Source: Candidatus Latescibacterota bacterium
Lineage (GTDB): Bacteria > Latescibacterota > UBA2968 > UBA8231
Direction: 5' to 3'
NCBI GenBank assembly: GCA_965204725.1
Contig: OZ242005.1
Span: 4,672,001-4,736,000, forward strand
DNA: 64,000 bases
Positions 1-64,000 of the stretch are shown here, in pieces. Under the pieces are notes generated by a model, which worked only from the letters and a program-made list of their open reading frames with translations, made no database searches and was not told the DNA's origin. A program made the position numbers and the translations under genes. Every line of letters begins with the position of its first letter. Position 1 is the stretch's first letter.

Positions 1-1496
1 GACGTTGGATAGAGCATCTCCTGCATCCCCGGCCCGCCCTTGGGCCCCTCGTAGCGGATTACTACCACGTCGCCATCGCGGACCTTGCCGCCGAGGATAC
101 CCTCGCATGCTTCGTCCTGCGACTCAAAGATCCGGGCCGTGCCCTCAAAGACCCAGATCGACTCATCGACGCCCGCGGTCTTCACGATGCAGCCATCCTC
201 AGCGATGTTGCCGAAAAGCACGGCCAGCCCGCCGTCTTGCGAATAAGCGTGCGCGACCGAGCGGATGCAGCCGGTTTGCTCGTCGGTGTCCGACTCGGGA
301 TAAAAGTTGTTTTGGGAGAAGGCGACCTTGGTCCGCACGTTCCCCGGGGCGGCCAATGCCCGCTGCTTGGCCGCCGCTTCCACCGCACCCGGCCCGCGAA
401 TGTCGTTTGCGGCGATTAGCTCGCCCAGCGACAGCCCGGCCACGGTGTTTGGCTCGGGGTGGATTTTGCCGGCGCGCAACAGCTCGCCGAGGATGCTCAT
501 AATGCCGCCGGCGCGTGCGACGTCCTCTAGGTGAAACTCCTGCGAGGCCGGTGCTACCTTGCAGATGCAGGGGACCTGCCGCGAGAGCCGGTCGATGTCG
601 GCCATGGTGAAATTGACTTCGGCCTCGCGGGCCATGGCCAACAGGTGCAGGACCGTGTTGGTGGAGCCGCCCATGGCAATGTCTAAGCTCATGGCGTTTT
701 CAAAGGCCGAGAAGGTTGCAATGCTGCGCGGCAGCACCGACGTGTTGCCCTCTAAGTAAAATGCCTTGGCCATTTCGACAATTCGCTTGCCGGCCGCGGC
801 AAAAAGCTCCCAGCGCAGTGCGTGCGTGGCGAGGACGGTGCCGTTGCCCGGCAGGGCTAGGCCGATGGCCTCGTTGAGGCAGTTCATGGAGTTGGCGGTG
901 AACATGCCCGAGCACGAGCCACAGGTCGGGCAGGCTTGTTCTTCCATCTTGGCGACGTCCTCGTCGCTCAAGTTGGGATCGGCCGCGGCGACCATGGAGT
1001 CGATCAAATCGAGCTTGGCGCTGCCTGTTGATAGCTCGGCCTTGCCGGCCTCCATCGGCCCCCCAGAGACGAAGATCGCCGGGATGTTGAGCCTGAGCGC
1101 GGCCAGCAACATGCCTGGGGTGATCTTGTCACAATTGGAGATGCAGACGAGGGCGTCGGCCTTGTGGGCCTGCACCATGTATTCGACGCTGTCGGCGATT
1201 AGCTCGCGGCTCGGCAGGGAGTAGAGCATCCCGTCGTGCCCCATGGCAATGCCGTCATCTACGGCAATGGTGTTAAACTCCACACCGTAGCCGCCGTGCT
1301 GGTCGATCACTTCCTTGACCTGCTGGCCAATGGGGTGCAAATGCACATGCCCGGGCACGAACTGAGTAAAGGAGTTGGCGATGGCGACGATGGGCTTTTG
1401 AAAGTCCTCGGTCTTCATGCCAGTGGCGCGCCACAGGGCACGCGCCCCGGCCATTCGCCGCCCCTGCGTGGTGGTACTGCTGCGAAATGATTGCAT
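1..1496 (-). CDS. ilvD: Dihydroxy-acid dehydratase (3' end runs off the window)
   Basis: Manual translation (absent from the ORF track because it is open at the edge): [26 protein letters not shown]...[14 protein letters not shown]...[13 protein letters not shown]...CDKITPG...[19 protein letters not shown]. Confidence 0.97.
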
Positions 1497-1575
1497 AAAA
1501 GCCCTTTCAGGAAGCTGCCGTCTGGCAGCGGGTTTTATAGTTAAGATGTGGTAAATCTGCGTTTTGCGCTTGCTC

Positions 1576-1648
1576 TGTCATGCTGAGCGAAGGCGAAGCA
1601 TCTGCTGCCTCCATTACTCTGTCATGCTGAGCGAAGCGAAGCATCTGC
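1576..1648 (+). repeat. Two direct copies of a REP-like element TGTCATGCTGAGCGAAG(G)CGAAGCATCTGC
   Basis: Copies at 1576-1605 and 1620-1648; same family as 38721-38805. Confidence 0.85.
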
Positions 1649-1650
1649 GT

Positions 1651-2505
1651 CTATCTGGCGAAATCAAATTCCAACACATCGCCCAAAGGCACGTAGCCGA
1701 TTTTCTCATAGATGCTGTTAGAGGTTGGATTGGATACGTCGGCAAATAGGCTGCAAAACGAATAGTGCTCTGAGAGCAGCTTCTGGGTCAACGACGCGAC
1801 GCATGAAGTGGCATATCCTTTGTTGCGCTGCTCGGGCGGCGTGTACACCGCGTTGATCGTCGTGCCGTTTGTCAGCGGGCGAGAGGCTTTGGCGATGGAG
1901 ACCGGCCCGTTGCAATCCCATACGTGTAGTTGCCCGTCGCCGATGGCCCGCTCGGCCTCTCTCGTCTTTTGGTCGCTATCGGCTGGCTCGCCCAACGCCT
2001 CTTGCGAAAAGGCGGCCATCCACTCCGCCATGAGCGGATAGTCGGCCATGCTGGCCAAGCGCAGCTCCCCCGCCGAAAGGGGGACAGCGGCCACCGTGCG
2101 CGCCTCAAATACGCGCATCCGCGCGGCCACCCTAGGCGATGCGCTAGGCACGGCCTCTGCCCAGCAAGCGGAAAAGGCGCGCGCTTGGGACGCCGGCCCG
2201 ACGACGCCGGGGATGAGCGCGTCCGTTTTAAGCAGGTAGCGCACGAGATGAGCCATAATCCCATGTGCAACAAACGTGCTCAGGACGAGTCGCCGCGGCG
2301 GCGTCATTACGGCCACGCCGACCACTTCCCCTTGCTCCAAGACACTCAATAGCAGCGGTGGCTCAGGACCATAGCGCAGGGGGTCTTTGGCGAGCGCGTA
2401 CGCGAGGCCGAGCGGCAAGTTGTTTTCGCTCTCCCGCGCTTCGAGGCAAGCACCTGAAAGCGCAATCAACTCGCTGGCGCTGGCGTGATGTATTATTTCG
2501 GGCAT
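1651..2505 (-). CDS. GNAT family N-acetyltransferase
   Basis: C-terminal VYTPPEQRNKGYA acetyl-CoA motif and NPTSNSIYEKIGY. Confidence 0.9.
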   Translation of the reverse strand: MPEIIHHASASELIALSGACLEARESENNLPLGLAYALAKDPLRYGPEPPLLLSVLEQGEVVGVAVMTPPRRLVLSTFVAHGIMAHLVRYLLKTDALIPGVVGPASQARAFSACWAEAVPSASPRVAARMRVFEARTVAAVPLSAGELRLASMADYPLMAEWMAAFSQEALGEPADSDQKTREAERAIGDGQLHVWDCNGPVSIAKASRPLTNGTTINAVYTPPEQRNKGYATSCVASLTQKLLSEHYSFCSLFADVSNPTSNSIYEKIGYVPLGDVLEFDFAR

Positions 2506-4601
2506 TAAAAGGCCTGACCAATAGAAAAGTAAAACCGCACTCGCGGCCCCTCGTCCAAGTCGTCGTTGAGGGAGCCATCGTTAAAGGCTATGTCGAGCCG
2601 GAGGGGAAAACCCAAGACGTAGCGCACCCCCACCCCATAGCCATCTACCATGGGCCGCAAGGCCGCCTCGCTGGGCCGACGCCAGACCTGCGCCCGATCC
2701 CAAAAGCCAACGAGGCCGAAACTGTTCCGCTGATAGCGCAATTCCCCGCGCATATTCAGGCCGAGGCGTCCGCCGCCCGTCGCCTGTATAGCATCGTATT
2801 CGACTCCACGCACCGATCCCTCGCCTCCGTACGCCTTCCAGTACTTCTGCGGCAGGGCGCGTCCTCGACGCAGCGAACCCGTCCGCGTCCCTTGCAGGGC
2901 TAGGGCCAACACGAGCTGGCGCGAGAGTGGCTGGTAATATATAAGCTCGGCCTCGCCGTCAATCACATAGGTCTGGTGCCGACCCAGAATGAACGAATAG
3001 GCGTACAGTCCGGTCAACCGCAAAAACGCGCCGCGGGTGGGGGCAAAGGGGTCATCGCGCGAGTCGCGCAAAAACTCGGTCCGCAAATTGACCGAGCGCT
3101 CGCGTTCCGTCAGAATCTGGAGCCAATCCGCGGTCACGGGGATTTTGCCGTCGCTGTAGTCTATGATCTCGTCTTGGGCGAGGGAACGGCCTTTGCCAGA
3201 GAAGTCGAAGTCGTCGTCGCCGAACAGGTCTTCCGCATCGGTCGGCTCATCGCTGCCGCTTTCTCCCCCTTCGGCGGGATTGGGCGCGTAGGCTATGCGC
3301 TTGCTCGGATCGGGCTGGATACGCGAGTCTTCCCCGCTAAGAGAGACTTGGGCTTGATAAATCTCGCGCCAGCCTTTGGTGAGCGTTGCTTCGGCTTTCC
3401 ACAAGTGCTCAATCGAGCGGTATTTGAAGGTGGCCGTGTTGATGTACTCCCGCGCATCTACTTCCCCAGAGAACAACAAAAGGCCGTTGAGTATTGAGTC
3501 GTTGGCCGTCAAAAGCGCGAATTGCCGCTGGTCGTCTGGGTCGCCAGACCGCCTCGTGTTGTCTTCCCATTCGTCGGTGACCCCGGTCGATAGCACTAGG
3601 TCGGCCCCCGTGCCTAGCAAGTTGCGCTCGGTAAAGGACGCGGTGATGCCCTGCTCCGGCTGCCCCCAACTGGCGTCGAGGCTTAGCCGAGCGCCGCGGC
3701 CCAGCCAGTTGTTGTGTTGCACGAGCCCTTCCACGCGCGGCCTCGTGTTGCTGAACAAGGCGTTGGCACTCAGGGCGATGCGCTTTTTTTCGCTCAGGCG
3801 CACCACGATGGGCTGCAAGCTATCGCCCGTCTCGGGCGTGAGCAAAAAAACCGAGCGGAACAGGCCGGTCCGCGCCAGTTGCTCGCGGCTTTTGGCGAGC
3901 TGCTCGGGATCGTACACGTCCCCCGGCTCAAAGTGCATGTAGCGCTCGATTAGCTCCTTGCGCGTGTATAGCTGGTCGAGGTTTTCGACCTCGACGGCGC
4001 CGAAGTACATCTTGCGCCCGGGATCAATGCGGAAAACGACCTCGGTGCTGCGGCTGGCGCGGTCGTCCCCTACCCACTCGTTGCGCACGGCGGCGTGAGG
4101 ATAGCCGCGCTGATTGAGGAAGCCTTGGAGTTGGCGCTCGCCTTCGAGCACCTTGCCGTAGTCAAGGGGGGCACCAGCGCGCAAGCTGACCTGAGTACGC
4201 AGGGTGTCGGCCGCAAAGGGCGCGCCTCCTACGAGCGTTAGACGACGCACCGTCCACAGCGCGCCGCTGTCGATTTCAATGTGAATGTTTACCCGGTCTT
4301 TGGCGTCCAAGCGCAGGTACTTGCGGACGATCTCGGCGTCGCGGTAGCCTTTGCTGCGGTAGAGGTTGACGAGTTGGCTCAGGTCGTTTTTGAAGAAGCG
4401 GCGGTGGAAACGCTTGCCTTCTTGGGTCTGCATGGCCGCGCGCAAGGTCTCGCCTTTGATGCGCTTTTCGCCGCGGTGAACGAAGCGTATCTGGGCCACC
4501 TTGTGGCCATCGGCTTGGCGGGCCGCTGTTTCGCGCAACTCCCCTTGGGCCGAGACAGCCTCGGCGAGGGCCAGACAGAGCGCGGCGGCGAACAAGCTCA
4601 T
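2505..4601 (-). CDS. tamA: Omp85/TamA-like outer membrane protein with POTRA domains
   Basis: Signal peptide, POTRA repeats (YRSKGY, LNQRGYP, LARTGLF), GGEGSVRG lid motif, C-terminal FYFSIGQAF; coupled to tamB. Confidence 0.85.
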   Translation of the reverse strand: MSLFAAALCLALAEAVSAQGELRETAARQADGHKVAQIRFVHRGEKRIKGETLRAAMQTQEGKRFHRRFFKNDLSQLVNLYRSKGYRDAEIVRKYLRLDAKDRVNIHIEIDSGALWTVRRLTLVGGAPFAADTLRTQVSLRAGAPLDYGKVLEGERQLQGFLNQRGYPHAAVRNEWVGDDRASRSTEVVFRIDPGRKMYFGAVEVENLDQLYTRKELIERYMHFEPGDVYDPEQLAKSREQLARTGLFRSVFLLTPETGDSLQPIVVRLSEKKRIALSANALFSNTRPRVEGLVQHNNWLGRGARLSLDASWGQPEQGITASFTERNLLGTGADLVLSTGVTDEWEDNTRRSGDPDDQRQFALLTANDSILNGLLLFSGEVDAREYINTATFKYRSIEHLWKAEATLTKGWREIYQAQVSLSGEDSRIQPDPSKRIAYAPNPAEGGESGSDEPTDAEDLFGDDDFDFSGKGRSLAQDEIIDYSDGKIPVTADWLQILTERERSVNLRTEFLRDSRDDPFAPTRGAFLRLTGLYAYSFILGRHQTYVIDGEAELIYYQPLSRQLVLALALQGTRTGSLRRGRALPQKYWKAYGGEGSVRGVEYDAIQATGGGRLGLNMRGELRYQRNSFGLVGFWDRAQVWRRPSEAALRPMVDGYGVGVRYVLGFPLRLDIAFNDGSLNDDLDEGPRVRFYFSIGQAF

Positions 4602-7600
4602 CGGAACTCTCGCTTGAGGCCGATGCCCAGCCCATAGCTTTCGTACTTGCTTTGGGCCGAGCCGACGATGGTCAGAAAGGACTTGATTTTGTGCTCGATC
4701 TGCACCTCGCCCGCCGCCATGTCTTTTAGTAGGGCCTCGTAGCGCACCCAGAGCGGCAGAGGCAACCCGCCGAGGTACTTGCCGGCGCGGAGGACGGGAG
4801 CCCCAGGCGAAGCACCGGCAATCGCGCTCGACGGCAGAACCGTGAATTCGTTAAGCCCCACCTTTTCGACTTGCTTGCTCAAAAGCTGGCCAGCGGCCGT
4901 GCCAAAGGCCACGGCCGCTGTATTAAAGGACGCGATGGTGTCGGGGTTGGCCATGTTAAAGGCCAGCAGGTTGACGATGCTTGGAAGGTCCAGCGGGTCC
5001 ACATCTGAATCCTCCGAGTTTGCAGAAAACTCCGGCACGATTTTCTGCGTCGGCCCTCGCAGCGTCAAAATCACGTCGTATTTCGCGCCGGTCTGAATGT
5101 CTTCGATGCCCTCGATCGCGGCCTGCACGTCGAGGGTGGGGTTCAGTTCGAGGGGGTCGTACATCACGTCGAGGATGGACTTAGTCGGCGCGAGGCGGTT
5201 TAAGACGACGCGCCCTCGGGTGATGGCAAACGGCTGGTTGAGTACGAAGACCTTCCCTTCGTCTATGGTGATGTCGCCTTGGAAGAGCGGCTTGTAGAAG
5301 GTGCCGCCGACCTCGACCGCACCGGACGCTTCGACCTCGGCTAGCTCGCTGTCGAGGGCGAGGCCGCGGAGATCGACCTCGACCGCGAGGGCCATGTTCT
5401 CCAAGAACTCGTTGCGCAAGGCCGGCGGTGGCGGTGGCGTGGGAAGCGTGAGAGCCACGAGGCTCGCCTCAGACTGCGGCCGGTCAATGCGGATGCGCCC
5501 CGCCAACTCGGATGCGCGAATCGAGCCGGCGAAAGATAGGTCCAAGTCGATGTCATCCGCCTCAAAGGACTGGGCGACGGCCTCGTAGTAGGAGGTCATC
5601 CGCTCGGCTTGGAGCCGCAAGTCAAAGCTAGGGTCGTCGAGCCGCGCTAGGTTGAGCCGCCCGGCGAGCGACGCGCTGCGAAACCCCCGCTTAGGCTCGT
5701 TCTCAACGGCGAAACCCACCAATTCGACCTTCCGGCCCTTGAATTGCAACTGCCCGTCGGGCAGGGCGTACATCGGCTCGAGATCGAGCAGGGCAAATTC
5801 GAGGTCCGCGACCCCTATTTGGCCCTGTAATGACAGCGTTGAGTCCAGCCCGTCGGCCCGGAGGTCCGCGCTAACCCGGCCGTCGAGATGGTCCAGTTCG
5901 GCGATTAGATCGCCGAGGAAGAGGAGGCCGATGCCGTTGGAACGCGCCGCTAGCCAGCCCTCGTCTAAGGAGAGCGCGCCGGCCGGCAAATCCCAAGGCA
6001 CGCGACCGGTCACGATGAGGCTGTCGTCGAGCGAGGTCGTCCAGTTCAAGTGCCAATCGCCGCCGCCCCGATCGCCGACGAGCCGGCCGCGCAGCACCCC
6101 TAAGTCCTCGGTTGCCGCGTCCAGATCGACGGCGAGCTGGGGGGCGGATGCCGTACCGCTGACTTCGGCGCTGAGCTGGACCAGCCCCTTGGGGCCGCCG
6201 AAGAAAGCCAAGTCTGCGTCTTTAAGGGCCAACTCAATCTGCGAGTGCTCGGTGTCCGCCAGTTGGCCCGCCAGTCGCAAGGTGCCGGCTGGCTGGAGGG
6301 CGCGGTCGTCGCGGTCGTAACGCCACAAGCCAATCGCGACCGAGTCCAGCAGCACGCGGCCCTCCCCGAGCGCGAATCGCCCGCCGGACAAAAGGCCCAG
6401 CCGCAGCGAGTCGGCCGCTTGCGACTGGAGGGCCAAGCCGCGCACGTCGATATGCCCGGCCAAGTCCTGCCAGCGCGGCATGGCCCCCTCCAAGGCCGCT
6501 TCTAAGCGCCCTTCGAGATCGAGCCGCCCGTGCAGCGGGCGTCCCAAAGCATAACTGAGCACCGGCCCCAAGTCGGCCTCGACCGCCTCGATTGCGAGCT
6601 GGGCAGCGGCTTCCCCCGGCCCGAAGAGCGGGGCGGCTCGGCAGGTGAGCGCGAGGCGGACGCCGGCATCGGCGGTCAACTCGGCCCGGAGCGAATCCGC
6701 CAGCGCGAGGCGCAACTGAACATTGCCGAGGGCAAAGGTGTCGAGGCGCGTCTCCGCCAGCGTCACCACCCCCTGCGCCTCCGGTCTGGCCAGCGTCCCG
6801 CCAACTCGCAGATGCCCTGCGCCTGTCGCGCTGAGGTCGGGCACGAGGTTCGCCAGCGCAAGGCCCGGCAGGTCCACGGCAAACGCGAGCGAATCCCGCC
6901 CGATCTGACCGGAAAGGCCCACTAGGCCGACCGGCGTTTGCAAGTGTACCGCGGCGAGGTCCAAGCGTCCGTCTCCATAGTCGGCTCGGAGCGGACCGTA
7001 GCTCTGCAATGCCCATGCCCCCTGCCGCAGCAAGAGCGAGTCGAGCGCGAGGCTCCCTTGGGCCGCGTACAGGCTGTCCAACGGCCCTTCCCACCGCAAA
7101 GTACCGCTCAATGCGGTCACTGCCCCATCTGCTCCCCGCAACAAGGTGTCGGCGAAATCCGCTTGGGCCATTAAGTGCCCGGCCGCGTCTAGCTCCGCCA
7201 GTACGCTCACGCCCGACCCTCGGCCAGCGACCCGCGCCGCGCCTTGGTCCCAGCCCATGTCCAGCGCGAGTTCGCCGGTCTGCCACCCCGCGTACGCCAG
7301 CGGCGTAGTCGCGCTACGCCCGGCCAGCCGCAGCCCGTTGAGCGACAGCCCGCCTCCCCCGCGCAAATTCGCGTCGAGCTGTCCGCTCAACCCGGGCATG
7401 ACCCGCTCCAGCACCAGCCCGTTCACGGCGGCCGTCAGCGTATCGATCTCCTCGGTCGCTAGGTCGATGTCCGCCCGCGCCACCAAGAGATCGCGCTCTA
7501 AGCGCAGCGCGGTCGTGAGATAGCGGTTGGCAAACAGGTGTAGATCGGCCGAGAGCGGCCCGAACCCTTTGCCCAATTTGCCGGGGAGACGGCTGGTCGT

Positions 7601-8869
7601 TAGCTGCACCGCCAGCGTATCGGGCTTAGCCTGCCCGGCGATAGCTACGGGTGCTGCATCGCGCAAAAAGAACGCCGCCTGCACCGCGCCCTTGAGCGCG
7701 AGGTCGTAGTCCGCTAAGCTCGCAGAGCCGGTGGCCGTAAGCCCCAGCAAGGGCGATTGCAGGTTGAGATGAGTCGCCCCATCGGGCCGGTGCCAAGCCG
7801 TTATCTCGGCGTCGAACCGCCGATCGGGAAAAAAATCCACATCGCGCAGGCGGGCGGCAAAGTCCGCTGCATAGCGCTGGTGCTGCGTATTCACCCCAGC
7901 CGCGAGATCGAATTCCGCCCGTCCCGCCAAGGGCAAGTGGCCCACGAGTCCTAGGTCAAATCCCTCGCCGTGCAGATCGGTCTGCAAGCTGTCGCGGCCG
8001 GAAAAGTAAGTCGCCCCGCCCGTCAGGGTGCCGTCAAACAAAGAGACGAGTAGAGAGTCCAAGACGAAGCGCGTACTATCGGCCTGTACGCGCCCGCGGA
8101 GATCCACCGCGGAGACCGCCGGTGCGCTACCCTTGCCGCTAAGCGTCCCGCGCAGTTGCAGCGGCACCAACGCCCCGCCTATGTCCGCTGCTAGGGAACC
8201 CCGCGTGGAATCGGCCTCTACCGTCGCCTCGGCGGCCACCTGTAAAGGCCGCGGCAGTTTCAGCCCCAAGGTAAACGAGGCTTGCAAAGCGGCCCTTAGA
8301 CTGTCGCTAAGGCCCACGGCCTGTAGCTCGCCGCGGTCAATGCGGTGCGGACTGAGTTCGAGATCGAGCGTTAGCGAGCGCAACGGCACTCCTTGCCATT
8401 CGGACAAGGCCAGTTCTAGGTGCGCCGAGGTGTCGGCTACCGAGCGATACGCACCGCGCCAGTCCCGCGCCACGATCCGCGTTTCGCCCAACTGCCAATC
8501 GAGCACCCCGGCGGTCGCGCTGAGGTTGGGGAGGAAGGCGAGGGGCAACTCGATATCCGCCGCGGTCGCCGCCTTCGCCGCGGTGCTTGGCTCAATCCGC
8601 ACCGTGGGTGCCCGCATTTCGACGGCCCAAGACCACGGTCGCACGGCGAGATGCTCGACATCAACAGCCACCCCCAGCGCGGGGTTTTGGCACTGTACGT
8701 CGGAAAAGAAAAACCCGTAGAGCAAGCCCCCCCCGCGACCGCCGACGGCGACCTGCCACCCCCCAACTCCGCGCTCTAGCAGGTGCGCGAGCGTGGCCGG
8801 TCCTAACGGCGTGAACGCGACGAGGCCGAGGACCAAAACGGTCGCGGCCCCGAACAGCTTCTTTTTCAT
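4598..8869 (-). CDS. tamB: Translocation/assembly module TamB-like protein
   Basis: 1423 aa with an N-terminal anchor, long beta-rich body and DUF490-like C-terminus; directly upstream of the Omp85 gene. Confidence 0.85.
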   Translation of the reverse strand: MKKKLFGAATVLVLGLVAFTPLGPATLAHLLERGVGGWQVAVGGRGGGLLYGFFFSDVQCQNPALGVAVDVEHLAVRPWSWAVEMRAPTVRIEPSTAAKAATAADIELPLAFLPNLSATAGVLDWQLGETRIVARDWRGAYRSVADTSAHLELALSEWQGVPLRSLTLDLELSPHRIDRGELQAVGLSDSLRAALQASFTLGLKLPRPLQVAAEATVEADSTRGSLAADIGGALVPLQLRGTLSGKGSAPAVSAVDLRGRVQADSTRFVLDSLLVSLFDGTLTGGATYFSGRDSLQTDLHGEGFDLGLVGHLPLAGRAEFDLAAGVNTQHQRYAADFAARLRDVDFFPDRRFDAEITAWHRPDGATHLNLQSPLLGLTATGSASLADYDLALKGAVQAAFFLRDAAPVAIAGQAKPDTLAVQLTTSRLPGKLGKGFGPLSADLHLFANRYLTTALRLERDLLVARADIDLATEEIDTLTAAVNGLVLERVMPGLSGQLDANLRGGGGLSLNGLRLAGRSATTPLAYAGWQTGELALDMGWDQGAARVAGRGSGVSVLAELDAAGHLMAQADFADTLLRGADGAVTALSGTLRWEGPLDSLYAAQGSLALDSLLLRQGAWALQSYGPLRADYGDGRLDLAAVHLQTPVGLVGLSGQIGRDSLAFAVDLPGLALANLVPDLSATGAGHLRVGGTLARPEAQGVVTLAETRLDTFALGNVQLRLALADSLRAELTADAGVRLALTCRAAPLFGPGEAAAQLAIEAVEADLGPVLSYALGRPLHGRLDLEGRLEAALEGAMPRWQDLAGHIDVRGLALQSQAADSLRLGLLSGGRFALGEGRVLLDSVAIGLWRYDRDDRALQPAGTLRLAGQLADTEHSQIELALKDADLAFFGGPKGLVQLSAEVSGTASAPQLAVDLDAATEDLGVLRGRLVGDRGGGDWHLNWTTSLDDSLIVTGRVPWDLPAGALSLDEGWLAARSNGIGLLFLGDLIAELDHLDGRVSADLRADGLDSTLSLQGQIGVADLEFALLDLEPMYALPDGQLQFKGRKVELVGFAVENEPKRGFRSASLAGRLNLARLDDPSFDLRLQAERMTSYYEAVAQSFEADDIDLDLSFAGSIRASELAGRIRIDRPQSEASLVALTLPTPPPPPALRNEFLENMALAVEVDLRGLALDSELAEVEASGAVEVGGTFYKPLFQGDITIDEGKVFVLNQPFAITRGRVVLNRLAPTKSILDVMYDPLELNPTLDVQAAIEGIEDIQTGAKYDVILTLRGPTQKIVPEFSANSEDSDVDPLDLPSIVNLLAFNMANPDTIASFNTAAVAFGTAAGQLLSKQVEKVGLNEFTVLPSSAIAGASPGAPVLRAGKYLGGLPLPLWVRYEALLKDMAAGEVQIEHKIKSFLTIVGSAQSKYESYGLGIGLKREFR

Positions 8870-9696
8870 TTGGATTTGAGGCGGGTCAGGGCCTTGGACA
8901 CGTGGAAGAGCGAGTCGGGCAACGGCGCGTGCGCCATGGTCTTGATCGTGCGCTCCAAGCGGAACACTTGGCTGGTCTTGTCCTTTCCGGGGAGCTTGAC
9001 GGCGGCCGTCAGGGTTGAGCGCAACGCGAAGCCTTTGAGTTCCTCGGCGTTTTCTAGCTGGTCGCTCAGGGCCTTGTGGTCTTCTAGCCCTTCCAGCCCG
9101 CCGCCGATTAGCGACGGATAGGACGTGCGAGCGTCCTGCAAGGCCGCAAAGGCCGAGATCTCCTGAGAGCCGGGGAATTGCTTGGCAATACAGGCATCGT
9201 ACGTGTAGCGGTTTTCGCGGCGGAGCTTTTGGGTTTTGGGTTCGAGGTAGCGGGCGCGCATCTGGGCGACGACCCGCTGGCAGGAAATTCCAGCGATGCG
9301 CAGGGTGTCTCCCGGCACCTTGACCGCAAGGGCCACCTGTGGTCCGCTTGGGGCGGCTTCCGGCTTGGCAGCGGCCTTGCGCGCCGGCGGGGCTTTCTGC
9401 TGGACAAAGGTCTGGGCCGTCAAGTCAATTTCGTACACTTGCACTTGGTCCAGCCGCAAAATGGTGCATGTGTTGAGAGGCTGGCCCTGCTGCCGGAGGA
9501 CCTTTGCCGTTTTCGCATCGGCCTCAATCCGCTGCTCGACCCGCTGGCTCGTGCCCTTGATGTAAATTTTGTTGGTCGTCTTGCGCGCTCCAGCTTTGTC
9601 TTTGCCAAAGCCGCGATTGACGACCTCTTCCTCAAAGTACACATCGGCCCCCGCGCTCGCGGCCCCGGCAAGCAATGCACATAACAGCAAGATCAT
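8866..9696 (-). CDS. Secreted hypothetical protein (DUF4412-like)
   Basis: Start refined to ATG 9696 (MILLLCALLAGAASAGA signal peptide); GDTLRIAGISC and PLPDSLF motifs; ATGA overlap with tamB. Confidence 0.65.
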   Translation of the reverse strand: MILLLCALLAGAASAGADVYFEEEVVNRGFGKDKAGARKTTNKIYIKGTSQRVEQRIEADAKTAKVLRQQGQPLNTCTILRLDQVQVYEIDLTAQTFVQQKAPPARKAAAKPEAAPSGPQVALAVKVPGDTLRIAGISCQRVVAQMRARYLEPKTQKLRRENRYTYDACIAKQFPGSQEISAFAALQDARTSYPSLIGGGLEGLEDHKALSDQLENAEELKGFALRSTLTAAVKLPGKDKTSQVFRLERTIKTMAHAPLPDSLFHVSKALTRLKSK

Positions 9697-9761
9697 GCTC
9701 GCACTCTCCTGTGATGAGGTGGAACGATAATATAGCGAAACGCGGTGGGTAGCCCATAAGC

Positions 9762-9793
9762 AAAAGGCCCCTACCCGCAAGGGCGAGGGGCCT
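9762..9793 (-). terminator. Intrinsic terminator downstream of the zinc metallopeptidase gene
   Basis: Minus strand AGGCCCCT-cgcccttgcgggt-AGGGGCCT followed by TTT. Confidence 0.65.
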
Positions 9794-9816
9794 CCAAGCA
9801 CTTGCCGCGCCTGCTA

Positions 9817-10491
9817 TTACTCGTCTGAGCCGCGCATGAGCAACATGGACGCTAGCTGTAGCACGGCGGTGGCTGCTGTTGCTACGTAGGTCATGGCTGC
9901 TGCGTTGAGCACCTTCCGGGCCGAGCGCACCTCGTCGCTGGCTAGGTAGCCCTGCGAGAGGAGCGCCATGGCCCGCGAACTGGCATTGAACTCTACCGGC
10001 AGGGTGACGATTTGGAAGAGCACTGCGCCGGCGAAGAACAAGATGCCGATATTCATCAGGCCGGCGGCCCCGAAGAACATCCCCGCCATAATCAAAGGAA
10101 AGCCCAGCGTTGATCCCAAGTTGGCGACGGGCAGGATCGCGTGTCGCAGATTGAGCGGCACATAGCCGTGGGCGTGTTGGATCGCGTGACCGACCTCGTG
10201 CGCGGCCACGGCCAAGCCGGCTAGGTGATTCCCGTGGAAGTTGTCCGAAGAGAGGCGCACGGCTTTGGCGCGGGGGTCGTAGTGATCGGAAAGCATCCCG
10301 CCGGTCTCCTCAACCGACACGTCGTATATGCGTTGCTGTTGCAGGATGCGCCGCGCGGTCTCAGCACCCCAAAGGCGCGAGGCCGAAGCCACTTGGCTGT
10401 ACTTTTTGAAGGCACTGCGGACCCGCATCTGGGCCCAGCCGACTAAGAGGATCGGCAGAATGAAAAACGGACTAAAAAGAAACGATAACAT
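9817..10491 (-). CDS. YugP-type membrane neutral zinc metallopeptidase
   Basis: LSDHYDP, AAHEVGHAIQH (HExxH), TLPVEFNASSRA, AAAMTYV. Confidence 0.93.
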   Translation of the reverse strand: MLSFLFSPFFILPILLVGWAQMRVRSAFKKYSQVASASRLWGAETARRILQQQRIYDVSVEETGGMLSDHYDPRAKAVRLSSDNFHGNHLAGLAVAAHEVGHAIQHAHGYVPLNLRHAILPVANLGSTLGFPLIMAGMFFGAAGLMNIGILFFAGAVLFQIVTLPVEFNASSRAMALLSQGYLASDEVRSARKVLNAAAMTYVATAATAVLQLASMLLMRGSDE

Positions 10492-10599
10492 CGCATCATC
10501 TCCTCACTATGCGAAGGGCTTTTAGTTGGGACGCGCAAGGGACGCCCTGAGTTTCTCAGCGAGAATAACGAAAGCACTCGACCATCGCAAGAAAAGGAC

Positions 10600-11256
10600 T
10601 TAGACGTCCTCTTCAGCAGGCAGGGAAAGGGCCGGGGGCACGACGACGCCCGCCGAGACGATCATCTTCAGGGCCTCTTCGACGCCGAGTTCGGTGGGAC
10701 GCAACTGTTCGGGCGGCACGATGAGCATAAAGCCGGTTGTGGGATTGGGCGCCGTGGGGACGAAGATGCTGTGCGCTGGCACTGCTTCGGCCTCGCGGGG
10801 GACATCGCCGGCCAAAAAGCCCAAGGTCCACAGCCCGGTGCGCGGATATTCGACGAGCACGACTTTCTCAAAGCCGGCCTTGCTTGGAGAGGTCAGCGTC
10901 TCCATGAGCTGCTGCACGGGCGCGTAGATCGTGCGCACCAACGGCAGGCCCTCTAACGCTCCGCGTCCGTATCGCAATAGGCTGCGCCCCACTACGTTGG
11001 CAGCGAATGCGCCGACGATCCAGAGAATGACGAAGGTCAGCACAAAGCCCAAGCCGGGGATGTGGAATTCGGGATAGCCCAACGGCTTGGCCATTTGGCG
11101 AATCAACGGCGCGGAGAAGCCGTCGGCCCAGTTGAACAGCGTCTTGAGTACCCAGCCGGTGACCCACAGGGGCGCGATGATCGTCAGACCGGCCATGATC
11201 GTGCGCCGAAGCCGCTGTAGCCGAGTAGTGCTCTGGCGCAGGGGCGTCTCACTCAT
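10600..11256 (-). CDS. DUF502 family membrane protein
   Basis: VVLVEYPR...FVPTAPNPTTGF...ALKMIVSAG signature. Confidence 0.9.
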   Translation of the reverse strand: MSETPLRQSTTRLQRLRRTIMAGLTIIAPLWVTGWVLKTLFNWADGFSAPLIRQMAKPLGYPEFHIPGLGFVLTFVILWIVGAFAANVVGRSLLRYGRGALEGLPLVRTIYAPVQQLMETLTSPSKAGFEKVVLVEYPRTGLWTLGFLAGDVPREAEAVPAHSIFVPTAPNPTTGFMLIVPPEQLRPTELGVEEALKMIVSAGVVVPPALSLPAEEDV

Positions 11257-11377
11257 AGCGCGATTTATCCATGTACATTGGCATTTTTTGAATATCCAAC
11301 CGGGTCAAATTACTGTCAACAACGGATGCCCTTGCTCAGGGCTTACGCTTTTTGCGCGATGGCTTATTTTATCCTTT

Positions 11378-12052
11378 ATGACAACGACAGCAATTCTATT
11401 CAGCGGCGGCATGGACTCGACCACCTTGCTCTGGTGGCTGAAGGAGCGGCAACAAGACCCCATCCACGCCATTAGCATTGACTATGGCCAGCGCCACCGC
11501 GTCGAGCTCGAATGCGCCACCCGCCTCGCCCGCTGCGCCGAGGTCGCGTCCCACGAGATGCTCGCGTTGGATTCGGCGGCCCTAGGCGGCAATCCGCTGA
11601 CCGACCTCACGCTGGACGTGCCCACCGCTGAGTCCAAACGCCAACGCGACACCATCGTTCCCTTCCGCAACATGCTCTTTGCAACGCTAGCGGCGGCCTA
11701 TTGTGTAACCAAGGGCATTGTCGATCTGTATATGGCGCCGGTCAAAGACGACTACGCGGCCTATCGAGACTGCCGTCGCCCCTTTTTCGATAATCTCGAA
11801 CAGAGCCTGCGCTTGGGAGCGGCCCACGACGCGCCTTGGGCGATCCACACGCCCTTTGTCAAGCTGCGGAAGCGAGACATCGTTGCCATCGGGCTCCAGC
11901 TCGGCGTTCCCTACGGGGAAACTCACACCTGCTATGAGGGCGTCCGGCCAGCCTGCGGCTTGTGCGACGCCTGCTGCGAGCGGCTCGCGGCCTTTGCGGC
12001 GATCCGCGCCAGCGACCCCCTAGAATACGTTGCTGGCGAGCAGACGCCGTGA
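11378..12052 (+). CDS. queC: 7-cyano-7-deazaguanine synthase
   Basis: SGGMDS PP-loop, YGQRH, VPFRN, YRDCR, C-terminal CYEG...CGLCDAC; start refined to ATG 11378. Confidence 0.95.
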   Translation: MTTTAILFSGGMDSTTLLWWLKERQQDPIHAISIDYGQRHRVELECATRLARCAEVASHEMLALDSAALGGNPLTDLTLDVPTAESKRQRDTIVPFRNMLFATLAAAYCVTKGIVDLYMAPVKDDYAAYRDCRRPFFDNLEQSLRLGAAHDAPWAIHTPFVKLRKRDIVAIGLQLGVPYGETHTCYEGVRPACGLCDACCERLAAFAAIRASDPLEYVAGEQTP

Positions 12053-12687
12053 CCAACCAGTCGGAGCCTGCCGAAGAGCGCGTCGATCGCTTGCCGGTAT
12101 GGAGCGACTCGGGGCGCGTCTTGCAGGTCAACGACATATTCTACTCGATTGAGGGCGAGGGGCTGCGCGTCGGCGAGCCGACCACTTTTGTGCGCTTGGC
12201 GCGCTGCAATCTGCGCTGCCCATTCTGCGACACCGAGTTTGACCGCTTCACTCCAATGGACATCGAGGACATTGCCGCCGAGGTGGCGCGCCATCCGGCC
12301 GAATGGGTGTGCTTGACCGGCGGCGAGCCTTTGGGCCAAAACCTCGCGGTGCTGGTCGGTCGGCTCAAAGAAGCGGGCTACAAGCTCCACGTTGAGACCA
12401 ACGGCACTATCGCGCCCGATCCGGCGCTGTTCGAGCTAATTGACCATTGGACCGTGTCGCCTAAGTGCTACCCGGTCGTCGCTGGTTTTGGGCGCATTAC
12501 CGAGCTCAAATACGTCGTCGGCCGGGCTTTCCGCGAGGAGCGCGTCGAGGAGCAACTCGCCGACTACGTCTATTTGCAGCCCGAATCCTCTGAGCCGCGC
12601 TACGTGCAGAAGGCCCTCGACATACTCAAGCGCCATCCGCGCTGGCGCCTCTCCACCCGCATCCACAAGACGCTCGGCCTGCCTTGA
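12049..12687 (+). CDS. queE: 7-carboxy-7-deazaguanine synthase (radical SAM)
   Basis: IFYSIEGEG, CNLRCPFCDT, TGGEP, ETNGT, TVSPK, LQP; GTG start overlaps the queC stop. Confidence 0.93.
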   Translation: MTNQSEPAEERVDRLPVWSDSGRVLQVNDIFYSIEGEGLRVGEPTTFVRLARCNLRCPFCDTEFDRFTPMDIEDIAAEVARHPAEWVCLTGGEPLGQNLAVLVGRLKEAGYKLHVETNGTIAPDPALFELIDHWTVSPKCYPVVAGFGRITELKYVVGRAFREERVEEQLADYVYLQPESSEPRYVQKALDILKRHPRWRLSTRIHKTLGLP

Positions 12688-12733
12688 GAAGATGCCCCCA
12701 CTTGATTCCCGCTTTCGCCGGAAAGGAGCTCCC

Positions 12734-13597
12734 ATGCCCAACGTAGCCGAAATTTACAAGTTCGACGAGCTTACTTGGCCCGAAGTCAACCAAGCCGTAG
12801 CCATGGGCAAAATTCCCATCATACCCACCGGCTCGGTTGAACAACACGGCCACCACCTCCCGCTCAAGGTGGATCACCTCTGCGCCAACGCGGTGGCGAC
12901 CGAAGCCGCTCGTTTAAGGCCCGAGCTCGCCCTCGTCCTGCCGCCGGTGAGCTACGGCTATGTCCACCACGTGATGGACTTCCCGGGTTCGCTCAACATC
13001 CACCACGAGCACTTCGTCCAATACGTCCTCGACATCACCAAGAGCTTGGCCTATCACGGCTTCAAGAAGATGATTCTCGTCAATGGCCACGGTTCCAACC
13101 ACAACCTCGTGGACATGGTCGCTCGGCGCACCATCGTCGAGACCGACGCGAGCTGCACGTTTTGCTCGTGGTGGCATCTGCTCCGGGTCCATCCCGGCTT
13201 CGACGAAAAATGGCGAGAGAGCGTGTATCCGGGGGGCTGTTCGCACGCCGGTGAGTTGGAAACCTCAATGATGCTGTATCTCGCGCCGGAGAGCGTGCGC
13301 CAAGACAAGATCAAGAGCGAGATCGCCAAGACGAACCAGCTCGGCTCCAAGTTTGTGTACACCGACCTGTTCGGGCACGGGCCGATGGGCTTGATCGAAT
13401 GGACGAGTCAGTATTCGGACAGCGGGGTGATGGGCGAGGCAGAGAAGGCCACGGCTGAGAAGGGCAAAATCGTCTTTGAGGAGGCGAGCCAAAACTTGGC
13501 CGAATTTGTCGAGGAATACCACGCGATGAAAATTGAGCCGCGCACTCGGCGACAGGACCAAGCGCCGACCATTCCGCTGTCGTTTGCGACGGATTAG
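12734..13597 (+). CDS. Creatininase/MftE family amidohydrolase
   Basis: GSVEQHGHHLP-D, NGHGSN, HAGELETS; AAAGGAG RBS before ATG 12734. Confidence 0.92.
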   Translation: MPNVAEIYKFDELTWPEVNQAVAMGKIPIIPTGSVEQHGHHLPLKVDHLCANAVATEAARLRPELALVLPPVSYGYVHHVMDFPGSLNIHHEHFVQYVLDITKSLAYHGFKKMILVNGHGSNHNLVDMVARRTIVETDASCTFCSWWHLLRVHPGFDEKWRESVYPGGCSHAGELETSMMLYLAPESVRQDKIKSEIAKTNQLGSKFVYTDLFGHGPMGLIEWTSQYSDSGVMGEAEKATAEKGKIVFEEASQNLAEFVEEYHAMKIEPRTRRQDQAPTIPLSFATD

Positions 13598-13647
13598 AAT
13601 GCAATCTGTCAGATGTCCGTTGCGTAGCGCATACATGGAGACACGAC

Positions 13648-13917
13648 GTGATGAAGAGAACATTGACCATTGACTACGGCGATGAGGTCCTACTGGCCTT
13701 GGGATGTTCACCCAAGCAATTCAGTGAAGAGGCCAAGCTCCTCGTCGCCATCAAGCTCTACGAGTTGGGACGGCTGTCCTCGGGGGCGGCAGCCAAGTTA
13801 GCCGACATACCCAAGCCCTTGTTCCTAACGAAGCTAGCCGACTATGGCGTCGATTCCTTCCAACTGACCGAGGAAGACCTCCAACAGGACTTGGCTAGTG
13901 CCCGACGTCATCTGTAA
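13648..13917 (+). CDS. UPF0175 family antitoxin-like protein
   Basis: AIKLYELGRLSSGAAAKLA motif; overlaps the downstream PIN gene. Confidence 0.85.
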   Translation: MMKRTLTIDYGDEVLLALGCSPKQFSEEAKLLVAIKLYELGRLSSGAAAKLADIPKPLFLTKLADYGVDSFQLTEEDLQQDLASARRHL

Positions 13918-14386
13918 TACTTCTCCGCTCCAGTACCTACACCAAGCAGGCGTGTTGGAACTTCTGCCGGCACTCGCCGGACAAGTGTACGTCCCGGAAG
14001 CAGTGGTAGTAGAGCTGCGAGAGGGGCAGCGTCGGAATATACTTCTGCCTACGCTGGAGGAGTTTGCTTGGCTGACCGTGCGGCCGGTGCGAGACCGGAC
14101 ACTGCTACCGCTGGTCACGCATCTTGGGGATGGCGAGAAGGAAGTGCTTGCCTTGGGACTGGAAACAGAGGATGCCCTGCTGATCCTCGATGATAGAGAC
14201 GCACGGCGGTATGCGCGAGCACTGGAGTTGGAGATATCCGGCACCCTCGGCCTCTTGTTGCAGGCCAAGGAGCGCGGCATTCTCGATGCGGTCCGGCCCG
14301 TTTTGGATCGTCTTCAAGGACTGGGGTTCCGGCTGAACGCTAGGACGCGCCAGATGGTGCTGAAGTGTGCCAACGAGACGATGTGA
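13898..14386 (+). CDS. DUF3368 PIN-domain protein (putative toxin)
   Basis: NTSPL, LGDGEKE, LDDRDAR, GTLGLL motifs. Confidence 0.85.
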   Translation: MPDVICNTSPLQYLHQAGVLELLPALAGQVYVPEAVVVELREGQRRNILLPTLEEFAWLTVRPVRDRTLLPLVTHLGDGEKEVLALGLETEDALLILDDRDARRYARALELEISGTLGLLLQAKERGILDAVRPVLDRLQGLGFRLNARTRQMVLKCANETM

Positions 14387-14452
14387 GAAGAGGCAGCACA
14401 TCATCCGCCGGTAAAACAAAGAGCTGACGTTTTTGCTGTCGTTTCCGACGGA

Positions 14453-15565
14453 TTAGGGGAAAGGATAGGTCATCGCACTTTCGAGCAGTGATTTTACTCG
14501 AGCCGCGACATCGTGTGGAGAGGCGTGGTAAGAAAGGTCAGCAGATAGGTCTAGTCGATACCTACGTTGTTGTTCTTCCACTTCTTTCCAATAATTACGT
14601 TCTTGCGTTGTCTCTAGCCAAGGTCTTAATCGTTGGAAATCTCCTTCTCTAGGAAAGACATCAATACCCCATCCCTCTGGGGAGATATAGGTATCTATAG
14701 CAATGATAAAACCGTCTTTAATCTCTATATTATGCACCAAAGTGTCGAAAAACGTGTGAGATTCCCGATACAAAAAACCAGTGATTGGCCGGCTTTGACC
14801 TTGTAAATTAGATATATCTAAAGCTCCCCTGAGTTTCTTGACAAGACCACGCATCTCTTTCTTTAGTGTCTCGGCTTCCTTCCACAGGGCTTCGACATCC
14901 TCCCTGTTGTTCTTAATGAAATCTAGCTTTTCTGGATTCACGGCACTGCCCTCCTTCAGGTGTTTTACAGTTTCAATCATTTCCATTACGAATTTCAGAT
15001 ATCGATCTTTTGACCCTATGAGAGTAGGGCCGATTCGCCGCAGTATCTCGCCAAAGTACTCTTGATAGGTAATGGGCTTAAAGCCGAATAATTCGTTATC
15101 GTCATTCGGCAAATTTAATCCGAGAAGGATCTTGCAGATACGCCGCCTGTGGCCGTTGGCTTTGGCTTGTTTGGTAAGATGCTGCCCGTAATCTTCCAAG
15201 TCGTTGTGAAGATGGTGGTATATCTTGTTTTCTATGCCGACAATGAGCGTGTCCGTAGAAATCACCAGATCGATTCGCTTACGGGTTCCAGTGATTTCTT
15301 CTCTGTTGACCTCTACCGCTTCACCGTCTTTTATCGCCATCTCCTCCTTATCGTATTCAGCGACAGACAGCAGCGATTCAAGAAAAATTGGCCCGAAGCC
15401 GTGTTCGCATCCGGGATCGAGGAAAAAGGCCAGTATATTGCTGTAAACATCTTCCAGATGGGGATAGCCTGATATTTCCAAGGTGGTAGGATCGCGTTGA
15501 AGCGTTGGAGGCAACTTCTTAAATGCGGCAAGCAATGCCTTAAATTGATCTATCGTCGCAGTCAT
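14453..15565 (-). CDS. PD-(D/E)XK nuclease family protein (PDDEXK_4-like)
   Basis: EDVYSNILAFFLDP..HGFG..FL and RE...RIDLVI...IENKI motifs; visibly lower GC; start refined to ATG 15565. Confidence 0.85.
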   Translation of the reverse strand: MTATIDQFKALLAAFKKLPPTLQRDPTTLEISGYPHLEDVYSNILAFFLDPGCEHGFGPIFLESLLSVAEYDKEEMAIKDGEAVEVNREEITGTRKRIDLVISTDTLIVGIENKIYHHLHNDLEDYGQHLTKQAKANGHRRRICKILLGLNLPNDDNELFGFKPITYQEYFGEILRRIGPTLIGSKDRYLKFVMEMIETVKHLKEGSAVNPEKLDFIKNNREDVEALWKEAETLKKEMRGLVKKLRGALDISNLQGQSRPITGFLYRESHTFFDTLVHNIEIKDGFIIAIDTYISPEGWGIDVFPREGDFQRLRPWLETTQERNYWKEVEEQQRRYRLDLSADLSYHASPHDVAARVKSLLESAMTYPFP

Positions 15566-15955
15566 TGCCGACTGATCCTTTGAGTGGATTCGACCGTAAA
15601 CGGCGCACAAATGTAAGGCAGCCCGCATGACGGTCAAGTCTTGAGCTAGCCCGAGCCCTCTTGTTACGCCTCTTTTGGTCCTTCGATAACAGTGAGAATC
15701 TCTTTCCGTAACTCCCCAAGCCCAGTCAGGAGCGTCCGGCTAGCCGGCTAGAGTGTGAGTATCCCGTGCTCCTTCCGGCTTACCGATGTCGGTTTCGCCC
15801 GGCTGTTGTCGAGTTCCAAGCCATCATCGTTTGGGCATATAGGCAACCCCAAATCGATTTCCCGACCCTCATTCGTCCCGATCACAAGGGTCTGTTCAGC
15901 TATCGACCGGAAGGGTTTTTCTCGATGCGGCCGACGGACTAGGGAGCGGAGAAGG

Positions 15956-16477
15956 TTATTCCGGCAGGGGGAAAGGATCGATCTGGGCGCTTTTGATCAG
16001 GCGGCGCAACTGATCGGCGACTTCGCTGGGCTCGGCGTTATACGGAAAAGTGCGAGGCCCCGCTTGCGCTTCATACCAAGAAATGGCCCGTTGATTATTT
16101 TGTTCTGACGGGCGATTCCATAACTTTCTCGCGTAAACTCTGAATCGCCACCCCTTGGGAGCAAGGATGGCCTCTATAACGAGGTAAAAGTTTTCGTCAA
16201 TCTGTACTTCATGCTCACAAATGCCGTGAAGCTTATACGCCGGTACCCAGCTAGTAAATCGGACTTTCCGATCTTGCTCTGGAGACTCAAGGTCGCCCAA
16301 AGCCTCAGCGACCCTATCGATGCGTTCACACGTGTCCATCTTTATCGCTTCTATTTTCGACAACAGGAACTGGATGTCTTCCTCGTTGCTTTGAAAAAAA
16401 GATAACATTTCTGAACTCACGAACCTGCGCTCTTCTAGGCGTTTTGCAGCCTCAAGCACTTCCATTGCGGATTCCAT
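15956..16477 (-). CDS. Hypothetical protein homologous to the C-terminal half of the adjacent PD-(D/E)XK nuclease
   Basis: AAAGGAG RBS; aligns by eye to the last ~170 residues of the nuclease (see findings). Confidence 0.75.
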   Translation of the reverse strand: MESAMEVLEAAKRLEERRFVSSEMLSFFQSNEEDIQFLLSKIEAIKMDTCERIDRVAEALGDLESPEQDRKVRFTSWVPAYKLHGICEHEVQIDENFYLVIEAILAPKGWRFRVYARKLWNRPSEQNNQRAISWYEAQAGPRTFPYNAEPSEVADQLRRLIKSAQIDPFPLPE

Positions 16478-16539
16478 AAAAAACTCCTTTTGGAAACGTA
16501 GTCTTGCGTTACTAGTTCAGGCGACACCAGCGGCCCGCC

Positions 16540-17106
16540 TCAAGCTAGCGGTTGCAGCCGCCCTTCTTTCGCCTCGTAGCCTGCGCCACATTCCCCACAG
16601 ACCAGATCATTGCCTAGCGTGACGCCGCAACGGCAGGCCCAGCCCGTCTGCCGCCCCGGTACGCCGGTTATCAGGGAGTAGGCCGGCACGTCGCGGGTTA
16701 CGACCGCGCCGGCGCCAACGAGGGCGTACTCGCCGATTTCGACGCCGCAGACAATGGTTGAGTTGGCTCCCAGCGAAGCGCCCTTTCGCACCCGCGTCTC
16801 TTGGAATTCGCGGCGGCGGTCGATAAAGGCGCGGGGATTGACGACGTTGGTGAATACCATGGACGGGCCGCAGAAGACCGCGTCTTCGAGCGTGACTCCC
16901 TTGTAGATCGAGACGTTGTTCTGTATCTTGCAGCCGTCGCCGATTACCACGCCGCGGTCGATATAGACGTTCTGGCCGAGATTGCAGTTTTGACCAATGT
17001 GCGCCCCGGGCATTAGGTGGCAGAAATGCCATATATGGGTCCCCGCGCCAATGGCAACCGGCTCATCGACGCACGCGCTGGGATGGACGAAGTATTCTTT
17101 TGCCAT
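16540..17106 (-). CDS. WbpD/WlbB-like hexapeptide-repeat N-acetyltransferase
   Basis: HIWHFCH, KIQNNVSIY, FCGPSMVFTNVVNPR and a C-terminal Cys knuckle. Confidence 0.9.
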   Translation of the reverse strand: MAKEYFVHPSACVDEPVAIGAGTHIWHFCHLMPGAHIGQNCNLGQNVYIDRGVVIGDGCKIQNNVSIYKGVTLEDAVFCGPSMVFTNVVNPRAFIDRRREFQETRVRKGASLGANSTIVCGVEIGEYALVGAGAVVTRDVPAYSLITGVPGRQTGWACRCGVTLGNDLVCGECGAGYEAKEGRLQPLA

Positions 17107-17195
17107 GACGATTGAATATAAATTGTCCCTATCTATTTACCAATGCACCGGTCATTTGGTCGGCGCATAAACCCTTATTCATAACGGAGGAAACC

Positions 17196-18155
17196 GTGAA
17201 ACTGGTCACGTACTCTGCCGCTGGCGAACAATTCGTCGGGGCCGTCGTAGCCGACGACTCCGTGGTCGTGGACCTCAGAGCCGCCGACCGCGCCTTGGCC
17301 CGCCAAGAAAAGCGCAAAATACATCCCTTCTTTACCGATATGCTGACCCTGCTCTCGGCGGGTGCCAAGGGCCTGCGTGCCGCCAAACAGGCCGCCGCGT
17401 ACGCCGAGGGCAAGGAACCCAACGGCAAGACCATCCACGCCCTCAACCAAGTCCGCCTCCGCGCTCCAATACCCAACCCGCGCAAGGTCTTCTGCTTGGC
17501 CGGCAACTACCAAGACCACATCGAAGAGGGCGGCGGCAAAATGGAGGCCCAAGACAAGGAAACCCCGCGCGTCTTTATGAAGCCGCCGACGACTACGGTC
17601 ATTGGCCCCGGCGACCGCATTCTCATTCCCCCGATTGCCAACAGCATCGATTGGGAAGGCGAGTTGGCCGTGGTCATCGGCCGCAAGGCCAAGGGCGTCA
17701 AAGCCGAGGACGCGCTCAAATACGTGGCCGGTTACACCGTTATGAACGATGTGTCCGAGCGCGAGTTGGTTATCAAGAAGCGCACCGATAGCCGCCCGCG
17801 CGACGAGTGGTTCGACTGGCTCAATGGCAAATGGCTCGACACCTTTGCCCCGCAGGGACCTTGGATCGTCACCCGCGACGACATTCCCGATCCGCAAGTC
17901 CTCGACATCAGCACGTACATCAACGGCGAGCGCAAGCAACACAACAACACCGGCCAGATGCTCTACCCGGTTGACAAGATCATCGAGTACATCTCGGCGA
18001 TTATTACCTTAGAGCCGGGCGACCTGATCAGCACCGGCACCGTATCGGGCGTCGGCGCGACCACCGGCACCTTTATGAAAAAGGGCGACAAAGTCGAAAT
18101 CGAGATCTCTGGGATCGGCGTCCTCAAAAACTCGGTCGCGGCTAGCAAGAAATAG
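17196..18155 (+). CDS. Fumarylacetoacetate hydrolase family protein
   Basis: NYQDH, DWEGELAVVIG, NDVSER, GKWLDTFAP, LEPGDLISTGT; GGAGG RBS before GTG 17196. Confidence 0.93.
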   Translation: MKLVTYSAAGEQFVGAVVADDSVVVDLRAADRALARQEKRKIHPFFTDMLTLLSAGAKGLRAAKQAAAYAEGKEPNGKTIHALNQVRLRAPIPNPRKVFCLAGNYQDHIEEGGGKMEAQDKETPRVFMKPPTTTVIGPGDRILIPPIANSIDWEGELAVVIGRKAKGVKAEDALKYVAGYTVMNDVSERELVIKKRTDSRPRDEWFDWLNGKWLDTFAPQGPWIVTRDDIPDPQVLDISTYINGERKQHNNTGQMLYPVDKIIEYISAIITLEPGDLISTGTVSGVGATTGTFMKKGDKVEIEISGIGVLKNSVAASKK

Positions 18156-18158
18156 CCC

Positions 18159-19376
18159 TTGGACGCAGCATCCGCGACCGCGCGCGAGGAAGGCGGGTTG
18201 CTCAGCCGCGCCTTCCTCGCCCTTTGTTTGATTTACCTGCTCGATAGCTTCCTCTCCGCTCCCTTCCAAGCACTCTTTCCCGTTTATATCGAAGCCGACT
18301 TGGCGCGGCCCCCGTGGTTTACCGGCTACCTGCGCGGGCTGATGCTGCTCCTAGGCGGGATATTTGCCGTTGTGGCCGGTCGGCTCTGCGACCGCTTTGG
18401 CCGCAAGCCTACCCTGATGATCGGCCTCGTCGGCAGCGTGCTCACCGGCTTGGTTTTCCGCACCGCAGACCCGTGGGGGCTCTCGTGCTTGGTCTTGGCC
18501 ATGGGCGCGGCCAGCGGCCCTTGGTCCACCGCCGGCCAGAGCATCCTCATCGCCGCCGTCACCCCCGCTCGACTCGGTTTGGGCAGTGCCCTCTACTTTC
18601 TCAGCAATACGCTCGGCAGCGCGCTCGGCAACCTCTGTACCGGCTTGGTTAAGACCGCCTATTCCTTCGCCCAGATCGGCGCCGCCATGAGCATCGGCAT
18701 GGTCGCGGTAATCGCCCTAGCGCTGGTGCTATTGCCCAACGACGCACCCGCCCCCACCGCGGCCCAGACAGCGCGCCTCAATACGTGGGCGGCCTACCGC
18801 CCGCTTTTGGGCCGCGGCAATGTTCACCTCCTCCTTAGCCTGCGCCTGACCATCACCACCTTCTGGGGCATGGCGACGCTGGCACTGCCGCTGTTGATCT
18901 ACCGAGTAGGCCAGAGCGAGGCCCTCCCCGCGTACTTTGCCGCCGCTTCGCTGGTCGCGGCCGCTTGTTGCCAGCTCGGCGTCGGCTATCTCAACGACCG
19001 CTTGGGCCGCACCACACCGCTTATCGGCTCGGCGGCCGGCGTCTTCCTCAGCGCCTTGGGCCTTTGTTTTTTGCACGATTCCCTCGTCGGCCTCTTTGCC
19101 TGCGGCACTGCCCTCACGGCCACGGCTTGGGCCGTCTCGACGCTGATCCCCCGGCTCATCAACGACATCGCCGCTTCCGAAGAAAAAAACCGCCTCGTCG
19201 GCTTGGGCCATCTCGCTTGGAGCGGCTCGATGGTGGTCGGCAGCCTAATCGGCGGCTACCTGATCGAGATAAATGCCGCCCTGCCCTTCTATGTTGGCGC
19301 GGCCCTGAGTGCTCTCGGTGCTCTCGGTGCCTTGGGCCTCTGCCGCCGTCTGGACGACGCCGGGGTTACAGCTTAG
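18159..19376 (+). CDS. MFS transporter
   Basis: About 12 hydrophobic segments; GRLCDRFGRK and GYLNDRLGR motif A. Confidence 0.9.
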   Translation: MDAASATAREEGGLLSRAFLALCLIYLLDSFLSAPFQALFPVYIEADLARPPWFTGYLRGLMLLLGGIFAVVAGRLCDRFGRKPTLMIGLVGSVLTGLVFRTADPWGLSCLVLAMGAASGPWSTAGQSILIAAVTPARLGLGSALYFLSNTLGSALGNLCTGLVKTAYSFAQIGAAMSIGMVAVIALALVLLPNDAPAPTAAQTARLNTWAAYRPLLGRGNVHLLLSLRLTITTFWGMATLALPLLIYRVGQSEALPAYFAAASLVAAACCQLGVGYLNDRLGRTTPLIGSAAGVFLSALGLCFLHDSLVGLFACGTALTATAWAVSTLIPRLINDIAASEEKNRLVGLGHLAWSGSMVVGSLIGGYLIEINAALPFYVGAALSALGALGALGLCRRLDDAGVTA

Positions 19377-19385
19377 ACTAGGCGG

Positions 19386-20540
19386 ATGCAAAAACTCCGC
19401 CTGTTCCTCCTCACGCTCTCGCACTTTTGCGTTGATAGCTACGCCACGATGTTGGCCCCGCTCCTACCCCTGCTCAAGGCCAACTTGGGGCTGAGCTTGG
19501 CGCAGGTCGGGTTTTTGGGTTCCATCGTCTCTATATGCAATATCAGCCAGCCGCTCATGGGTTTGTGGGCCGACCGCATGGCTTGGCGCTGGCTGATCGT
19601 CGGTGGTTTGGCATTGGCGACCGTTTTCTCCCCGCTCATGGGGCTGGCGTCCAATTATCTGACCCTCGTCGCCATCCTCGCGTTGGGTGGAATTGGGGTC
19701 GCCGCCTTCCACCCGCAAGTCTTTTCGCTGGCCGGCGAACTCAGCGGTCCGCGCCGCTCCTTCGGCTTGGCGCTCTTTATCTTTGGCGGTACGCTGGGGC
19801 TGGGCCTAACGCCGCTGTGGGCACCCGCGTACACCAACTCCTTCGGGCTGGCCGCCCTGCCGTACCTCTCCGCTCCCGGCCTGTTGTTCCTCCTGCTCGT
19901 CTGGCGTGCGGTGCCGCTCGGCAACCCAAACTTCGCCCACGGCAGAAGTACGGCCCACTGGCGCAGTCTCGGTGCTCAGGCCGGTCCCCTCGTGCTGATC
20001 ACCGCCATCGTCGTTTTGCGCTCGGTATCGGGACTGGGCTTTGGCACGTTTTTGACGCTCATGGCCGAGGAGCGCGGCCTCGGGCTCGTCGCCGGCGGCA
20101 TCCCCTTGGGAATCTACAATATCGCCGGCGTGGTCGGTGCCCTCGCCGTGGGCTACCTAGCCGACCGCGTCGATCCGAAACCGCTGGTGTGGGGGTCGCT
20201 GCTGTGCTCGGTGCCGCCGCTCTACGCCTTCATCTATGCCGAGGGGATGCTGGCCAGCAACGTCCTGCTCTTTTTGGGCGGCGGTCTGTTGATGGCCTCC
20301 AACTCGATTATGGTCGCCTTGGCGCAGGAGTTTTCGCCGGAAAACTCAGGCTTGGTCTCCAGCTTGCCGCTGGGCTTTAGCTGGGGCTTGGCCAGCCTCG
20401 CGCTGCCGCTAATCGGCCATTTTGGCGACCAGATCGGCGTCGCTGAAACCTTGAAGTACCTAGCCTTGCTGCCCATATTGACGGCCGGCTTGGCCTTCTT
20501 CCTGCCCAGCCGCCCAATCCCAAAGGATGCTACGCCATGA
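19386..20540 (+). CDS. MFS transporter (Fsr-like)
   Basis: HFCVDSY, QPLMGLWADR, GVAAFHP. Confidence 0.9.
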   Translation: MQKLRLFLLTLSHFCVDSYATMLAPLLPLLKANLGLSLAQVGFLGSIVSICNISQPLMGLWADRMAWRWLIVGGLALATVFSPLMGLASNYLTLVAILALGGIGVAAFHPQVFSLAGELSGPRRSFGLALFIFGGTLGLGLTPLWAPAYTNSFGLAALPYLSAPGLLFLLLVWRAVPLGNPNFAHGRSTAHWRSLGAQAGPLVLITAIVVLRSVSGLGFGTFLTLMAEERGLGLVAGGIPLGIYNIAGVVGALAVGYLADRVDPKPLVWGSLLCSVPPLYAFIYAEGMLASNVLLFLGGGLLMASNSIMVALAQEFSPENSGLVSSLPLGFSWGLASLALPLIGHFGDQIGVAETLKYLALLPILTAGLAFFLPSRPIPKDATP

Positions 20541-21319
20541 GCTTGCTCATCTTAGACCCCGAGCAGAAGCAGTTCTTCGACGACAACGGCTACCTGCTGC
20601 TCAAAGGCTTCTACGGCCCGGCCGAGATGGAGCCGATGCGCTGCGAATTTCAGCGCTTGATGGTCGATATTGAAAACCGGCCCAAGAACGTCCGGTACTC
20701 CTTCATGGACGCGCCGGAAGGCTACTCGCCCGACCCCTTCAACCCGCACAATGTCGTCGGCATGATGGACCAGACGTTGGCTGGCGACTACTGGTTTGAC
20801 CAGTTTACCGAGCCGCGCATCGTCTCGGTTATGGTCGATCTCTTAGGCCCCGACCTCGATTTCCACAACGGCAAGGTCCGCAACAAACCCCCCGGCTTTG
20901 TCTGCACCCAAAGCTGGCACCAAGACTGGCCCTACGAGCGCCACACCGAGCCAGACTTGGCCGCGGCCATTACGTACCTCGATCCGAGTGGATTTGAGGC
21001 CGGAGCGACCGAAGTCCTGCCCGGCAGCCACCGCAAGGGCGAGTACCCCACTCTAGAAACCAGCCACACCATCCCCGACGAGCACATTCCCCCGGCCGAG
21101 TGCGTGGTCTTGGAGGCCGAGCCGGGCGACGTGGCCATCATTCACGTTCTCGTCGTCCACCGCGCCGGTCACAACTACACCCCACGGGCGCGCCACGCCA
21201 TCATCAACGAGTACAAAACTGCGGCCACCATCGACCAATGGGGCAACTCCTGCGCCTTTGCCGGCTTACCGCTGGCCCGCAATGGTGCGCTCCTGATGCC
21301 GCGCGTTTACCAAGGATAA
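20537..21319 (+). CDS. Phytanoyl-CoA dioxygenase family (PhyH) Fe/2OG oxygenase
   Basis: FFDDNGY, WHQD, PGSH, distal H. Confidence 0.9.
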   Translation: MSLLILDPEQKQFFDDNGYLLLKGFYGPAEMEPMRCEFQRLMVDIENRPKNVRYSFMDAPEGYSPDPFNPHNVVGMMDQTLAGDYWFDQFTEPRIVSVMVDLLGPDLDFHNGKVRNKPPGFVCTQSWHQDWPYERHTEPDLAAAITYLDPSGFEAGATEVLPGSHRKGEYPTLETSHTIPDEHIPPAECVVLEAEPGDVAIIHVLVVHRAGHNYTPRARHAIINEYKTAATIDQWGNSCAFAGLPLARNGALLMPRVYQG

Positions 21320-21348
21320 CCGGGGCCTTGAAGGACGCCCCACCTTGA

Positions 21349-23322
<1,974 letters not shown>

Positions 23323-23344
23323 GGGCCGTTTGAGCAAAAAGCAG

Positions 23345-23374
23345 TTGACACGGTTCTTGGGCGTTAGTCATATT
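23345..23374 (+). promoter_or_regulatory. Sigma70-type promoter
   Basis: Perfect -35 TTGACA at 23345-23350; -10 CATATT at 18-nt spacing. Confidence 0.55.
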
Positions 23375-23379
23375 AAACG

Positions 23380-23682
23380 CAAGACGGGTTCAGGGGCCAT
23401 AAAGCCTCTGTTGCCGCCACGCTGAGGCTCGAGGCTACGCGAGCGAGCCAGCCCGGCTTTGTAACTGGCCGCAACGACGCGCAGAGTTGGAGTATGGATA
23501 TGAGGCGCGCACAAGCGAAAGGAGGTGGTCCATTGAGTAGTAATTGTACCGCAGGGAGGTTGATCACTTGATCAACTCCAGGTGATTAACTACCTGGTCA
23601 GGAGCTATGCGGCCCCGGTCGCGTAACTTCTGAGAGTACAGCCGGGCGCATCCCATCTTAGCGGGTGCGCCCGGTTTTTTGT
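23380..23682 (+). ncRNA. Candidate structured small RNA or small-ORF transcript, family not recognised
   Basis: Lies between a promoter and a strong terminator; several hairpins; AAAGGAGGTGGTCCA precedes a 12-codon TTG ORF (23533-23571). Confidence 0.5.
23641..23682 (+). terminator. Intrinsic terminator
   Basis: CCGGGCGCATCC...GGGTGCGCCCGG 12-bp stem followed by TTTTTTGT. Confidence 0.85.
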
Positions 23683-23751
23683 TCGCGTTGGGCTTGATTG
23701 GTTCCCACGCGGTGTTTTTGCCATATTGTCCGCAAGGAGAGGAGGCCGAGT

Positions 23752-24726
23752 ATGAAGCGCGTCGCTAAGCCCGCAGGGGCCTATAACATCGTGATAGAAG
23801 AGGTCGAGATGCCGGCTATTGCTCCGACCGAGATTTTGATCCGCGCCGAGTGTTCGCTAATCAGCCGCGGCTCGGAGATTTGGCGTCGCTACGTGCGCGA
23901 AGAGGCGATAGACCATCGCGCCATGGGCTACTCGCTGGTCGGTCGAGTCGCAGCGGTTGGCTCGGCGGTCGAAGAGTTCAAAACCGGCGACTGGGTCGCG
24001 GCTCTGGCGCCGCACGCCGAATACGTGGCGGTCGAAGTCGTAGCCAGCCGACACAAGCCGGCGGTCGTGTCCTTGCCGCCGGGCCTGTCGCCCGAGGCGG
24101 GGACCTTCTGGCCGTTGGCAACCAGCTCGGTCCTGTGGATGTGGGAGACCGGGGCCGGTGCGGATCACGTCGTGGTCATCCAAGGGCAGGGCTTGGTCGG
24201 CAGCGGTTGTATGCAGGCGGCCAAAGCGCAGGGCGCGGGGCGCGTCATCGGGATTGATGCGTTGCCCTTGCGCTGCGAGTTGGCGCACGAGTTGGGGGCC
24301 GACGCGGTAATTGACGCCAGTGCCGGCGACCCGGTCGCGCAGGTCTTGGAGCGGACGGACGGAGACGGGGCGGACGTGGTGGTTGAGGCCGTTGGGGGTC
24401 GGGCTGGGGCGCGCGCTTTTGCCGAGGCGCAGGACATGCTCAAGCACGGCGGCCTCTTGCAGGTGCTGGGGCTGTACGAAGAAGAGCCGCTGCCGCTTTA
24501 CTCGGGCAAAATCATGGGCAAGCGCCTCGTAGGTAGCTACCTCGACCCCGGCCTGCGGCCCCAAGGATCGGCCCGGGCGCTAGAACTGTTGGCTACAGAC
24601 CAGATCCAGTTCGCCAAGATGATCACCCACCGCTTCCCCTACACCGAAGCGGCAGCGGCCTTCGACCTGCTCTACAATCGGTTGGGCGAGACGATGGCGG
24701 TATTGCTGATGTGGGAAACTGACTGA
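23752..24726 (+). CDS. MDR superfamily (zinc-binding ADH-like) dehydrogenase
   Basis: GroES-like N-terminus (ISRGSE, MGYS replacing the canonical Zn ligands), GQGLVG Rossmann motif, ITHRFP. Confidence 0.88.
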   Translation: MKRVAKPAGAYNIVIEEVEMPAIAPTEILIRAECSLISRGSEIWRRYVREEAIDHRAMGYSLVGRVAAVGSAVEEFKTGDWVAALAPHAEYVAVEVVASRHKPAVVSLPPGLSPEAGTFWPLATSSVLWMWETGAGADHVVVIQGQGLVGSGCMQAAKAQGAGRVIGIDALPLRCELAHELGADAVIDASAGDPVAQVLERTDGDGADVVVEAVGGRAGARAFAEAQDMLKHGGLLQVLGLYEEEPLPLYSGKIMGKRLVGSYLDPGLRPQGSARALELLATDQIQFAKMITHRFPYTEAAAAFDLLYNRLGETMAVLLMWETD

Positions 24727-24730
24727 GGAG

Positions 24731-25438
24731 ATGACGATGAGTAGGAGCATAGAGAAGCTCTTTCGCGCCCCCTACGGGGTGCCCAATGCGCTGCAAGCCG
24801 TAGAAGAAGGGCTGTGGATTACCGACCAAATTACCGACCGAGTGGCACTGGTCGAAATCGCCGCGCCGTCTGAATACGGCGTCACCCGCCTAATCCGCGA
24901 TATTCCCAGCGAGTCGTCCAACACCAGCGGCATGGCTTGGGGCGGCGGTTCGCTGTGGTTGGCGGCCAACGGGGCGGGTACGCTCTGGCGGCCCGAGCGC
25001 CCCACGGACGCCAAGTCGGGGCAGGGCGAGATATTCGAGGTTGACCCAGATACTGGCGCGACCCGCAATCGCTACCCAGTGCCCGGCGGGGGCGGGGTTC
25101 ACGGAATGGAGTACGATCCGGTTGAAGCGGGCTACGTGTGGATCACCACCCTCAAGAACCAGACGCTGAGCAAAGTCAAGATCGCCGGCTGGTCGGTCGA
25201 GCACGTGCTGGACCTGCCCTACGGGCGGGCGCACGGCGTGGTGCGGGTTGCCGATGGTATCTGGGTCGTGCATACGTCCGACCGCGTGATCGTCAAGCTC
25301 GACGTGGAGAGCGGGGCCGAGTTGGATCGAGTCATGGTCCCCGACAGCGACCCCCAGCCGCATGGTCTGTCGATTTTTGGCGAGGATTTGGTCTATTGCG
25401 ACGCCGCCTCGGGGTGGGTCGCCAAAATCCGGTTGTAA
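24731..25438 (+). CDS. Hypothetical beta-propeller protein (Vgb/glutamine cyclotransferase-like)
   Basis: Repeated blade motifs (SGMAWGGGSLW, HGMEYD, HGVVRVADGIW, PHGLS). Confidence 0.65.
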   Translation: MTMSRSIEKLFRAPYGVPNALQAVEEGLWITDQITDRVALVEIAAPSEYGVTRLIRDIPSESSNTSGMAWGGGSLWLAANGAGTLWRPERPTDAKSGQGEIFEVDPDTGATRNRYPVPGGGGVHGMEYDPVEAGYVWITTLKNQTLSKVKIAGWSVEHVLDLPYGRAHGVVRVADGIWVVHTSDRVIVKLDVESGAELDRVMVPDSDPQPHGLSIFGEDLVYCDAASGWVAKIRL

Positions 25439-25443
25439 AAGGC

Positions 25444-25941
25444 ATGGCTGGAAAGTACTGGCTCGTCAAATGCGAACTCGACGAGTGCTCCTTTGACGAG
25501 TTGAAGAAGCGTCCGCAAAGCACGGGCTACTGGCGGGGGGTCCGCAACTATCAAGCGCGCAATTTCATCCGCGACCGCATGGAGGAGGGAGACTTAGCGT
25601 TTTTCTATCACTCCAAATGCGACGAGCCGGGGATCGCTGGAATCGCGACCATCACGAGAGCCGGCTACCCCGACCCCAGCCAGTTCGACGCCAAGCACCG
25701 CTACTACGACGCAAAATCCACTGAAGACGAGCCGCGCTGGTTTTCCTTCGACGTGCAGTGGAAGTGCAAATTCAAACGGTTTGTCCACCTCGCCGACCTC
25801 AAGGCCAACGACAAGCTGGTCGCCATGCAGGTGGTGCAGCGGGGTCAGCGGCTCTCGATTCAGCCGGTCGCCGAGCGGGAGTGGAAGGAGGTCTGCAAGA
25901 TGGGGGGCGTCCGTGCTGCTGTTCACGAGCTTGGACTTTAA
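25444..25941 (+). CDS. EVE domain protein
   Basis: YWLVK, GVRNYQARNF, FFYHS, YYDAKS, QRLSIQPV; start refined to ATG 25444. Confidence 0.93.
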   Translation: MAGKYWLVKCELDECSFDELKKRPQSTGYWRGVRNYQARNFIRDRMEEGDLAFFYHSKCDEPGIAGIATITRAGYPDPSQFDAKHRYYDAKSTEDEPRWFSFDVQWKCKFKRFVHLADLKANDKLVAMQVVQRGQRLSIQPVAEREWKEVCKMGGVRAAVHELGL

Positions 25942-25958
25942 GAGCCGGAGGAGATCGC

Positions 25959-26972
25959 ATGAAAATTGCCATGTTGCACGGTCCGCGCGACTTGCGGATC
26001 GAAGATCTAACGCTGGACACGGAGCATTTGGCGGACGACCAAATTTGGGTGGAGACGGAGATTACGGGCTTTAAGATCGGCACGGACCGCGGCAACTACG
26101 AAGGCGCCGAACAAGTGCCCGGAGCACCGGATTTTCCGCGCTGGGTGGGCGATAGCAACCTCGGCGTAGTGCGAGGGGTTGGCCGCAAAGTAACCAAGTT
26201 CGCGGCTGGGGATCGGGTGGTGTCGCGGCATCCCCATCAGTCGGCGTACGTGGCGAGCGACCGCGAAAGCATCGTACCCGTACCGGACGGAGTTGCGGCC
26301 GAAGACGCGGTATTCGCCCACTTGTACGCCTTGAGCATGCATTGCTACACCAAGGCCTTTTTCGCGCCCGGCGAGACCGTGGCCGTAGTCGGGTTGGGCG
26401 TCTTGGGGTTAGGGGCGGTGGCGCTAGGCCCGCTTTTTGGCGCGCGCGTAGTGGGGCTGGGCAACAGCCCGGTGCGCTTGGACATGGCGCGTCAGATGGG
26501 GGCTCACGAGGCCCTGTTGTCGGATGATCCCGCGCTCGCGGCCAAGCTCGACGAGTTCACTCACGGGCAAGGGATCGACTTGGTGATCCTGACGGCCAAC
26601 CCGTGGCCGGCGTATCGCACGGCCCTCGAAGTAGTCCGGCCCAACGGGCGGGTGTCTATCGTCAGCTTGCCCGGGCGAGGCGAAGCACCGCTAAATTTTA
26701 ACCCGTTGGACATGCGCTGGTTTTACTTCAAGGGCATTTCGCTCTGCGCCGTCAACGACCGGGCCGGGTCGCTCTTCCCGCCGCCGGATGGCGATCGCTT
26801 TGACAACGACAGCCGTTGCGCCCACGTGCTCTCCCTGATGCAGGATGGCAAGCTCCAGCCGAGCCGCTTGGTCACGCACCGGCTACACTACTCGGACATG
26901 GTCCAAGCCTACGAAATGGCGTACCGCCGCGAGAAAAACATGCTCAACGTGGTATTCAACTGGAAGGACTGA
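25959..26972 (+). CDS. MDR superfamily (zinc-binding ADH-like) dehydrogenase
   Basis: LHGPRDLRIE, GLGVLG, LVTHRL; start refined to ATG 25959. Confidence 0.88.
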   Translation: MKIAMLHGPRDLRIEDLTLDTEHLADDQIWVETEITGFKIGTDRGNYEGAEQVPGAPDFPRWVGDSNLGVVRGVGRKVTKFAAGDRVVSRHPHQSAYVASDRESIVPVPDGVAAEDAVFAHLYALSMHCYTKAFFAPGETVAVVGLGVLGLGAVALGPLFGARVVGLGNSPVRLDMARQMGAHEALLSDDPALAAKLDEFTHGQGIDLVILTANPWPAYRTALEVVRPNGRVSIVSLPGRGEAPLNFNPLDMRWFYFKGISLCAVNDRAGSLFPPPDGDRFDNDSRCAHVLSLMQDGKLQPSRLVTHRLHYSDMVQAYEMAYRREKNMLNVVFNWKD

Positions 26973-26978
26973 AGACTT

Positions 26979-27818
26979 ATGGAACTGCTGCCCACGACCA
27001 ATGCCGACGGGCTGGACGTCGTCCCGATGACCGAGGCCCAGAAGTACCTTTTTGACCTCAAGGGATTTATCCTCTTGCCCGCGCTGTTGAGCGAAGAAGA
27101 GCTGGCGACGATTCGCGCCCATCAGCATAGGTTTCTCTACGAGCGCGAGTCCCTGCCGCCGCACGAGCGCGACAATCACGGCGGCCCGGCGCAAATTTTG
27201 CTCGACCACCCGGCGGTAGTGGGCGTACTCAACGAAGTGCTCTCGCACCAAGCGTTGGCCAGCGAAGACTGCTATGGGTTCCGCTACGACCACACCTATA
27301 CCAGCCATCGCCAAGCTGGACACGACAACTTCGGCCCGCACGGCGGCGGCGGGTACTTCAACTTTCGCGGCAATTCGCACATCTATCAGATGCACCCAGG
27401 CAAAATCCATTCCGGGCTGACGCGGGTGGTGTGGGAGCTCAACGAAGTCGGCGCGGGCGACGGCGGTACGCTTTTTCTGCCGGGCAGCCACAAGGCCGCC
27501 TTCTCCCGGCCCGAAGCGCTGAGCCAGCGCGACAGTGCGCTGTGGGAGAGCTATACCTGCCCGGCCGGTTCAGCCGTGATTTTCACCGAGGCCCTGTGCC
27601 ATTCGGGTACGCGCTGGACCAACCAGCAGCGGGACCGGCTGAGCTTGTTCACCTGCTACGACACCGTCAATGCCAAGTGGGGCAAGGGCTGCCCGGAGGC
27701 CGAAGTGATCGCCTCGTTCCCAGAAAAGCGCCGCACACTCTTCCGGGGCGTGTGGCACGGGATGAGCGACGTGCCTAGCATCAACAAGTACTACGAAACA
27801 GCCAACCAAGCCGTTTGA
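26979..27818 (+). CDS. PhyH-family Fe/2OG oxygenase with non-canonical HGG motif
   Basis: KYLFDLKGF, PHGGG, PGSHK, FTEALCH. Confidence 0.85.
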   Translation: MELLPTTNADGLDVVPMTEAQKYLFDLKGFILLPALLSEEELATIRAHQHRFLYERESLPPHERDNHGGPAQILLDHPAVVGVLNEVLSHQALASEDCYGFRYDHTYTSHRQAGHDNFGPHGGGGYFNFRGNSHIYQMHPGKIHSGLTRVVWELNEVGAGDGGTLFLPGSHKAAFSRPEALSQRDSALWESYTCPAGSAVIFTEALCHSGTRWTNQQRDRLSLFTCYDTVNAKWGKGCPEAEVIASFPEKRRTLFRGVWHGMSDVPSINKYYETANQAV

Positions 27819-27837
27819 CCCGACGAAAGAATTCTGC

Positions 27838-30561
27838 ATGCGCGAAAAAGTTCTCTTCCTGCTCGATGGCATGGCCCTCGTCTATCGGGGGCACTTCGCG
27901 ATGATGCGCAATCCGCGCCTGACCTCAAAGGGCCTAAACACGTCGGCCGTTTTTGTCTTTGCCAACACCGTGCTCTCCATTATCGAAAAGGGCGAGCCGA
28001 CGCATATCGCCGCCGTCTTCGACACCCCGGAGCCTACGCACCGGCACCACAAGTACGAAGAGTACAAAGCCCAGCGCGAGGCGATGCCCGAGGAGCTGAG
28101 CCAAGCGCTGCCATACGTATTCCAACTCTGCGAGGCGTTTAACATACCAGTCCTGCGCGAGCCGGGGTGGGAGGCCGACGACGTGATCGGCACCTTGGTC
28201 AAAAAGGCCGAGGCCGAGGGATTTGCGACCTACATGGTCACGCCCGACAAAGACTACGGCCAGCTCGTTTCCGAGCGGAGCTTTATGTACAAGCCGGGGC
28301 GCGGCGACGAGGCCGAGGTTTTGGGGGTGCCGGAAATCCTCGCACAATGGCAGGTCGAGCGAATTGACCAAGTGATCGACATGCTGGGGCTGATGGGCGA
28401 CTCTTCGGACAATGTGCCCGGCGTCCCTGGGATCGGCCCCAAGACCGCACAAAAGCTCATTGCCCAGTACGGCAGCGTCGAAGAATTGCTGGCGCACTCC
28501 GACCAGCTCAAGGGCAAGCAGAAGCAGAACGTAGAAGATCACCGGGAACAGGCCCTGCTCTCCAAGGAGCTCGTCACCATTGAGTGCGATGTGCCCCTCG
28601 ACGTAGGACTGGCGGATTTGGCCAAGGCCGAGTGGGACCGCCCAAAGCTCGAAGCCCTCTGCACCGAGCTCGAATTCAATACGCTGGGGCGGCGGCTCCT
28701 CGGCGACGAGTTTCGCGTCGAAAAAGATCAGGCCCACGGCCCACTCAAAGGGGTGGCCGATGTGGAGCACGCCTATCAACTCGCCGATGCGCCCGACAAG
28801 CGCCGGGCGTTGGTCGCGGCGCTGTTAGAGCAGCCGGCGTTTTGCTTTGACGTTGAGACCAACGGTCTCGATGTCCGGCAATGCGATTTGATTGGCTTGG
28901 CCTTTTCGTGGGCACCGGGCACGGGGCACTACGTGCCGCTGTCTAGGGAGCGGGCTGAGGGGCTGGCCGTTTTGGAGGAATTTCGCCCGGTCTTTGCAAG
29001 TGCAGCGAGCGAAAAAATCGGCCACAATCTCAAGTACGATCTCGGCGTGCTCCGCTGGCACGGCATGCAGGTGGAAGGGCCTTTCTTCGACACGATGCTA
29101 GCGGCGACCTTGGCTGAGCCCGAGCTAAGGCGCAGCATGGACGAGCTGGCCAAGAGCCTGCTGGCCTACGCGCCCAAGTCCATATCCGATCTGATCGGCG
29201 AGCGCGGCGGCGAGCAGCTAACGCTCTTGCAGGTGCCAGTGGAACAAGTGGCTGAATACGCCTGCGAGGATGCGGACATCACCTTCCAACTCGCCGCGGC
29301 GCTGCGGCCAAAAATCGAGGCCGTGGGGCAACGCCAAGTGTTCTACGAAATCGAAGCCCCGCTCCTGCCGGTGCTGGTCGATATGGAATACGAGGGCATC
29401 CGCATGGAGAGCACGGCTTTGGCCGGACTCTCGCGGCAGTTTGAGGAGGCCATCGAGCGGGCCGGTGAGCGCGTCTTTGAGCTGGCTGGCGAGCGTTTCA
29501 ACCTCAATTCGGGCCACCAGCTCGGGCGCGTGCTCTTTGAGAAGTTGGCACTGGATCCCAATGCGCGGCGGACGCAAAAAACCGGGCAGTACCAGACGGG
29601 CGAACAGGTCTTGCGTCGGCTGGCTCACCGCCACGAGATCGCCCGGCAGGTGCTCAACTACCGATTGCACACCAAGCTCAAGTCAACCTATGTCGATCAG
29701 CTGCCCAGCGCGGTCTATAAGGCCACCGGGCGCGTCCACACCAACTACGAGCAGCTAATGACCGCCACCGGCCGGATGAAGTCCGACCGCCCGAACCTGC
29801 AAAACATCCCCATCCGCAGCGAGCAGGGGCGGGAAATCCGCCGCGCCTTTGTGCCGCGCAGCGGTGACTATCTGCTTTTCTCGGCCGATTATTCGCAGAT
29901 TGAGTTGCGAATCGCGGCCGCGCTTAGCTGCGACGAGGGGATGCTGGACACCTTCAACAGCGGCGGCGATATCCACGTGGCCACCGCCGCAAAGATTTAC
30001 CAAGTCGCAGAAGACCAAGTGACAGCCCAGATGCGCCGCCAAGCCAAGACGGTCAACTTCGGCATCATCTACGGGATCTCGCCCTTTGGCTTGGCCGAGC
30101 GGCTCGACATCACCCGCCGGGAGGCCACCGAGCGAATCGAGCAGTACTTTGCCCAGTACCCCGGGGTGCAGCGCTATGTCGCCGAGACCGTGGAGTTCGC
30201 CCGCGACAAGGGCTACGTCGAGACGGTGACCGGGCGGCGGCGCTATCTGCGCGACATCAACTCGCGCAACGCCACCGTCCGCAAAGGGGCCGAGCGCAAC
30301 GCCATCAATACCCGGATTCAGGGAACGGCCGCGGATATGATCAAGCTCGCCATGAGCCGCATCCACCGGCTACTGCGCGAGGAGGGGTTCCGCTCGGCCC
30401 TGCTGTTGCAAGTCCACGACGAGTTGGTCTTCGACCTACACCGAGACGAGGTAAAGACCCTGCCGCCGCTAGTCGCCCGCGAGATGCGCGAGGCCCTGCC
30501 GATGGAGGTGCCGATAGAAATCGAGATGGGCACAGGCGAAAATTGGCTGGAGGCGCACTAG
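27838..30561 (+). CDS. polA: DNA polymerase I
   Basis: 5'-3' exonuclease (EADDVIG, GDSSDN), 3'-5' exonuclease (FDVET, GHNLKYD), polymerase motifs ADYSQIELR, KTVNFGIIYG, QVHDE. Confidence 0.98.
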   Translation: MREKVLFLLDGMALVYRGHFAMMRNPRLTSKGLNTSAVFVFANTVLSIIEKGEPTHIAAVFDTPEPTHRHHKYEEYKAQREAMPEELSQALPYVFQLCEAFNIPVLREPGWEADDVIGTLVKKAEAEGFATYMVTPDKDYGQLVSERSFMYKPGRGDEAEVLGVPEILAQWQVERIDQVIDMLGLMGDSSDNVPGVPGIGPKTAQKLIAQYGSVEELLAHSDQLKGKQKQNVEDHREQALLSKELVTIECDVPLDVGLADLAKAEWDRPKLEALCTELEFNTLGRRLLGDEFRVEKDQAHGPLKGVADVEHAYQLADAPDKRRALVAALLEQPAFCFDVETNGLDVRQCDLIGLAFSWAPGTGHYVPLSRERAEGLAVLEEFRPVFASAASEKIGHNLKYDLGVLRWHGMQVEGPFFDTMLAATLAEPELRRSMDELAKSLLAYAPKSISDLIGERGGEQLTLLQVPVEQVAEYACEDADITFQLAAALRPKIEAVGQRQVFYEIEAPLLPVLVDMEYEGIRMESTALAGLSRQFEEAIERAGERVFELAGERFNLNSGHQLGRVLFEKLALDPNARRTQKTGQYQTGEQVLRRLAHRHEIARQVLNYRLHTKLKSTYVDQLPSAVYKATGRVHTNYEQLMTATGRMKSDRPNLQNIPIRSEQGREIRRAFVPRSGDYLLFSADYSQIELRIAAALSCDEGMLDTFNSGGDIHVATAAKIYQVAEDQVTAQMRRQAKTVNFGIIYGISPFGLAERLDITRREATERIEQYFAQYPGVQRYVAETVEFARDKGYVETVTGRRRYLRDINSRNATVRKGAERNAINTRIQGTAADMIKLAMSRIHRLLREEGFRSALLLQVHDELVFDLHRDEVKTLPPLVAREMREALPMEVPIEIEMGTGENWLEAH

Positions 30562-30649
30562 AAGTGCTCTGTGTATTCCGAATATCCGATCTCCGCCACA
30601 TCCGCAACTTGAACTCAATCCGGCACAACAGAGAAAGGCATGGGCCATA

Positions 30650-31699
30650 ATGGGCGAGCGCATTCGCGGCTTTGGCAGCGACAATCACGCCGGAGTCCAT
30701 CCCGAGGTCATGGCGGCCTTACATCGAGTCAACGTGGGGCACGTGCATTCTTATGGGGACGATCCCCACACGGCTGAAGCTGTCGCGCTGTTGCGCGAGG
30801 TGTTGGGGTCGGAGGTAGAGGTTTTCTTTGCGTTCAACGGCACCGGGGCCAATGTTACGGCCCTCGCCGCACTCACGCGCTTTTACGACGCAGTGATCTG
30901 CTCGGACACCGCGCATCTTCACATCGACGAATGCGGTGCCCCCGAACAGGTGGCCGGCGTCAAGCTCCTGCCCGCGCCCGCACCCGACGGCAAGATTGCG
31001 CCCGAGGGAATTGCCGCACACCTTGCGGCTCGCGGCGACGAGCATCAAGTGCGCCCCCGCGTGGTGTCAATTACCCAGTCCACCGAGCTGGGCACTGTTT
31101 ATACGCCCGAGGAAATACGCGCCCTCGCCGACTGCGCCCACGAGCACGGGTTGCTCCTGCATGTCGATGGGGCGCGGATTGCCAACGCAGCCGTGAGCTT
31201 GGGGTTGGAACTGCGGGAAATCACCGGGGATTGCGGGGTTGATGTGCTGTCGTTTGGCGGCACCAAGAACGGCCTGATGCTAGGGGAAGCCGTGGTCTTT
31301 TTTAAGCCGGAGCTAGCCGCGCACTATCGCCGGGCGCGCAAGCAGGGAATGCAGCTCGCGTCTAAGATGCGCTTTGTCGCCGCGCAATTTACGGCCCTGC
31401 TGACCGACGACTTGTGGCGACGGAGTGCCCAGTACGCCAACGATATGGCGCAAGCACTGGCCGAGCGAGTGCGGCCCATTCGCGGGGTAGAGGTGATTTA
31501 CCCGGTGCAGGCCAACGCCGTCTTCGCCCGCTTGCCGGTGGAAGTGATCCCCACTTTGCAACAGGAGTTTTTCTTTTACCCTTGGAATGCCACGCGGGGC
31601 GAGGTGCGCTGGATGACTTCCTTTGACACCCAACTCGAAGACGTGGAAACTTTTGCAGCCCTAATCGAAACCACCATGGCGGAAAGGAGCCTATCGTGA
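30650..31699 (+). CDS. Low-specificity L-threonine aldolase
   Basis: SDNHAG, NGTGAN, HVDGARIANA, SFGGTKNG (PLP lysine). Confidence 0.93.
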   Translation: MGERIRGFGSDNHAGVHPEVMAALHRVNVGHVHSYGDDPHTAEAVALLREVLGSEVEVFFAFNGTGANVTALAALTRFYDAVICSDTAHLHIDECGAPEQVAGVKLLPAPAPDGKIAPEGIAAHLAARGDEHQVRPRVVSITQSTELGTVYTPEEIRALADCAHEHGLLLHVDGARIANAAVSLGLELREITGDCGVDVLSFGGTKNGLMLGEAVVFFKPELAAHYRRARKQGMQLASKMRFVAAQFTALLTDDLWRRSAQYANDMAQALAERVRPIRGVEVIYPVQANAVFARLPVEVIPTLQQEFFFYPWNATRGEVRWMTSFDTQLEDVETFAALIETTMAERSLS

Positions 31700-32541
31700 T
31701 CATCGACACCCATACCCACTTCTACGATCCCACGCGGCCGGAAGGCGTGCCTTGGCCACCGGCCGACAACGAGTTGCTCTACCGCACGGTATTGCCCGCG
31801 CACCACCGCGCTCTGGCCGCGCCCGAAGGAGTGACCGGGACGGTGGTGGTGGAAGCGAGTGCGTGGCTGGCGGACAATCAGTGGATTTTGGATTTGGCCG
31901 CGGCCGACCCTTGGATAGTCGGGCTGGTGGGGCACGTCGATCCCAATCGAGCGGCGTTCAAAGGCGACATCGACCGCCTTGCGGAAAACGCGCTCTTTCG
32001 CGGCATTCGCTGTGGCAGCGGGTATTTTGCCGACTTGGAGGCCGGGTCTTTTCTCGCCGATATGGAGCACCTCGTGGTGCGGGACTTGCAGCTCGACGCG
32101 CTGGTGGGGCCGGCGGACTTGGCCCAAGTGGCCGAACTGGCCCGGCGGCTGCCCGAATTGCGCATCGTCATCAACCACTGCGGCGGGGTCGGGACCGACG
32201 GCGGCGATCCCGACCCGGTGTGGTTGGACGCCATGGCCGAAGCAGCCGAGCAACCGAAGATCTTTATGAAGGTCTCGGCGATCATGGAGCAAAGCAGGGT
32301 AGAGCCGGTCCCGGAAGATTTGGACTTTTATCGCCCGATTCTCGACGCAATGTGGGACGCCTTTGGCGAAGACCGCGTGATCTACGGCAGCAATTGGCCG
32401 GTCAGCGATCGAGCGGGGCGTTTCAAGGCCGCCATCTCCATTGTCAAAGCGTACTTTGGCGAAAAGGACGCGACCGAGAAGTACTTCTGGCAAAACAGCA
32501 AGATCGCGTACAAGTGGCCAGAGCCGGCCGAGCTGCCCTGA
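31696..32541 (+). CDS. Amidohydrolase_2 family protein (sugar lactonase-like)
   Basis: IDTHTHFYD, INHCG, FGEDRVIYGSNWPV. Confidence 0.9.
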   Translation: MIIDTHTHFYDPTRPEGVPWPPADNELLYRTVLPAHHRALAAPEGVTGTVVVEASAWLADNQWILDLAAADPWIVGLVGHVDPNRAAFKGDIDRLAENALFRGIRCGSGYFADLEAGSFLADMEHLVVRDLQLDALVGPADLAQVAELARRLPELRIVINHCGGVGTDGGDPDPVWLDAMAEAAEQPKIFMKVSAIMEQSRVEPVPEDLDFYRPILDAMWDAFGEDRVIYGSNWPVSDRAGRFKAAISIVKAYFGEKDATEKYFWQNSKIAYKWPEPAELP

Positions 32542-32568
32542 TCGTATGCGACTACAGGGAGATTAAGA

Positions 32569-33207
32569 ATGTACGACGAATGGAAGCCCATCTACTCGGC
32601 TTTGGTTACCGACATCATGGACCAACTCGGCTACCGCGATCAGGCCATGACCTCTGATATCCGGCCCAGCCGGGCCGACGCCTTCATCGCGGGTCCGGCC
32701 CTCACCATTGACGCGTACGCCGATACCGACCCGCATCCCGATCCCTACGGCCAGATTTTTGCCGCCTACGATCAAGCTCGCCCCGGCGACGTGTTCGTCA
32801 TTGCCACCAATGGCGAAGAACGCTCCGGCCTCTGGGGCGAGCTCCTCTCCACGGCCGCCCAAGCTCGCGGCGTCGAATCCGTGCTCACCGACGGCTTGGT
32901 CCGCGATGTGCGCCAGATGAACGCCATGGGCTACAACTGCTTCTGCAAGGGGTACTCGCCGCTCGATTCGGCGGGCCGCATCCTCGCCAAAACGATCAAT
33001 CAACCGGTCACCTGCGGCGGGGTGCAGGTTCACCCCGGCGACTTTATCCTAGCCGACTACGATGGCGTGGCCGTGATTCCGGCGGCGATTAAAGGCGAAG
33101 TCAAAGAAAAGGCCATGGAGAAGCTGGCCGGGGAAAACGTCGTGCGCGATGAACTGGCCGCCGGGCAGTCGCCGAGGGCGGTTTTTGATCGGTATGGGAT
33201 ATTGTAA
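32569..33207 (+). CDS. RraA/HMG aldolase family protein
   Basis: WGELLS, DGLVRD, VHPGDFILADYDGVAVIP. Confidence 0.9.
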   Translation: MYDEWKPIYSALVTDIMDQLGYRDQAMTSDIRPSRADAFIAGPALTIDAYADTDPHPDPYGQIFAAYDQARPGDVFVIATNGEERSGLWGELLSTAAQARGVESVLTDGLVRDVRQMNAMGYNCFCKGYSPLDSAGRILAKTINQPVTCGGVQVHPGDFILADYDGVAVIPAAIKGEVKEKAMEKLAGENVVRDELAAGQSPRAVFDRYGIL

Positions 33208-33307
33208 TTGTTGGACGCTCATAGACGACCTCGTGTTTTCATACAACACTGCTTGATAAACTTGGGTCTGTTCAGTATCATAACTATACCTTCCAAAGGA
33301 GAGACTT

Positions 33308-33499
33308 GTGCCGACGCTTTTTACAGCCGTAATAACCAAGAGCGAAGATTTGCCTTTATTCGTCGCTCGCTGTCCCCAAGTGGGCACGGTTAGTCAAGGA
33401 GAGACCGAGGAGGAAGCGTTGAAAAACCTCAAAGAGGCTACCGAGCTATACTTGGAAGAAGTCACAGACTCTTCACATCAGACTCTTCGCCTTGCCTAG
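33308..33499 (+). CDS. Short HicB-family antitoxin
   Basis: VARCPQVGTVSQGETEEEALKNLKEATELYLE; AAAGGAG RBS. Confidence 0.85.
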   Translation: MPTLFTAVITKSEDLPLFVARCPQVGTVSQGETEEEALKNLKEATELYLEEVTDSSHQTLRLA

Positions 33500-33575
33500 C
33501 CTGCCCTCTGGTATCTCGGCTAGAAAAGCCCAACGTGCTCTCGAGCGCTTGGGCTTTCATTTTGTCCGGCAGACT
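33492..33575 (+). pseudogene. Truncated HicA toxin remnant
   Basis: MPSLPSGISARKAQRALERLGFHFVRQ matches the HicA N-terminus, then loses homology where GSH is expected. Confidence 0.7.
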
Positions 33576-33630
33576 TGTTTTAGCGTTAGCAGCGCACGAC
33601 CTAAATTTTTCAAAGCAAAAGGAGATTCTC

Positions 33631-34943
33631 GTGAACCAACCCAAATCCATCGCCCCGGCCACGGGCAAACTCGGCGTCCTAATTCCCGGCATGGGTGCTG
33701 TGGCCACCACGGTTATCGCCGGCGTCGAAGCCATCAGAGCCGGTATCGGCCAGCCCATTGGCTCACTGACCCAGATGGCTACCATCCGCCTAGGCAAGCG
33801 CACTGCGGGCCGCTCGCCACTCATCAAGGACTTTGTGCCTCTGGCCGATCTCGACAGTCTAGTTTTTGGCGGCTGGGATGTCTTTCCAGAGGACGCCTAT
33901 GACTCGGCTGTCCACGCCGGCGTCTTGGACGAGAGGCTGCTCGACCAGATCAAGGATCCGCTCAAGGGCGTCAAGCCAATGCCCGCAATTTTCGACCGCA
34001 GTTACGTGCGCCGCCTCGAAGGCTCTAACGTCAAAAGCACCAAGAGCAAGTGGGACGCCGTGTTGGAAGTGCGCGAAGACATCCAGCGCTTCAAGGCGGA
34101 CAACCGCGTCGAGCGGCTGGTGATGATCTGGTGTGGCAGCACTGAGGTTTTCATGCAGCACCACGAAGTACACAACGAGATCGAGAGCCTCGAAAAAGCC
34201 ATTGAGGAAAACCACCCGGCCATTCCCCGAGCATGATCTACGCCTACGCCGCGCTACAGGAAGGCGTGCCCTTTCTTAACGGCGCGCCGAACTTGACCGT
34301 GGACGTCCCGGCCATGGTCGAATTGGCGCGGCAAAAGGGCGTGCCCATCGGCGGCAAGGACTTCAAGACCGGCCAAACCCTGATGAAGACCCTGCTCGCT
34401 CCCGGTCTCAAAGCGCGGATGCTCGGTGTGCAGGGCTGGTTTTCGACCAACATTTTGGGCAATCGCGACGGCGAGGTGCTCGACGACCCCGACTCATTTA
34501 AGACCAAGGAAGTCAGCAAGCTCGACGTGCTAGAGTTTATCTTGCAGCCCAACCTCTACCCCCAACTCTACGGCGATATTTACCACAAAGTGCGTATCAA
34601 CTACTACCCGCCGCGCGGCGACGAGAAAGAGGGTTGGGACAACATCGACATCTTCGGCTGGCTGGGTATGCCCATGCAGATCAAGGTCGATTTCCTCTGC
34701 CGCGATTCGATTCTCGCCGCGCCGCTGGTCTTGGATTTGGTGCTGTTTGCCGACTTGGCGCAGCGAGCGCAGATGGCGGGGATCCAAGAGTGGCTCTCGT
34801 TTTACTTCAAAAGCCCGATGACCGCGCCCGACCTCTACCCCGAACACGATCTCTTCATTCAGCTAATGAAGCTCAAGAATACGCTGCGCTTCTTGCGGGG
34901 TGAAGAGCTAATTACCCACTTGGGGCAAGAGTACTACGACTAA
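33631..34943 (+). CDS. ino1: Inositol-3-phosphate synthase, split by a one-base deletion frameshift near 34225-34228 (possible assembly error)
   Basis: GMGAVATT and FGGWD in ORF1; GKDFKTGQT, NILGNRDG, RGDEKEGWD, RDSILAAP, YFKSP in ORF2; one extra C restores HPAIPPSMIYAYA. Confidence 0.9.
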
Positions 34944-35025
34944 GGGTAAAGCCTGGGCGTGGTTATACCCGCCCTTCGCGCGTACCGCCGGCCACCAAAT
35001 GGCTGATATACGCCTGCCAGCACCC

Positions 35026-35841
35026 CTACTCCTTCACAGCACCCGCCGTCAGCCCCTGCGTGAAAAATCGCTGGGTGAAGAGAAAGAACAGCACCGTCGG
35101 CACCAAGGCGATGATTGAGGCCGCTGAAATGTAGCGCCAATTGACCCCAAAGACGCCTTGGAGACTGGCCAATCCCAATTGCAGGGTGTACAGCTCGCGG
35201 CTTTTGAGCACCACGAGCGGCCACAGAAAATCGTTCCACTGGGCCACGAAGGTAAAAGCCGCTTGAGCGGCGAGAGCCGGTTTGACTAGGGGCATCATAA
35301 TGCGCGCATAGATGGTCCACGGGCCGCAGCCGTCGATGCGGGCGGCGTCCTCTAGATCGGTGGGAATGGTGGTGAAGGCTTGGCGCAGGAGAAAGATGCC
35401 AAAGGCATTGACCGCCACCGGCAGGATGACGCCCGCATACGAATCCACGAGGCCCAGCTTCAAGGTGACGATAAAGAGCGGGATTAAGAGGACTTGGAAC
35501 GGCACCATGGTCGTCGCCAATATGCAGTAGAAAATGGCTTGGCGGCCGCGAAAGCGCATGCGGGCGAGGGCGTAACCAGCCAGCGAGCAGCACGCCAAAT
35601 TGAGCAAGACGGTGGCGATGGCAATGTAGAACGTATTGAAGAGGTAGCGCACAAACGGGAGGATGTTCCAAGCCTTGGCGAAGTTGCTCCAGACGATGGG
35701 GTCGGGAATCCACTGCGGAGGATGGGCGAACAGATCGGCCGCCTCGGATTTGAGCGCGGTAGATAGCAGCCAAGCGAAAGGGGCCAGCAAGATCGCGCCG
35801 ACCACACACAGGACCGCGTAGAGCAGAATGCGCTGGACCAT
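35026..35841 (-). CDS. Carbohydrate ABC transporter permease
   Basis: IPTDLEDAARIDG EAA-type motif, WNDFLWP, GLTAGAVK. Confidence 0.93.
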   Translation of the reverse strand: MVQRILLYAVLCVVGAILLAPFAWLLSTALKSEAADLFAHPPQWIPDPIVWSNFAKAWNILPFVRYLFNTFYIAIATVLLNLACCSLAGYALARMRFRGRQAIFYCILATTMVPFQVLLIPLFIVTLKLGLVDSYAGVILPVAVNAFGIFLLRQAFTTIPTDLEDAARIDGCGPWTIYARIMMPLVKPALAAQAAFTFVAQWNDFLWPLVVLKSRELYTLQLGLASLQGVFGVNWRYISAASIIALVPTVLFFLFTQRFFTQGLTAGAVKE

Positions 35842-35842
35842 C

Positions 35843-36763
35843 TCAAGCTCCTCGCCCGGCGAGGCGAAAGTTGAGCAGGGCAAAGACCAATATGACGACC
35901 AGCAAGCAGAGCGAAACGGCCGCGGCGTACCCTACTTCGAGGTATTTGAATCCGAGCGTGTAGATGTAATAGGCCAACAAGTTGGTGCGGTGAAAGGGGC
36001 CGCCGCCGGTCATCACGTACACTTCGCCGAAGGTGCGCAAGGCCGCAATGGTGGCGATGATGGAGACCACGAGGGTGTAGGGCTTTATCGTCGGGATGAT
36101 GACGTGGTACACGACCTGCCACCAACCGGCTCCATCGACGCGGGCCGCTTCTTTGAGCGGGGCCGGGATGCCCTGCAAGCCAGCCAAATAGATGATCATG
36201 TAGTACGGCGCAGCCTTCCACACGGTGACCATGCCCACGGCAAACAGGGCAAGCGCCGGCTCGGTCAACCACGCAGTTTCGATCTCCACGCCCAGCAGGC
36301 CCAAGAACACCTCGGGGACGCCGCGCACATCGGCCAGCCACGACGGGCCGCTGACGCCCAGCCCCTTGAGGAAGGCGTTGAGCAGGCCGTCGGCGTTGTA
36401 GAGCCACTTCCAGACGATGCCAGCGACGACGATGGAGGTGACGACCGGAATGTAGTACAGGGTGCGAAACACTTTGATCAGCCGCAACGAGTTGTCGAGC
36501 AGGAGCGCCATGAAAAACGAGAGCACGACGAGCGCGGGCACGACGATGATCGCGTAGAGCAGGGTATTGGCCAAGACCCGCCAAAACAACTCATCGCCCC
36601 AAGCGCGGCGAAAATTGTCGAGGCCGACAAAGGTTGGCGGCGAGAAGATGTTATAGCGGTGCAGGCTGAGATAGAGCGTGTCGAGCAAGGGATAGGCGAA
36701 AAACAGGACCAGGAGCAACAGCCCGGGGGCGACAAAGCAATAAGGTGCGTAGCGTCCGTACAT
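35843..36763 (-). CDS. Carbohydrate ABC transporter permease
   Basis: FVGLDNF, LAGLQGIP..LKEAARVDGA, MTGGGP. Confidence 0.93.
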   Translation of the reverse strand: MYGRYAPYCFVAPGLLLLVLFFAYPLLDTLYLSLHRYNIFSPPTFVGLDNFRRAWGDELFWRVLANTLLYAIIVVPALVVLSFFMALLLDNSLRLIKVFRTLYYIPVVTSIVVAGIVWKWLYNADGLLNAFLKGLGVSGPSWLADVRGVPEVFLGLLGVEIETAWLTEPALALFAVGMVTVWKAAPYYMIIYLAGLQGIPAPLKEAARVDGAGWWQVVYHVIIPTIKPYTLVVSIIATIAALRTFGEVYVMTGGGPFHRTNLLAYYIYTLGFKYLEVGYAAAVSLCLLVVILVFALLNFRLAGRGA

Positions 36764-36773
36764 GGTTAAGGCT

Positions 36774-38042
36774 CTATTCGGGTTGGTCAGCGGCAAAGCG
36801 CAACAGGTGGTTCCACTTGGACTCAATGCGGCTCAGGGCCGCGGCCGCGCTCTGCTGACCAGCCAATGCTTTGGCGAACTCCTCGTGGAGGATGTCCTCC
36901 ATCCGGCTCCAGCCCTCGACGTCGGGTGGGGCCATGACAAAGGAGTGGGCGAGGTTGGCCGCGGAAAGCTGGTTGGCCGCGTCGGCCAGCGTGGTGGGTG
37001 GGCGGCGAAAATAGGGATCGGCGGCCGCAGCCACGGTTGAGGGCAAAATCGCGACTCGGCGGCAGAATTCGAGTTGGTTGGCGTCGTTGGTGACAAACAG
37101 CCCTAAGTCAACGGCTTCCTCTACGTGCGGCGAGGCTTTGGGCACGACCAAGACTTGGTTGGTGGCCGGCACTTGGCCGAGGCGGCCCCGCGGCATGGGT
37201 GCTGGGACCGCCTTTTTGGCAAAGGAGTCGTCGAAGTAGCGGGTGATCCACCCGCCGGAAAAGGGCAGCATGGCGGCCCGCCCCTCGATGAACCAATTGA
37301 CCTCGTCGCGGTGGGCCGCAGCGAGTGCTTCGGGCGGCACGATCCCTTGCTGATAGGCGTCGATCCACTTTTGCAAGATGGCCTCGGCCTCGGGGTGGTT
37401 GATGCGGGTGCGGCGGGCGTTGGGAACGAAGAGCGGCCAAAATCCATCTAGGCGCAACAGGGTCCAAGGCGGGGCTATGAGCGAGGGATGCAGCCGCCAA
37501 GAGACGCCGTATTTGCCGGTGCGCTCGCGGATTTGGCGGCCCATGGCGAGCATCTCGTCGATGGTCGCTGGCGGGTGCTCGGGGTCGAGGCCGGCTTGGG
37601 CGAAGAGGTCTTTGTTGTACCAGAGCATGGTGACGCCGGCGTACCACGGGATGGCGTAGTTGCGGCCTTGGAAGTAGCCGATGCCGCGCCAGAAGGTGGC
37701 GAGCCGTTTGGCCTTTTCGGCCGGCGCGACCGCCTCGTCCATATCGACGAGGATGTCGTATTGCAGGAAGCGGGGCAGGTCGTAGATGTTGGCCAAGTCA
37801 GGGGGCGCGTCGCCGACCAAGGCGGCGAGGAATTTTTCGGCCACTTCGCCGCCGCTGACATCCACCCACTTGACTTTTACGCCGGGACGCGCCTGCTCGT
37901 ACTCGGCGATCATGCCCAAGATGTAGTCGGCGAACGCATCGCCGAGGGCAATGGTCCAGAACTCGAGGGTGACCGGGGCGTCTTGGCGCGGCTCAGGGCC
38001 GCAGGACGAAAGGCCGAGGAGGAGGCAGAGGGCTAAGGGCAT
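36774..38042 (-). CDS. Sugar ABC transporter substrate-binding lipoprotein
   Basis: Lipobox LSSC; YAIPW, LWYNKDLFAQAGLD...PP. Confidence 0.9.
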   Translation of the reverse strand: MPLALCLLLGLSSCGPEPRQDAPVTLEFWTIALGDAFADYILGMIAEYEQARPGVKVKWVDVSGGEVAEKFLAALVGDAPPDLANIYDLPRFLQYDILVDMDEAVAPAEKAKRLATFWRGIGYFQGRNYAIPWYAGVTMLWYNKDLFAQAGLDPEHPPATIDEMLAMGRQIRERTGKYGVSWRLHPSLIAPPWTLLRLDGFWPLFVPNARRTRINHPEAEAILQKWIDAYQQGIVPPEALAAAHRDEVNWFIEGRAAMLPFSGGWITRYFDDSFAKKAVPAPMPRGRLGQVPATNQVLVVPKASPHVEEAVDLGLFVTNDANQLEFCRRVAILPSTVAAAADPYFRRPPTTLADAANQLSAANLAHSFVMAPPDVEGWSRMEDILHEEFAKALAGQQSAAAALSRIESKWNHLLRFAADQPE

Positions 38043-38686
38043 TAGCGGCTCTTAAACAGGCTCTTGCGGCCTATCCTGCTGCACAAAGAACACTCGGTCG
38101 GTTGGTGGCCGCGCGCCGGGCAATGCTCGCGGCCGAAGTAGATGATTTGCAGATGCAGGTCGTTCCAGCGCGCTTGGGGGAAGAGACGCTTGCAGTCTCG
38201 TTCCGTCTGCTCAACGCTCTTGCCGCTGGACAGCCCCCAGCGGTAGATCAGCCGATGGATGTGGGTATCCACCGGAAAGGTCGGCACCCCGAAATTCTGG
38301 GCCAAAACGACTTGCGCGGTCTTGTGTCCCACCCCGGGCAGGCGTTCGAGCGCGGCTAGATCGGGTGGGACTTGGCCGCCGTGTTCGGCGAGCAGGATGT
38401 GCGAGAGTTGCCAGATGGACTTGGACTTGCGCGGGGCCAGCCCGCAGGGGCGAATGATTTGTTCGATCTCCTCCACGACCAGCTCGACCATGCGCTCGGG
38501 CCGGTCGGCGCGCGCAAAGAGCGCCGGCGTTACTTGGTTGACGCGCACATCGGTGCATTGCGCCGAAAGCAACACGGCAATGAGATGCGTGTAGGGATCC
38601 CGGCGTTTGAGCGGGACGGCGGGATTGGGATAGAGCCGCTGGAGTACGTCGAGGACGATCTGAACTTTGGCCGCGGTTGTTGGCAT
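38042..38686 (-). CDS. nth: Endonuclease III
   Basis: LLSAQCTDVRVN, HhH LPGVGHKTA, PVDTHI, C-terminal Cys cluster. Confidence 0.95.
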   Translation of the reverse strand: MPTTAAKVQIVLDVLQRLYPNPAVPLKRRDPYTHLIAVLLSAQCTDVRVNQVTPALFARADRPERMVELVVEEIEQIIRPCGLAPRKSKSIWQLSHILLAEHGGQVPPDLAALERLPGVGHKTAQVVLAQNFGVPTFPVDTHIHRLIYRWGLSSGKSVEQTERDCKRLFPQARWNDLHLQIIYFGREHCPARGHQPTECSLCSRIGRKSLFKSR

Positions 38687-38720
38687 CCTATAGCAATCCT
38701 AAATGACTTGCAAGCATGTA

Positions 38721-38805
38721 GAGATGCTTCGCTACGCTCAGCATGACACACAGACAGCAGCTTCGTGCCCCAGCCCTTGTCATACTGAGCGTAGCGAAGT
38801 ATCTC
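38721..38805. repeat. Inverted pair of REP-like elements
   Basis: 38721-38748 is the reverse complement of TGTCATGCTGAGCGTAGCGAAGCATCTC; 38778-38805 reads TGTCATACTGAGCGTAGCGAAGTATCTC. Confidence 0.85.
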
Positions 38806-38874
38806 ATACCCAACACGCCATGCAGAACATCCCGTATGAAGGATGTAGGACGGCTATATCGCGTCCGCTGCTGC

Positions 38875-40008
38875 TCAAGATGATTTGCTGCTTGCCGCCC
38901 ACTGCTTTTTCATCTCCACCATCTCTTCATTCGGCGCGATTTTCCTGCGGGTGATCTGGCCGTTGGGATCGTGGAGCCAGCGGCCCTGATTGTCGCGGAG
39001 GACGGGCATTCGCTGGGCGACGGTGGGGGGTTCGGCCACGCGGGTGGGTTTGGCCGCGTACCAGTAGGCGACGCTGCTCATCTCGTTACAGAGGTGATTG
39101 CCGTGGCCGTGTTCGATGGTCGCCTTGATTTCCCGCTCAAAGCGAACCGGATTTTCGAGGTGGTGGACGTATGAGGTTTGGTAGCCGTCGGTGTTGTCTT
39201 CGTGAATGGAGGAGCCGTTGCGCAAAAAGGCGTTGTCCTGCATACCCCAAGCCTGATTGAGGTAGTCCTCGCTGCCGGTGCCGTGCAATTCGGGGGGCCA
39301 CTTGTAGCCATCGACCCAGATCATGTCGTCGCCCTCGCCCCACCAAGTGCCTTGGAAGTTGGTGACGCTGATGTTGCAGCCGATGTAGTGCCCGCGGCCT
39401 TGGGTCTCCAAGATGACGTAGTTGTGGTCCCAAGCAGTGTGTTCCTTGTTGGCGATGTTGGCCTCCGGCGCGTTGACGCGGATCTCGGGACCCCAGCCGC
39501 CAAAGGGATTTTCGCGGCGGAACTCCGCGTGGAAGTACCCGGCCTCGTTCGGCACCGCGCCGGTCTCGTAATCAACGTAGAAGTACTGGCGGTGCCGGTC
39601 GCTGCTCTCGTTGACCAGCTCGACGACGGCTCGCTGGCGGAAGGGCATTTGCACGTAGGAGTTGAGGGCGCAGCCGGCATTAAAAACATGGTTGCTGCGC
39701 GTCGAAGCAGAAAAAAGCAGGGACTGGTAGGAGTTGACGAGACCGTGCCCGAGGCCGAAGAAATCGCCCAACGGGCACACCACGCTGGGAAAATCTGCAT
39801 CGTCCCAAGTGATCTTGAGCAAGCACTCTCGGTAGTGATTGGCTTGGGTCAGCCAAAGGTGCGTGATGCGGCCGGGGCCTTTGATGTCGGCGAGGACGGT
39901 GCTCTCGCCGGGTTCGATCCACCAAGCGTCGCTGTTGCGGCCCGTTTCGTCCCAAGACGAGGCGCGCCCGGTCTGGGCGGCGCGGATGTAGGCGAGTTGG
40001 TCGAGCAT
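38875..40008 (-). CDS. DUF2961 / glycoside hydrolase family 172 protein
   Basis: SSWDETGRNSD, GPGRITHLW, PLGDFFG, WWGEGDDMI, GTGSEDY, IEHGH. Confidence 0.92.
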   Translation of the reverse strand: MLDQLAYIRAAQTGRASSWDETGRNSDAWWIEPGESTVLADIKGPGRITHLWLTQANHYRECLLKITWDDADFPSVVCPLGDFFGLGHGLVNSYQSLLFSASTRSNHVFNAGCALNSYVQMPFRQRAVVELVNESSDRHRQYFYVDYETGAVPNEAGYFHAEFRRENPFGGWGPEIRVNAPEANIANKEHTAWDHNYVILETQGRGHYIGCNISVTNFQGTWWGEGDDMIWVDGYKWPPELHGTGSEDYLNQAWGMQDNAFLRNGSSIHEDNTDGYQTSYVHHLENPVRFEREIKATIEHGHGNHLCNEMSSVAYWYAAKPTRVAEPPTVAQRMPVLRDNQGRWLHDPNGQITRRKIAPNEEMVEMKKQWAASSKSS

Positions 40009-40021
40009 GGAGGGCTCCTTT

Positions 40022-41236
40022 CTAAGCCTTGACGGCACCCGTCTTTTGCACCTGTTCGTAAATTCGAGCGAATTCCGCGGACCCGTCGTCGTTCCAGACC
40101 TCGCTCCGCACACCGCGCACATTGCCCTCGACAAACCCGGTCAGCCGCTCGACCGCCGGGATGCTCGGGGTGTAGTACCGAGTGCCGCCGGGCAGGTGCA
40201 AGACGCCGACGTGGCGCGGCAGTTCGCTCTGGGGCCGCGCAGCTAGTTCTTCTAATACGCGCTCATCGACCTCCACGCCCAGCCCCGGCCCCTCGGGCAC
40301 CGGAGTGCTGCCCTCGCTGACTTCGAGGCGGCCCCCGGTCACATCCTCGGCGTACTGGTCGTCGAGGTTGGTCGAATGCGAGACATTGGGAATGACCGCG
40401 CCCAAGTGCATGGCCATGGCCTTGCACAAGGTGCCGCCGGTGAGCTGGACCACAGTCGAAAGGCCGGCCGCGGCCGCAGCCAAGCCCCGGCGGATGGAGT
40501 GGCCAATGCCCATTTCGCCGATCATGTAGAGGTCGGCCACATCCCGCTGAATCTCCGGGCCACCCCCAAGCTGCGGCACGTGCATCAAAAGCGGCAGGAA
40601 GGTCTTGGAGCGCAGCAAGCGCCAGCCCTCGATGTCATAGGGATAGAGCGGGTCTTCCAAGAAGCCGACGACTGGAAACTTTTCCAGCTCATCGACGATC
40701 CGCAGCACGGCCGTAGCGGGCCGATTGTGGTTGAAGTCCCAGTGGACCTTAAAGCCGGGCGGCGCGACTTCTTGGGCGGCGCGCGTCTGTTCGATCACGT
40801 CGTGGTGTTCGGCCGAGTGCATCTTGAAAATGGTGTAGCCCTCTTGGGCGGCGCGTTGGATCTCGCGGGCAAAGTCCTCGGGGGCCGCCGGTCGGGTCCA
40901 CGCCGCCACGGGCACGCGGTCGCGGACCTTCTGGCCCAACAGCTTGTACGCCGGCTCTTCGATGGCCTTGCCCATGGCGTCGTACAGTGCGCCCATCAGG
41001 CCGGTGTTGAGTGCTCCGGCAACGTAATTGAACGGCGATTGGTCGATCAGGCCCGCGATTTGCCCTTCGGAGAGCGCGGTGTGACCGCGCGCATCGCCGT
41101 AGCCGACAACGCCGTTGTCGAGCGTCACGCGAAAGACGGTCTGGGTGTCGATTCCAGCGAAGCGGACCTCGTGGCCTTGGTAGCGGTCGCAGAGCCGCGG
41201 ATTGAGGTGAAAGCATTCGACGTTGGTGATTTTCAT
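40022..41236 (-). CDS. Mandelate racemase/enolase superfamily enzyme
   Basis: MKITNVE, ALYDAMGKA, WDFN, LEDP, PEGPGLGVEVDE. Confidence 0.9.
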   Translation of the reverse strand: MKITNVECFHLNPRLCDRYQGHEVRFAGIDTQTVFRVTLDNGVVGYGDARGHTALSEGQIAGLIDQSPFNYVAGALNTGLMGALYDAMGKAIEEPAYKLLGQKVRDRVPVAAWTRPAAPEDFAREIQRAAQEGYTIFKMHSAEHHDVIEQTRAAQEVAPPGFKVHWDFNHNRPATAVLRIVDELEKFPVVGFLEDPLYPYDIEGWRLLRSKTFLPLLMHVPQLGGGPEIQRDVADLYMIGEMGIGHSIRRGLAAAAAGLSTVVQLTGGTLCKAMAMHLGAVIPNVSHSTNLDDQYAEDVTGGRLEVSEGSTPVPEGPGLGVEVDERVLEELAARPQSELPRHVGVLHLPGGTRYYTPSIPAVERLTGFVEGNVRGVRSEVWNDDGSAEFARIYEQVQKTGAVKA

Positions 41237-41255
41237 GGGTGTGCTCCTAAAAGGT

Positions 41256-41474
41256 TCAGTGAGAGGGACGCTCTTCTCGGGCCGTTTCAATTGCCGCCTC
41301 AATATCCTCGATAGTCAAATCCTTAAAAAGCTCCTTGCGCTCTTTAGTGTAGTCGCCGTAGCCCGTTGTGAATTGGCCGCAGAAGCGCACGGCATCTGCT
41401 GGCCCCATTTCCCGCACCAAGAGCTGGATAGCCTGCTCGTTAATGTCGCTTAATGGCCTAGCTGGGACTGCCAT
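41256..41474 (-). CDS. Small protein, probable antitoxin partner of the upstream PIN protein
   Basis: LVREMGPADAVRF...GYGDYTKER; overlaps the PIN gene. Confidence 0.7.
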   Translation of the reverse strand: MAVPARPLSDINEQAIQLLVREMGPADAVRFCGQFTTGYGDYTKERKELFKDLTIEDIEAAIETAREERPSH

Positions 41475-41911
41475 TTTTCTATCTCCTCCGCAAGTTCTAA
41501 CGGTGAAACTGCTTTGGTTTTACCTTTGACCGCTCGCTTTGCTTTCCGCAGAAACGAATCGTCGCAAGTGCAGAAAAGGTCTGCCTCGCCAGCTTCAGCC
41601 GATGCAAGATGCAGACTGTCTAACGCCTCAATCCCTGTTTGGTGTAGCTCTTTGGTTCGCCTTGCTACAGTTTCCGAGTGTTGAATACATATCGGTGCCG
41701 CCAAAATAGTTTCCAAGGCAAATGCCCGGCGTACTGGGTGCGGATTACGCACAATTTCAAAAGTAAGCACATCGGACGACATAAGTTCAATGCGACCGGC
41801 TTTAACAAGATCGAGAATGCTCAAAACTGCTTCGGCCTCAAGGCGATTGCGAAGTTGCCACTTGTCGTCGAGAGGACGCTGAAGGCTGCAAGTGTCGAGA
41901 TAGACTCTCAT
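41450..41911 (-). CDS. PIN domain protein
   Basis: RVYLDTC...RPLDD, LDSLHLASA, FCTCDD. Confidence 0.88.
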   Translation of the reverse strand: MRVYLDTCSLQRPLDDKWQLRNRLEAEAVLSILDLVKAGRIELMSSDVLTFEIVRNPHPVRRAFALETILAAPICIQHSETVARRTKELHQTGIEALDSLHLASAEAGEADLFCTCDDSFLRKAKRAVKGKTKAVSPLELAEEIEKWQSQLGH

Positions 41912-41920
41912 GCTTGGCGG

Positions 41921-43306
41921 CTACAAGCTATTCAGGACTTTGCCGGGATTCATAAGGTGGTCGGGGTCGAGGGCTCTTTTGATGCGGCGCATGATCTCGA
42001 CGCCCGGGCCGCACTCGGCTTCCAGCGCGTCAATTTTGCCCAAGCCGATGCCGTGCTCGCCGGTGCAAGTTCCCCCGGCTTGCAGTGCCCACTCGACGAT
42101 CTGCTCGCCCAGCCGCTGCACTTGCGCCAGTTCCGCGGCATTGCCCGGCTCAATGAGGCAGACGACGTGGAAGTTGCCGTCGCCGACGTGGCCAAAAAGC
42201 GGCGCGGGAAAGTCGAGATCGGCAAGCGCGGCTCGCGTCTGGTGGATGCAGCGAGCAAGGGCCGTGATCGGTACGCAGACATCGGTTACATAGCCGACCG
42301 AGCCGGGGCGGAGTGCTCGTGAGGCGTAATAGGCATCGTAGCGCGCCTGCCACAAGCGGTCGCGCTCCCCCTCGGCCGTGGCCCAGTGGAAGGGACCGCC
42401 GCCCCGCCGGGCCACGTGCGTGCCGGCGGTTTCAGCTTGTTCGACAACCCCCTTTTCCGAGCCGTGAAATTCAAAAAAGAGCGTTGGTGTCGCCTCGTAA
42501 TCAAGGCCCGCGTATTGGTTGCAAGCCCGCATTTGCACTTCGTCGAGCAATTCGAGCCGTGCGACGGGGATCCCCGCGCTCAAGACATCAATGGCCGCGG
42601 CGACGGCTGTGTCGAGATCGGCAAAGGGGCAGACGGCCGCGGCGACGGCCGCTGGCAGCTTGGCTAGGCGTAGGGTTACTTCGGTGATAAGGGCTAGCGT
42701 GCCTTCGGTGCCGACCAGCAGGGCGGTCAGGTCGTAGCCAGCCGAGGATTTGCGCGCCCGCCCACCCACTTCGACGACAGTGCCGTCGGCGAAGACGGCC
42801 TTGAGGCCCAAGACATTGTCGCGCATGGTGCCATAGCCAACCGCAGCACTGCCAGAGGCGCGGGTGGCGGCCATGCCGCCCAAGGAGGCGTCGGCTCCGG
42901 GATCAACCGGAAAGTGCAGGCCGGTTCCTTGCGCTCGGAGATGTTCGTTGAGTTGCTGGCGGGTGACGCCGGCTTCGACTGTGGCGTCCATATCGGCAGC
43001 ACTGACGCGGAGGATGCGGTTCATGCGCGAGAGATCAACGCACAGGCCACCGCGCACGGCGACGATACCGCCTTCGACGGCCGTGCCCGTGCCAAAGGGC
43101 ACAATCGGCACTTGGTGTGCGCTGCATATCCGGGCGATCTGGGCTACTTCCTCAACGCTTGTGGGAAAGGCCACGGCCTGCGGCGGTTGCGGCGCGTGGT
43201 AGGAGGCGTCAGCCGCGTGGGCGCGGCGCACCTGAGCGGTCACATTCAGGCGCGGGCCGAGGAGAGCGGCCAACTCCGAAAGGGCTTGGGGGGCTATGGG
43301 GTTCAT
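41921..43306 (-). CDS. FAD-linked oxidase (D-lactate dehydrogenase/GlcD family)
   Basis: PVDPGA, KSSAGYDL, GTEGTLA, GHVGDGNFH, GEHGIG, MNPGK. Confidence 0.93.
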   Translation of the reverse strand: MNPIAPQALSELAALLGPRLNVTAQVRRAHAADASYHAPQPPQAVAFPTSVEEVAQIARICSAHQVPIVPFGTGTAVEGGIVAVRGGLCVDLSRMNRILRVSAADMDATVEAGVTRQQLNEHLRAQGTGLHFPVDPGADASLGGMAATRASGSAAVGYGTMRDNVLGLKAVFADGTVVEVGGRARKSSAGYDLTALLVGTEGTLALITEVTLRLAKLPAAVAAAVCPFADLDTAVAAAIDVLSAGIPVARLELLDEVQMRACNQYAGLDYEATPTLFFEFHGSEKGVVEQAETAGTHVARRGGGPFHWATAEGERDRLWQARYDAYYASRALRPGSVGYVTDVCVPITALARCIHQTRAALADLDFPAPLFGHVGDGNFHVVCLIEPGNAAELAQVQRLGEQIVEWALQAGGTCTGEHGIGLGKIDALEAECGPGVEIMRRIKRALDPDHLMNPGKVLNSL

Positions 43307-43395
43307 GGGCGGGTAATATGTCCAATGGCTAGAGGGCCGTCAAAGAAGCCGATCATCCAACTCAGGTGAGGACAGACGAATAGCCCTTGACAAGT

Positions 43396-43414
43396 TGTTC
43401 GCTATATGCGAACA
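43396..43414. promoter_or_regulatory. Palindromic operator upstream of the RelE/XRE pair
   Basis: TGTTCGC-TATAT-GCGAACA immediately downstream of TTGACA (43387-43392). Confidence 0.65.
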
Positions 43415-43440
43415 TAATTAGCATGAATGCGCGGAAAGGT

Positions 43441-43698
43441 ATGGTGATTGAGTGGGGGGACAAGGCGGTTAGGGACATGCGCCGCCTCGCTGCCCAGGAC
43501 CGCGAGAGAATCATTGCCAAGGTCGAACAGTATGCCAGAGACCCGGTCTCTTTGGCCAACCAAGTGATTATACTGACCGGCAGTGTGTATCGGCGCATGA
43601 GAGTTGGAGACTATCGAGTTATCTTCGGTATTGAATACAACAAGACCACTATCATAGTGGTACTGAGAGTTCGACATAGGAGGGAAGTCTATGGCTGA
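43441..43698 (+). CDS. RelE/ParE family toxin
   Basis: YRRMRVGDYRVIF...LRVRHRREVY. Confidence 0.9.
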   Translation: MVIEWGDKAVRDMRRLAAQDRERIIAKVEQYARDPVSLANQVIILTGSVYRRMRVGDYRVIFGIEYNKTTIIVVLRVRHRREVYG

Positions 43699-44029
43699 CG
43701 CTGGAACCATTACTTTGCCCCGGGCGGAATACAATGCCTTGATCGCCCGCAATGAAGAGCTTGAAGACAGGCTCGCTGCTCTCGAGGCGGACGACGGCAG
43801 CCGCGTCCCCCACGATGTGGCTCTTGCCATCATGCGCGGCGAGAACCCCGTGGCTGCATTGCGCAATCACCTTGGTGTCACGCTGCGCGACTTAGCCCAA
43901 AAAACGGGGATCGCCGCGAGCTATCTGTCCGAGATCGAGCGCGGGATCAAGCCCGGCTCCGCAGCAACGCTGTCTCGGATCGCCCATGCGCTTGGCACGA
44001 CGATTGATACTTTAGTAATTGAGCCATGA
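43691..44029 (+). CDS. XRE-family HTH antitoxin
   Basis: LAQKTGIAASYLSEIERG. Confidence 0.9.
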   Translation: MADAGTITLPRAEYNALIARNEELEDRLAALEADDGSRVPHDVALAIMRGENPVAALRNHLGVTLRDLAQKTGIAASYLSEIERGIKPGSAATLSRIAHALGTTIDTLVIEP

Positions 44030-44079
44030 TCTACTGCGATTCACAGCACTTTCCACCTCTAACCGGAGCCTAGACAGAT

Positions 44080-44454
44080 ATGTCACGTCCCCTTCTCAGC
44101 GCGGCCGAGAGCCGCCAGAACCGCATAGACGAATCGTGGGGCCATCTGACTTGGTTGGCGGGCCATCCACAGGGCAATGTCGAGGGCCTCACCTTGGGCC
44201 GCGTCGTCCTCAAAGCCGGCCAAGCCAATCCGCGCCACGCCCACCCCAACTGCGAAGAAGTACTCTACGTGCTCGCTGGCCGCGTAGAGCACAGCTTGGG
44301 CGACCAGTCTTTTACGCTAGCGGTCGGCGATTGCCTCGCCATCCCGGCCGGCGTTTTCCACAACGGAATTAGCCTCGGCCCCGAGGACGCGGATATGATC
44401 GTGGCCTATTCGGCCGGCGACCGCCAATTCGTCTTGGAAGAAGACCGCTCGTGA
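44080..44454 (+). CDS. Cupin domain protein
   Basis: HAHPNCEEVLYVLAG...GD...IPAGVFH. Confidence 0.9.
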   Translation: MSRPLLSAAESRQNRIDESWGHLTWLAGHPQGNVEGLTLGRVVLKAGQANPRHAHPNCEEVLYVLAGRVEHSLGDQSFTLAVGDCLAIPAGVFHNGISLGPEDADMIVAYSAGDRQFVLEEDRS

Positions 44455-44509
44455 CCCTGAGCGACAACGGACCAAAATACGTCTCGACAGAGTCTAACCG
44501 CGTACTGCG

Positions 44510-45235
44510 ATGGACGCCTACACCCGAGCCGACCTCCAGAGCCATTTAGCAGCCTTGGGCATTGAAGCGGGGGATATCCTCTTTATCCATTCTTCGTTCA
44601 AGAGTCTAGGGCCTGTCGCCGGCCGAGCGCAGACTGTGGTCGATGCTCTCCAAGCCGTGGTCGGTCCCAACGGACTCATCCTGATGCCCTCTTTCCACCT
44701 GATAGAGCGAAGCGAACGAGCGCGCCGCTGGGACTGGGCCACTACTCCCTCGACCGTGGGCTGGCTGAGCGAGTTCTTTCGCCGCCTACCCGATACCTAC
44801 CGTTCCGATCACTATTCTCACTCGGTGGCGGCCCGAGGGCGCGGGGCCGAGGATTTTGTCGCGGACCATCGACGCCAAGAAGGCTATACTTCGTCTTGGG
44901 ATCTGGCTCCATGGGGACGGACCTACGGCACTCACTCGCCCATGTTCCGCGCCTATCGACGCGGCGGAAAAATTCTCATGTTGGGCGTCGATTATCAAAC
45001 TTCTACCTATATCCATCTGGTCGAAGTGCTCTACTGGCATCACCTGCGCCGAACCGATCCCCAAGCGTCCTATCCCGCCTTGGACCGCCCGCGGCTGGGC
45101 GCCTTTTGGGATGCCACCGGCCCGCTGACACAGGGCCTCGTTGGCGCATCCCGGTGCCGGCTTTTCGCCATAGACATATATGTCGATACCCTGCTGGCCG
45201 AGGTCGTGGCAAGCCCCGAACGCTATTTGGCCTGA
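44510..45235 (+). CDS. AAC(3)/YokD family N-acetyltransferase
   Basis: GDILFIHSSFKSLG, GWLSEFFR, HSVAARG, GKILMLGV, TYIHLVE. Confidence 0.87.
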   Translation: MDAYTRADLQSHLAALGIEAGDILFIHSSFKSLGPVAGRAQTVVDALQAVVGPNGLILMPSFHLIERSERARRWDWATTPSTVGWLSEFFRRLPDTYRSDHYSHSVAARGRGAEDFVADHRRQEGYTSSWDLAPWGRTYGTHSPMFRAYRRGGKILMLGVDYQTSTYIHLVEVLYWHHLRRTDPQASYPALDRPRLGAFWDATGPLTQGLVGASRCRLFAIDIYVDTLLAEVVASPERYLA

Positions 45236-45307
45236 TTCTCACTATTCTACGACCGGGTGCTGACCTTGTAGCTCAGAGGGGCCGCAGGTCGTGCAGCGAG
45301 AAGGGGC

Positions 45308-46078
45308 CTACTCGGGGGTGAAGTCGCCGGGTTCGAGAGCGTACCAGTACACAGTGTCGTTGTCGATTAGCGGCTGGATTTCGCGGACATTGCGGACGCT
45401 GGCAATGGCGGCGTGGGCTGGATGCCCGGTGAGTTGGGTGAGTATGGCGGCGTTGCGCTGGGCACGGCTCGTATCGCGTTGGTCGGCGGTGTAGGAAGCC
45501 TCGACCGCGATATAGTGGATAGCACCCGCTGAGTCCGTGCCTTTTACGACCAAATCGGCGCGAACGAAGCTGCGCCGGTCGCTTTGAGGAATGTCGGAGA
45601 TCTCGCGTTGGAAAATCATTTGGCCGAGGTCGTCCCTTGTCAGGAGCCCCTTGAACCGGAAGCCCATACCACTGGCGATCTCTAGGAAGCGTGAGTTGAC
45701 CACCTGACGAGCCACGTTGCCGCGCAGTTCACCTATAGCAGTCTCCATTCGCTGGTTGAACTGCCGCTGCTCGTCATTAAACTTGCGCTGCTCCTCAAAT
45801 TTCTTGTCGATGCTGTCGAAACGTCGCTCCACTCGCTCATTGAACTGCCGCTGCTCCTTGTTGAACTGCCGCTGGTTTTCATTGAATTGCCGCTGCTCGT
45901 CATTGAACTGCTGCTGCTGCTCAATAAAGCTCTCGACGCGAGTTTCGAACTTGGCAAGCCGCTCGGGTAGCTGAATCAGCTCGTCGCTGAGAACGTGGCG
46001 GCGGACCGCTTGGCGGAATTCGTCGTTTTCGTTCAGCAGGCGAATCAAATCGTCGGTTGTGTGGATGACGGTCATCAT
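45308..46078 (-). CDS. Coiled-coil heptad-repeat protein with a PD-(D/E)XK-like C-terminus
   Basis: (D/E)EQRQFN repeats; ADLVV...YIAVEASYT..RD..RA..NA. Confidence 0.7.
   Translation of the reverse strand: MMTVIHTTDDLIRLLNENDEFRQAVRRHVLSDELIQLPERLAKFETRVESFIEQQQQFNDEQRQFNENQRQFNKEQRQFNERVERRFDSIDKKFEEQRKFNDEQRQFNQRMETAIGELRGNVARQVVNSRFLEIASGMGFRFKGLLTRDDLGQMIFQREISDIPQSDRRSFVRADLVVKGTDSAGAIHYIAVEASYTADQRDTSRAQRNAAILTQLTGHPAHAAIASVRNVREIQPLIDNDTVYWYALEPGDFTPE
45756..45922. repeat. Imperfect 21-bp tandem repeats encoding heptads
   Basis: TTGAACTGCCGCTGCTC-type units recur about six times, interrupted once. Confidence 0.8.
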
Positions 46079-46164
46079 GGTCTCCAAGGCGTGGGCTGCT
46101 CATGTCCTCGTTGCCTACATCTTAAAATCTCAAAATCGTCTGTGTCTTTGTCAACGAAACCGGC

Positions 46165-46956
46165 TCAGACGCGCATCCGCAGCATGGGGCGGCTAAAAGA
46201 CACGTCGAGAAATTGCCCGGTGTGGGCCGAGCGCGTACCAGGAGGCATGAAGTGGATGACAAAGGCGCGGCGCTGGCGATCGGTTTGGTTGGGCGGGGTG
46301 TAGTGTAAGGTTTGGCAGTGGTGGAAGAGCGCGCCGCCGGCGGGTAGATTTATGATGGCGGCTTGGGCTGTATCGACTTGGTCGCCGTAGTCGAGCAAGG
46401 CACTGGTCTGCTCTGACCGCTCGTGCCCGACGGGCGTCAGGTGCGATTCGGGCAGCAGGTGCATGGCGCCGTTTGTCGCATCGACATCGTCGAGCGTCAT
46501 CCAGCAGCTAACCAAATTGGCCGGCATACATTTCCAGTAGGCGTTGTCTTGGTGCCAAAAGACCGGGCCGCCGTGGTGGGCGGGTTTGTACAGGGCTTGG
46601 TCGTGGAAGAGCTGGATATTAGGGCCGATGAGGTCTTCGGTCATGTCGAGGATGCCGGGGTCGTAGAGCAGTTGCCGGAAGAGGATGCTCCGCTCGCACA
46701 TTTGCGTGATCTGCAACATCTGCTCGTCGGCGTTGTTCTTTTCGTCGAGGTCGTCGGTGTCACTGATGGACAGGTTGCGGAAGCACCCGTTTTGGCGCGC
46801 CTCGGCAAAGAGCCGGTCGTATTCATCGCGCAGCAAGGCGATGGGGTCGTCGTCTAGCAGCTTGCCGACGGAGATGAAGCCGCGCCGGCGGAATTGGTCG
46901 ATCTGCTCTTGGTCGAGTGCTTTGTGGAGTTGGGGAGCGGACGGGGCTGTGGTCAT
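46165..46956 (-). CDS. PhyH-family Fe/2OG dioxygenase
   Basis: WHQDNAYW, NGAMHLLPESH, TLHYTPPN..RRA. Confidence 0.92.
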   Translation of the reverse strand: MTTAPSAPQLHKALDQEQIDQFRRRGFISVGKLLDDDPIALLRDEYDRLFAEARQNGCFRNLSISDTDDLDEKNNADEQMLQITQMCERSILFRQLLYDPGILDMTEDLIGPNIQLFHDQALYKPAHHGGPVFWHQDNAYWKCMPANLVSCWMTLDDVDATNGAMHLLPESHLTPVGHERSEQTSALLDYGDQVDTAQAAIINLPAGGALFHHCQTLHYTPPNQTDRQRRAFVIHFMPPGTRSAHTGQFLDVSFSRPMLRMRV

Positions 46957-47041
46957 CTGTATTCCTCCTAGTGAAGCGTGCAAATTAACAAGGGCCGCGA
47001 CCGATTACAACCGTCGTCACGCGGCGTATAGACGAGCGGTT

Positions 47042-48163
47042 TCATGTGGCCGCGGCGCGGCTCAGGGTGAGTAGCGCGATTTCGGAAGGGGCACCGAGCC
47101 GCAACGGCGGCCCCCAGTAGCCGGTACCGCGGTGGACGTAAATCCAAGTGTCGCGAAATTTGTGCAGGCCGGCGACATAGGGCTGTTGCAGGGGGATTGC
47201 GTACTTCCACGGCACAAACTGACCGCCGTGCGTGTGGCCGGATAGCTGTAAGTGGCAATCGGCTTGGCTGGCGGCTCCTATGCTGCGCGGCTGGTGCGCG
47301 AGTAGGATGCGCACATCGGCCCCGTCGCTGGCGGCAAGGGCTTTGGCCGGGTCTGAGGCGTGGTCGGAGACCATCTCGCCGGCACTGAAGTCGGTCGTGC
47401 CGGCGAGGGCAATCCGTCCGCCGCGGCAGTCGATCGGGCGTCCCTCGTTGATCAAGACATCGAAGCCGAGGCGGCGCGCCTGCTCGGTCCAGCTATCCAC
47501 GCCCGAGTAGTACTCGTGGTTGCCCGTGCAGAAATAGACCCCGAGCGGCGCGGTGAGTTCGGCGAGAGCAGCGGTATGCGGGGCGAGTCGTTTGACCGGT
47601 CCGTCGGCGAGGTCGCCGGTGAAGGCGATGAGATCGGGTTGCAGTTCGTTGACCCGAGCGACAACGCGCTCCACAAAAGGGGCCTTGATGGTCGGGCCGA
47701 CGTGGAGATCGCTGATCTGGACGATGCGCAGCCCCACTAGCGCCGGCGGGAGATTCTCGATGGGGACATCGACCCGGCGGACCGCGGGCGTACGGCGGGC
47801 TTGATAGTAGCCATAGCCCGCCGTGACCCAGATCAGCGCAAAAGTCGCCAAGTCGAGGCTGGCATTGAGTGCCGCGTCGATAGGATAGACGAGGCCTAGG
47901 AGCAGCCCCCCTATATCGCGCAGGAATAGCAACGTCGAGCAGACGGTAAAAAAGCCCATGCCTAAATAGGCCACCCAAGCGAGGAGATCGGTCAGCGAGG
48001 TTGGACGGGACCGCAGGCGAAACAGCAACAAGGGCGTCAATAGCAAGAACACCAGCGCCAATGCGGCACCGATATGTGCGGGCGGCGGCAGATAGGGGAT
48101 GAGCCGCCAGCCCGAATAGCCGTAGATCGAGCCGAGCAGCGAGAGGAAAATCAGCGCAAACAT
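47042..48163 (-). CDS. Membrane-anchored metallophosphoesterase (YkuE-like)
   Basis: SDLH, GDLAD, GNHEYY, LAHQP, GHTHGGQ. Confidence 0.93.
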   Translation of the reverse strand: MFALIFLSLLGSIYGYSGWRLIPYLPPPAHIGAALALVFLLLTPLLLFRLRSRPTSLTDLLAWVAYLGMGFFTVCSTLLFLRDIGGLLLGLVYPIDAALNASLDLATFALIWVTAGYGYYQARRTPAVRRVDVPIENLPPALVGLRIVQISDLHVGPTIKAPFVERVVARVNELQPDLIAFTGDLADGPVKRLAPHTAALAELTAPLGVYFCTGNHEYYSGVDSWTEQARRLGFDVLINEGRPIDCRGGRIALAGTTDFSAGEMVSDHASDPAKALAASDGADVRILLAHQPRSIGAASQADCHLQLSGHTHGGQFVPWKYAIPLQQPYVAGLHKFRDTWIYVHRGTGYWGPPLRLGAPSEIALLTLSRAAAT

Positions 48164-48318
48164 GCCATGGTCTTTGGTGGCTTTTACTGTGGAGGCGACC
48201 CCAGCCTCTTACAAGCCGCGGTACAGTTGGCCGCTGGGTCTTGTTTCTCGGCGGCCGAGTTGTTATAAAGGACTTAGAGGCAAAAAGAGTGGCTTATTTG
48301 AATAAAAGGAGACCAATC

Positions 48319-49182
48319 GTGAAAGGCCAACAACTCGACTTTTTCGAGGAAGAAGGGTACGTCATCATCAAAGGCGGGCTTACGGACGACGATCTCGCGC
48401 CGCTCATCGAGGATCACAACATCGTCGTCGATGAAATGGCCCGCGATCTGCACAGGCAGGGCAAGATCGCCAACCGCTACGAAAACGAGCCTTTTGAGCG
48501 GCGCTTGGCTTGCCTCTCAGAGGAGTGCGACGAGGTCGATGGCTGTCCCGACATAGGGGAAACCCGCCGACGCGGCACCTTTGACTTTTTGTGCAACCCG
48601 AACCTCGTCGATCTGATTGAGCCGTTCATCGGCCCAGAAATTACCTGCAATGCCGTGTCGCACGTCCGGCCAAAGATGCCGGCAACCGACGTCGCCTTTC
48701 ATCAGGACGCCGTGTTCACCACCCCACAAGCCCAAGGCATCCTACAGGTCACCGTGTGGATCCCCCTCGTCGAGGCGACCGAAGAAAACGGCTGCTTGCA
48801 GGTCCAACCCCGGGTCCATCAACGGCGCATGGTCTATTGGTCGTACGGGCGGGATTTACCCCAAACCGAGCGGATTAGTCTGCCCATGCAAAAGGGAGAC
48901 GTCCTATTCGTGCATAAACTGACCCCCCACGGCTCAGGCCCCAACCACACCAACGCCGTGCGCTGGAGCGTGGACTTGCGCTACCAGAAGACGGGCGCAC
49001 CCTCCCCGCGCCCAGAGTGGCCCAGTCTCGTCGCCCGCAGCCGGCGCGATCCCTCCTCGGAGACGGCTTATGAAGACTGGCACGATCAGTGGGCCGCCGC
49101 GCTCGCAAAAACGCCCCAACAGCTTCGCTACGAACGTCCAACCGAGCCTCGGCCCTTCACCGGCGAGATGTTTCCCGAGTAG
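48319..49182 (+). CDS. PhyH-family Fe/2OG dioxygenase
   Basis: FFEEEGY, FHQD, ENGCL, TPHGSGPN...RWSVDLRY; GTG start after AAAGGAG. Confidence 0.9.
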   Translation: MKGQQLDFFEEEGYVIIKGGLTDDDLAPLIEDHNIVVDEMARDLHRQGKIANRYENEPFERRLACLSEECDEVDGCPDIGETRRRGTFDFLCNPNLVDLIEPFIGPEITCNAVSHVRPKMPATDVAFHQDAVFTTPQAQGILQVTVWIPLVEATEENGCLQVQPRVHQRRMVYWSYGRDLPQTERISLPMQKGDVLFVHKLTPHGSGPNHTNAVRWSVDLRYQKTGAPSPRPEWPSLVARSRRDPSSETAYEDWHDQWAAALAKTPQQLRYERPTEPRPFTGEMFPE

Positions 49183-49222
49183 CGCAGAGTAGCAGATGCC
49201 GATCGCGCAGCGGCTGGTTAGA

Positions 49223-50275
49223 CTAGGCGATGACGCCGCCGCCGAGGCAAACGTCACCGTCGTAGAACACCGCGTGCTGGCCCGGCGCGATGCCGGGGTC
49301 GGGCGTGGCCAACGTGACGTGGGCGCGATCCGGCGTGCGCGTCTGCACCTGACAGGGAATTAGAGTTGGCCCGTGCCGCAGCTTGACGTGGAGCGCGCCC
49401 TGCGCTGGCGCACCGGCGATCCAATGGATGTGTTCGGCGATTAGTTCGCGGCGTCCGGCTCGGGTCGGCGCACTGCCGTGGGCGATGTACACGATGTTGT
49501 TGGCGACGTCTTTGTCCGTTACATACCAAGGGCCGCCGCCGAGTTGCAAGCCGTGCCGCTGACCAATGGTGTAGAACCAATAGCCGGGGTGCTCGCCCTT
49601 CTTTTGCCCGCTTGCCCGCTCGACGATGTCGCCCTGGGCCTCTCCCAAGTGGAAGCGGACAAAATCCCGATAGTTGATCTTACCCAAGAAGCAGATGCCT
49701 TGGCTGTCGGGGCGGTCTTTGGCCGGCAAGTCGAGTTCGGCGGCGAGGGCGCGCACTTGGCGCTTGTGCAGGTGCCCGATGGGCAAGCAGAGCCGAGCGA
49801 GTTGCGCCGCGCTCAGGTTGGAGAGGAAATAGGTCTGGTCCTTGACCCGATCGGCCGCGCACCTAAGCCGATAACCGCCTGCGGCCTCCTCGACGCGGGC
49901 GTAGTGCCCAGAGGCAATTTGCTCGCACTCGCCCGCTACCCGCTGATAAAAGGCACCGAACTTGACGCGCTGGTTGCACCAGATGTCCGGGCTAGGGGTG
50001 CGCCCCAAGCGCAGCTCGGCCAGCGCATACTCGACGATGTGGGTGCGGTACTCGCTTTGCAGCGGCACGACTTCGAGTGGAACCCCGAGCTGTTCGCAGG
50101 TGGCGCGGGCGTAGGACAAATCCGTTTCCCACGGGCAGTCGCCGAGCGAAACCAGCTCATCCTCTAGCCAGATCTTGAGGTAGTAGGCTTTGGGGACGAG
50201 CCGCTTTTCGCGCTGGATCAACGCGAGGGCCAGCGAGCTATCGACCCCACCGGAAAGCAGGACGGCGACATTCAT
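49223..50275 (-). CDS. mnmA: tRNA-specific 2-thiouridylase
   Basis: SGGVDS, TPSPDIWCN, SGHYAR, KDQTYFL, DSQGICF, YTIGQR, PGQ. Confidence 0.95.
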   Translation of the reverse strand: MNVAVLLSGGVDSSLALALIQREKRLVPKAYYLKIWLEDELVSLGDCPWETDLSYARATCEQLGVPLEVVPLQSEYRTHIVEYALAELRLGRTPSPDIWCNQRVKFGAFYQRVAGECEQIASGHYARVEEAAGGYRLRCAADRVKDQTYFLSNLSAAQLARLCLPIGHLHKRQVRALAAELDLPAKDRPDSQGICFLGKINYRDFVRFHLGEAQGDIVERASGQKKGEHPGYWFYTIGQRHGLQLGGGPWYVTDKDVANNIVYIAHGSAPTRAGRRELIAEHIHWIAGAPAQGALHVKLRHGPTLIPCQVQTRTPDRAHVTLATPDPGIAPGQHAVFYDGDVCLGGGVIA

Positions 50276-50291
50276 GGGATGCCAGTGCCGG

Positions 50292-51614
<1,323 letters not shown>

Positions 51615-51779
51615 TGGTTTCTCCTTCTCCTTATGGGTGATTTAGCTGTTTAGGCAATTAAGACACGCGCCCGCGAATCGGCAAGCGTCCCGCCAAGTTG
51701 ACTGTCTGGTGCCTACACCCTACCTTGCCCCCATCCTCACAATCCTGCCTCCTGCCCGTCATGTCATACCCAGCCGATC

Positions 51780-52346
51780 ATGCAATCCCTCGTTTCCCCC
51801 TCCGTCCTGTACCGGGATAGCTTCCTCGAGGGCGCGGCCGAGTTCTCAAGCGAAGGCCGTTTCGACTCCACGTACGCCCTATCCCTCGGCTACGACCGCG
51901 ACGCCCTCGCCGACCACTTCCCACAGTTCGTGCGCGACCTCCGCGCCCTCGCCGACGCGACGAGTTTGCCGACGCGGTATCCAGACCGCGTGCTCTGGCT
52001 CGTCCACGACGGCGAGTACATCGGCCAAACCTCCATAAGGCCCGAGCTTTGCACCCCGTATTTGCTCACCTACGGCGGGCACATTGGCTACAGCATCCGC
52101 CCCTCGCGGCGAGGTCGCGGCTACGGCAAGGCCATCCTCGCCCTGACGCTGGTGGCGTCGCGGGAGCTTGGACTGCGCCGCGTGCTGGTCACCTGCGATT
52201 CGGACAACATTGGCTCTCGCAAGATCATCGAGCACAACGGCGGCCTATTTGAAAGCGCGATGGCCATGCCCAGTCAAGCATTTCGCGTTGAGGGACGCCA
52301 ATTCGTGCAGCACGTCGAGAAGTTGCGCTACTGGATAGACCTGTGA
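51780..52346 (+). CDS. GNAT family N-acetyltransferase
   Basis: GGHIGYSIRPSRRGRGYG...TCDSDNIGSRKIIEHNGG. Confidence 0.9.
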   Translation: MQSLVSPSVLYRDSFLEGAAEFSSEGRFDSTYALSLGYDRDALADHFPQFVRDLRALADATSLPTRYPDRVLWLVHDGEYIGQTSIRPELCTPYLLTYGGHIGYSIRPSRRGRGYGKAILALTLVASRELGLRRVLVTCDSDNIGSRKIIEHNGGLFESAMAMPSQAFRVEGRQFVQHVEKLRYWIDL

Positions 52347-52392
52347 GGGGCCGTAATTGGCAGGGCGGCGGCCAAACCCTATATTCGCCGCC

Positions 52393-53391
52393 ATGTCGAA
52401 CTCAACCCAAGCAGCGCTGCCCGACCGGAGCACCTGTCTGGCACTCTATCGCCTCATGCTGGTCATTCGCCGCTGCGAAGAACAGCTCGCCCGGTCCTAC
52501 CAAGCCGGCCTGATCCCGGGTGCTTGTCACACGTACGTCGGCGAGGAAGCCATTGCCGCTGGCGTTTGCGCCCACCTCAACGACTGCGACGCGGTTTTTA
52601 GTACGCATCGCGGCCACGGCCACGCCCTCGCCAAAGGCGTACCGCCCAAGGAACTGATCGCCGAGCTTTTTGGCAAAGCCACGGGCTGCTCGCAGGGGCG
52701 CGGTGGCTCCATGCACCTTTTCTCGCCGCAAGTGGGCATGATGGGCACCAGCGGCATCGTCGGGCCCTGCATTCTCCAAGCCGCCGGCGCCGGCTATTCC
52801 TTTAAGCTCTTGGGCGTCCCCAAGGTCGGCGTGGCCTTCTTTGGCGACGGGGCGGTAGCCAACGGCGCCTTTCACGAGGGCATCAATCTGGCGACCAACT
52901 GGCAGTTGCCAGTGATCTTCGTGTGCGAAAACAACCTCTATGCTACGGAAGTGGCCTTTGCCGATACCACCCGCAACCCGCAGGTAGCCAACCGCGCGGC
53001 GGCCTATGGACTGCCCGGCATCGCCCTCGACGGCAACGATATAGCTGCGGTGTACGCGGCCGCCGGCGAAGCGATAACCCGCGCCCGCCAAGGCGATGGT
53101 CCGACCCTTATCGAGTGCAAGACCTACCGCACCCGGCCCCATGCCGAGGGAATGCGCGACGGGGGCTATCGCTCCAGCGAGGAAATCGACGAGTGGAAAA
53201 AGCGCGACCCCATCCCGGCTTTTGCCGACAAGCTGCTAGCGGCCGGCCACGCCCGCCAAGAAGAACTCGACGCGGTCGCGGCGGACGTCACCGCGCTGAT
53301 CGCCGAGGCCCTGCAATTTGCCCACGACAGCCCATGGCCCGACCCGACCACCGTGGCCGACCACGTCTTTAGCCAAGGGGACGGCGCGTAA
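52393..53391 (+). CDS. TPP-dependent dehydrogenase E1 alpha (acetoin/pyruvate type)
   Basis: THRGHGH, GRGGSMH, GDGA...NN TPP motif. Confidence 0.93.
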   Translation: MSNSTQAALPDRSTCLALYRLMLVIRRCEEQLARSYQAGLIPGACHTYVGEEAIAAGVCAHLNDCDAVFSTHRGHGHALAKGVPPKELIAELFGKATGCSQGRGGSMHLFSPQVGMMGTSGIVGPCILQAAGAGYSFKLLGVPKVGVAFFGDGAVANGAFHEGINLATNWQLPVIFVCENNLYATEVAFADTTRNPQVANRAAAYGLPGIALDGNDIAAVYAAAGEAITRARQGDGPTLIECKTYRTRPHAEGMRDGGYRSSEEIDEWKKRDPIPAFADKLLAAGHARQEELDAVAADVTALIAEALQFAHDSPWPDPTTVADHVFSQGDGA

Positions 53392-54368
53392 TGCCCGAAC
53401 TCACGTACGTGGAAGCGGCGCGCCAAGCCCTAGCCGAAGAGATGGCGCGCGACGAGACCATTTTCGTCGTCGGCGAGGGCATTGGTCCGCGCGGCGGCAA
53501 CTTCAACACCACCACCGGCCTCTTCGACCAGTACGGCCCGGAGCGCTTGCGCGACACCCCGATATGCGAGCGCGGCTTCGTCGGCTTGTGCGCTGGCGCG
53601 GCCATGACCGGGACGCGGCCCGTGGTGGATTTCATGTTCTTGGACTTCATTCTCGATGCGTTCGGCGAATTGGTCAACCAAATCGCCAAGATGCAGTACA
53701 TGAGCAGCGGCCGGCTGAAAATGCCCATCGTCCTGCGCGGCTGCATTGGCGTCGGCGGCGCGGCCGCCACTCATCATTCGGGCAATTACTATCCGATCTT
53801 TACGCATCTGCCCGGCTTCAAGGTCGCGGTGCCGTCCAATCCGTACGACGCTAAGGGCCTGCTCAAGACAGCCCTGCGCGGCGACGACCCAGTGCTCTTC
53901 CTCGAACACAAGTCCTTACTCAACACCCGCGGCGAGGTTCCAGCCGAGGAGTACTGCATCCCCTTTGGCCAAGCGGCCGTGCGCCGCCGCGGCGAGCACC
54001 TGACCGTTGCGGCTCTGACGACCATGGTCGCCGAGGCCCTCCAAGTCGCCGAGGCCCTCTCCGGCGAGGGCCTCTCGGTCGAAGTCATCGACCTCCGCAC
54101 TACGTCCCCCCTCGACGTGGACGCCGTGCTCAAATCCGTTCACCGGACGGGCCGCCTGCTGATCGCCGATGAGACCTTTGCCCCCTGCGGCATAGGCGCG
54201 GAAATCGCCGCCGAAGTGATCGACCGGGCCTTCGACGACCTCGACGCGCCCGTGCGCCGGCTCAACGGCGCGCACGTGCCCACCCCGTACAGCGCACCCT
54301 TAGAGGCCGCAGTCGCGCCCAACAGGAAGGACCTAGAACGGGCCATCCGCGATCTGATGGCTGAGTAG
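53391..54368 (+). CDS. TPP-dependent dehydrogenase E1 beta
   Basis: DTPICERGF, PYDAKGLL, DPVLFLEHK, DLDAPV. Confidence 0.93.
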   Translation: MPELTYVEAARQALAEEMARDETIFVVGEGIGPRGGNFNTTTGLFDQYGPERLRDTPICERGFVGLCAGAAMTGTRPVVDFMFLDFILDAFGELVNQIAKMQYMSSGRLKMPIVLRGCIGVGGAAATHHSGNYYPIFTHLPGFKVAVPSNPYDAKGLLKTALRGDDPVLFLEHKSLLNTRGEVPAEEYCIPFGQAAVRRRGEHLTVAALTTMVAEALQVAEALSGEGLSVEVIDLRTTSPLDVDAVLKSVHRTGRLLIADETFAPCGIGAEIAAEVIDRAFDDLDAPVRRLNGAHVPTPYSAPLEAAVAPNRKDLERAIRDLMAE

Positions 54369-54378
54369 GAGCGAGCGC

Positions 54379-55467
54379 ATGGCCGAGGCAATCGCGATGC
54401 CCCGCTTGGGGTGGACCATGAAGGAGGGGACCCTCGTCGAGTGGCTCAAAGCCGATGGCGACGCGGTCGAGGCGGGCGAAATCCTCTTTACGGTGGAAAG
54501 CGACAAGGCCCTCAACGAAATCGAGACCTTCTCCAGCGGCATCCTGCGCATCCCCCCAGACGCACCCCCACCCGGTGCTATCGTGCCGGTGGGGACCCTG
54601 TTGGGCTACCTGTTGCAGCCCGGCGAGGCCATGCCGACCGCTCCGGTCTCGACTCCCGCAGCAGAACCCGATCCAACGCCGGCGGAACCCGCGCCCGCAC
54701 CAAAGCCGAAACCGACCCCAACCCGCTCCGCAGGGCCGACGATCAGCCCCCGCGCCCGGCGCGTGGCCTCGGCACTCGGGGTGGAATGGCGCGCACTCAC
54801 CGGCAGCGGGCGCACGGGCCGGATCGTCGAGCGCGATGTTCGCGCGGCGGCCGCACGGCCCCAGCCCCTAGCCCATGCGGTCCTTACTACCCAAGCAGAC
54901 GCCACCGATCTAGTCGCTCTACGCGCTCGGTTCAAGGCCGCCCAGGGCCTAGCCGCGCCTACGTACCATCACCTGCTCGCCAAAATGACGGCCGTCGCTC
55001 TGGGCCGCTATCCCCTCGGGCCAAGCCGGGCCGTGCATCTCGGCCTAGTCGTGGATACCGCCGATGGCTTGGTCGTGCCGGTCCTCCGCGACGCGGATTC
55101 CAAGAGCTTGGCGCAGCTCGCAGCCGAAGCCCGCGACCTAACCCTCCAAGCTCGCCGCCGCACCTTGCCGCCGACCGCGACCCAAGGAGCGACCTTTGTT
55201 ATCGCCAACTTGGGGTTGTATGGAATCGACGACTTTGTGCCGACGACCTATCAGACGCAAGCGTTTTTGGGCGTGGGTCGAATTGCGGCCAAGCCGGCCG
55301 TCTATCAAGGGCAGGTCGTGCCGCGAGCACTTGTAGCCTTGAGCCTGACTTTCGACGATCAAGCGATAGACAGCGGTCTAGCGGCCCGCTTTTTTGGGCA
55401 GGTGCGGGCCTTTGTCGAGCAGCCGGAGCTGTGGTTGGGACCCCTTTGGAGCAACAATGTTAGATAA
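54379..55467 (+). CDS. Dihydrolipoamide acyltransferase E2-like protein with a degenerate catalytic domain
   Basis: Lipoyl domain (VESDKA), E3-binding domain (SPRARR...GSGRTGRI); C-terminal LTFDDQAIDS instead of DHRxxDG. Confidence 0.85.
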   Translation: MAEAIAMPRLGWTMKEGTLVEWLKADGDAVEAGEILFTVESDKALNEIETFSSGILRIPPDAPPPGAIVPVGTLLGYLLQPGEAMPTAPVSTPAAEPDPTPAEPAPAPKPKPTPTRSAGPTISPRARRVASALGVEWRALTGSGRTGRIVERDVRAAAARPQPLAHAVLTTQADATDLVALRARFKAAQGLAAPTYHHLLAKMTAVALGRYPLGPSRAVHLGLVVDTADGLVVPVLRDADSKSLAQLAAEARDLTLQARRRTLPPTATQGATFVIANLGLYGIDDFVPTTYQTQAFLGVGRIAAKPAVYQGQVVPRALVALSLTFDDQAIDSGLAARFFGQVRAFVEQPELWLGPLWSNNVR

Positions 55468-55490
55468 TTTACGTAACTCGTTGAAAAAAA

Positions 55491-56952
55491 ATGATTTACC
55501 CCCCACCCCGAAAATTCGGTCCTGAGTTTCGGCATCGCCTGCCCCAACTTCTGTTTGTGTCGGCCCTTATGCTGGCGGCCTTCGCCTACGGCGGCCTCGG
55601 CGTCCACTACCAGCTATTCCCCTTCCCGTTTATCGCCGACGGCATAAAGACCTTGCGGACTCTGCACGAGCTACATACCAGAAAGGACGATGATGGCCAA
55701 TTCCTGCGCTTCGCCGATGTGCCGCCGGAACGCGTGGCCTCCAACCGCTTCGAGTTCGTGGCCGGCGATGCCCTCAGCGGTCCGGTGCTGTGGCAAGGCG
55801 GACGCTACCAGTTTCTCGAGTATTGCCCCGGGGGGATGCCTTGCAGTAGAGTTCACCACCACCGGCCAAGTCGCCCATGCCTACCCGTTCCGCAACGATG
55901 AACTCGAACAAGCGGCAGCCGATGCCCAATCCGACGAATTCCCCTACGAGCTATCCCCTGCCGCCTCTTTTAGGGATGTTGATGTGATAGGCATATCGCG
56001 CTACGCGAATGGCGACCTGCTGGTGGTTTTTCACCAAAACTCTGCTTTCCCGTTTGGTGCGGGCGTTGCGCGGATAGACCGCGATGGGCATCCGGTGTGG
56101 TTCCGGCGCGACTACAGCCACCACTGGCCACATCTCGAAGAAGACGGCGTCGCGCTGGTGCCCGGCCTGTTGGTTGGCAGCGGGTTCATATCCTTAAAAT
56201 TACTAAGTCCCCTCAGGCTCAAGTGCCGCACGGGTCGACCGTATCTCGACGCGATCGGCATTATCGACGGAAATGGACAGCTCCTAAAGCGCATCAATCT
56301 GCTCAATGCCTTGCGCGATTCTCCATTCGAGCACATCATGCAATCCACCTCGAAACCCAGACACCGTCCTTCCGCTCTGTGTGACCCCCTTCACCTCAAC
56401 TTCGTCCACCGGCTTCGCGACGACGCCGGCGGGACATGGGGCCTCGCGCCGGGCGACCTCGTCGCGTCCCTACGCAACCTAAGCGCATTCGCCATTGTCG
56501 ATGGCGAATCCGGCCGCGTCAAGCGGCTGGTCCGCGGGAGCTTCTTCTATCAACACAGTGTCCAGCACCTGACGGGATCGACCTTCCTGATGTTCGACAA
56601 TTACGGCAACGATGGGGTTTACGGCCCCTCGCGGCTGCTCAAGATCGACCTCGCCGATGGCCGGGAGACGACCCTCTTTCCCAACGACCAGACGCCCGAA
56701 CCCCTGCGAAACCTGTTCTCCGCCTACCAAGGTGCAATCGACATCTCGCCCGACCGCCAACGGGCGATGATCTCATTCACCCTGGAGGGCATAGCCATCG
56801 AGGTGCGCCTCGCCGATGGCGCGGTGCTGAATGTCTTCCATTCCCTGCACGATGTGTCGAACTTGGAGCAGTTCCCCGAAGAGTACCCCGAAGAACGGCA
56901 GCAAAGAGCCGCCGTATTCGAGATAAATGGACTTTACTACATCCGTAATTGA
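55491..56952 (+). CDS. Arylsulfotransferase (ASST)-like beta-propeller protein, frameshifted at C4G6 55826-55835
   Basis: N-terminal TM segment in ORF1; YSHHW, DPLHLN, SLRN, QHSV, MFDN in ORF2; removing one base gives YCPGGCLAVEF. Confidence 0.7.
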
Positions 56953-56957
56953 GGAGA

Positions 56958-57329
56958 TTACGGATCGTTTTTGATTCGTTCGACTATATCCGCGACGGAT
57001 ATCGGATTCCTCCATGCCCGCCAAGCCTTATGGCCTGAAGCGAGGAACCAGATGAATGCCGCTACTGCTGCTCCTCCATAGACTTGATGCCAAAACTCCT
57101 TCGGCAGCAGAAAATCATTCGGGGTGCTCGTGGTGAGAGTACTTACAAGCGTAAGAAAAATGCCCAAAGGAGCTATCCAAGATTTACTGTCATGCTGAGT
57201 GTAGTTGTATTCGTTGAGAATGTTTTTCAGCTTGTCTTCTGTGGTATGAATCACTACTTGAGCGACATTACTGTGAATGCTCTTAATTGGCACACTATGT
57301 GTTTCAATGTCCCCATCTCTTTCCGACAT
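56958..57329 (-). CDS. Hypothetical two-TM membrane protein in a low-GC islet
   Basis: TTEDKL then two hydrophobic segments (WIAPLGIFLTLVSTL; GAAVAAFIWFLAS); start refined to ATG 57329. Confidence 0.65.
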   Translation of the reverse strand: MSERDGDIETHSVPIKSIHSNVAQVVIHTTEDKLKNILNEYNYTQHDSKSWIAPLGIFLTLVSTLTTSTPNDFLLPKEFWHQVYGGAAVAAFIWFLASGHKAWRAWRNPISVADIVERIKNDP

Positions 57330-57333
57330 TCCA

Positions 57334-57672
57334 TCACACCCCTTGCAAGAGAAGTTGCAGATCGAGTTTGTTGGTGCCTCCAATCGCATAATTACTGGCC
57401 ATGAAGGCGAGTTTTTGCCCGTCGTGCAGAGTTGCCAATAGTGCTGGTTCGATCAAAGCCGTACCCAGCGAATTATCCCACTTGCGGAATACAATCGTCG
57501 CCCCGTCGTTAGTCGGAGTAATATCCACACCTCGCTCTGCCGATGTATTATCGAACTTGATGTTTAAATCGAACTTCCATCCCTTGACATTCACTGGGAT
57601 ACGAGCAGTTGAATGCTCTGGAATGAGAAGCGCGTAGTGCCCTAACAGATCTCCATCGCCAATTTTTACCAT
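57334..57672 (-). CDS. Hypothetical beta-rich protein in a low-GC islet (recalls DUF6864; unverified)
   Basis: AAAGGAG RBS before ATG 57672; MVKIGD...FRKWDNSLGT. Confidence 0.65.
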   Translation of the reverse strand: MVKIGDGDLLGHYALLIPEHSTARIPVNVKGWKFDLNIKFDNTSAERGVDITPTNDGATIVFRKWDNSLGTALIEPALLATLHDGQKLAFMASNYAIGGTNKLDLQLLLQGV

Positions 57673-57826
57673 TGGTCTTCTCCTTTGTTGCGTACCCACG
57701 AAAGCACCTTCTACCAAAATTACCAACTTTGTGCGTCCTAAGCGCATCCTATCGGTCCGAGAAGTAACAGAAAGCAGCACATTATATCCAATTTATCAAC
57801 TCGGTTAAAAGCCCACCCAATACCCC

Positions 57827-60223
57827 TCACTCCAACATCGTCTGCACGACCATGCGCGTGCCATCAATCCGCACTCGTATCGCGCCGGTGTGGTCGGTGC
57901 GCAAAACCTGCGCCCCGTGCGCTGCGTAGCGTGCGACGACCTCGGGGGCCGGGTGTTTGAACTTGTTGCCCTCCCCCAGCGACATCACCGCCACGGCGGG
58001 CGCGACCGCCTCGACAAAAAGCGGCTGCGACGAAGTGCGCGAGCCGTGGTGAGCCACCTTGAGCAAGCGCGCCGGCAGCCGCGTTCCCCACGCGAGGATC
58101 GCCGGATCGGTCTCCTGCTCTACGTCGCCGGTAAAGAGGACCCGCACGGCTCCGTGCTGCAAGCTAAAGACCACCGAGCCGTTGTTGGGGCCAAAAGGGG
58201 CGTTGCCATCTGCATCGACAAAGTCCGCGGTCGGATGCAGGACCAGCCCGGCGACCCCGTCCAAGCCGGCCAAGCTGTCGCCGGCCGCGACCCGGTGGTA
58301 GCGTACGCCCCGCTCGGCGATGAGTTCCTGCAAACGCCGCGCTGTCCACGAGTCATAGACTTGTCCGCTGTCGAGAAAGTGATCGACCTCTATATGCTCC
58401 AACAGGGCTACTAGCCCGCCGATGTGGTCGTTGTGCGGATGCGAGGCCACGACGACATTGACTCGCCGGACGCCCATAGAGCGCAAGAAAGGCACCAGCA
58501 CCTGTTCTCCGTGGTCGAAGTATTCGCTGCGCTCGCCGCCATCGACGACCATGGTTTTGCCGCCGGGAAAGCGCACAAACGCCGCGTCGCCTTGGCCCAC
58601 GTCCAAAAAGACGATCTCCAAGTCGCGGGCGCGAAGCGCGTACGTCCACACTGCGACATTGAGCCAGACCAGCGCGGTGAAAATGGCCGCCTTGCACGCC
58701 CACGCCTTGTGGGGCAGGAGGGGGCCGAGTAGGCAGAGCGCGGCGGCCACAGAGACAAAAAGCACCCCCGGGCGCGGCACGGCCACCGACGCAAAGGGCA
58801 GCGTGGCCCACCACGAGACCAGCTCTAGCAGCCCCACGAGGACTAGGTAATTGGCGGCGTTGAACGCGGTGGCGACCCAAGGCAAAATCCAACCCGTCAA
58901 CGCGGCCAGCAACCCCAAGCCCACAGCGAGTGCTAGGAGCGGCACTACCACTATATTGGCTACCACGCCCGTCAGCGCGAGTTGTTGAAAGGAATAGGCG
59001 ATCAAAGGGCCGGTGCCGAGCTGGGCCGCCAGCGAGGCGCACAGTGGGCTGACGATCCAGCGACCAACTCGGCTATCGGCTCGTTGAAAGGCGGCGGGAA
59101 AAAGCGAGGCGATCGGGCCGTGCAAGGCGACTATGGCCCACGTCGCGCCGAAGGAGAGCTGGAAGCTCAGGCTCCACGGACTGTCCGGCCATAAGACCAA
59201 GATCGCTAGTGCCGCGAGTCCAAGGGTGTTGTAGATGTCGCCCGGCCGCCGCAGCACCCGCCCCAACAGCACCACCGACCCCATCAGAACCGCCCGCACC
59301 ACGGGCACCTGCGCCCCGGTTGCGAGGGCATAGAGCACGAGCGCGGCGATGGTAGCCGCCGAACTCGGCCGGTCGGCGAGCCGCAGGAGCCGAAACCCAA
59401 AAAAGAAGAACCCGCCCACCAGCCCGACGTGGAGTCCGCTGACCACCAGCGCGTGCGCCAGCCCGACGCGGCGAAACGCAACGCGCACTTCCTCGGAAAT
59501 TCGTCGTTTCTCTCCCAAGAGTACGCCCAACAGCAGGCCGGCTGGTGCTCCGGTGAGGTTGCGCTCAATGCTCTGGCGCACGGCGCGTCTGAGGGGCAGC
59601 ACCACGCCCTCGTACAGCCAGTGCCCGGGCAAGCGCTCCACGGCAACGACCTGCTCGGATTTGCCGATGAAGAGCGTGCCATAGACATCCTGCTGGGCCA
59701 AAAAGGTTTGGTAGTCGAAGCCGCTTGGATTGCGGGCGGCTCGGGGCCTTTGCAACTTCCCGCGCAGGGACACGCGGTCGCCGTAATCGGCCGGCAAATA
59801 CATGTCTTTTACCGTAACGAACACCTGCCCTGCCAAGTGGTAGATGGTGCTGTCGGTGACCACGTGTTCCAACTCGATGGCAAAGTGCATTCGCTCGTCG
59901 CTGCGTTCAGGTTCTTGGATGATGCGCCCGGTGACCACGCCGCGCTTGCCAAAAACTTCGAGCGCGACCAAGTGCGGCAAAGGGGACAGGGCTGTGTCGA
60001 TATGGTAACGCAGCGCACCCAACAGGATGACCACCACCCACAGCATCCAACCGGCCCAACGCGCCTTGCGGTAGAACCCGGCGACCGCGCAGAGAAAGGC
60101 CAACCCGCTTAGGGAGGCCGTTGCGACCCAGCCCATTTCCACAGCCCGCCCGAGGAAAATACCGATTCCGAATCCGACGGCCGTCCACAGCGCGGGCCGC
60201 CGCATCTTTTTGCTCGTGGACAT
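57827..60223 (-). CDS. comEC: DNA internalisation competence protein ComEC/Rec2
   Basis: RNPSGFDY OB domain, HALVVSGLHV competence domain, DVGQGD/SHPHNDHIGG/HHGS metallo-beta-lactamase domain. Confidence 0.95.
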   Translation of the reverse strand: MSTSKKMRRPALWTAVGFGIGIFLGRAVEMGWVATASLSGLAFLCAVAGFYRKARWAGWMLWVVVILLGALRYHIDTALSPLPHLVALEVFGKRGVVTGRIIQEPERSDERMHFAIELEHVVTDSTIYHLAGQVFVTVKDMYLPADYGDRVSLRGKLQRPRAARNPSGFDYQTFLAQQDVYGTLFIGKSEQVVAVERLPGHWLYEGVVLPLRRAVRQSIERNLTGAPAGLLLGVLLGEKRRISEEVRVAFRRVGLAHALVVSGLHVGLVGGFFFFGFRLLRLADRPSSAATIAALVLYALATGAQVPVVRAVLMGSVVLLGRVLRRPGDIYNTLGLAALAILVLWPDSPWSLSFQLSFGATWAIVALHGPIASLFPAAFQRADSRVGRWIVSPLCASLAAQLGTGPLIAYSFQQLALTGVVANIVVVPLLALAVGLGLLAALTGWILPWVATAFNAANYLVLVGLLELVSWWATLPFASVAVPRPGVLFVSVAAALCLLGPLLPHKAWACKAAIFTALVWLNVAVWTYALRARDLEIVFLDVGQGDAAFVRFPGGKTMVVDGGERSEYFDHGEQVLVPFLRSMGVRRVNVVVASHPHNDHIGGLVALLEHIEVDHFLDSGQVYDSWTARRLQELIAERGVRYHRVAAGDSLAGLDGVAGLVLHPTADFVDADGNAPFGPNNGSVVFSLQHGAVRVLFTGDVEQETDPAILAWGTRLPARLLKVAHHGSRTSSQPLFVEAVAPAVAVMSLGEGNKFKHPAPEVVARYAAHGAQVLRTDHTGAIRVRIDGTRMVVQTMLE

Positions 60224-60330
60224 GACCCATATCCAACGGCAAAAATCGTTCCAACTCGACAGGCGTTGGCGAGTCTATATACTAATGTGAGGACAAGAGG
60301 AAGTTTTGATTTTTAATGAAGGAAGGTTCG

Positions 60331-60642
60331 ATGACTGCTCCCACACCTATACTTCGCGGCAAGGACCGCCGCTACTTACGCGGCTTAGGCAACGCGCTGC
60401 GCCCGACCGTGTATTTGGGCAAAGAGGGCCTTTCCGCGGCCGTCACTCGCTCGCTTGAGCAAGCCTACGCCAACAGCGAGTTGGTCAAGGTGCGCTGCGA
60501 GCGCAACATCCCTCTCGACCGCCGCCAAGCCGGCGCGCAGCTTGCCGCTGCGACCCAGTCGCACCTAGTGCAGGTCTTGGGCAACACCCTGCTCCTCTAC
60601 CGCCCCGACCCCGACGACCCCCAAATAGTACTGCCCGAATAG
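60331..60642 (+). CDS. yhbY: YhbY/CRM RNA-binding protein
   Basis: RYLRGLGNALRPTVYLGKEGL...ELVKV...VQVLGNTLLLYR. Confidence 0.92.
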   Translation: MTAPTPILRGKDRRYLRGLGNALRPTVYLGKEGLSAAVTRSLEQAYANSELVKVRCERNIPLDRRQAGAQLAAATQSHLVQVLGNTLLLYRPDPDDPQIVLPE

Positions 60643-60650
60643 AGGATTTC

Positions 60651-61586
60651 TCATCGCTTCCACGCCTCGGCAAAAAGGCCGAGTGAGCCGGGCGCATACC
60701 CGGCGTAGTGGTTGTTGAAAAACACGTACACAGGCCGCTCCGGCGCGGCTTCTGCCAACTCGCGCACTTGCCGCACCCAGTGCTCGGTCTCGGCGGCGCG
60801 GTCCCAGACGAGGCGGTCCCAATGCCGCTCCTGCTCGCCGCGGCGAATCCGCTCCTCGACATAGGCATCCATCTTTTTGCGATCGCCCAAAAAGCGCACG
60901 TAGAGAAAGTGGGCCGTTTGTGGATCGATCCGCTCGACGGTGGCCGCTAAGCTCGGCATGGTGTAGTAGTTGTTCAGCACGAGGGCCACGCCGTGTTCGC
61001 GCAGTACATCCAACAATTCCGCTCGTAGCCAGCTCCCGTTGCGCACCTCCACCGCAAAGTCGAACTCGCCCGTGGGTAGCTGTGGCAAAAAGGCCGCTAG
61101 CCGCTCGGTAAACGCGCTGCCGTACTCGTTTTCGTGCGCGTCTTGGCCCCGTGCAATGTATGGAAACTGCATCAGCAGAGGCCCCAGCCGCTCGCCCAAC
61201 GGGGCCATCGCCTCGAGAAAGACTTCCATATCTCCCATGCAGTCCACGAGCATTTTCTCGTGGCTGATCACGCGGGGAATTTTGGCGGTAAAGCGAAAGT
61301 GCGGAGGCGTCCGCCGCAGCCAGCCCTCAATCGCTCTTGGCGTCGGCACTCGGTACCATGTCGAGTCGATCTCCACGCTCCTGAAGACCTTTGCATAGTG
61401 CTCGATATAATCGGCAGCGGCGCAACCCGCTGGGTAAATCAGCCCTTCCCAATCCGCATTCGACCAACTCGTCGTCCCCAAAAAAAGCTGCGCTGGCAGC
61501 CCCTCCTGCACCTGCTGCATCCGCTCGGCGTGTCGCGGCTTGGCCGGCGGCATGATTTGAGAAAAAAGATCGGGTTGCTCTCCCAT
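60651..61586 (-). CDS. DUF72 (YecE family) protein
   Basis: GTTSW, VEIDSTWY, AVEVRN, YVRFLG, YVFFNNHYAG. Confidence 0.93.
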   Translation of the reverse strand: MGEQPDLFSQIMPPAKPRHAERMQQVQEGLPAQLFLGTTSWSNADWEGLIYPAGCAAADYIEHYAKVFRSVEIDSTWYRVPTPRAIEGWLRRTPPHFRFTAKIPRVISHEKMLVDCMGDMEVFLEAMAPLGERLGPLLMQFPYIARGQDAHENEYGSAFTERLAAFLPQLPTGEFDFAVEVRNGSWLRAELLDVLREHGVALVLNNYYTMPSLAATVERIDPQTAHFLYVRFLGDRKKMDAYVEERIRRGEQERHWDRLVWDRAAETEHWVRQVRELAEAAPERPVYVFFNNHYAGYAPGSLGLFAEAWKR

Positions 61587-61658
61587 TGCTCACTCCACAA
61601 AAAAGAGGGCACGGCTTCCACCGCCCCCCCGCAATTCCGGCGAATGTCCCTGTATGCG

Positions 61659-63233
61659 CTACACTTTCTCCCGCACCATCTTCACCACCTGCTCCCGCCC
61701 CACCAGCTGCACCAGCGACCCAAATCGCGGCCCTCGCTCCTGCCCCAGCACCACCTCGTAAAACATCTGAAACAGCAACTTGGGAGGCACCCCGGCCTCG
61801 CGGGCCAAGTCGAACGGAATGGCCTGCAACTCCTCCTCGGTGGCCCCGTTGGCCGCAACCAGCCGCTCGGCCAACTGCCCCAAGAGCACCCGCTCCGCGG
61901 CCGTGGATGGACGAAAGTTCTTGTTCGGCAGCACCACATCTCGGTAGTAGTTAAGCCCCTTCGCGACCAGTGCCTGCGTCACCTGCGGATAAGCCGCCGC
62001 CTGCGCGTCGTAGCGCACCAGATAGCCGCCCAACGCCGCGACCGAATCCACGCCCAAGGCCGCGATTAGATTGTTGACCGTTGAGAAGTTGACCCGGGAC
62101 GCGTACTCGGGCACGACGGCACCGCGGTCGCCGATGTGCCACAGGGCTTGCTCGGGGCGCTCGGCCTCGGCCACGTCGGGATAGTGCCGCAGCGCGTCGA
62201 GATAGTCATCCACGCACTTGGGGACAATATCCCAGTGCAGCCGCCTCGCCCGCTTGGGATTTTGAAATAGAAAAAAAAGCAGGGATTCTATGGGCGCGTA
62301 CCGCTTCCACGCATCCACTGTCACCCCCATGCGGCCGGCACTACTCGCCAACCCGCGTCCTTCCTCGTCGAGAAAAAACTCGTAGCACAAGCCGACCGGC
62401 GGCTGCTTGCCCATCAGGCGCACGATGCGAGAGGACTGGCGCACCGAGTCAATGAGGTCTTTGCCGTACATTTCGTAATCGACCTCGTAGGCGTACCAGC
62501 GCAGGGCCCAGTCAACTTTCCAGCCCACCTTGGCGTTGCCACCGAGCACCGACTGCTCGCCGCTATAGCCACACCCGGGGTAGTGGCCAGCATTGCGATC
62601 GCAGGTGAAGCTCACAGTGCCCCGGCTGGGATGGTAGGCCGTGACCCGCGTGGCCATGATCGAGCCACAGTTGGGACAAATCGGGAAGAAGGGCGACCAG
62701 TGCGGGCGGTTTTGCTCCCGCAGGGTGGGCACGATGATCTGACGGACCTCCTCGGCTTTGTCGAGGAGCACTGAAAGCCCTTCGTCAAAGTCGCCGCGCA
62801 CGTAGGCTGCACGCGAGCTTTGGAACTCGTAGTCGAAGCCGGAGGCGTCGAAAAACTCGCACAGCTTGGCGTTCATGTGGTCGCTGAAACTCGCACAGCG
62901 ACCAAAGGGATCGGGAACGGCGTGTAGGGGTTTGCCGAGGTGGGCGGCGAGCATATCGGGCTGCGGCAAGTTGCTAGGCACCTTGCGCAGGCCATCCATG
63001 TCGTCGCTGAAGCAGAGTAAGCGGGTCTTTGCTCCGTAGAGGTATTCGTACGCGTTGCGCACCCAAGAGGTGCGGACGCCTTCTGAAAAATGCCCTAGGT
63101 GGGGGAAGCCGCTGGGGCCAAAGCCGGTCTCAAACAGCACCGGACGGTCCGCGCTCGGCTGGCGTCGCTTGGCGATTTGTGCCGCTTCTTGGAAGGGCCA
63201 AGCCCGTTGCGTACTGGTCTGGTTCCTCGCCAT
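61659..63233 (-). CDS. lysS: Class I lysine--tRNA ligase with a degenerate KMSKS motif
   Basis: ETGFGPSGFPHLG, FSDDMDGLRKVP, KVDWALRW, EMYGKDL, LGQERGPRFG. Confidence 0.9.
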   Translation of the reverse strand: MARNQTSTQRAWPFQEAAQIAKRRQPSADRPVLFETGFGPSGFPHLGHFSEGVRTSWVRNAYEYLYGAKTRLLCFSDDMDGLRKVPSNLPQPDMLAAHLGKPLHAVPDPFGRCASFSDHMNAKLCEFFDASGFDYEFQSSRAAYVRGDFDEGLSVLLDKAEEVRQIIVPTLREQNRPHWSPFFPICPNCGSIMATRVTAYHPSRGTVSFTCDRNAGHYPGCGYSGEQSVLGGNAKVGWKVDWALRWYAYEVDYEMYGKDLIDSVRQSSRIVRLMGKQPPVGLCYEFFLDEEGRGLASSAGRMGVTVDAWKRYAPIESLLFFLFQNPKRARRLHWDIVPKCVDDYLDALRHYPDVAEAERPEQALWHIGDRGAVVPEYASRVNFSTVNNLIAALGVDSVAALGGYLVRYDAQAAAYPQVTQALVAKGLNYYRDVVLPNKNFRPSTAAERVLLGQLAERLVAANGATEEELQAIPFDLAREAGVPPKLLFQMFYEVVLGQERGPRFGSLVQLVGREQVVKMVREKV

Positions 63234-63258
63234 GCGACTGGGGTGGGTTTGCGGCGTC

Positions 63259-63477
63259 TCAGCGGTTGCGGAAAGTAATGCGTCCGCGGCTCAAATCATA
63301 GGGCGAAAGAGCCACGGTGACTTGGTCGCCGGGCAACACGCGAATGTAGTATTTGCGCATTTTGCCGGAGATGTGGGCCATAATCTCGTGACTATTTTCC
63401 ATCTCGCACTTGAAGTAGCCGTTGGGCAGAGCCTCTTTAACCACTGCTTGGACTTCGATTGCTTCTTCTTTGGCCAT
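63259..63477 (-). CDS. infA: Translation initiation factor IF-1
   Basis: MAKEEAIEV...[16 protein letters not shown]...[13 protein letters not shown]. Confidence 0.97.
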
Positions 63478-63565
63478 TGTTCTCGCCTAAAGGAGGGATA
63501 ATGGCAGCGTTTGCACGCGCCAAAAAAAATTAGCCGCTCGCTGGAGCGACTTGCAAAAGGGATAG

Positions 63566-63594
63566 ATTGTACGCGCTAGCCCAGCAAAAGTCAA
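63566..63594 (-). promoter_or_regulatory. Sigma70 promoter upstream of infA
   Basis: Minus strand TTGACT-17nt-TACAAT. Confidence 0.75.
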
Positions 63595-63596
63595 AC

Positions 63597-64000
63597 TCAT
63601 TCGATCAAGTAACTCACGTCGTACGAGGCGTGTTTGACCGCTTCAATTGTCGTTAGGTGCGGAGCGAGCTGCTGGACCTTGCCGTAGTATTGGACGGCTT
63701 CGGCCAAGCGCTCGGTCTTTTCGCAGATCACGCCGAGGTTGTGCAGGGCCGGAATGTGATCGCCGGCCAGCGCGATGACCTGTTTGAAGGCCGCTTCGGC
63801 CCCGGCGAGGTCGCCGCTGTCGAGGTGGGCGAGGCCCTTGGCGAAGAACATGCTCTCGTTGTCTTGCTCGTGCTCAACGGCCTTGGCCAGCACGGCGAGT
63901 GCCAACTCGGGCTGTTGGGCTTGCAGCCGCACGAGGCCGAGGCTGTAGTAAGCGCGAGCCAGTGCGCGGCGCGCCCCGCGATACTTGAAATCAACCTGCA
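63597..64000 (-). CDS. TPR-repeat protein (5' end beyond the window)
   Basis: Frame open to the window edge; TPR patterns AYYSLGLV, FFAKGLAHL..GDL..AE..FK, ALHNLGV. Confidence 0.85.
   Translation of the reverse strand, partial: QVDFKYRGARRALARAYYSLGLVRLQAQQPELALAVLAKAVEHEQDNESMFFAKGLAHLDSGDLAGAEAAFKQVIALAGDHIPALHNLGVICEKTERLAEAVQYYGKVQQLAPHLTTIEAVKHASYDVSYLIE

What the first reader, a model, noticed from the sequence alone, without database searches (positions are those of the whole stretch)
23345..23682. Stand-alone structured transcript with a 15-nt complement to the 16S rRNA 3' end and a tiny ORF
Seen: a ~430-nt gap after metG holds a TTGACA promoter, a strong intrinsic terminator (23641-23682) and several hairpins between them. 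These are CAGGGGC/GCCTCTG (23391-23410); a long nested stem GTTGCCGCCA...GGCTCG...CGAGCC...TGGCCGCAAC (23410-23475); GGAG(G)TTGATC/GATCAACTCC (23555-23579); and CCAGGT/ACCTGG (23578-23597). AAAGGAGGTGGTCCA (23518-23532) pairs with the canonical 16S tail UGGAUCACCUCCUUU over 15 nt with one G-U, far beyond an ordinary RBS. It sits at normal spacing before TTG-AGT-AGT... encoding only MSSNCTAGRLIT (23533-23571; in-frame ATGs at 23494/23500 would extend it to 25/23 aa). Two more SD-like motifs (GGGAGGTTGATC, CAGGTGAT) follow, each sequestered in a stem. One stem retains two CCWGG sites, a motif otherwise rare in this window, which hints at selection. I do not recognise 6S, SRP, tmRNA, RNase P or T-box signatures. 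Inference: an undescribed ribosome-binding/sequestering RNA or micropeptide gene. A CsrA-type GGA sponge or a type I toxin mRNA are alternatives.
Basis: partly seen in the sequence, partly recalled or inferred. Interest (0 to 1): 0.75.

Follow-up and report, generated by a model that had tools for sequence, protein, structure and literature searches.

The report
Ribosome-docking mini-mRNA with twin Shine-Dalgarno sites
This is a free-standing gene for a structured, roughly 300-base RNA that matches almost the whole free tail of 16S ribosomal RNA and carries a 12-codon reading frame, so it looks like a relative, in a different phylum and with a different build, of the poorly understood 'rre' small mRNAs of alphaproteobacteria.

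Summary
Window 23345-23682 is a stand-alone transcription unit. It has a TTGACA-18-CATATT promoter, a 12-bp terminator followed by a U-run, a 16-nt complement (one G-U) to the genome's own 16S 3' end, and a TTG-started 12-codon ORF.

It is single-copy. It is conserved in 23 of 24 other genomes of the genus and in 72 of 132 genomes of the class. Metatranscriptome contigs from four studies cover it as a short RNA at much higher depth than its neighbours.

In 69 of 70 genomes examined, a start codon opens a 9-13 codon frame. The frame always ends at the apex of a covarying hairpin, and a second GGAGGT lies 8-9 nt before the stop. The stop changes among TGA, TAA and TAG but stays a stop. The peptide is not conserved, so translation appears to be selected, not the peptide.

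The closest known kind is the alphaproteobacterial rre small mRNAs (rreB/rreR, Hahn et al. 2016): they bind 30S, are weakly translated, and have no known function. This element is a new variant. It lies outside Alphaproteobacteria, is longer, has a shorter ORF, and has a second, masked SD positioned to meet the terminating ribosome.

Pattern-related elements occur in MAGs labelled Planctomycetota, Armatimonadota and KSB1. This scan earlier noted a relative in Gemmatimonadota. The CsrA-sponge, type I toxin, 6S and leader readings are not supported.

The parts
23345..23374 (+). Sigma-70-type promoter, TTGACA-18-CATATT. The inferred transcript start is near 23381.
   Evidence: Consensus scan. TTGAC and the -10 box are conserved in all 24 genus sequences, and a TTGAC...TATATT-like pair sits at a similar distance in other genera. 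The start site is inferred, not mapped.
23381..23475 (+). 5' structured domain: hairpin P1 (23391-23396/23405-23410), hairpin P2 (23426-23431/23444-23449) and further pairings that are not resolved.
Evidence: P1 and P2 are each 100% paired in 24 sequences, and P2 has one compensatory pair. The domain varies between genera.
23476..23510 (+). Hairpin P3 (GACGCGC...GCGCGC), just upstream of the ribosome-binding site.
   Evidence: Helix 1 of model R1. All 6 of its pairs show compensatory changes, and 96.8% of cells are paired in 33 diverse sequences.
23517..23532 (+). Extended Shine-Dalgarno site SD1, GAAAGGAGGTGGTCCA: 16 nt complementary to the 16S 3' tail, with one G-U.
   Evidence: GAAAGGAGGTGGT is invariant across the genus alignment and in the 22 matches from 18 further genomes aligned. 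The 5' AAA is predicted unpaired (0.70-0.83) and GGTGGTC mostly paired (unpaired 0.08-0.21) in 40 homologues.
23525..23552 (+). Mask hairpin. GTGGTC (23525-23530) pairs with G.ACC.GC (23546-23552) and encloses the TTG start codon.
   Evidence: Helices 3 and 4 of R1. The two G-C pairs that use the 'wobble' G are present in 33 of 33 sequences, and the helix is 90% paired. An alternative partner for 23546-23549 is GTAC at 23635-23638; that pairing is invariant, so it is uninformative.
23533..23571 (+). Mini-ORF: TTG, 11 more codons, then TGA (MSSNCTAGRLIT).
   Evidence: In 69 of 70 genomes the first NTG after SD1 opens a 9-13 codon frame that ends at the same structural place. The stop is TGA in 63, TAA in 4 and TAG in 2. 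All indels in the genus are multiples of 3.
23555..23560 (+). Internal Shine-Dalgarno core SD2 (GGAGGT), 8 nt before the stop codon and buried in the 5' arm of P4.
   Evidence: The gap to the stop is 8 nt in 56 and 9 nt in 12 of 69 genomes. SD2 is read in different frames in different genera (G-R, R-R or G-G).
23552..23597 (+). Long hairpin P4. The stop codon lies at its apex. In this genus the loop, ATCAACTC, resembles the 16S tail.
   Evidence: Helix 5: 16 pairs, 7 with compensatory changes, 96.7% paired. It is the MFE as a single hairpin in 30 of 33 sequences. The loop sequence varies between genera.
23598..23633 (+). Hairpin P5: outer stem 23598-23605/23626-23633, inner stem 23609-23613/23618-23622.
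   Evidence: Helices 6 and 7: all 13 pairs show compensatory changes.
23642..23680 (+). Intrinsic terminator: a 12-bp G+C-rich stem followed by TTTTTT.
   Evidence: The stem sequence CCGGGCGC...GCGCCCGG plus a T-run recurs in other genera. RNA-library contigs end at 23641-23655.

Best explanation
This is a free-standing gene for a roughly 300-nt 'ribosome-docking' mini-mRNA of the rre kind.

Shown:
- It has its own promoter and terminator.
- It is single-copy.
- It is conserved across a family of Latescibacterota.
- It appears in RNA libraries as a short, deep contig.
- It has covarying helices.
- It has a 16-nt complement to the 16S tail.
- Its reading frame keeps its start and stop while the peptide drifts.

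Inferred mechanism:
1. The single-stranded GAAAGGAG end of SD1 acts as a toehold for the 3' tail of 16S rRNA in a free 30S subunit.
2. Pairing then spreads into GGTGGTCC and opens the small hairpin that masks the TTG start.
3. The very long SD helix and the weak start codon make initiation slow. The RNA therefore spends much of its life bound to 30S, as was measured for rreB.
4. When translation does proceed, the ribosome melts the 5' arm of P4.
5. It reaches the stop at the apex just as the freed internal GGAGGT lies 8-9 nt upstream. That is 5-6 nt from the P-site codon, the spacing of an initiation complex, so the anti-SD can pair again and hold the terminating ribosome.

The selected product is this engagement with the ribosome, not the peptide.

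The most likely role is a sensor or buffer of free ribosome capacity whose own structure and lifetime depend on being translated. Its downstream output is unknown.
For: Stand-alone unit:
- Promoter and terminator.
- Four RNA-library runs from four studies each hold a 164-251-nt contig confined to 23400-23655. Depths were 7-174, against 2-13 for flanking-gene contigs in the three runs that held any.
- The neighbouring genes are not kept outside the nearest genera. ADH is present in 22 of 23 genus loci but only 3 of 39 others; metG in 19 of 23 and 5 of 39.

Conservation:
- 23 of 24 other genomes of the genus at 81-93% identity.
- 72 of 132 genomes of the class with model R1 (f1 67/75, f3 2/3, f4 2/22, f2 0/31). 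There is one locus per genome; G092's second, weak match is on the opposite strand of the same place.
- One copy in the window's own genome.

Structure:
- 94.6% of cells paired.
- 32 of 47 pairs compensatory.
- Slid controls give 34-45% paired.
- 0 of 500 shuffles reach the observed values.

Ribosome site:
-.
- The toehold-plus-mask pattern is seen in 40 folds.
- The G that makes the G-U with 16S pairs with an invariant C inside the RNA (33 of 33).

Translation:
- 69 of 70 genomes keep the frame.
- The set spans 18 combinations of spacing, start, length, stop and gap, and 42 distinct ORF sequences.
- ORF lengths are 9-13 codons.
- The stop changes among TGA, TAA and TAG.

Peptide not selected:
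- MSSNCTAGRLIT, MESTGRSIT, MKHTTIRRWTA, MIATTRRWVV and MSSCIPAGGATT are all found.
- GGAGGT is read in two different frames.

Precedent:
- rreB co-sediments with 30S.
- It is weakly translated because of its extended SD and GTG start.
- It becomes more stable when the start codon is removed.
- All but the first 5 nt of its complementarity region are predicted to be paired (PMC5711450, sections 13, 14 and 19).
Against: - No experiment bears on this RNA. 30S binding, translation and the role of SD2 are inferred.
- The contigs cannot show strand, ends or true abundance, and they come from relatives about 90% identical.
- The alignment used for the pair counts was fitted to the model's structure, so it leans towards that structure.
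- The folds use a guessed 5' end for most homologues.
- In B. japonicum, overproducing rreB did not change growth. [quoted passage not shown] This speaks against a simple sponge.
- The peptide is well kept within the genus, so a peptide role is not excluded.
- The alphaproteobacterial analogues fetched here lack a conserved SD2 near the stop. That feature may therefore serve only RNA folding.
Confidence: 0.6

Rival explanations
1. Micropeptide gene: the 12-residue peptide is the functional product, and the RNA features only tune its synthesis.
For: The frame, start and stop are kept in 69 of 70 genomes. The peptide is nearly constant within the genus: MSSN[C/R]TAGRLIT, with K for N or T for N in a few. 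Many homologues start with M-S-S, as do some alphaproteobacterial analogues. RreB and RreR are conserved within their clades.
Against: Across genera the sequence, length (9-13 residues) and even the frame in which GGAGGT is read all change, while the nucleotides stay. Synonymous positions in 23552-23597 are almost invariant within the genus, which points to constraint on the RNA. Cys changes to Arg within the genus. The peptide's C-terminal half is dictated by the SD2/P4 sequence.
Confidence: 0.15
2. Base-pairing or protein-binding small RNA whose ORF is incidental, for example a regulator that uses its SD-like or anti-SD-like segments on other mRNAs, or a CsrA-type GGA sponge.
For: The RNA is abundant and structured and ends in a terminator. 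It has several GGA motifs. In this genus the P4 loop, ATCAACTC, resembles the 16S tail and could pair with SD sequences.
Against: Frame conservation and stop-to-stop changes are not expected for an incidental ORF. The P4 loop is not conserved between genera. No CsrA was found in the genome, which is 94% complete. The GGA motifs lie in stems, not loops.
Confidence: 0.12
3. Leader or attenuator that controls the downstream Zn-dehydrogenase gene through translation of a leader peptide.
For: A small ORF followed by alternative hairpins and a terminator resembles ribosome-dependent attenuators. The ADH gene follows in 22 of 23 genus loci.
Against: ADH is a neighbour in only 3 of 39 loci of other genera. 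No conserved antiterminator pairing with the terminator's 5' arm was seen. A conserved TTGGTT-18-CATATT promoter-like site lies between the terminator and ADH. In RNA libraries the element's contigs are separate from the ADH contigs and far deeper.
Confidence: 0.04
4. A divergent housekeeping RNA, such as the 6S RNA that was not detected in this genome, or a type I toxin mRNA.
For: RF00013 (6S) gives no match at E<=1 in the genome. The RNA is abundant and single-copy.
Against: tmRNA, RNase P RNA and SRP RNA are found elsewhere in the genome. The 6S model 'rings' in only 5 of 14 control genomes, so its silence means little. The fold is multi-branched with an SD and an ORF, not a rod with a central bubble. 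The peptide is 12 hydrophilic residues, and no antisense partner or multi-copy pattern is seen.
Confidence: 0.03

Closest known systems
rre small mRNAs of alphaproteobacteria: rreB (Bradyrhizobiaceae) and rreR (Rhodobacterales). Hahn et al., RNA Biol 2016/17, PMC5711450. I read the abstract and sections 13, 14, 18 and 19.
   Same: Both are free-standing short transcripts with their own promoter and terminator. Both have a 16-17-nt complement to the 16S 3' tail that spans the SD, followed directly by a tiny ORF with a weak (non-ATG) start. In both, most of the SD is masked in a hairpin and only its 5' end is free. Both are conserved within a clade but sit in changing gene neighbourhoods. The function is unknown in both.
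   Different: - Phylum: Latescibacterota here; the paper reports Alphaproteobacteria only.
- Size: about 300 nt, with a roughly 135-nt structured 5' domain, against 165 nt.
- ORF: 9-13 codons against 14-18, or 18-30 in 25 of the 26 alphaproteobacterial analogues fetched here.
- Complement: it carries a conserved G-U and stops just before the start codon, instead of including its first base.
- SD2: a second GGAGGT lies 8-9 nt before the stop, with the stop at a hairpin apex. This was not seen as a conserved feature in the 26 analogues.
- Similarity: there is no sequence similarity beyond the SD.
Rfam RF01867, Caulobacter sRNA CC2171
   Same: It is the only Rfam model with any signal. It shares GAAAGGAGGUG.UCCA plus a start codon at the 5' end and a terminator at the 3' end. 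Nine of the 26 alphaproteobacterial rre-like loci fetched begin with the CC2171 consensus (GTG TCT CAT TGT CAT), so CC2171 is probably the Caulobacter-type rre analogue. That is my inference. CC2171 is expressed, and the condition that affects it has not been identified (preprint 10.1101/2022.01.24.477521; passages read).
   Different: The score is 21.9 bits against a gathering score of 75, and the middle of the model does not align. This element is not a member.
Earlier finding of this scan, e1-2436803: a 'ribosome-docking mini-mRNA' in a Gemmatimonadota bacterium (an AI note, unchecked)
   Same: It describes a free-standing RNA with a 14-nt anti-16S SD and a conserved mini-ORF, and it was likewise filed next to the rre genes.
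   Different: It is on other DNA, about 235 nt long, with a 20-codon CxxC ORF. No look-alike of the present sequence is on record in the scan.
6S RNA (by analogy of logic only)
   Same: Both are abundant stand-alone RNAs that imitate the natural substrate of a core machine (an open promoter for RNA polymerase; a start site for the ribosome). Both could be left by making a short product (pRNA; a mini-peptide). This comparison rests on my own knowledge of 6S RNA.
   Different: The machines differ and there is no structural or sequence likeness. RF00013 does not match.

Membership tests
rre small mRNAs (rreB/rreR) | Free-standing short transcript with its own promoter and terminator | tested here: met
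   Promoter; terminator; both conserved; short separate contigs in RNA libraries. Transcript ends were not mapped.
rre small mRNAs (rreB/rreR) | At least 16 nt of complementarity to the 3' end of the organism's own 16S rRNA, spanning the SD | tested here: met
   23517-23532 against ...TGGATCACCTCCTTTC of the genome's 16S gene: 15 Watson-Crick pairs plus one G-U. This assumes the mature 16S keeps the TTTC end.
rre small mRNAs (rreB/rreR) | A small ORF begins at the end of the complementarity region with a weak start codon and is conserved in the clade | tested here: met
   TTG at 23533, directly after the complement. The frame is kept in 69 of 70 genomes; starts are TTG in 49, GTG in 12 and ATG in 8.
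rre small mRNAs (rreB/rreR) | The SD is largely base-paired, with only its 5' nucleotides free | tested here: met
   Predicted unpaired probability is 0.70-0.83 for AAA and 0.08-0.21 for GGTGGTC, averaged over 40 homologues. The mask helix is 90% paired. This is prediction only.
rre small mRNAs (rreB/rreR) | Sequence or peptide homology to rreB or rreR | tested here: not met
   The CC2171 model scores 21.9 bits against a cut-off of 75. The peptides of the 26 alphaproteobacterial analogues (MSHCH..., MSS...; 18-30 residues in 25 of them) are unrelated apart from M-S. rreB and rreR themselves were not at hand.
rre small mRNAs (rreB/rreR) | Strong 30S binding, weak translation, and stability that depends on the start codon | not testable with these tools
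   These are experimental properties of rreB.
Rfam RF01867 CC2171 | Score at or above the gathering threshold | tested here: not met
   21.9 bits against 75; no hit at gathering.
CsrA/RsmA-sequestering sRNA | CsrA is encoded in the genome, and the RNA has multiple GGA motifs in hairpin loops | tested here: not met
   PF02599 gives 0 matches in the 94%-complete genome. The GGA motifs lie in stems.
Type I toxin mRNA | A hydrophobic, membrane-active peptide and a cis or trans antisense RNA | tested here: not met
   The peptide MSSNCTAGRLIT is short and polar. The gene is single-copy. An antisense transcript was not testable.
6S RNA | Match to RF00013; a rod-like fold with a central bubble | tested here: not met
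   No match at E<=1. The fold is multi-branched and covarying.
Ribosome-dependent attenuator (leader peptide) | The same regulated gene lies downstream in one transcript, with a terminator/antiterminator alternative | tested here: not met
   The downstream gene is kept in only 3 of 39 loci of other genera. No antiterminator was seen. Contigs in RNA libraries are separate.

The most novel reading that the evidence does not exclude
This would be a ribosome counterpart of 6S RNA. An abundant decoy start site, found in several phyla (Latescibacterota, Planctomycetota, Armatimonadota, KSB1, and the alphaproteobacterial rre genes), parks 30S or 70S ribosomes through a full-length anti-SD duplex. The ribosome escapes only by translating a throw-away mini-ORF. 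The second SD catches it again at the stop, so one RNA can hold or cycle a ribosome according to the cell's translational state.
Probability: 0.12. Interest if true: 0.9.

Novelty: new variant of a known kind. Interest (0 to 1): 0.6.

Why it matters
The rre small mRNAs are a little-studied oddity, and their function is still unknown. The paper describing them reports them only in alphaproteobacteria. The only papers in the library that cite it come from the same laboratory and deal with other topics.

This finding places the same design in an uncultured phylum. The design is a full-length complement to the 16S tail, a self-masked start and a throw-away mini-ORF. Here it is nearly universal in one family. 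A pattern scan also finds it in MAGs labelled as at least three further phyla. The design is therefore either old or repeatedly invented.

The comparative data add two points that the alphaproteobacterial work could not give:
- Selection acts on the act of translation, not on the peptide.
- A second SD is placed to meet the terminating ribosome.

Both points can be tested directly with toeprinting, ribosome profiling and mutants. Such tests would address how cells sense or buffer free ribosomes.

Tried and rejected
- **Rfam.** No family reached its gathering score in the window or in 10 loci from other phyla. At E<=10 only CC2171 was of note.
- **ARAGORN.** No tRNA or tmRNA in 22800-24200.
- **Relic of an rRNA operon.** Beyond the 16-nt complement, the sequence does not resemble the reverse complement of the 16S 3' region.
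- **Longer ATG-started frames (23 or 25 aa).** These are broken in some genus members.
- **prfB-like frameshift site at the stop.** The spacing and the P-site codon do not fit. This is reasoning from the sequence and from recalled knowledge of prfB.
- **A downstream ORF served by the third SD-like motif.** The ATG at 23607 exists only in this genome.
- **A 40-codon alternative frame in Pirellulaceae loci.** It is truncated in one of them.
- **CC2171 in two alphaproteobacterial genomes reached through my loci.** Only sub-threshold matches were found.
- **An all-against-all covariation listing.** It was too noisy to use.
- **The fold of the 5' domain.** Three rival long-range pairings could not be separated.
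- **Earlier scan records.** No look-alike by sequence.
- **Literature searches for ribosome sponges and minigenes.** Nothing relevant came up.
- It used a mis-framed ADH query and was redone.
- **Parts of the stretch without cover in the RNA-library contigs.** These are not evidence of absence.
Full report
**What is there.** Methionyl-tRNA synthetase (Pfam tRNA-synt_1g) ends at 23322, and a zinc-dehydrogenase gene starts at 23752. The gap between them holds one compact unit on the + strand:
- The only sigma-70-like promoter match in 22800-24200 is TTGACA-18-CATATT at 23345-23374; shuffles give a mean of 0.3.
- At the far end a 12-bp G+C-rich stem (23642-23653/23663-23674) is followed by TTTTTT. 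The simple terminator scan missed it because its loop is 9 nt and the scan allows at most 8.
- The 316-nt stretch folds better than all 100 shuffles, z = -3.4.
- The genome's single detected 16S gene ends ...GGCTGGATCACCTCCTTTCTAAGG. GAAAGGAGGTGGTCCA (23517-23532) therefore pairs with 16 bases of the tail, with one G-U.
- AAGGAGGTGRTCC occurs only twice in the 5.43-Mb assembly, at the 16S gene and here; the control gave 0.
- TTG at 23533 opens MSSNCTAGRLIT, and TGA lies at 23569-23571.
- CCWGG is strongly avoided in the window (13 sites against 162 +/- 12 expected).

**It is a real, conserved, single-copy gene.**
- BLAST-level search finds it in 23 of 24 other genomes of the genus at 81-93% identity, and in none of 16 genomes of other families.
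- In the alignment, conservation starts at the -35 box and ends after the U-run.
- A covariance model of 23476-23640 (R1) finds one locus in the window's own genome.
- R1 matches 72 of 132 genomes of the class: family f1 67/75, f3 2/3, f4 2/22, f2 0/31. Twenty of the 31 genera have a match.
- Records of relatives are titled Candidatus Latescibacterota MAGs; some are labelled Gemmatimonadetes.
- metG and the dehydrogenase flank the element in 19 and 22 of 23 genus loci. They do so in only 5 and 3 of 39 loci from other genera. The element is therefore not tied to either neighbour.

**It is present in RNA libraries as a short, deep species.** Thirteen runs on record as RNA hold part of the stretch. 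I laid four runs from four studies. One of them (X1) is only guessed to be RNA, not recorded as such. Each holds a contig of 164-251 nt confined to 23400-23655, about 90% identical to the window, so these come from relatives. Word depths were 13.5, 121, 7 and 174, while contigs on the flanking genes had depths of 2-13. Contigs cannot show the strand, the exact ends or true abundance. This counts as support, not proof, for a stand-alone abundant transcript.

**Structure.** I counted pairs on 33 diverse homologues aligned to R1.
- 94.6% of cells form standard pairs.
- 32 of 47 pairs show compensatory changes.
- The covariation score is 0.395, against 0.035-0.067 for slid partners.
- No shuffle of 500 reaches the observed values.

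The alignment was fitted to the model, which favours it. Even so, the margin over the slid controls is large.

The supported helices are these:
- A hairpin just upstream of the SD (23476-23510; 6 of 6 pairs compensatory).
- A long hairpin P4 (23552-23597; 7 of 16 pairs compensatory, 96.7% paired).
- A two-part hairpin P5 (23598-23633; 13 of 13 pairs compensatory).

P4 is the MFE as a single hairpin in 30 of 33 homologues. The loop that gives them their anti-SD-like arm (ATCAACTCC) changes between genera.

The outer stem is weak (81.5% paired), and several long-range pairings compete.

**The ORF is read.** I examined the element in 70 genomes. One, the weakest model hit, lacked the SD motif. 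In the other 69:
- The first TTG, GTG or ATG lying 5-10 nt after GGAGGT opens a frame of 9-13 codons.
- The frame ends at the same structural spot, the top of the 5' arm of P4.
- The set has 18 different combinations of spacing, start codon, length, stop codon and gap, and 42 distinct ORF sequences.
- The stop is TGA in 63, TAA in 4 and TAG in 2.

Every length difference is a multiple of three, including a +3 and a -3 indel inside the genus. One lineage loses a base before GGAGGT and gains one after it, which keeps the frame. A stop that mutates only into other stops, together with indels that always keep the frame, is what a translated ORF shows.

**The peptide is not what is kept.** The sequences include MSSNCTAGRLIT, MSSTSTTGRWIT, MESTGRSIT, MKHTTIRRWTA, MIATTRRWVV and MSSCIPAGGATT. 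The invariant GGAGGT inside the ORF is read as G-R or R-R in some genera and as G-G in others.

**Two ribosome sites.**
- *SD1.* GAAAGGAGGTGGT is invariant in the sequences I aligned. Thermodynamic folds of 40 homologues leave its AAA end free (unpaired probability 0.70-0.83) and pair GGTGGTC (0.08-0.21). The partner in the model is the CC(R)C in mid-ORF, which forms a small hairpin around the start codon. The G that makes the G-U with 16S pairs there with an invariant C in 33 of 33 sequences. That explains why it is G and not A.
- *SD2.* GGAGGT lies 8 nt (56 genomes) or 9 nt (12 genomes) before the stop and is buried in P4. With the stop in the A site, it lies 5-6 nt from the P-site codon, the spacing of an initiation complex. 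That the anti-SD re-pairs there is my inference.

**What it resembles.** A word search of the scan's earlier notes turned up a Gemmatimonadota 'ribosome-docking mini-mRNA' filed beside the alphaproteobacterial rre genes (e1-2436803). I read the source, Hahn et al. 2016 (PMC5711450; abstract and sections 13, 14, 18 and 19). It reports the following:
- rreB is a 165-nt mRNA with a 17-nt complement to the 16S tail and a 14-codon GTG ORF.
- It sits in the ribosome pellet and co-sediments with 30S.
- It is translated weakly because of the long SD and the GTG start.
- It becomes more stable when the start codon is replaced.
- It is predicted to have all but the first five bases of the complement paired.
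- Analogues were found only in four alphaproteobacterial orders.
- Overproduction did not affect growth, and the function is called elusive.

The only papers in the library that cite it are from the same laboratory and concern another subject. Supplementary alignments were not available to me.

I fetched alphaproteobacterial analogues myself. Of 301 genomes, 26 carry GAAAGGAGGTGATCCA followed by ATG, GTG or TTG; the reversed control gave 0. Their ORFs are 18-30 codons in 25 of the 26 and show no conserved SD-like motif before the stop. Nine of them begin like the Rfam CC2171 consensus. This explains the lone weak Rfam hit (21.9 bits against a cut-off of 75) and suggests that CC2171 is the Caulobacter-type rre. 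That is my inference.

**Beyond the phylum.** I ran one exact-pattern scan of the species-level genome collection. The pattern was SD1, a gap of 18-40 nt, GGAGGT, a gap of 6-7 nt, then YYTRR. I expected only a few hits by chance (my own estimate). The scan gave 104 stretches, of which 80 were listed.

I looked at 32 of the listed loci that were not obviously Latescibacterota:
- 27 have a 10-14 codon ORF that starts 5-10 nt after SD1 and ends at the pattern's stop.
- 3 were Latescibacterota-like.
- 1 was a chance hit with no such small ORF, in a stretch that looks like part of a gene.
- 1 reads through.

The 27 come from MAGs labelled Planctomycetota, Armatimonadota, Hebobacteria, 'Bacillota', KSB1 and Alphaproteobacteria. 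Their peptides include MTSDCCCCQGGGTA, MIYVCICQGGGRT, MLHRPGGGVS and MSSWPRRSTA.

In 25 of the 27 the MFE pairs at least 4 of the 6 SD2 bases, usually with the stop in or beside a loop. SD1, SD2 and the TRR were required by the pattern. The in-frame start, the intergenic setting and the terminators were not. None of 10 such loci hits Rfam.

**Reading.** I file the element as a new variant of the rre kind. It meets the structural definition: a free-standing small mRNA, a 16-nt anti-16S site, a self-masked weak start and a conserved tiny ORF. It fails any test of sequence homology, and its build differs in its long 5' domain, its shorter ORF, and its second SD with the stop at a hairpin apex.

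The steps shown are the transcription-unit anatomy, conservation, covariation, frame conservation and presence in RNA libraries. The steps inferred are toehold docking of 30S, slow initiation, re-pairing at SD2 during termination, and a role in sensing or buffering free ribosomes.

A plain sponge is made less likely by the rreB overexpression result. A peptide function is not excluded. The CsrA (no CsrA gene), type I toxin, 6S and attenuator readings are not supported.

Noticed in passing
window 1-64000: CCWGG is about 12-fold under-represented: 13 sites against 162 +/- 12 in dinucleotide-preserving shuffles. This suggests pressure from a CCWGG-specific restriction or Dcm-like system. Two of the 13 sites lie in the base of hairpin P4.
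   Followed up: partly
G000:C1:4669700-4670058 (about 2 kb before the window start): The genome's tmRNA gene lies just upstream of the window (209.9 bits). RNase P RNA and SRP RNA lie elsewhere. No 6S RNA was detected with RF00013 at E<=1.
   Followed up: no
window 23698-23751: A second conserved promoter-like site, TTGGTT-18-CATATT, lies between the terminator and the dehydrogenase start codon. It uses the same unusual -10 hexamer as the element's own promoter.
   Followed up: no
L116, L122, L128, L156, L163 (MAGs labelled Armatimonadota, Hebobacteria or 'Bacillota'): In this clade the related element (peptide MLHRPGGG..) always follows a 148-166-aa gene. I read that gene as archease-like from its DHTAD motif, recalled and not tested. 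In four of the five loci (the fifth contig is cut short) that gene follows one that looks like gyrA.
   Followed up: no
L216-L241 (alphaproteobacterial genomes): Of 301 sampled alphaproteobacterial genomes, 26 carry one GAAAGGAGGTGATCCA+NTG site each. Two recurrent peptide types follow it, MSHCH... and MSS...EQP... Many of the ORFs contain a segment complementary to the SD or start region, such as CCTGGATC or GCAGCCTC.
   Followed up: partly
window 24731-25438: The gene after the dehydrogenase gives only a sub-threshold match to the virginiamycin B lyase family (28.7 bits against a cut-off of 50).
   Followed up: no
window 23642-23680 and homologues: The terminator stem sequence itself (CCGGGCGC...GCGCCCGG) is kept across genera, although a terminator needs only pairing. 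It may have a second role.
   Followed up: no
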